From assembly GCA_035718705.1 (NCBI GenBank), contig DASTGW010000480.1, forward strand, positions 1 to 25,404: DNA of 25,404 bases, in the 5' to 3' direction. The notes below the pieces were generated by a model that had not been told where the DNA came from, did not search any database, and saw only the letters and a program-made list of their open reading frames with translations. Within the stretch, counting starts at the first letter, position 1, and each line of letters opens with the position of its first letter. This DNA is from Terriglobales bacterium. GTDB taxonomy: Bacteria; Acidobacteriota; Terriglobia; Terriglobales; Acidobacteriaceae. The position numbers were made by a program, and so were the translations under genes. Positions 1 to 25,404 of this stretch are shown here, piece after piece.

Positions 1-1
1 C

Positions 2-619
2 ACCGCGGCCTGGACCTGGAACATGTTTTTCCATTCTCCGAACCGGGAAGCGGTGATGCCGCTTGCTGCTCTTGGGGGGATTGGCGGGTTTATCGTCGCG
101 ATCGTGACGGTGTTCAAGAAGAACTGGGCTCCGATTACCGCGCCGATCTACGCGCTGCTCGAAGGGCTGATTCTCGGCAGTCTCTCCGCGTTATTCGAAC
201 TGCGGTTTCCGGGAATCGCGATACAGGCTGTCAGCCTCACCTTTGGCGTTATGATCGTAATGCTGCTGGCATATCGATCGCGCATCATTCCAGTGACGAA
301 CAAATTGCGGATGGGGATCGTAGCCGCGACGGGGGCTATTGCACTGCTTTATGTGACCCAGATGATCTTCGGCTTCTTCGGGCATACTTTTCTCAACAGT
401 GTGAACGGCTCTACGACGATCGGGATTGGTTTCAGCTTACTGGTGGTCGGAATCGCAGCGCTGAATTTCGTGCTCGACTTCGACTTCATCGAGCGCGGCG
501 CCCAGTTTGGAGCTCCGAAGTACATGGAGTGGTATGGCGCGTTCGGCCTCATGGTCACGCTGATCTGGCTCTACATGGAAATGTTGCGGCTGCTCTCCAA
601 GTTGCGCGACCGACGCTAA
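2..619 (+). CDS. Bax inhibitor-1/YccA family membrane protein (5'-partial; frame is open from the window edge)
   Basis: The frame of the 23..619 ORF is open back to position 2 (TAAWTWNMFF...). It has multiple hydrophobic segments and the C-terminus LDFDFIERG...APKYMEWYGAFGLMVTLIWLYMEMLRLL typical of this bacterial family. Confidence 0.85.
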   Translation, partial: TAAWTWNMFFHSPNREAVMPLAALGGIGGFIVAIVTVFKKNWAPITAPIYALLEGLILGSLSALFELRFPGIAIQAVSLTFGVMIVMLLAYRSRIIPVTNKLRMGIVAATGAIALLYVTQMIFGFFGHTFLNSVNGSTTIGIGFSLLVVGIAALNFVLDFDFIERGAQFGAPKYMEWYGAFGLMVTLIWLYMEMLRLLSKLRDRR

Positions 620-625
620 GTTCGA

Positions 626-1783
626 GTGAACCGGTTCGACGTCATCATCGTTGGCGCTGGAGCAGCTGGCCTGATGTGCGCCATCGAGGCAGGTAAACGG
701 GGACGGCGTGTAGTCGTCCTCGACCATGCAGAGCGCATCGGAAAAAAGATCCTTATCTCCGGCGGCGGACGATGCAATTTCACCAACATTCATTGCCGTC
801 CGGAGAACTTCCTCTCTCGCAATCCTCACTTCGCTAAGTCCGCGCTGGCGCGTTATACGCCCGAAGATTTCATCAAGCTGGTGCGGAAGCATCGAATTCC
901 TTATCACGAAAAAACGCTGGGACAGTTGTTCTGCGATCGCTCGGCGCAGGACATCCTCGACATGCTGGAAGAGGAATGTCGGGCGGCGAAGGTGGAAATC
1001 GTTTCGCGGACGAAGATCACGGGAGTTAGCAAACCGGAGCGGTTCGTGGTTGCAACCGCTGGTGAAGGGTATGAGGCGAAGTCGCTGGTCATCGCATCGG
1101 GTGGGCTGTCGATCCCGAAGATCGGAGCAACTTCGTTTGGATACGACGTTGCGCGACAATTCGGATTGAAGATGGTAGAACCGCGACCAGCGCTGGTGCC
1201 GCTGGTTCTGAATGCAGAAGATCGGAAACGCTGGTGCAGTTTGGCGGGCGTTGCGACCGAGATAATCGCGTCGGCGGATCACCAGCAGTTCCGCGAAAAG
1301 ATGCTGATTACGCATCGTGGGCTGAGTGGTCCGGCGATTCTGCAGATTTCGTCCTACTGGAGGCCGGGCGAGGCAATCACGATGGATCTTGCTCCGCAGC
1401 GCGAGTTGGCAACACTGCTGAAGTCAGGCAAGCGCGATGAATCCTCGCTGAAGGCTGCGCTACATACGGTGTTGCCGCATCGACTGGCAGATCGCTGGGC
1501 GGAGGTGAATGCGCCGGCGCGGTGGACGAATGCGGCGATCGACGATTTTGAGCGGCAACTGCATCACTGGAAGGTCGTGCCGGAAGGAAGCGAAGGCTAC
1601 GCGAAGGCGGAAGTCACCGCGGGTGGCGTCGATACCGACGAGCTTTCGGCGAAAACGATGGAGAGCCGCAAAGTTCCCGGGCTTTACTTCATAGGAGAAG
1701 TGGTGGACGTGACTGGGCACCTGGGCGGCTTCAACTTCCAGTGGGCATGGGCTTCGGGCTTTAGCGCGGGGCAGGCAGTGTAG
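626..1783 (+). CDS. HI0933/YhiN(BaiN)-family NAD(P)/FAD-dependent oxidoreductase
   Basis: N-terminal IIVGAGAAGLM Rossmann motif, GKKILISGGGRCNFTN, THRGLSGPAIL, and C-terminal AEVTAGGV...GLYFIGEVVDVTGHLGGFNFQWAWASG family motifs. GTG start. Confidence 0.92.
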   Translation: MNRFDVIIVGAGAAGLMCAIEAGKRGRRVVVLDHAERIGKKILISGGGRCNFTNIHCRPENFLSRNPHFAKSALARYTPEDFIKLVRKHRIPYHEKTLGQLFCDRSAQDILDMLEEECRAAKVEIVSRTKITGVSKPERFVVATAGEGYEAKSLVIASGGLSIPKIGATSFGYDVARQFGLKMVEPRPALVPLVLNAEDRKRWCSLAGVATEIIASADHQQFREKMLITHRGLSGPAILQISSYWRPGEAITMDLAPQRELATLLKSGKRDESSLKAALHTVLPHRLADRWAEVNAPARWTNAAIDDFERQLHHWKVVPEGSEGYAKAEVTAGGVDTDELSAKTMESRKVPGLYFIGEVVDVTGHLGGFNFQWAWASGFSAGQAV

Positions 1784-1868
1784 ATGAGTGCCCAGTATTC
1801 AGTGAAAAGCCGAGAACTCTAGCCGCTAGATAGAGGCCTGGCCTGTTCGCGATATCCTGTTAGAGACA

Positions 1869-3671
1869 ATGCCACCCATCATTAATGCACAGGGGATCTC
1901 GAAAGCGTTTGGCGCGACGACGCTGTTTCGGGAAGTTTCCTTCACTATTTCGGAAGGAGCCCGTATCGGGCTGATCGGTCCGAATGGTTCGGGCAAGTCC
2001 ACACTGCTGAAGATTCTGGGTGGGTCTATTACACCCGACTCGGGTGATGTCGCCGTCCGTAAGCGGACGCGCATGAGTTATCTGGCGCAGGAGTCGGAGT
2101 TTGAAGCGGGTGAGACGCCGCGCTCCGTGATGAAGCGAGCGCTGGTCGCAACGCAGGTTCCTGAATCCGAATGGGAGAGCCGCACAGCTGAAACGCTCGG
2201 GCGAGCGGGTTTTGAAGACTTCGAAGTGGATGCCTCTTCCCTCTCCGGCGGGTGGCGCAAGAGGCTGGCGATCGCCGAGGCACTGGTGACGTCGCCGGAC
2301 ATCCTGCTGCTGGACGAGCCAACAAACCATCTTGATCTGGCGGGGATCGAGTGGCTGGAAGAACTGCTCGCGCAATCGACGTTCGCTACGGTTGTGGTCA
2401 GTCACGACCGGTACTTCCTCGAAAACGTCGCGACGGAAATGGCGGAGCTGAACCGGGCTTACCCAGACGGGTTGCTCCGGGTGACGGGCAACTACAGCGA
2501 ATTTCTTGTCCGGAAAGAAGAGTTCCTGCTGGCGCAGGCAAAGCACCAGGAGGCGCTCGAGAATCGCGTGCACCGCGAGATTGAATGGCTACGTCGCGGT
2601 CCGAAAGCAAGGACCACAAAATCCAAAGCGCGGATCGAAAAAGCGAATGATTTGATCGGCGAACTAGCGGACCTGAACAGCCGCACGCGAACGGCGACGG
2701 CCGATATTGACTTTTCGGCGACAGACCGCAAAACCAAACGGCTCATTGAACTCGAGGGTCTGGCGTATGAAATCGGTGGACGAACGCTGTTTCGGAACCT
2801 GAACTTTACCGTTATGGCTGGAACTCGGGTTGGGCTGGTGGGTCCTAACGGTAGCGGTAAGACTACACTGCTGCGGCTGGTGAATGGCGAGCTGCGGCCG
2901 GACACGGGGACGATCAAGAAAGCGGAGGCGCTGCAGGTTGTCTATTTCGATCAGACACGGCAGCTCGATCCCGAAGTGACTCTGAAGCGGGCGCTAGCTC
3001 CGGACAGTGATTCGGTGGTTTATCAGGATCGGGTGATTCACGTGGCATCGTGGGCGGCACGGTTTCTGTTCACCGGTGAGCAGCTGAATCAGCCGGTGGG
3101 GAGGCTTTCTGGTGGGGAGCGGGCACGTGTGCTGATTGCCAAGCTGATGCTTCAACCTGCCGACGTGCTGCTGCTCGACGAACCGACGAACGATCTGGAT
3201 ATCCCGACGCTGGAAATCCTGGAAGAAAGCCTGCTTGAGTTTCGTGGTGCGCTGATCCTGGTGACGCACGACCGCTATCTGCTGGATCGCGTGTCGACGG
3301 TGGTTATCGGCCTGGACGGTAATGGCGGAGCTGGACAGTTTGCGGATTATTCGCAGTGGGAGGCATGGATTCGCGAAGGCCGGGACAGTGGGCTGCAAAA
3401 GAAAGAGAAGCCGGCGACGACAGTGTCCGTCAGCAACAACAGCACCAAGAAGAAGCTTTCTTACTTAGAGGCGCGCGAGTACGAAACCATCGAGGATCGC
3501 ATTGCAGAAGCAGAAGCTGCTCTCTCCACAAAGCGGCAACTCTTTGAGGATCCTGCGATTGCGAGTGATGCGACGAAGTTGCTGTCGGCACAAGCAGATC
3601 TTGAGGATGCACAAAGATTGGTGGATACCCTGATCTCGCGGTGGGCGGAATTATCCGAGAAAAAAGGTTAA
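1869..3671 (+). CDS. uup: ABC-F family ATPase, Uup-like
   Basis: Two ABC cassettes (GPNGSGKS/T, LSGG, LLLDEPTNH/DLD, SHDRY/THDRY), no TM segments, inter-ABC linker EIEWLRRGPKARTTKSKARI, and a C-terminal coiled-coil beginning KKLSYLEARE like the Uup CTD. Confidence 0.88.
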   Translation: MPPIINAQGISKAFGATTLFREVSFTISEGARIGLIGPNGSGKSTLLKILGGSITPDSGDVAVRKRTRMSYLAQESEFEAGETPRSVMKRALVATQVPESEWESRTAETLGRAGFEDFEVDASSLSGGWRKRLAIAEALVTSPDILLLDEPTNHLDLAGIEWLEELLAQSTFATVVVSHDRYFLENVATEMAELNRAYPDGLLRVTGNYSEFLVRKEEFLLAQAKHQEALENRVHREIEWLRRGPKARTTKSKARIEKANDLIGELADLNSRTRTATADIDFSATDRKTKRLIELEGLAYEIGGRTLFRNLNFTVMAGTRVGLVGPNGSGKTTLLRLVNGELRPDTGTIKKAEALQVVYFDQTRQLDPEVTLKRALAPDSDSVVYQDRVIHVASWAARFLFTGEQLNQPVGRLSGGERARVLIAKLMLQPADVLLLDEPTNDLDIPTLEILEESLLEFRGALILVTHDRYLLDRVSTVVIGLDGNGGAGQFADYSQWEAWIREGRDSGLQKKEKPATTVSVSNNSTKKKLSYLEAREYETIEDRIAEAEAALSTKRQLFEDPAIASDATKLLSAQADLEDAQRLVDTLISRWAELSEKKG

Positions 3672-3830
3672 CCCTTAAGCAGAAATTACCTACCTCGGAA
3701 GTTGTCTAAACCCCGCATTTTCATTGACCAGAACCGACGCAACTGTTCCCGCAAGGTTGGGTTCCAATTACTAGCAAGAACGCTCACGGCAAACACGAAA
3801 GTTAATAGAGCTGGGAGCAGGGGAGAGAAA

Positions 3831-4541
3831 ATGAAGTTCACCAAACGGCTGATGATGGTAGGAACTCTGGGAATCGCGGGTCTCATGGCCATCCCCGCTT
3901 CCGCCCAATGGAACCCATGGGGAAATAACAGCGGCTGGCATCGCGACCGAGATCATGATGGAGATCACGATAGGGATCGTGATTGGGATCGCGATCGAGA
4001 CCATGACCGTGACCGCGATCGTGACCGCGCTTCCTATGGATATGGCCAGGGCACTTACGGCTCCTATAGCGGATCGCAGAACTCTGCGTACCAACAGGGC
4101 GTTCGCGACGGGCAGTGGGACCGCCAGCATGGCCCGCAGCGCCGCTCGCGCAATTGGCGCAATAACGGTGATGCGCAGGCATATCGCCAGGGTTATAACG
4201 AAGGCTACAACTCCGGCTACGGTGGATACGGCAACAACAACGGTCGCTGGGGAACCTGGGGCAACCGCAACGGATATCCGAACGGCAGTTACGGTGGTTA
4301 TGGTAACAACTCTGGTGTCCAGCGCGCGCAACAGATGGGCTACCAGGATGGCTTGAATGAAGGCTCGAAGGATGCGCAGACGGGACACAGCTTCCGTCCG
4401 ACGGAGAGCCCGGCTTACAAGGATGCTGACCATGGCCAGAGCGTAAGTGGCATGAGCGGCAGCCAGTACAAGCAGATCTACCGCGACGCGTACATGCAAG
4501 GCTATCAGCGCGGCTACGGCAACCGTGGCTATCGCCGGTAA
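3831..4541 (+). CDS. Secreted low-complexity hypothetical protein with (Asp-Arg)n tract and YxxGYxxGY repeats
   Basis: ATG at 3831 follows a purine-rich RBS (GGGGAGAGAAA), so the ORF-track start at 3702 is too far upstream. Sec signal MKFTKRLMMVGTLGIAGLMAIPASA|Q. A terminator follows. Confidence 0.82.
   Translation: MKFTKRLMMVGTLGIAGLMAIPASAQWNPWGNNSGWHRDRDHDGDHDRDRDWDRDRDHDRDRDRDRASYGYGQGTYGSYSGSQNSAYQQGVRDGQWDRQHGPQRRSRNWRNNGDAQAYRQGYNEGYNSGYGGYGNNNGRWGTWGNRNGYPNGSYGGYGNNSGVQRAQQMGYQDGLNEGSKDAQTGHSFRPTESPAYKDADHGQSVSGMSGSQYKQIYRDAYMQGYQRGYGNRGYRR
3939..4028 (+). repeat. Coding dipeptide repeat (Asp-Arg/His)n, 30 codons
   Basis: Encodes HRDRDHDGDHDRDRDWDRDRDHDRDRDRDR with mixed synonymous codons (gac/gat; cgc/cga/cgt/agg). 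Confidence 0.9.
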
Positions 4542-4580
4542 ACGAACGAGGTTAAGAAGACGCAATCAGCAGTGCGTCAG

Positions 4581-4615
4581 AATGAGCAGGCGGCCTTCGG
4601 GCCGCCTTTCTCATT
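4581..4615. terminator. Hairpin between convergent genes, probable bidirectional intrinsic terminator
   Basis: AGGCGGCC-TTCG-GGCCGCCT perfect 8-bp stem with a C(UUCG)G loop, extended by AATGAG/CTCATT. Followed by TTTC on +. Confidence 0.78.
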
Positions 4616-4621
4616 GGTGGA

Positions 4622-4960
4622 TCAGTTCCGGTCGAGGTCACCGAGATACGACACGATAACTCGCGCGTCGGCGGGCGTGGCGTGCACGTTCGGCATCATC
4701 ATGAAACCCGTATTCAATGGCATGTTATTGCGGTCGCGATAGACCGAAGGCGGATCAGTGATAAAACGTTCGAGAAAGGCGCGATCATATTTCCGAGCTA
4801 CATGAGTAAGGTTCGGTCCAGCGCCGCTGAAGTGACAGGTATTGCACTCCAGGCGCATGAAGGCTCGCTCCCCGCGACGAACAGCGGAGGTTTGTTGGAC
4901 CGCGCTGATCGTTGCAGCAAGAGCCAATATGCCGAGGGCGAGTATGAGCCGGAGCTTCAC
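4622..4960 (-). CDS. Small secreted monoheme class I cytochrome c
   Basis: Signal peptide MKLRLILALGILALAATISA, heme motif CNTCH, then GPNL, and a distal MMMP candidate Met ligand. GTG start. Confidence 0.85.
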   Translation of the reverse strand: MKLRLILALGILALAATISAVQQTSAVRRGERAFMRLECNTCHFSGAGPNLTHVARKYDRAFLERFITDPPSVYRDRNNMPLNTGFMMMPNVHATPADARVIVSYLGDLDRN

Positions 4961-5030
4961 TCCCTTTAGTATGCGGAAGGCGGTGCCGAGCGGTTTAGGT
5001 CATGCATCACATTCGGCGGTTCATGCAAAC

Positions 5031-5057
5031 AAAAAAGCCCGGCCGATTCGACCGGGC
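5031..5057 (-). terminator. Rho-independent terminator of the 5075..6910 gene
   Basis: Minus strand reads GCCCGGTCG-AAT-CGGCCGGGC followed by TTTTTT, just past the stop codon. Confidence 0.82.
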
Positions 5058-5074
5058 AGCTGAGTGCGTCGAAG

Positions 5075-6910
5075 CTAATTGATCGTGAGCGTGGCATTCG
5101 TGGAGCGCACGAACGTTCCGCTCTGCGCGTTAATCGTGAAGGCATATGTTCCCGCCTGGCTCGGCAGAGTGGCTGAACCGTCGCTCGTAAAGGATGAGGA
5201 TGAGGAGTTAGACGATTTCGAGACTCCTCCGCCGCAGCCTGTAGCCACCAATGCAAGAGCGAGGATCGCAAGCAGTGCAGTTGCGGCCCAGAACTTGCGC
5301 GAGCGTTTGCGATCGCCGAAGACGAACATTCCGAAGGTAAGGCCGGGGAACCACATCGCGAAAGACCCGTGTCCGCTGAAGAGGCTCGCCGTCGTTCCGC
5401 TGTTGGCGGAAATGGTGAGTTTGGCAGTCAGCTTCTTCGTTCCAGGAACCACGACAGGCTGGTCAAACGTGCAGGTGACGCCAGCTGGAAGACTGCCGCA
5501 TCCGAGAGTCACGGGAACGTCGAAGTTGCCGCTGGGTGTGATAGTGACCGAGGTGGAAACGGAGCTACCGGGATCGACGGAAATCTTCGTGGGCGTCGCT
5601 GCGAGGTTCAAATCAGCGTTGCTCGGGACTGAGGGGCTCTTCCCGTCCGAGGTGTAACCGATCGCACCGGACATGTGGTTTTTGATCGAAGGCTGTCCTA
5701 CGGCCTTCACATAGACGGTATAAGCACCTGATGCGAAGCCAAAAGCGGCCAGGTCAACGGAGTGGGTTCCTGCCGGAAGATCAACGACCGGCTGCAGGTT
5801 CTGTCCATCGGTAGAGATGAAGACCGTGTAGTGATGAACGGTGTTCTCGTTGCCGCTGATATTCCAGGAGAGAACGCTACCCGACGCGGAGCCTTTGACC
5901 GAGACGCAGTTCTCAATGCCCATCTCGATGGCGGTGCCTTCTTCGTAGTCGTTCCAAGTGACAAGTTGCAACGCTTCGAGTTGTTTCTTGCTGGTGTAAT
6001 GACGGGCGATTTCGTTAAAGGTTTGGAGCCAAGTTTGCCCGCAGTTCTGGTTGATGACGCGGTTGGCGCTCCAGCCGGACATCGTATCGTTAAAGCCTTT
6101 CTTCACGGAGCCGACAGTGTGCTTCCCACTTTTCTGGCCGAGGTTGTAGAAGTCCAGCAAATAGCCCTGTCCCCAATCGTTGCGATCTCCAAAAGGACCG
6201 ATCCAGCTGTAGGCTCCGTCGGCATAGTTTCGACCGAAGGAGTTGGAGTTCTCGAAGATAAAGAGCGGATTTCCGGGGACGTGGTTGCGAACTGCTTTCC
6301 AATCGATGGCAAGGTCTTCCACGCCGAAGAAGAAGACCACCGGACGTTTGTTCATCTTCATGTAATTCGAAGCACTCATGAACTTTTGCTGAGCATAAAT
6401 TAAGTCGGCGATGAGTTCTGAGGTCTGGTTGCCTTTCTTGAGCGCGCCCGCATCTTCCATGATGGCGAACTTGAAGCCGGAGTGTTTTTGCGATTCGTTG
6501 AACATCGCGATCGTGCTCTGGTCTTCATGAGCGAAATTGCGGCCATACCAATCGACGATCACGCCCTGAATGCCGCGGCTGATCATGTCGTTAACCTGGC
6601 GGGCGGACTGGTTGGGATCGGCGGTGTCGTAGCCGATGTCCATGTGCGAAGAGGTGCCGAACCAGGGCATATAGTGCGCGTACAAGGCCGTGGTAGAACC
6701 GGGATACATAAGAGAGCGGGTGTCGACTTTGCTGACATTACTGGCGCCGGCGTTGCCGTTGCTTTGGGCGCGGAACGAATCGGCAGTGCTGGTGTTGTTG
6801 CCAGTCTCTGCCGCCACGGTCGTGGTGGGCCGTACTGATTGGGAAGCGAATCCGTTTACCGATATCGAGAGGAAGAAGGCGACTACGGTGAAAAGTCCGG
6901 TCTTTCGCAT
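5075..6910 (-). CDS. Secreted GH99/GH71-like glycoside hydrolase with Ig/Fn3-like domains and a C-terminal TM-lipobox region
   Basis: GAGGT RBS 6 nt before ATG 6910, followed by a signal peptide. LYAHYMPWFG, GIQGVIVDWYG and TWNDYEEGTAIE resemble GH99/GH71 barrel motifs. Beta-rich C-terminal domains, and two hydrophobic segments ending LVATGC. Confidence 0.72.
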   Translation of the reverse strand: MRKTGLFTVVAFFLSISVNGFASQSVRPTTTVAAETGNNTSTADSFRAQSNGNAGASNVSKVDTRSLMYPGSTTALYAHYMPWFGTSSHMDIGYDTADPNQSARQVNDMISRGIQGVIVDWYGRNFAHEDQSTIAMFNESQKHSGFKFAIMEDAGALKKGNQTSELIADLIYAQQKFMSASNYMKMNKRPVVFFFGVEDLAIDWKAVRNHVPGNPLFIFENSNSFGRNYADGAYSWIGPFGDRNDWGQGYLLDFYNLGQKSGKHTVGSVKKGFNDTMSGWSANRVINQNCGQTWLQTFNEIARHYTSKKQLEALQLVTWNDYEEGTAIEMGIENCVSVKGSASGSVLSWNISGNENTVHHYTVFISTDGQNLQPVVDLPAGTHSVDLAAFGFASGAYTVYVKAVGQPSIKNHMSGAIGYTSDGKSPSVPSNADLNLAATPTKISVDPGSSVSTSVTITPSGNFDVPVTLGCGSLPAGVTCTFDQPVVVPGTKKLTAKLTISANSGTTASLFSGHGSFAMWFPGLTFGMFVFGDRKRSRKFWAATALLAILALALVATGCGGGVSKSSNSSSSSFTSDGSATLPSQAGTYAFTINAQSGTFVRSTNATLTIN

Positions 6911-7363
6911 GCGCACACCTCAAAACGGGGAATCTGGGGCTGTGCTCGCGAAACGGAGTTGCCGGAACCGGTCAGACCGCTCTACGAGCATCAACGGAGC
7001 GATTCTGGCCTGAGCTGCTGCTGGAGCCTATTAACCGAAGGCACTAAGGGGTCTAGTTTCTTCACCCTAGTCACATTTCAGTTTCTTAAGGGAGGTAAGT
7101 TTCTGGATGTTAGTAACTCTCATGGAATGAATTGTTTGAGGGACAGTAGAAAAACTGAGCCGAGGATCAACTCTGGATTATTGTGTGGAAATGGGTTACG
7201 AGAGATGGGCCCAACGAGGACTACGTGAGGGGGTTAAATCAGAGTAGCTGAACAACGTGAACGGTTAATTCTGCGTCCAACGGATTACACGCACAAGTCG
7301 TAGCTTCGGGAAAGCCGGAATCGGCCCTGAAGGAGCAGTATTACAATAAAAGGGGTATTCGGG

Positions 7364-7648
7364 ATGTCCTCATCCAAAGCTTCTATGGCCACTGAAAAAT
7401 CTCCTGCAGATAAGACGCCCGCCGAGATCAACTCGGAACTCCGTACTCTTGCCCACGACTTGAGCAACTCCATTGAGACGATCATGCAGGCGACGTACCT
7501 GCTGGCCCAAGCTCAAATGGATGACAACGGAAAGAAGTGGCTGGAGTTGATCGACAAGGCGTCGCGGGACGCTGCCCGAATTAATCGGGATATCCGGGAA
7601 CATCTGCGAGCACAAACCGCGCAGATGGGTCAGTCCGCCAAGAGCTAA
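7364..7648 (+). CDS. Stand-alone HisKA/DHp-like small protein (no ATPase domain)
   Basis: H-box-like LRTLAHDLSNSIETI followed by a second amphipathic helix (WLELIDKASRDAARINRDIREHL). AGGGG RBS-like sequence upstream. Alternative start at 7385. Confidence 0.7.
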   Translation: MSSSKASMATEKSPADKTPAEINSELRTLAHDLSNSIETIMQATYLLAQAQMDDNGKKWLELIDKASRDAARINRDIREHLRAQTAQMGQSAKS

Positions 7649-8406
7649 GCGGTCTTCTTCATTTCCGGAGTACGAACTCCTCGCAGGAAGTCCTGTGCGG
7701 CGTGATAGCCGGGAAGTGTTCCCACGTCCATGTAGACCTCGCCAACATGGGTAGCGCGGACGATATTGCCCGCGTCGATAAAAGCATTCAGCAGATGTCC
7801 TAGATACTCGTCTTCCCGATGCCGCGAGTTCCAGAGCAACTTAAGTGAATGGAACGCAGGGCCAGTGGTGGTAACCGCACCCCAGATCCAATGCGACCGC
7901 GCCTTGGCAAGCTTTACTTCGACGCGTTGGACATATCCATGGTCGTCGGAAACCACTGCGTCAAAGGCAGAAGGATCGGTGACAGGAAAGCAGACAAGGT
8001 TGACGTCGGAACTGCGGTCCTTCTCCAGCGCCAGGCGGTAGGCGTTTTCCGGAAACCAAATCGTGTCCGGCAGCCCGATCAGGACGTGATCGTGGTTGCG
8101 GACAAAGGGTTCGGCGCGGAAAAGGGCGTCACAGAGTCCGCGAGGCTGCTGCTGGACCACATAGAAGATCTCAGCCGCAAAATCGCGCTCTGCGAAATAC
8201 TTCACAATGTCTGTCTTCTCCCCGGAAATGACCATGCAGATCTCTGTCGCCCCGGCCGCAATCATGCGTTCTACCAGATATTCTGTAACGGCCTTCGGGC
8301 GTTCGACACCATCGATGACTCGTGAGCCGACCGGTAGCAGTTCTTTCGAACATCCGAGCGGTTGAATTCTTTGTCCAGCGCCGGCGGCGGGAATGATTCC
8401 GATCAT
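7645..8406 (-). CDS. Sugar-phosphate nucleotidyltransferase (RmlA/glucose-1-P thymidylyltransferase-like)
   Basis: GIIPAAGAGQRIQPLGCSKELLPVG signature, QQQPRGLCDA, GLPDTIW, and C-terminal YMDVGT. ATGA overlap with the upstream gene. Confidence 0.85.
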   Translation of the reverse strand: MIGIIPAAGAGQRIQPLGCSKELLPVGSRVIDGVERPKAVTEYLVERMIAAGATEICMVISGEKTDIVKYFAERDFAAEIFYVVQQQPRGLCDALFRAEPFVRNHDHVLIGLPDTIWFPENAYRLALEKDRSSDVNLVCFPVTDPSAFDAVVSDDHGYVQRVEVKLAKARSHWIWGAVTTTGPAFHSLKLLWNSRHREDEYLGHLLNAFIDAGNIVRATHVGEVYMDVGTLPGYHAAQDFLRGVRTPEMKKTA

Positions 8407-9497
8407 GAGGCGATCTCCAGGGAAGAAGTGCGATTTGAAAGTGCATTGTTGAAATAGGCGAGCAATTGCTTGGCGCGGCGATCGCCAGTGTGCTCGGCCA
8501 GTGTGCGTTCCCGGGCACGACGCGCAATGGCATCAAGTTCAGCGCCGCCGGTTGCAAGTGCGGTAAGAACTTCATCTGTACTCTGAACGACGAAAATCTC
8601 TTCACCTGGCGTGAAGAAGTGATCCAAGCCTTCAAACCAGTCAGAAATGATAGGTACACCGCAGGATGCGGCTTCAAAAAAGCGTCCGGAGGGGCAATAT
8701 CCGCCCCGCGCCATGCCGGCGCGAGTCAGATTCAGCGTGAACTTGGATCCCGAGTAGAGCGCCGGGTGATCGGACGGGGAAACGTGTTCGAAGCGTTGCA
8801 AGTTTGAGGGCCAAGGCCAGTCCCAGGGATACATGGATCCGGCGAGGATGAAGCGATCACTCGGTCGCTGGCGCACTGGTTCCATGAAGAGACGATCGAA
8901 CTTGTCTTGCCGGTCAGCCGCGTAGGTGCCCATGTAACTCATCAGACAGCAGTACTCTTCGGGAACGTGCACTCGATGGTGGACGTCTGGATCAACGCAG
9001 CCATAGAGAGCCTGGGCATTGCGGGCACCCCATTGTTGGCGGAGTTCCTTGAGGGTGTGTCCGCCGGTAAAAGAAAGGTAGAGATTAAAAGCCGGGATCT
9101 GATCTCGACGAAGGTACTCGACGTCTCCGTGCTCCAGGTTGCTGAGTGTGATGGGAGTGTCGAGATCGTAGAAGACGTGAAGTGGCCCAGAGATGGACAA
9201 GACTTCGTCTGCAACACGGGCGCCTTCGGGGCAATAGCTCGCGTTGATGACAACGTCGGAGTCACGCGCGTCGTTAAGTGCCTGAGAGCGGATAGAACTC
9301 CATTCGTCATACAGGATGAGCCCGCAGAAGTCGGGATCGGGCAGATCGCGCCGCTTGGCATAGTAAGGAACGTCCTTTTCGTAGAAGACCACGTCGTGAC
9401 CCATGCGCTTTAAGGCGCGCAGGATGGCACGGTACGGAGTTGCGTGTCCGTTACCCCAGGAAGAGGAGATTGTGAGACCGAAGATGGTGATCTTCAA
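8403..9497 (-). CDS. CgeB-family glycosyltransferase
   Basis: TTG start. FGLTISSSWGNGHATPYRAILRAL, FYDLDTP, YMGTYAADRQ and CPSGRFFEAASCGVPIISDW are characteristic of CgeB-like GT-B proteins. Confidence 0.85.
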   Translation of the reverse strand: MKITIFGLTISSSWGNGHATPYRAILRALKRMGHDVVFYEKDVPYYAKRRDLPDPDFCGLILYDEWSSIRSQALNDARDSDVVINASYCPEGARVADEVLSISGPLHVFYDLDTPITLSNLEHGDVEYLRRDQIPAFNLYLSFTGGHTLKELRQQWGARNAQALYGCVDPDVHHRVHVPEEYCCLMSYMGTYAADRQDKFDRLFMEPVRQRPSDRFILAGSMYPWDWPWPSNLQRFEHVSPSDHPALYSGSKFTLNLTRAGMARGGYCPSGRFFEAASCGVPIISDWFEGLDHFFTPGEEIFVVQSTDEVLTALATGGAELDAIARRARERTLAEHTGDRRAKQLLAYFNNALSNRTSSLEIAS

Positions 9498-9522
9498 AAG
9501 GACGTCCCCGACGCCGATCCAA

Positions 9523-9538
9523 AAAGGTACTTACCTTT
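9523..9538. promoter_or_regulatory. Palindromic operator candidate upstream of the CgeB operon
   Basis: AAAGGTA-CT-TACCTTT, a perfect 7-bp inverted repeat 26 nt upstream of the TTG start. Confidence 0.4.
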
Positions 9539-9610
9539 CGATGGTGAACGTGAGCACGCCGTTGCCGGTGAATAAGGCTTTCCGGGTCGATAGGTGAGGC
9601 AGTGGCAAAG

Positions 9611-9639
9611 GAAAGGCGCACCTTTTCGGTGCACCTTTC
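9611..9639 (-). terminator. Terminator-like hairpin after osmC
   Basis: Minus strand GAAAGGTGCACC-GAAAA-GGTGCGCCTTTC (12-bp stem with one G-U pair, which pairs only on -), followed by CTTT. Confidence 0.7.
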
Positions 9640-9655
9640 ACGAAGAAGTCAGGGT

Positions 9656-10081
9656 CTATTTTTCGAGTTTAGCGTCGAGGGTGATTTTGGCGTTGAAGAG
9701 CTTAGAAACTGGGCATCCGCTTTTAGCACCCTCTGCGGCAGTGCGGAACTGCTCTTCAGTCGCGCCAGGGATCTTCGCCGTCATGGTGAGATGCACAGTG
9801 GTGATAGCGAATCCGGCGTCGACCTTCTCGAGTGACACGGTGGCTTCGGTAGAAATGCGGTCGGCTTTGAGACCAGCTTTTTCCAGTTGTCCGGAGAAGG
9901 CCATGGAGAAACATCCGGCGTGAGCGGCTCCGAGCAATTCTTCCGGATTGGTTCCGACGCCGTTTTCAAAGCGAGTAGCAAAAGAGTATTGCGTGTTGTT
10001 GAGTACACCGCTCTGGGTGGATACAGTTCCCTTCCCGTCGCGCAAACCGCCGGTCCAAACCGCACTTCCTTTTCGTTGCAT
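9656..10081 (-). CDS. osmC: OsmC peroxiredoxin
   Basis: WTGGLRDGKGTVST, GTNPEELLGAAHAGCFSMA and the second Cys in KSGCPVSK. Confidence 0.95.
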   Translation of the reverse strand: MQRKGSAVWTGGLRDGKGTVSTQSGVLNNTQYSFATRFENGVGTNPEELLGAAHAGCFSMAFSGQLEKAGLKADRISTEATVSLEKVDAGFAITTVHLTMTAKIPGATEEQFRTAAEGAKSGCPVSKLFNAKITLDAKLEK

Positions 10082-10258
10082 AGGAATTTCTCAGCCTTTC
10101 CGTTTGATCAGTACGCCAGTCTGTTCATTTCTCAGACTTAAACCCTCCAATGTTACGCCTGCGGGCGTTGAATCCTCAAATGAACTCGGGACTCGTGGCA
10201 AGTGACTTGACGTGAAATGCGGCCGGACGTTGAATGGATGCGACTCGAGGGACTGACA

Positions 10259-11149
10259 ATGCGCTTGCGGATTCTGCTGCTGATGGCGGTAGTGCTTATT
10301 AGCAACCTGGCGGTTGCGACCACCGATGTGAACAGCCCGGCCTACAAGACTGATTATGATCAGTGGAAGAGTGAACTCGCCGACGATCTGAAGAAGAACT
10401 GGCTGACACTGGTTGGATTATTCTGGCTGAAAGAAGGTACGAATCGGGTCGGCGGCGATCATCGCGATGAGGTTCCGCTGCCGGAGGGCAAGGTTCCTGC
10501 ACAGGTTGGGACGATTGAGTTTCACAGCGGAAAAGCTGTGTTCACGTCTGTGAAAGGCGCGAAGGTCACAAGTGATGCGAAGCCGGTGACGAGCATCGAG
10601 TTGAAGCCTGACGTCACAGGAAAACCGACAGTACTTCAAATCGGTGACATTCGCATGCACATGATCCAGCGCAAGGAGAGGTACGGCATGCGGGTGAAAG
10701 ATCCGCATAGCTCGCAGCTAGCAGAGTTCAAGGGTTCGCAATATTTTCCGCTGAATCAAAGCTACGTCGTGCAAGCGATGTACGTTCCGTACGACAAGCC
10801 GAAGAAAGTGGAGATCCCGACGCAGATTGGGCAGACGGCCGAAATGGACAGTCCGGGATACGTGGAGTTCACATTGAATGGAAAGAAGCAACACCTGCAG
10901 GCTCTCGATGAAGGGACGAAAGAGCTGTTTTTCCTGGTCAAAGACCAAACGAGCGGCAAAGAAACCTATCCGGCGGGACGGTTCCTGTACTCACCTCTAC
11001 CGAAAGACGGAAAAGTGGAGATCGACTTCAACCGCGCCTATAACCCGCCATGTGCGTGGACACCGTATGCAACGTGTCCGTTACCTCCCAAAGAAAACTA
11101 CATGACCACAAAAGTTGAAGCTGGAGAAAAATTCCTGGGACATCACTAA
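10259..11149 (+). CDS. DUF1684 domain protein, secreted
   Basis: GAGGG RBS before ATG 10259 and a signal peptide. WLTLVGLFWL, KDQTSGKETYPAGRFL and IDFNRAYNPPCAWTPYATCPLPPKEN motifs. Confidence 0.88.
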   Translation: MRLRILLLMAVVLISNLAVATTDVNSPAYKTDYDQWKSELADDLKKNWLTLVGLFWLKEGTNRVGGDHRDEVPLPEGKVPAQVGTIEFHSGKAVFTSVKGAKVTSDAKPVTSIELKPDVTGKPTVLQIGDIRMHMIQRKERYGMRVKDPHSSQLAEFKGSQYFPLNQSYVVQAMYVPYDKPKKVEIPTQIGQTAEMDSPGYVEFTLNGKKQHLQALDEGTKELFFLVKDQTSGKETYPAGRFLYSPLPKDGKVEIDFNRAYNPPCAWTPYATCPLPPKENYMTTKVEAGEKFLGHH

Positions 11150-11206
11150 GCAGGAGCTCGGAACAATTACAAAGCTATTACAGTGAAATCGCAGGCGAAA
11201 GAGTTC

Positions 11207-11235
11207 AATGGATAAACGTCTTTTACATATCCATT
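11207..11235. promoter_or_regulatory. Inverted repeat abutting the desaturase start codon
   Basis: AATGGATA-N13-TATCCATT ends 1 nt before the ATG at 11237. No SD is visible. Confidence 0.35.
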
Positions 11236-11236
11236 T

Positions 11237-12103
11237 ATGAGCTTACGCCGCGATAGAACCTTCACGCAGCCTCTCGATTGGACCATCACACTTTTCTTCC
11301 TCCTATTTCATGTTGGCTCGATTGCCGCTCTGTTCTTCTTCAGTTGGAGCGCGTTGTTCCTGGCACTAGGCCTCTGGTGGGTGGCGGAAAGCCTCGGCAT
11401 CGGCATGGGGTTTCATCGACTGCTCACGCATCGCGGCTACAAGTGCCCGAAATGGGTGGAGTACTTCCTGACCGTCTGCGCAACTCTGGCATTACAGGGC
11501 GGCCCGATCGCGTGGGTGGCAACGCACCGCTTGCACCATCAGCGCTCGGACAAGGAAGGCGATCCGCACTCGCCCCGGGATGGCGGATTCTGGGCACACA
11601 TCGGCTGGATCATCACCGGCGAAGCCATGCACCATCGCACGACGGTACTGCTGCCGTACGTTCCCGATCTGCGGAAAGACCGTTTCTATTCCTGGATCAG
11701 CAAATGGCATTGGGTACCGCTCGCGATTCTGGCTGTTGTTTTGTTCACGATTGGCGGTTGGACGTTTGTTCTGTGGGGCATCTGCCTTCGAACCGTTGTT
11801 GGGCTTCACGCTACCTACCTGGTGAACTCGGCGACACATATGTGGGGATCGCGGCGATTTGAAACCACCGACGACTCGCGCAACAGCTTCTGGGTGGCGA
11901 TCTTGAGCTTCGGCGAAGGCTGGCACAACAATCACCATGCGGATCCGCAGGCGGCACGACATGGGATAGCGTGGTACGAATTTGACCTGAACTGGCTCGG
12001 GATTGCGGTTTTGCGGGCGCTCGGACTGGCCTGGGATGTGAAGGCGCCGAGAGCAATTGCTTCGGCGCCGAAAGAACGAGTCGCGGAAGTGATGGCCGAT
12101 TAA
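11237..12103 (+). CDS. Membrane-bound acyl-CoA (delta-9-type) fatty acid desaturase
   Basis: Three His boxes HRLLTH, HRLHH and HNNHH, plus DPHSP, LVNSATH and GEGWHNNHH. Confidence 0.93.
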   Translation: MSLRRDRTFTQPLDWTITLFFLLFHVGSIAALFFFSWSALFLALGLWWVAESLGIGMGFHRLLTHRGYKCPKWVEYFLTVCATLALQGGPIAWVATHRLHHQRSDKEGDPHSPRDGGFWAHIGWIITGEAMHHRTTVLLPYVPDLRKDRFYSWISKWHWVPLAILAVVLFTIGGWTFVLWGICLRTVVGLHATYLVNSATHMWGSRRFETTDDSRNSFWVAILSFGEGWHNNHHADPQAARHGIAWYEFDLNWLGIAVLRALGLAWDVKAPRAIASAPKERVAEVMAD

Positions 12104-12107
12104 CTCG

Positions 12108-13499
12108 CTAGGCGTGAACGTGTTCGTTGGTTCGATTGGCTTCGGCCAACTTTCCTATTTTCTGTTTGATCACATCTTCCACGGTTACGCAGTCCACGAT
12201 TCCGAAACATCCGTAGATGGCGGGAAGCACAACGCCGGCGGGATACTCGCGGCGCAGGCGCGCGACGAGTTCCGTTCCTGAGCGGTAAGCGGGCAAATAC
12301 ATGCGGCCGAGCAGAGGATGCTGTCCCCAGGCTCCGGAGAGCTTGTCGGCACGTTCGTCGCTGACGAAGAAATCACGACGCAGGACCTTTGCGACTTCGT
12401 CCTTCTTGCGACCTTCTCCCCACGTCAAATAAGAAGATTGGTTCTTTGCATCGTCCTGCAGGAGAGCGAGAAGAACACCGATCTGAAGATCTTCGTCCTC
12501 GAGCTGCTCGATCTCATTAACCCCGTGTGCCATCAGAATTCCATTGTTGGCGATACCTTCCGACAACGTTGCGCAACGCGTGTTCATGGTTAGCACGGTT
12601 GACTCGAACCCGGTGAGTCCGCGGACGTACAGGTTCTGCAGATACGCGAACGTGGTGACGTGTCCGGGAACAACTTCGTGGCTGACGAGTTGTTCGAACT
12701 CGGGATACGAGATGCTTAGCGAGGCATTAATTTCGTAGGTCGCTTCGTATCGTGGAGTTCGATCGGCGTTGCGGGCACGACCCACGTAGTTCATGGATCC
12801 GGAGAACCAGGCGTCCTTGATGGGGAGGAATTCGATATTGGCTCGCGGGACGGCGTGAAGTTCCCTGGGCAAGTGCGGCAGGACGTTCTTCACCGTCAAT
12901 TGATCGAATAGGGCGATGACTGCGGCACCGAGCGAACGGACGGAAGCCATCGGAGAATTGCGCGGCTTGCGCCAGGCGTCGACGGATTGCAGGAGTTCTT
13001 CGGGCGTGGAGGTCGGATAGCCCGCTTTGCTCAACAGTTCAGCGATCCGCGCACGCTTGGCTTGGGGTTGGGACTGAACTGGACCGTGTCCGCAGGAGGC
13101 TTCGACGCAACGGGCGTATGGCACGGCCGGGCCGCGGCCGAGGATCTCCATTGCGAGTTCGAACATCACCTGCAGAGATTGCGCGAGTCCGGCGAGATAC
13201 TTTCCGCGAACACCGCCGATTTTCGTTGCAGCGGACGCGATGCTGGAAATCGCGGCGGGAAGGTCAACTTGCTTCAGGTAGTCGTCGACGACAGAGTCAT
13301 CAAGATTCTTGGCTGTGACGCCGCCAACTTCCCGCAGCTTCGCAGCAGGAGCGACGGTGTAGGCGGCCGGAAGTGGTTCGTCGGAAAACCAGGAGTCAGC
13401 GATGAAGCGCCCGGTCCCTGAGGCGCACATGACGTCGCCGCCCCACAGGGTATCGATTCCGAGAATGGCGTCGGCGATGAAGCGATCTACTTGGTCCAT
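12108..13499 (-). CDS. Hypothetical protein with a DUF885-like HExxPGH metal-binding motif
   Basis: SHEVVPGH, downstream LSEGIAN and late YLPAYRSG parallel the DUF885 motifs HExxPGH, EGWA and YxxG. AAGGAG RBS. Overlaps the OPT stop by 13 nt. No signal peptide. Confidence 0.6.
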   Translation of the reverse strand: MDQVDRFIADAILGIDTLWGGDVMCASGTGRFIADSWFSDEPLPAAYTVAPAAKLREVGGVTAKNLDDSVVDDYLKQVDLPAAISSIASAATKIGGVRGKYLAGLAQSLQVMFELAMEILGRGPAVPYARCVEASCGHGPVQSQPQAKRARIAELLSKAGYPTSTPEELLQSVDAWRKPRNSPMASVRSLGAAVIALFDQLTVKNVLPHLPRELHAVPRANIEFLPIKDAWFSGSMNYVGRARNADRTPRYEATYEINASLSISYPEFEQLVSHEVVPGHVTTFAYLQNLYVRGLTGFESTVLTMNTRCATLSEGIANNGILMAHGVNEIEQLEDEDLQIGVLLALLQDDAKNQSSYLTWGEGRKKDEVAKVLRRDFFVSDERADKLSGAWGQHPLLGRMYLPAYRSGTELVARLRREYPAGVVLPAIYGCFGIVDCVTVEDVIKQKIGKLAEANRTNEHVHA

Positions 13500-15499
13500 T
13501 TCAACTCCTTGGGTTTGTGCAGAGAGCTAAACCACACGTAACAGCAAAGTGCGATAAACAGTATCGCCGAAATCGATTGCGAGATGGGCTCGTTCGCGTA
13601 CCAGGGGGTGTGAACAAGTTCTTCCTTGTACCAAGGGAACAGTCGTAATGCCGCGCCGAAGACGCCACCGAGGGCGCCGCCTGCCATCAATCCGGAAGCA
13701 ATGATAACGCCGCGCTCACGCATGGTACGGCCGTGCTCACCGCCAGTCCTCTGCGCGCGCTTGTTCAGGAAATGCGAGAGGAACCCGCCAACCAGTGCCG
13801 GAGTGTTTAGCTCGAGCGGTAGATACATGCCCAGGGCGAAGATAAGAGAAGGTTGACCGAGCATCTCCATGATAAGGGCGATCATGGCTCCCACGCCGAA
13901 CAAGACGTACGCGACTGGCTGGTGGCTCATGAATCCTTCCACAAGAGCTTTCATGATCGAAGCTTGTGGCGAGGCCAGGATTGGACGTGGATCGCCCGGC
14001 AGCGACTCGCCGAACTGGAAGGTTCGGTTCAACATCACGATGGTGAGCCCTACAGCGATCGCCGAAGCGACCACGCCTAGAATCTTTACTTTCTGCTGTG
14101 CAGCCGGCGTCGAGCCAAGCCAGTAGCCGGTTTTGAAGTCCGTGATGGCCTGACCCGAAACCGACAGTGCGGTGCAGACTATGCCGGCAATGACCATCAC
14201 GAAGAACATTCCAGTGGTTCCCGAGAGACCAAACCGAAGCAGCACGACAGCAGAGATGATGATGGTGAGCATCGTCATACCCGAGACTGGATTGCGTGCC
14301 GTCGTCGCGATGGCGTTGGCAGCGACGGAGGTAAAGAAGAACGAGAACAATAACGTGAGTACCAGTCCCAGCGCGACCACCGTCCAGGAGACCGGAAGAC
14401 GACCGAACAGAACAGCCACAATGATGGCGCCCACGATCACGCCAAGGAACACGGCGATGATGGGCAGATCGCGATCAGTTCGTTCTTCGATTTCCTTCTC
14501 GCGTCCGCGAAACACGCGAAGTGCGATGCTGAACGATCCTGCAACAATTCTTAGCGATTTCACGATGCCGAAGATGCCGGCCGTCGCGATGGCACCGACG
14601 CCGATGAAACGTACGTAGTTGCGGTAGATCTGAAACGCAGTCATCTGCGAAATCGAGATAGTCCCGGGATACACAGAACTATCGAGATGACTGCCAACAA
14701 ACCAGATCAGCGGCACCAATACGAAGTTTGAAAGGACGCCCCCGGCGCAGAGGATCATGGAACTTCGAAGGCCCATCACGTAGCCGAGTCCGAGAATGAA
14801 ACCGATGGCATCGAAGCTGAATGCCATGCGCGCGCGCTCGGTCAGATGCCGCATAGCTGGGATCCACTGGAAGTCGACAAACTCCTTCCAGACTTGGAAC
14901 GTGGTGACAAAGAAGTCGTACACGCCAGCGATAGCGGTCGCCTGCAAGAGAAGCTTCGCTTGCGATCCGCCCTTTTCACCGGTGACCAGCACCTCGGTGA
15001 TCGCGGTTGCCTCCGGATATGGAAGGAGGCCGTGCATGTCGCGCACGAAGTAGCGCCGCAGTGGAATAAGGAAGAGCACGCCCAGGCATCCGCCCGCAAC
15101 GCAGATGAAGATCGTCTGCACGGGATGCGGATCGAGTTGCAGGATGTACAGCGCCGGCAGGGTGAAGATAGCGCCCGCAACCACAGCTCCCGCACTGCCG
15201 CCGATGCTGGTCGTAATCACGTTCTCGAGCAACGTAGTTCGACGTCGATACACGCGCGCAAGTCCGATGGAGAGAATGGAGATGGGAATCGCGGACTCCA
15301 TCACTTGTCCGACCTTCAAGCCGGAATAGGCGGACGCGACCGCGAAAATGGTGCAGAGTAGTACACCCCACGCGATCGAGCGCCACGTGAGCTCGGGCGT
15401 TAGGGCGTTAGCAGGAACAAGGGGCTCATAATGTTCTTGTTTTTCGAGCGGCTGATAGGCATTGCCGGGCAGGGATTTCGTTTCGACTTCGGCAGGCAC
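13487..15499 (-). CDS. OPT-family oligopeptide transporter
   Basis: ELTWRS, AYSGLKVGQVMESAIPISIL, LLPYPEATAITEVL, NPVSGMTMLT, DFKTGYWLGSTP, LASPQASIM and ASGLMAGGALGG. Many TM segments. GGAGG RBS before GTG. Confidence 0.93.
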   Translation of the reverse strand: MPAEVETKSLPGNAYQPLEKQEHYEPLVPANALTPELTWRSIAWGVLLCTIFAVASAYSGLKVGQVMESAIPISILSIGLARVYRRRTTLLENVITTSIGGSAGAVVAGAIFTLPALYILQLDPHPVQTIFICVAGGCLGVLFLIPLRRYFVRDMHGLLPYPEATAITEVLVTGEKGGSQAKLLLQATAIAGVYDFFVTTFQVWKEFVDFQWIPAMRHLTERARMAFSFDAIGFILGLGYVMGLRSSMILCAGGVLSNFVLVPLIWFVGSHLDSSVYPGTISISQMTAFQIYRNYVRFIGVGAIATAGIFGIVKSLRIVAGSFSIALRVFRGREKEIEERTDRDLPIIAVFLGVIVGAIIVAVLFGRLPVSWTVVALGLVLTLLFSFFFTSVAANAIATTARNPVSGMTMLTIIISAVVLLRFGLSGTTGMFFVMVIAGIVCTALSVSGQAITDFKTGYWLGSTPAAQQKVKILGVVASAIAVGLTIVMLNRTFQFGESLPGDPRPILASPQASIMKALVEGFMSHQPVAYVLFGVGAMIALIMEMLGQPSLIFALGMYLPLELNTPALVGGFLSHFLNKRAQRTGGEHGRTMRERGVIIASGLMAGGALGGVFGAALRLFPWYKEELVHTPWYANEPISQSISAILFIALCCYVWFSSLHKPKELKWTK

Positions 15500-15547
15500 A
15501 GGACCTCCAGAGAGGGGTCAGTCTATCGAGGGATGTACGAGATGCCT

Positions 15548-15598
15548 GTGACGCCTGCCTACGCTCAGAGTGACGCTAAAACGTACGCTAGGCGGCGT
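15548..15598. repeat. Phased short direct repeats and an overlapping inverted repeat in the divergent OPT/esterase promoter region
   Basis: GTGACGC at 15548 and 15570, TACGCT at 15560 and 15584. ACGCCTGCCTA (15551) can pair with TAGGCGGCGT (15589) with one bulge. Confidence 0.45.
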
Positions 15599-15646
15599 TT
15601 CTATTTGCCTTCCGTTATCTCGACTGCGATGATCGACGGCGTTCAA

Positions 15647-16576
15647 ATGCAAAAAGGCTTGGCGGTCGCACTTTTCCTAACAGTCATGATCTCGAACACA
15701 TACGCGCAAAAACCAGCCTGGCAGCCTGATCCGAAGCTTCCCACATTGAGCTTATGGCCGAAAGGCGCTCCGGCACCTGCGAAGGCACTGGGACCGGAAG
15801 TCGACACCACGACTTCAAAAGACGATCTGATCGCCGGAAAACCGCTGGTACGGCTCGGCAACGTGTCTGAGCCGACGCTGACGTTTTATGAAGCGAAAAG
15901 CCAAAACTCAGGCGTCACGGTCGTCGTGTTTCCGGGTGGTGCTTACCAGATCCTTGCCATCGATCTGGAAGGCACCGAGGTATGCGACTGGCTGACGTCG
16001 ATCGGCGTGAATTGCGCGCTATTGAAGTATCGCGTGCCTGATTCGGGACCCTATCCGGAACATGCCGCGGCTTTGCAAGATGCGCAACGCGCGGTGAGGA
16101 TGGTGCGCGCTCGCGCGGCGGAATGGCACCTCGATCCCAGGAAAATCGGCGTGCTCGGCTTTTCAGCAGGCGGGCATCTTGCCGCTGCGTTGGGAGCCCA
16201 CTTCGACAACAGTGCGTATGAGAAGGTTGATGACGCGGATCGATTAAGCTGCCGCCCGGATTTCACGGTCCTCGTCTATCCGGCATACCTCGCGGATGAG
16301 CACAAGCATTTTGCTTTGAACCCTAATGTCCGTCCAAAAGCCCACACACCGCCCACGTTCATTGTGCAAACGGAAGACGATCCCATCCATGTTGAGAATG
16401 CGACCGTCTATTACAAGGCGTTGAAGGACGCCGGCGTGCCGGCTGAACTTCATATCTACGCAAAGGGTGGACACGGATACGGCTTACGCCGAACCGAACT
16501 GCCCGTGACTGCATGGCCAGCCCTGGTTGAAAATTGGCTACGCAGCACAAAGGTGATAAGCGCCGTGCCGAAGTAG
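15647..16576 (+). CDS. Secreted alpha/beta hydrolase (carbohydrate-esterase/BD-FAE-like)
   Basis: Signal peptide from ATG 15647 (MQKGLAVALFLTVMISNTYA|Q), oxyanion PGGAY, nucleophile GFSAGG, acid region EDDPI and catalytic His in GGHGYG. Confidence 0.87.
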   Translation: MQKGLAVALFLTVMISNTYAQKPAWQPDPKLPTLSLWPKGAPAPAKALGPEVDTTTSKDDLIAGKPLVRLGNVSEPTLTFYEAKSQNSGVTVVVFPGGAYQILAIDLEGTEVCDWLTSIGVNCALLKYRVPDSGPYPEHAAALQDAQRAVRMVRARAAEWHLDPRKIGVLGFSAGGHLAAALGAHFDNSAYEKVDDADRLSCRPDFTVLVYPAYLADEHKHFALNPNVRPKAHTPPTFIVQTEDDPIHVENATVYYKALKDAGVPAELHIYAKGGHGYGLRRTELPVTAWPALVENWLRSTKVISAVPK

Positions 16577-16579
16577 GCT

Positions 16580-18208
16580 TTAAGCGGAGTTGCTGAGCGC
16601 GGTGTTAGCCTGTTTGACCGGCAGGAAGATGGAAAACACCGTACCGCTGTGACGACTGCTGGTGCTGCTGCGCATACGGATAAAGCCGCCGTGCTTCTGG
16701 ATGATGCCCTGGCACACCCAAAGTCCGAGCCCAGTTCCCTTCTCTCCCTTGGTGGTAAAAAACGGTTCGAAGATGCGCTGCGCATTGTCATGACGGATTC
16801 CGGGCCCGTCGTCGGCAATGATGATCCGCACGCCCGGTTTATGCGAGTTCATGTACTCATGGCTCGCATATACGCGAAGGCGAACTTGGCCTGATTCCGG
16901 TGAAGCTTCAATAGCATTTTCGAAAATATTGGAAATTACCTGGCGAAGTTCGTTTGGGAACCCGACTACATCGCCATTGAAATCGATTTCTTTATGAATG
17001 CGCAAGCTCTTGGCGCGCAATTGCTGACCATAAAGGTAGAGCACAGACTCCGCGAGATCGTTCAAGTTCACTCGCACAGGCAAGGTTGCGTCGCGATGGA
17101 AAGCGAGCGTCTGCTTCGTGATGTGAGCGACACGAGAGATCTCAGTCTGTGCAAGCTGGGCGTATTCCTTCAAGCTGGCGTCCAACCGGGGATCGGTCGC
17201 AAGCAGGTACAGAACGTTGGTGACGGCCGCGAGCGGATTATTGATCTCGTGCGCAATCGTCGCTGCCAGACGCCCAGTTGCAGCCAGGCGCTCGGAGCGG
17301 CGAAGATACTCTTCCGTGCGCTTTCGCTCTTCGATATCGAATAACGTAATTACCGCCCCCGATGCCGAATCCGCAGGAAGACGCAAAGGAGCAGCGCTGA
17401 GAAGAAGGTGGGTAAGCTCCCCTCCATTGTCAAAAACCACTTCAGCGCCGCGATAATTGGCACCCTGTAAAACCGACTTTACGTTGAACAATGTTGGCGG
17501 CTGGTCCTCCACGTGATCAGAGAAAGTCAACGGCAACACGCTTTCGAACGGAAGCATGAGCGTGTTCTTGCCACAAAGATTGTGGAATGCCTGGCTGGCA
17601 AGCACTACCTTTCCCGTTCCGTCGCAAACGGCGATAGCTTCCGCGGCCTGCTGAAGAATCAAGTGCGCTAATCTTCCCGCAGAAGCCACTTCTTCCTGCC
17701 GCTTCTGCTCGGTGAGATCGGTGAAGACCATGCAGACCGTGGTGGAAGCTTCCTGGAAAATATTGGCAGAGGCGAATACAGGGACTAGCAGTCCCAGGGC
17801 GTTCTTGAGACGAAGCTCGATCTTAGCGGGACCATCGAGCGGATGCTTATAAACCGAGTCGAAACGGTCCCGTTCGGTCTTCGGAACAAACTCATAAACG
17901 GAACGTCCAATGACATGATCGAGCGAGCAGGCAACAATCTCAGAGAAGGAATGATTGCAATAAAGGATAGTGCCATCGGCGCTGACCGTAACAGCGCCTT
18001 CCTTCATTCGTTCGACAAAGACGCGGTACGCCGCATCGGACCCAGCGAGGGTGAACACTTGGTTCCCGTTCGGTCCGGGAACTACGATGGCATCCACGTG
18101 ACCGTCGCGAATCGCGCCCAGAGTTTCTTCTGCCGCCGAAAGACGCGATTTTAGTTGTTCAATTTCCTCTAGGACCCGCTTATTGGCCCGCTGATTCGGT
18201 TCTGGCAT
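16580..18208 (-). CDS. Cytoplasmic PAS-PAS sensor histidine kinase
   Basis: N-terminal coiled coil plus two PAS-like domains. H-box IAHEINNPL, N-box QVISNIFENAIEA, G1 IADDGPGI, F-box IFEPFFTTK and G2 GTGLGL. No TM segments and no receiver. Confidence 0.93.
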   Translation of the reverse strand: MPEPNQRANKRVLEEIEQLKSRLSAAEETLGAIRDGHVDAIVVPGPNGNQVFTLAGSDAAYRVFVERMKEGAVTVSADGTILYCNHSFSEIVACSLDHVIGRSVYEFVPKTERDRFDSVYKHPLDGPAKIELRLKNALGLLVPVFASANIFQEASTTVCMVFTDLTEQKRQEEVASAGRLAHLILQQAAEAIAVCDGTGKVVLASQAFHNLCGKNTLMLPFESVLPLTFSDHVEDQPPTLFNVKSVLQGANYRGAEVVFDNGGELTHLLLSAAPLRLPADSASGAVITLFDIEERKRTEEYLRRSERLAATGRLAATIAHEINNPLAAVTNVLYLLATDPRLDASLKEYAQLAQTEISRVAHITKQTLAFHRDATLPVRVNLNDLAESVLYLYGQQLRAKSLRIHKEIDFNGDVVGFPNELRQVISNIFENAIEASPESGQVRLRVYASHEYMNSHKPGVRIIIADDGPGIRHDNAQRIFEPFFTTKGEKGTGLGLWVCQGIIQKHGGFIRMRSSTSSRHSGTVFSIFLPVKQANTALSNSA

Positions 18209-18572
18209 CCTTGTTCTTCGTCACGATGCCCAAGCCAGTCAGTACTTTCCCGATGTCGGACAGGTCACCGATGAAAGTTCTGCGAGGCGAGGGAGATAAT
18301 TTGATTAACGCAGGTGCGGCCAAAATGTCATCTTGCTTGGCCAGCGCCGGTTGTTGGTAGAGGTCGACGATCTCCAAGTCGCACTTGGAAGGATGCATCA
18401 GCCTACACAACTCCCGAACTTGTTGGATGGCGCGACTTGAATTTAGGTTTGTTCCGGCAATATACAATCTCAAGCCATATCTGGAAGAAGGCAATCCGCG
18501 CAGGATTTCCAGGATATCGTTGGCGTTAGAACCCAAGGCGACGATGTTCTTCTCATGTTTTCCTCTCGCCAT
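18180..18572 (-). CDS. kaiB: KaiB-family protein (second, divergent copy)
   Basis: YGLRLYIAG...SSRAI...EIVDLYQQPALAKQDDILAAPALIK...FIGDLSD. GAGGA RBS before ATG 18572 (the ORF track uses GTG 18593). Overlaps the kinase gene by 29 nt. Confidence 0.88.
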   Translation of the reverse strand: MARGKHEKNIVALGSNANDILEILRGLPSSRYGLRLYIAGTNLNSSRAIQQVRELCRLMHPSKCDLEIVDLYQQPALAKQDDILAAPALIKLSPSPRRTFIGDLSDIGKVLTGLGIVTKNKDARTESAGQ

Positions 18573-18603
18573 GAGTCTAAATTCCTCTGTCACAACGGCT
18601 TAG

Positions 18604-18954
18604 CTATCGAGCGGATCCGGCAGGCTTCAGGTCGAGCCCAACAAGCACTCGGTCGCGATTGGAAAGGTCGCCAATGATTTTCTTTACAGGAAAAGGCAAG
18701 CGGCGAACCAAGGTCGGGATGGCAACAATCTGGTCGCCCTTGGCGAGCGTCGGATTCTCGAGAAGATCAACAACCTCAATTTGGTATTGACCGCCCAAGT
18801 GGACTTCGCAGATTTCCTTCAGGTTGGCAAAAGCGGCGATGGAGTTTGGCGTATTGCCGGCAACATAGAGCCGCAGTAGCCACTTGGCAGATCTTGAACT
18901 GCTTAGTCGTGGAGTTTTTCTAGCCGTCTTCTTGGCACTTTTCTTTGCTGGCAT
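18604..18954 (-). CDS. kaiB: KaiB-family protein (canonical copy)
   Basis: [12 protein letters not shown]...[50 protein letters not shown], with a Lys-rich N-terminal extension. Confidence 0.93.
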
Positions 18955-18958
18955 CCAG

Positions 18959-20416
18959 TTAGCCTTTTCTGTTGCTTTCGACGGTCCTCGTATCTACCGG
19001 CGTCACCCGCACACCACGGCTGCTGATGGTGAATTCTCGCACATCGGCCGAATGTTCCATTCCGCGAGACTTCAAGACATAGATAAGTCTCCTGCGCGAG
19101 CCCTCTATTTCAAAGTCACGGACCATGATCCAAGTGTCCATCAACGAGGATATTTCCGTATTTGTTTCGGCTCTATCTCCAACCATAAGGTTGGTAAATA
19201 GTGCCGTGATTTGACGGCCCTTCAGGATGTCAACCAACCGAGTGAGCATCGCTTTCACCGACGTTGGCGTCCCGATGGAGATCAGGTTCGTGATGGGATC
19301 CACGGCAGCCACCTTCGGACGGAACTCGTCGAGGTCCTTGCAAATCGACGCAAGGTGGTTCTCGAGTCCGCGAGTGGTCGGACGTACCGCAATGATCTTT
19401 AACAGGCCCTGCTTGATCCATTTATCCAGACGAATGCCGAGCGAACGCATGTTGCGGAGAATCTGATCGGGTGACTCCTCGAAAGCAAAGTACAGAGCGC
19501 GCTCGCCGCGAGCGCACGCGGCATCGACGAAACTCGACGCGATGCTGGACTTGCCCGTACCCGCCGTTCCTGTAACCAAAACGCTGCTGCCTCGGAAGAA
19601 ACCAAGCCCGCCCATCATGTCGTCAAGCCCGGGCACACCGGTAAACACGCGTTCCGAAGAGGCTTTGTAATTGAGCCCAAGCGCGGTGATGGGGAGCACT
19701 GCGAGACCGTTGTGATCAAGCAGGAACGGATACTCGTTCGTGCCGTGTGTGGACCCACGGTACTTCACGACGCGAATGCGGCGAGTGGAGATCTGCTCAT
19801 TCACGCGATGATCGAGAAAGATCACGCAATCCGCGACGTACTCTTCGAGTCCGTGGCGAGTCAGCGTGGACCCGTCCCCTGCCTCCGCCGTGATGATTGA
19901 GGTTACGCCCCGATCCTTCAACCAACGGAACAGGCGACGCAATTCAGAGCGGACGATCGCTTCATTCCGAAGACCGGCGAAGAGAACTTCGATGGTATCG
20001 AGCAGCACCCGTTTGGCGTTAATCGATTTGATGGCGTGGTCGAGGCGAATAAAAAGACCTTCAAGATCGTATTCACCTGTTTCTTCGATCTGGCGGCGCT
20101 CGACGTGAACATAGTCGATGGCGATTTTCTTGCGCCTTATGAGCGCATTGAGGTCATGCCCAAGCGATGCCATGTTCGAAGTAATTTCTTCTGGAGTTTC
20201 TTCGAAGGTCATCGCCACGCCCGGTTCGCCATACTGCATGGCGCCCTGCACAAGGAACTCCATCCCAAGGAGCGTTTTGCCGGATCCGGCGCCTCCAGCA
20301 ACTAGAGTGGTACGGCCCCTGGGCAAACCACCATTGGTAATGTTGTCCAGCCCGGAAATGCCCGTTGGAGTTTTTTCAATCGTAGATGGAATCTTGCTCT
20401 TAGTCGCAGGTGACAT
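18959..20416 (-). CDS. kaiC: Double-domain KaiC-family ATPase/autokinase
   Basis: CI has [12 protein letters not shown] and KYRG. CII has [12 protein letters not shown] and KSRG. The phosphosite region reads EISSLMDTW. Directly followed by two kaiB genes. Confidence 0.95.
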
Positions 20417-20470
20417 GCATGTTACCGGAACGATGGATATTAAATGATATTTACAGTTTTGTGCGCGCCT

Positions 20471-21331
20471 TCATCGAGATTTTGAGAGCTGCTGTTTCAA
20501 TTGCTCTTCAAACGCCTCGCGGGAATGATCCAGATAGGCCTGGTATTCCGAAGGATTGACGAACGGGTTCCTATCCTCATGCGCGGCCAACCGCGCTCGC
20601 TTTTTGTTTAGATCAAAGAAGGAACCGTGAGAGCCCAGCAGGATGTCGCAAGGAAGCGTTCTGAGTTTGCTGAAGGTGTTTCGAAAGTCCTCAACAATAC
20701 CAGGGTAGCTGGAATTTCTTACCAGCTGATAACCCGGCGCGCTGGTGCTGCAGACGAAAACTACGTTCAAAGACTTCCCGTTCTCTTTTGTTTGCGTCGT
20801 CCAGGTGGTGCATCCCTTGGTGTGTCCGGGTGTGAGATGCGCCGTCATCACGGCATCACCGACCTGCACAGTCTGGCCGTCTGTGATAATGCGGTCAGCC
20901 TTCACAGGCGTGTACTGATACTTATCTCCCCAAGCAAAGTCGCCTTTGCCGCCGGCTGCTATCTGCGCAGAATCACCTTGGCTGACCACGAACTTCGCTC
21001 CAGTCCATTGCTTGAGCAGCGCCAGGCCGGCTGCGTGATCGAAGTGCGCTTGACTGTTGAGCAGATACTTCACATCGCTCAGCTTGAAGCCGAGCTTCTG
21101 GATGTTGTCGCGAATTTGCGGCGCGGTTTCCGCGAAACCACCGTCGAGCAGGATGTGCCCTTTCGGGCTGGTGATCAGAAACGAAGTGATTTCATTTGCC
21201 CCAACGTAATAGACGTTTCCTGCAATGCGAAAAGGTTCAACGGGCTGGTTCCAGGAGCGCCATTCGGGATTTGTCTGTGCGAGCCCGAAAGTGCAGAAGA
21301 ACAATAGCAGTGTCGTACTGAGAAGTTTCAT
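20471..21331 (-). CDS. Subclass B3 metallo-beta-lactamase-fold protein (Gln116 variant)
   Basis: Signal peptide from ATG 21331. PFRIAGNVYYVG, ILLDGG, SQAHFDH (normally HxHxDH), TPGHTKGC (His196) and LLGSHG (His263). Confidence 0.85.
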   Translation of the reverse strand: MKLLSTTLLLFFCTFGLAQTNPEWRSWNQPVEPFRIAGNVYYVGANEITSFLITSPKGHILLDGGFAETAPQIRDNIQKLGFKLSDVKYLLNSQAHFDHAAGLALLKQWTGAKFVVSQGDSAQIAAGGKGDFAWGDKYQYTPVKADRIITDGQTVQVGDAVMTAHLTPGHTKGCTTWTTQTKENGKSLNVVFVCSTSAPGYQLVRNSSYPGIVEDFRNTFSKLRTLPCDILLGSHGSFFDLNKKRARLAAHEDRNPFVNPSEYQAYLDHSREAFEEQLKQQLSKSR

Positions 21332-21422
21332 TGCAGGTTGGGAGATCGCCGCGCGAGCCACGGAACTATACGGTAGCTTTTGAAAAAAACAAAGCTATTT
21401 GGACGTCAGCAGGGACGAATGC

Positions 21423-21818
21423 TTATTTCGCCTTCGGCAGCGAAGTACGCACCAGACGAATGAGCTCGGGAGGTGGACAGGGTTTCATGCGGAAGAAGAC
21501 ATTGAGGCCTTCGTATTCCTCTTCCGCATCTGCCATTCCGCTAATAACGATGACAGGCACCTTGGGCTTGAGCTCCCGCAATGCGCGAACAAATACGGCG
21601 CCGCTGGCGCCCGGCATCACGTGATCGGTAACGATGGCGCCAATACGATCGCCAGCTTCGGTGCGCAGAAATCCGAGGGCGGTTTCAGCCGTGGTAGCGA
21701 CATCGACCTCAAGCCCGGCATCGCGCAACACGGCCTCACGCACCCGCAGTTGTAGCGGGTCGTCGTCAATCAGTAGAACGCGATTTGCCGGCGAAGATGG
21801 TACGACTTGATTATCCAA
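21423..21818 (-). CDS. Single-domain response regulator (CheY-like receiver)
   Basis: VLLIDDD acidic pocket, phosphoacceptor VTDHVMPG, VISG and the conserved KP. No output domain. TTG start, position uncertain. Confidence 0.88.
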   Translation of the reverse strand: MDNQVVPSSPANRVLLIDDDPLQLRVREAVLRDAGLEVDVATTAETALGFLRTEAGDRIGAIVTDHVMPGASGAVFVRALRELKPKVPVIVISGMADAEEEYEGLNVFFRMKPCPPPELIRLVRTSLPKAK

Positions 21819-21849
21819 AGGAGCTTGTAATTACTCCGTCGCAGTTGAA

Positions 21850-22095
21850 TTAAACTGCAGAGCCCTGGCGAATTTCACTCTCCGCGCGAAGCCAATCTTC
21901 CAAATCTGCCCCGTGCGTTCCCCCGCGCTGGACATAAAGCTGATAGGCGCGGAAACGGATAGCAGTTTCAACATTACCATTGGTTTGCGACGGAGAAAGC
22001 GCCGTGGTTTCCTGAGCCTGAGGAAGCGTCGTCGCTTTCTTGGTACGAGAAGTCGAGGTCGAGGAAGTTGCACGTGCACGCTTGGGTGTAGCCAT
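21850..22095 (-). CDS. DUF2934 domain small protein
   Basis: AIRFRAYQLYVQRGGTHGADLEDWLRAESEI matches the DUF2934 pattern. AGGAG RBS. Basic/Thr-rich N-terminus. Confidence 0.85.
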   Translation of the reverse strand: MATPKRARATSSTSTSRTKKATTLPQAQETTALSPSQTNGNVETAIRFRAYQLYVQRGGTHGADLEDWLRAESEIRQGSAV

Positions 22096-22275
22096 TACTT
22101 GTTGCTCCTACAAAGTTAGAAAATTGCAGAGGACATCCAGCTGAACTTGGGCTGTTTTGCTCTCCTTCCAATATACCTTGATTACCTATGACATTGTTGG
22201 TGCAAGTGACAAAAAAATAACTATGTGGCGAAGAAGAATTCGTTATCACGGGATTAAGAAGTTCGCCTGACACTC

Positions 22276-25200
22276 TCAATGGAAATCGTGTGAATTTGTT
22301 TGCGCATCAGTGACGACTAATGGCAGAACGCGATCGGCCTTCACCGAAACAACATTGTCGACGTTCTGCAGGATGCCTTCCACCAGCAGGAAGCGCTCGC
22401 TAACCAGCAACAACCGGTTTTTTTCGAATAGATCAGGGGTAACGATCGCGTTAGCAATGCCGGTTTCATCTTCAAGGCTGAGGAACACGAACCCATGCGC
22501 GGTTCCGGGTCGTTGGCGCGCAATCACGCAACCTGCGGTTTTAACTCGGACGCCATTTCGCATTTTGGGAAGTACCATTGCGGGACGCACGCCACGACGA
22601 TTCAGATCGGCGCGGTGGTACGTCATCGGATGCGGTCCAACGGTAAGTCCGGTACCGCGAAAGTCAGCGACCAGGCGTTCCTCGTTCGACATCATGGCGA
22701 GTGGAGAATTCTGGTCGAGTTCCTGTATGCCTTCGAGCAATGGCCCAGCCTCGCGTGCTGCTCGTTCCACTTGCCAGAGTGCGTCCCGACGATGAAGCTT
22801 CAGACCGTTGGCACCAGTGCTGCCAATATTGTTCAACGCACCGATGTCAGCCAGAATAACAAGCTCATTCTTTCGAAGCCCGGGCACACGACGAACCAGA
22901 TCGGCGATGGAATGAAATGGTGCTTTGTCCCGCTCCGCGACGATCGCTCTCGCAACTTCTGCACGCATCCCGCGGACGTAATTCAAGCCGAGACGGACCA
23001 CAAACGGATCGTGGCTCGTGGTTCTTGACTCGTGCTTCAAATCCGGCTCCAACGTGCATTCGTAATCGGACTTCACAATATCGATAGGGCGCATCTTCAG
23101 GCCATGACGCTGCGCGTCTTTCACCAGCGTCGACGGATGATAGAAGCCCATCGGCTGATTGTTCAACATGGCAGCGGTAAAGGCCGCGAGGTAATGACAC
23201 TTCAGAAAGGCACTGGCATAAGCGAGCAGCGCGAAGCTTGCGGCATGTGATTCGGGGAAGCCGTAAAGCGCGAAGGAAGTAATGGAATGAATGATCTGGT
23301 CCTGCGTTTCGCCCAGGATGCCGTTCGCGGCCATCCCCTCACGCAGTTTTACTTCGATATCCCGCATACGCGCTTCAGACCGCTTAAATCCAAACGCACG
23401 ACGCAGTTCTTCGGCTTGTCCGCCGGTGAAGTTCGCCGCGACCATGGCGATGCGAATCAGTTGCTCCTGGAAGAGCGGAACGCCAAGCGTGCGCTTGAGG
23501 ATCGGCTCAAGCGAAGGATGCGCGTACGAAACCTCCTCCTTGTTCTGACGTCGCCGGATATACGGGTTCACCATTTCGCCAACGATCGGTCCCGGGCGAA
23601 TCAACGCCACCTGCACCACGATGTCATAGAACTTTACCGGGCGTAGTCGCGGCAAACATGACATCTGCGCGCGACTTTCCACCTGGAACATGCCGACCGT
23701 ATCGGCTTTCCGCAGAGTGCTGAACACTTCTTCGTCATCGGCGGGAAGAAGCGCCAAATCGACCACTTCCCCATAGTGCGGTGGAATGAGATCGAGGCAA
23801 TCCTCCAGAACGGCCATCATGCCGAGCCCGAGCAGATCGACTTTGATGATGCCCATGTCGGCGCAATCTTCTTTGTCCCACTGCACCACCACACGGTCCG
23901 GCATGCTGGCGGGTTCAAGAGGGACAACGGAATCAAGTTGTCCCTGGCAAATGACCATCCCGCCGGAATGTTGGCCGAGATGCCGCGGCAAATCCTGCAC
24001 GGCGACAGCGAGCTCCACGAATTTGCGCATGCGCGGATGGCGCAGGTCGAAACCGGCGTCACGGAACTGGCGCTCCAGCGTATCCTGCGGACCTTTGTAT
24101 TCCCACGAACCGACAACGGAAGCCAGCCGTCCGAGCGTTTCATTGTCGAAGCCCATGGCTTTGCCGATTTCGCGTGCGGCCAGGCGCCCGCGATACGTAA
24201 TGACGTTCGCCGTCATGGCAGCGCCCAGCCTGCCGTAGCGTTGATATACGTACTGAATCACGCGCTCGCGCTGATCTCCACTGGGCAGGTCAAGATCGAT
24301 ATCGGGCCACTCGCCACGTTCTTCGGAAAGAAAACGTTCGAAGAGCAGTTCCATCTTCACCGGATCGACCGCAGTAATGCCCAGTGCGTAACAGACAGCG
24401 CTGTTGGCAGCCGAACCTCGACCTTGTACAAGGATGTCTTCCTTCCGGCAGAAGCGAATGATGTCCCAGACAATGATGAAATAGCCCGCCAGGTCGAGTT
24501 TCTCAATCAACGCCAGTTCGCGCTCAATCTGCTGATGCGCACGCTCGCGAAGTTCATCTGTCGCTTTTAAATACCTCTCATCTTCGCCTTCTCGACAAAG
24601 TTTGCGCAGATAAGAATTAATAGTGTGGCCTGCAGGAACGGGATACTTCGGAAACTCATAGCCGAGATCGCTCAGTTTGAACTCAATTCGAGAAGACAAC
24701 ACTTCGGTATTCGCGATGGCTTCCGGCAAGTCGGCGAACATGCGTTCCATCTCTTGTGGCGACTTGATGTGGCGCTCGGAATTTTGTGCGAGCAGGCGTC
24801 CAGCAGCATCAAGCGTGACATGGTTGCGAATGCAGCTAAGGACATCGAGAATCTGCCGACGCTCAGGCACGGCATAGCTCACACCGTTGGTTGCAATCAG
24901 GGGTAAATCGAGTTCACGGGCGATGGCGATCGCAGCCTGATTGCGCGACTCTTCTTCGCGATCGAAGTGCCGCTGCAGCTCGACGTAAACATTCTCACGT
25001 CCATAAATTTCAGTCAGCGTGAATACAGCACCTCGAGCGGCCTGATATCCGCCGTCACGCAAAGCCGCTGCGATTGGACCGCGCTCATCTCCGGTGAGAC
25101 AAATGAACCCTTCGCTATACTCACGAAGATCATCAAGCGTTGCGGCCGTAACCACAGGATCGCAGTTCTTCGGCCCCCGTGCCTTCATGCGCGTGACGAG

Positions 25201-25404
25201 GCGGCACAGATTCTGATAACCGGTGCGATCGCGACAAAGTAATGGCACATGAATGGTGCTTTTCGGGCCACGAACCGCGGGCCACGAACCCCGCATAGTG
25301 ATTTCCGCCCCGATATGCGCCTTCAGTCCTAGCTTTTCAGCGGCAAGATGAAAGCGCGCCGATCCATAGACGCCATCGCGATCGAGCAGCGCCATCGATT
25401 TCAT
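22276..25404 (-). CDS. dnaE2: Error-prone DNA polymerase III alpha DnaE2 (ImuC); probably 5'-partial
   Basis: GRGSAANS, WPDIDLD, RHLGQHSGG, KVDLLGLG, YGFPESHAASFA, QRPGTAHG and the C-terminal SHDFH typical of DnaE2. The window starts inside the PHP domain: the usual N-terminal ELHxHS segment is absent, so the true start likely lies beyond 25404. Confidence 0.95.
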   Translation of the reverse strand: MKSMALLDRDGVYGSARFHLAAEKLGLKAHIGAEITMRGSWPAVRGPKSTIHVPLLCRDRTGYQNLCRLVTRMKARGPKNCDPVVTAATLDDLREYSEGFICLTGDERGPIAAALRDGGYQAARGAVFTLTEIYGRENVYVELQRHFDREEESRNQAAIAIARELDLPLIATNGVSYAVPERRQILDVLSCIRNHVTLDAAGRLLAQNSERHIKSPQEMERMFADLPEAIANTEVLSSRIEFKLSDLGYEFPKYPVPAGHTINSYLRKLCREGEDERYLKATDELRERAHQQIERELALIEKLDLAGYFIIVWDIIRFCRKEDILVQGRGSAANSAVCYALGITAVDPVKMELLFERFLSEERGEWPDIDLDLPSGDQRERVIQYVYQRYGRLGAAMTANVITYRGRLAAREIGKAMGFDNETLGRLASVVGSWEYKGPQDTLERQFRDAGFDLRHPRMRKFVELAVAVQDLPRHLGQHSGGMVICQGQLDSVVPLEPASMPDRVVVQWDKEDCADMGIIKVDLLGLGMMAVLEDCLDLIPPHYGEVVDLALLPADDEEVFSTLRKADTVGMFQVESRAQMSCLPRLRPVKFYDIVVQVALIRPGPIVGEMVNPYIRRRQNKEEVSYAHPSLEPILKRTLGVPLFQEQLIRIAMVAANFTGGQAEELRRAFGFKRSEARMRDIEVKLREGMAANGILGETQDQIIHSITSFALYGFPESHAASFALLAYASAFLKCHYLAAFTAAMLNNQPMGFYHPSTLVKDAQRHGLKMRPIDIVKSDYECTLEPDLKHESRTTSHDPFVVRLGLNYVRGMRAEVARAIVAERDKAPFHSIADLVRRVPGLRKNELVILADIGALNNIGSTGANGLKLHRRDALWQVERAAREAGPLLEGIQELDQNSPLAMMSNEERLVADFRGTGLTVGPHPMTYHRADLNRRGVRPAMVLPKMRNGVRVKTAGCVIARQRPGTAHGFVFLSLEDETGIANAIVTPDLFEKNRLLLVSERFLLVEGILQNVDNVVSVKADRVLPLVVTDAQTNSHDFH
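23009..23036 (+). repeat. Four tandem degenerate heptamers inside dnaE2
   Basis: TCGTGGC TCGTGGT TCTTGAC TCGTGCT. Encodes KHESRTTSHD on the minus strand. Confidence 0.75.
25264..25290 (-). repeat. 14-nt-period direct repeat (heptamer-based) inside dnaE2
   Basis: CGGGCCACGAACC is exact at 25264 and 25278. The minus strand reads TCGTGGC CCGCGGT TCGTGGC. Encodes GSWPAVRGP. Confidence 0.75.

Follow-up and report, generated by a model that had tools for sequence, protein, structure and literature searches.

What a KaiC protein, two KaiB proteins and a histidine kinase accomplish together in a bacterium whose 88.5%-complete assembly has neither KaiA nor photosynthesis genes is the question raised by this locus of a Terriglobales bacterium. 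The window, the whole stretch of 25,404 nucleotides that was analysed, carries the four genes as co-oriented open reading frames on the minus strand, and the tight packing described in the initial annotation is reproduced, with spacings of 4 and 31 nt and a 29-nt overlap of the kinase start with kaiB-2 (Table 1). The 31-nt spacing follows from the ATG start of kaiB-2, the one picked by gene callers in other assemblies, with a GAGGAA ribosome-binding site 9 nt ahead of it; an alternative GTG at 18593 gives a protein of 137 aa and a gap of 10 nt to kaiB-1.

Table 1. Features of the kai locus and its surroundings (positions in the window).
Feature	Position	Strand	Description
kaiC	18959-20416	(-)	485 aa; Pfam KaiC x2; NF006799
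kaiB-1 (position-1 paralogue)	18604-18954	(-)	116 aa; Pfam KaiB 92 bits
kaiB-2 (position-2 paralogue)	18180-18572 from ATG	(-)	130 aa; Pfam KaiB 75.5 bits
Soluble sensor histidine kinase	16580-18208	(-)	542 aa; PAS, weak second PAS, HisKA, HATPase_c
Kai-linked N-terminal module of the kinase	17681-18181	(-)	Residues 10-176; coiled coil, motif, first PAS
Intergenic gap upstream of kaiC	20417-20470	(-)	54 nt; possible operon promoter
Stand-alone receiver-domain gene	21423-21818	(-)	131 aa; Pfam Response_reg 58 bits; operon membership uncertain

The gap upstream of kaiC had been proposed as an AT-rich promoter region; its length stands, while its AT-richness is moderate only (41% G+C versus ∼55% for the window, with an AT-rich core). 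A consensus scan of the 54 nt finds no sigma-70-like promoter on the operon strand, and an operon promoter in the gap is a possibility. The gene beyond it encodes a B3 metallo-beta-lactamase and could share a transcript with the kaiC operon. At the other end, a terminator scan of the operon strand after the kinase finds nothing, and the stop codon of a convergent esterase gene lies 3 nt from that of the kinase.

The host assembly is a metagenome-assembled genome of 4.12 Mb and 88.5% completeness, so absences from it are provisional; the loci nearest to its KaiC, KaiB and kinase indicate a Terriglobia-like member of the Acidobacteriota. The KaiA family (Pfam PF07688) has no match in the whole assembly, with a positive Synechococcus control, which extends to the genome what had been noted for the window; KaiA, by which a self-sustained KaiABC oscillator is recognized, is thus absent from the 88.5%-complete assembly. 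For KaiA3 the local gene order was used in addition to this genome-wide search. In the KaiA3-KaiB3-KaiC3 system a chimeric receiver/KaiA-like gene lies directly upstream of kaiB3 (Koebler 2024, PMC11372060). No such layout is found at this locus, where kaiC precedes kaiB, the metallo-beta-lactamase gene lies upstream, and the nearby receiver of 131 aa is too short for KaiA3. Type I and type II reaction centres and BchL are absent from the assembly at its 88.5% completeness, in agreement with the non-photosynthetic lifestyle initially assumed, and no rhodopsin is found in it either. The genome harbors three further KaiC paralogues, two of which are followed by kinases of their own and one of which lies beside a STAS protein.

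KaiC itself is well preserved in its core. The protein matches Pfam PF06745 in two stretches and scores 682.5 bits against the NCBIfam model NF006799, above the cut-off of 408, versus 357.6 bits against the cyanobacterial model TIGR02655, below the cut-off of 546. Both ATPase sites are kept, with Walker A motifs at 41 (GGAGSGKT) and 283 (GTAGTGKS) and catalytic glutamate pairs at 72-73 and 313-314. The putative phosphosites, S423 and S424, align with S413 and S414 of the Rhodobacter sphaeroides KaiC. Two serines at the phosphorylation sites mark the KaiC2 subgroup (Schmelling 2017, PMC5520375), and by alignment the protein is of this Ser-Ser type. The Rhodobacter comparison made in the initial annotation is borne out: in HMMER searches the R. 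sphaeroides hourglass KaiC is the nearest solved relative (∼572 bits versus ∼332 for cyanobacterial KaiC), residues 13-473 align with structures 8DB3/8DBA, and tblastn identity is 56% over the core. The CII allosteric residues named in the R. sphaeroides work (W429, Y446, L448, V459, and R460) are likewise kept in the alignment.

The C-terminus is where this KaiC departs from most of its relatives. The tail comprises 12 residues past the core (14 after position 471) versus 94–116 in most relatives, and a C-terminal coiled-coil extension of ∼50 residues or more is lacking, here as in the Acidobacteriota relatives. A frameshift or assembly artefact was considered and rejected, since kaiB begins 4 nt after the stop codon, an identical protein occurs in three other, independent assemblies, and short tails are common to 21 related Acidobacteriota loci. 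Parsimony favors a secondary loss of the coil, short of proof: the KaiC tree, built as the initial annotation had suggested, has an unresolved polytomy at its base and places the outgroups on very long branches. In R. sphaeroides, the coiled-coil tail makes the KaiC dodecamer and drives dephosphorylation (Pitsawong et al. 2023, PMC10076222); the delta-coil protein is a hexamer that phosphorylates normally and barely dephosphorylates, and binding of KaiB splits this hexamer into monomers (PMC10076222).

The two KaiB proteins are not equivalent. Both exceed the cut-off of 27 for Pfam PF07689, at 92.3 bits for KaiB-1 and 75.5 bits for KaiB-2, while against the equivalog model NF006798 (cut-off 110) KaiB-1 is a borderline miss at 109.9 and KaiB-2 falls below at 68.5. 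They share 41% identity. In the KaiB tree, KaiB-1 lies inside the clade of position-1 proteins (support 100/99), and KaiB-2 groups with other position-2 KaiBs outside that clade, a topology that marks the two as ancient paralogues. KaiB-1, whose nearest solved relative is the R. sphaeroides KaiB (8FWJ_M, 107 bits), conserves the equivalents of G89 and D91, whereas the D91 equivalent in KaiB-2 is a glycine. AlphaFold2 models from clade-specific alignments, a contested approach to calling fold states, give a ground-state-like KaiB-1 (pLDDT 63, the switching half being modelled at low confidence) and a KaiB-2 in the thioredoxin-like, KaiC-binding fold (pLDDT 76). KaiB-1 is a canonical KaiB and probably a fold-switcher, and KaiB-2 is predicted to be a divergent, thioredoxin-like one.

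The operon ends, as initially annotated, in a histidine kinase; this is catalytically complete, with the H box (HEINNPL) at 320, N at 427, G1 (DDGPG) at 466, F (FEPFF) at 480, and G2 (GTGLGL) at 491. The HisKA and HATPase_c domains score above their Pfam cut-offs; the second PAS domain is weak, and NF006800 matches the catalytic half only. The N-terminus is a coiled coil plus PAS rather than the fused KaiB-like thioredoxin domain of SasA. It forms a module consisting of the coiled coil, an AIRxGxVDAxVV...VFTL motif that occurs once in the whole host genome, and the first PAS domain. Across 49 loci it is conserved, at 21–49% identity; there it opens the gene after kaiB and is followed by a varying output domain: a histidine kinase in 31 of 46 cases, a sigma-54 activator in nine, and GGDEF/EAL enzymes and HWE kinases in two each, with receivers also represented. 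Full-length copies lie directly after kaiB in 14 of 14 cases among 301 Acidobacteriota genomes and in 15 of 17 among 251 genomes of a second phylum (29 of 31 in the 552 genomes pooled), and KaiB is present in every module-bearing genome. A profile search of 1.84 billion representative proteins was swamped by multi-PAS proteins, whose repeat scores add up, and gives no usable family size. On this comparative record, the module occurs essentially only directly after kaiB and would be a docking device bound to that gene.

The closest characterized counterpart is the kaiC-kaiB-HWE kinase operon of R. sphaeroides KD131 (Cereibacter; plasmid pRSKD131A; PDB 8DBA, 8FWI, 8FWJ; PMC10076222). Both systems combine a Ser-Ser, KaiC2-type KaiC with the absence of KaiA and a kaiC-kaiB-kinase order, and the module profile finds the start of the KD131 kinase with an hhalign probability of 99.5% (the window's own module scores 204 bits), so that the gene downstream of kaiB carries the Kai-linked coiled-coil/PAS module in both. 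The window differs in its KaiC of 485 aa versus 570, without the coiled-coil tail, its second KaiB, its HisKA rather than HWE kinase, and its non-phototrophic host. The best explanation, to which we assign a probability of roughly 0.7, is that the locus encodes a KaiA-independent KaiBC signalling module, orthologous to the R. sphaeroides hourglass operon, in a non-phototrophic soil acidobacterium; its mechanism we infer.

The KaiA-less KaiBC operon of another non-phototroph, Legionella pneumophila, reportedly has a proposed role in the stress response. By analogy, KaiC and KaiB may form an ATPase switch that keeps no time and gates the kinase when the cell meets starvation or an oxidative or osmotic stress. 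The non-phototrophic soil host fits such a role, the further KaiC paralogues with their kinases and STAS neighbor suggest a general signalling use, and the KaiB-2 model has its best structural match in Legionella KaiB (4KUN; TM 0.87 normalised on the target). However, KaiC is far nearer to the Rhodobacter hourglass protein than to any other solved KaiC and keeps the CII allosteric residues, and soil surfaces do undergo daily cycles of temperature and moisture. A pure stress switch is possible, if somewhat doubtful. It overlaps with the signalling module favored here and does not exclude it, as sequence cannot tell time-keeping apart from energy or stress sensing.

The arrangement is not peculiar to this lineage. 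Most of 80 related loci, spread over many phyla, have the four genes in this order, a recurrence far beyond chance. It had been described as known from genome surveys, which is correct, and the cassette is commoner than that description allowed. De Luca 2011 (PMC3164672) described histidine kinase or GGDEF/EAL genes after kaiC-kaiB, and Ma 2016 (PMC4794148) named the kaiC-B-PAS/HK operon. The KaiA-less operon of Rhodopseudomonas palustris is of this kind and confers a kaiC-dependent fitness effect in light/dark cycles (Ma et al. 2016, PMC4794148); unlike the window, it was described with a single KaiB and belongs to a phototroph. Pararhizobium qamdonense T808 (plasmid p3, RefSeq) and Geomonas propionica share the gene order, the KaiB paralogues, and the N-terminal module. 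In contrast with the window, the four-gene cassettes of other phyla have KaiC tails of 94–116 residues, and their outputs include a hybrid kinase or receiver, sigma-54 activators, and GGDEF/EAL enzymes.

The distribution of the second KaiB bears on what it does. Among 81 loci, every assessable two-KaiB locus has the module, either full-length or N-terminally truncated (L078), and a 14-locus single-KaiB clade of Acidobacteriota is without it, which links KaiB-2 to the module. KaiB-2 is not required for module coupling, since cassettes with a single KaiB and the module exist in R. sphaeroides and in six Acidobacteriota genomes. Such single-KaiB cassettes also suit a different role, in which KaiB-2 is a competitor or decoy that either takes the KaiB site of KaiC or titrates KaiB-1, thereby tuning a threshold, while the kinase module binds KaiC itself. 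KaiB-2 retains a large part of the invariant KaiB core that the two paralogues have in common, and in cyanobacteria a single site is contested by SasA and KaiB (PMC11665890). The co-occurrence of KaiB-2 and the module in the 81 loci speaks against a decoy, as does the 29-nt overlap of kaiB-2 with the kinase gene, suggestive of coupled translation at matched dosage. We regard the decoy role as unlikely.

The initial annotation had the Kai proteins wired directly to a two-component output. The output direction is strongly supported by comparison, through the invariant module, the variable outputs, and the linkage to kaiB; the direct wiring is what we infer. An invariant module before different outputs fits a flow of information from Kai to module to output. 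The reverse, in which the kinase is an input whose PAS domains respond to redox, oxygen or light and thereby determine the state of KaiC, was first suggested for the Rhodobacter operon and is raised in the literature on both R. sphaeroides and R. rubrum (PMC5520375; PMC10931921), and PAS domains are typical ligand sensors. Yet the same module stands before kinases of two classes as well as before sigma-54 activators, GGDEF/EAL enzymes and receivers, all of them effectors without obvious action on KaiC, and what stays constant is the part encoded beside kaiB while the C-terminus varies, as expected of output proteins; an input role is rather improbable. Chance adjacency or decaying remnants, four genes without joint function, are effectively refuted by the intact reading frames with complete catalytic motifs, the identical proteins in the same order in three independent assemblies, and the synteny kept across phyla.

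A stand-alone receiver gene, absent from the initial gene list, lies ∼1 kb upstream of kaiC. Its product has the acidic pocket, Asp, Ser, and Lys all present, and the gene occurs in the same order in a farmland-soil contig. No conserved response regulator is found beside the operon, as the receiver gene is not syntenic in the related loci, some of which have a receiver after the kinase. The gene is a candidate partner of the kinase.

In the signalling module proposed here, KaiC would autophosphorylate without KaiA, and its phosphorylation and nucleotide state would track the cellular ATP/ADP ratio. KaiB-1 would switch fold and bind the CI ring of phosphorylated KaiC. The N-terminal module would let the kinase sense the state of the Kai complex, with a thioredoxin-fold KaiB as the probable docking site. 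KaiB-2, if constitutively thioredoxin-like, would be the likeliest adaptor, by analogy with the N-domain of SasA and with KidA, whose PAS domains bind fold-switched KaiB (PMC9478674). As in the cyanobacterial KaiABC/SasA/KidA system, a KaiC ATPase/kinase and KaiB would be accompanied by a KaiB-like element of thioredoxin fold that connects to a histidine kinase; unlike there, KaiA is absent, this element is encoded as its own protein rather than as a fused domain, and the phosphosites are Ser-Ser versus Ser-Thr. Changes in kinase autophosphorylation would pass phosphate to a response regulator encoded elsewhere, for which the receiver at 21423-21818 may be one candidate. Since KaiC has no coiled-coil tail, a hexamer rather than a dodecamer is expected, with poor dephosphorylation on its own, and resetting would lean more on KaiB, nucleotide state or protein turnover than in Rhodobacter.

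A bolder version, which we offer tentatively and would not yet bet on, treats KaiB-2 and the coiled-coil/PAS module as a split SasA-like output device. The fixed-fold KaiB-2 would dock the kinase on KaiC without a slow fold switch, leaving KaiB-1 as a delayed, switchable arm, and loss of the coil in the Acidobacteriota lineage would have produced a hexameric phospho-latch that resets when KaiB takes the ring apart or the protein turns over, instead of by coil-mediated autodephosphorylation. No description of such a split device was found in the literature searched.

The cyanobacterial clock presumably descends from KaiA-free KaiBC systems. To our knowledge, only the R. sphaeroides one is mechanistically understood, and the mechanism published for it depends on the coiled-coil tail. 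The kind of system found here is known, as an hourglass, from purple bacteria; what is unusual is a KaiC without the regulatory tail together with a second KaiB that is predicted to fold differently. The natural clade to which the locus belongs, with the same KaiC core and no tail, makes the in vivo role of the coil testable with natural proteins. The comparative results point to the output step of non-cyanobacterial Kai systems, with a putative docking module tied to kaiB in genomes, and with an additional KaiB of different predicted fold. For soil ecology, the cassette would let a heterotroph adjust its gene regulation to its energy state or to daily cycles.

Judged from its sequence, the locus is of a known kind, the Rhodobacter-type KaiBC module with a dedicated signaling output, in support of the interpretation given in the initial annotation. 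KaiA-less operons of kaiC, kaiB, and a PAS/histidine kinase gene are on record in R. sphaeroides and R. palustris (PMC4794148), and a 2011 survey reported a histidine kinase or GGDEF/EAL gene after kaiC-kaiB (PMC3164672), so that the arrangement is, as had been noted, already known from genome surveys. The study of KidA (PMC9478674) remarks that PAS genes often adjoin kai genes outside cyanobacteria and puts forward PAS-KaiB binding as a general mechanism. Compared with the characterized Rhodobacter KaiBC system, the window encodes a KaiC without the coiled-coil tail, an extra KaiB that is probably thioredoxin-locked according to modeling, and a kinase of the HisKA type. No description of tandem KaiB paralogues, of the Kai-specific N-terminal module discussed below, or of coil-less KaiC2 proteins was found in the literature searched.

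The four genes are co-oriented and tightly packed, with a gap of 4 nt between kaiC and kaiB-1 (the first kaiB after kaiC), a gap of 31 nt between kaiB-1 and kaiB-2 (the second), a 29-nt overlap between kaiB-2 and the kinase gene, and a 54-nt gap 5' of kaiC, all in agreement with the figures first reported. The G+C content of the upstream gap is 41%, against about 55% in the window; consensus scans detected neither a promoter in this gap nor a terminator after the kinase gene. Gene names rest on Pfam and NCBIfam profile matches. The ATG of kaiB-2 has GAGGAA upstream, and a GTG at 18593 is an alternative start. Inspection of the kinase translation revealed every catalytic box and, by eye, no obvious membrane-spanning segment. 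A genome-wide search placed both KaiB genes of the host genome in this operon.

Features of the kai operon and its surroundings
Feature	Position	Strand	Description
94-aa ORF	7364-7648	plus	no Pfam match; middle (LAHDLSNSIETI...) like histidine-kinase H box
histidine kinase	16580-18208	minus	542 aa; PAS, weak second PAS, HisKA, HATPase_c
kaiB-2	18180-18572	minus	130 aa from ATG; Pfam KaiB 75.5 bits
kaiB-1	18604-18954	minus	116 aa; Pfam KaiB 92 bits
kaiC	18959-20416	minus	485 aa; Pfam KaiC model matched twice; NF006799 682 bits (cut-off 408)
subclass B3 metallo-beta-lactamase	20471-21361	minus	NF033105 352 bits; directly upstream of kaiC
stand-alone receiver gene	21423-21818	minus	intact phospho-acceptor pocket; 1 kb upstream of kaiC
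dnaE2 (error-prone polymerase)	22276-25404

The strongest evidence for a functional tie of the kinase to KaiB and KaiC is the linkage of its N-terminus to kaiB. The gene after kaiB always begins with a coiled coil, followed by the motif AIRxGxVDAxVV...G..VFTL and a PAS domain, together referred to as the Kai-linked module. A module profile of 167 positions gave a clean split in scores between full-length matches, defined by at least 83 bits and a start at or before profile position 14, and generic PAS matches, which start at about position 44. Across 301 Acidobacteriota genomes, all 14 full-length matches lie within about 120 nt 3' of a kaiB; one of these is in an unpublished genome (G024), without which the count is 13 of 13. 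Among 251 genomes of a second phylum, centered on Geomonas, 15 of 17 full-length matches likewise lie just after kaiB, the two exceptions being one at a contig end and one second copy in a cassette-bearing genome. No module-bearing genome without KaiB was found in either set (301 and 251 genomes). Four genomes of other phyla carry exactly one copy each, at the Kai locus, and the 4.1-Mb host genome contains a single copy of the motif. The kinase encoded in the R. sphaeroides KD131 operon, which has been studied experimentally, also carries the module, and so does a Pararhizobium protein. The domains behind the module in 46 proteins are histidine kinase (31), receiver domains (14), sigma-54 activator (9), GGDEF/EAL (2), and HWE kinase (2). 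This invariant N-terminus ahead of exchangeable effector domains argues that the kinase would be an output, rather than an input, of the Kai system.

The order kaiC, kaiB, second kaiB, and signaling gene recurs across many groups, as revealed by tblastn and profile searches covering 80 related loci. The four-gene cassette is present in Acidobacteriota, Thermodesulfobacteriota, Verrucomicrobiota, Nitrospirota, Planctomycetota, Pseudomonadota, and others; on a plasmid of Pararhizobium qamdonense, the two KaiBs are already annotated as adjacent in RefSeq. A tree of 136 KaiBs separates the position-1 proteins, as a single clade (77 rows, support 100/99), from the position-2 copies; therefore, the duplication is old and the paralogues are distinct. 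Position 1 is far more conserved, with 26 invariant columns versus 9 at position 2. Every assessable two-KaiB locus among 81 has the module, either full-length or, in locus L078, N-terminally truncated. KaiB-2 is dispensable for coupling because one-KaiB cassettes with the module exist.

Variants of the layout were also observed. In one Thermodesulfobacteriota genome, three KaiB genes stand in a row ahead of the module (G428:C95:25043-26638), and at another locus the kaiC-kaiB unit is present twice in tandem (L070:6001-10662). In a 14-locus Acidobacteriota clade of 'Ca. Angelobacter' and relatives (L011, L012, L016-L021, L023, L032, L037, L043, L069, and L081), kaiC is coil-less, only one kaiB is present, and the Kai-linked module is missing within 6 kb. 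The end of kaiB in L018 is overlapped by an ORF of 146 aa that gives a weak receiver-like match (PDE8A_N).

Within the KaiC family, the window protein matches the KaiC2 subgroup defined in Schmelling et al. (PMC5520375) in its sequence features. Against solved structures, it scores about 572 bits with the R. sphaeroides hourglass KaiC (8DB3/8DBA) and about 332 bits with cyanobacterial KaiC, and it falls under the cut-off of the cyanobacterial equivalog TIGR02655. The protein keeps its two Walker A motifs, two Glu-Glu pairs, and Ser-Ser phosphosites; the last of these, S423/S424, align with S413/S414 of the R. sphaeroides protein. Judged from the alignment, it also retains the CII residues assigned by Pitsawong et al. 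to the allosteric network (W429, Y446, L448, V459, and R460).

The window KaiC stops 12 residues past the conserved core, a point beyond which most KaiCs of 81 related loci extend for 94-116 residues as a coiled coil. In the window, as in 21 further Acidobacteriota loci of this set, the tail measures 3-38 residues. The maximum-likelihood tree gathers these coil-less proteins into a single Acidobacteriota group (22 rows, support 88/96; inner 19 rows, 98/99), placed among clades from many phyla that bear the coil. Loss of the coil is the parsimonious reading of this placement, although not proven, because the base of the KaiC tree is unresolved. Beyond this group, short tails occur in L083 (Pyrinomonadaceae, 39 residues), which is nested inside a coil-bearing clade, and in L030 (Gemmatimonadales, 20 residues); these suggest independent, repeated losses of the coil, or a frameshift in the MAG concerned. 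Truncated, delta-coil Rhodobacter KaiC is a hexamer with normal phosphorylation and nucleotide exchange, displays little autodephosphorylation, and yields monomers upon KaiB binding (PMC10076222). Since the Rhodobacter protein behaves so, the window KaiC should, by analogy, be a KaiA-independent autokinase that resets without the published coil mechanism.

The two KaiBs of the window share 41% identity. The G89 and D91 equivalents are retained in KaiB-1; position-1 proteins have G in 69/69 and D in 67/69. In KaiB-2, the D91 position is occupied by glycine, which is true of 7 of 52 position-2 proteins overall, other Terriglobia copies included; a D91R substitution favors the fold-switched state (PMC11665890). 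AlphaFold2 models were built from paralogue-specific alignments. The top structural matches of the KaiB-2 model are Legionella KaiB (4KUN), a fold-switch-stabilized KaiB, R. sphaeroides KaiB in complex with KaiC, and the SasA N-domain. The model itself is thioredoxin-like (pLDDT 76), and KaiB-2 is probably locked in this state. The KaiB-1 model is ground-state-like (pLDDT 63, the switching half being of low confidence), and its top matches are ground-state KaiB crystal structures. The difference in fold state is a hint only because such predictions are disputed in the literature.

The receiver gene and kaiC flank the metallo-beta-lactamase gene. The receiver, which lies between dnaE2 and the beta-lactamase gene, is only a candidate partner of the Kai-linked kinase: it is not syntenic elsewhere, and no response regulator is conserved beside the cassette in the nearest relatives. 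The beta-lactamase has a signal-peptide-like N-terminus and the motif SQAHFDH, in which Gln replaces the first His. An 81-aa DUF2934 gene lies between the receiver gene and dnaE2 (seen in L096:1322-1567).

The host assembly comprises 4.12 Mb in 705 contigs and is 88.5% complete. Consistent with the description of the operon as KaiA-less, a whole-genome search of this MAG returned no KaiA. The host had also been considered apparently non-photosynthetic, which holds within the bounds of an incomplete MAG because whole-genome searches yielded no type I or type II reaction centers, no BchL above the cut-off, and no rhodopsin, a family for which the positive control was silent too. For KaiC, KaiB, and the kinase alike, the closest loci belong to Terriglobia/Terriglobales MAGs, and an identical KaiC in the same gene order is present in a farmland-soil assembly and two other sequencing runs. 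Three further double-domain KaiC paralogues are present on other contigs of the host genome: C48 (L094:2853-5551), C366 (L095:1896-4351), and C537 (L093:2467-5706). Two of the three each precede an overlapping HisKA kinase whose N-terminal region spans about 160 aa, and KaiB is absent there; the third adjoins a STAS-domain protein. The arrangement of kaiC and a following kinase without KaiB corresponds to the 'KaiC-Nt_HK' context in De Luca et al. (PMC3164672). The organism therefore harbors several KaiC-based signaling modules. The chief value of the kaiBC locus lies in offering a natural test of what the coil does, and of the output step in Kai systems outside the cyanobacteria.
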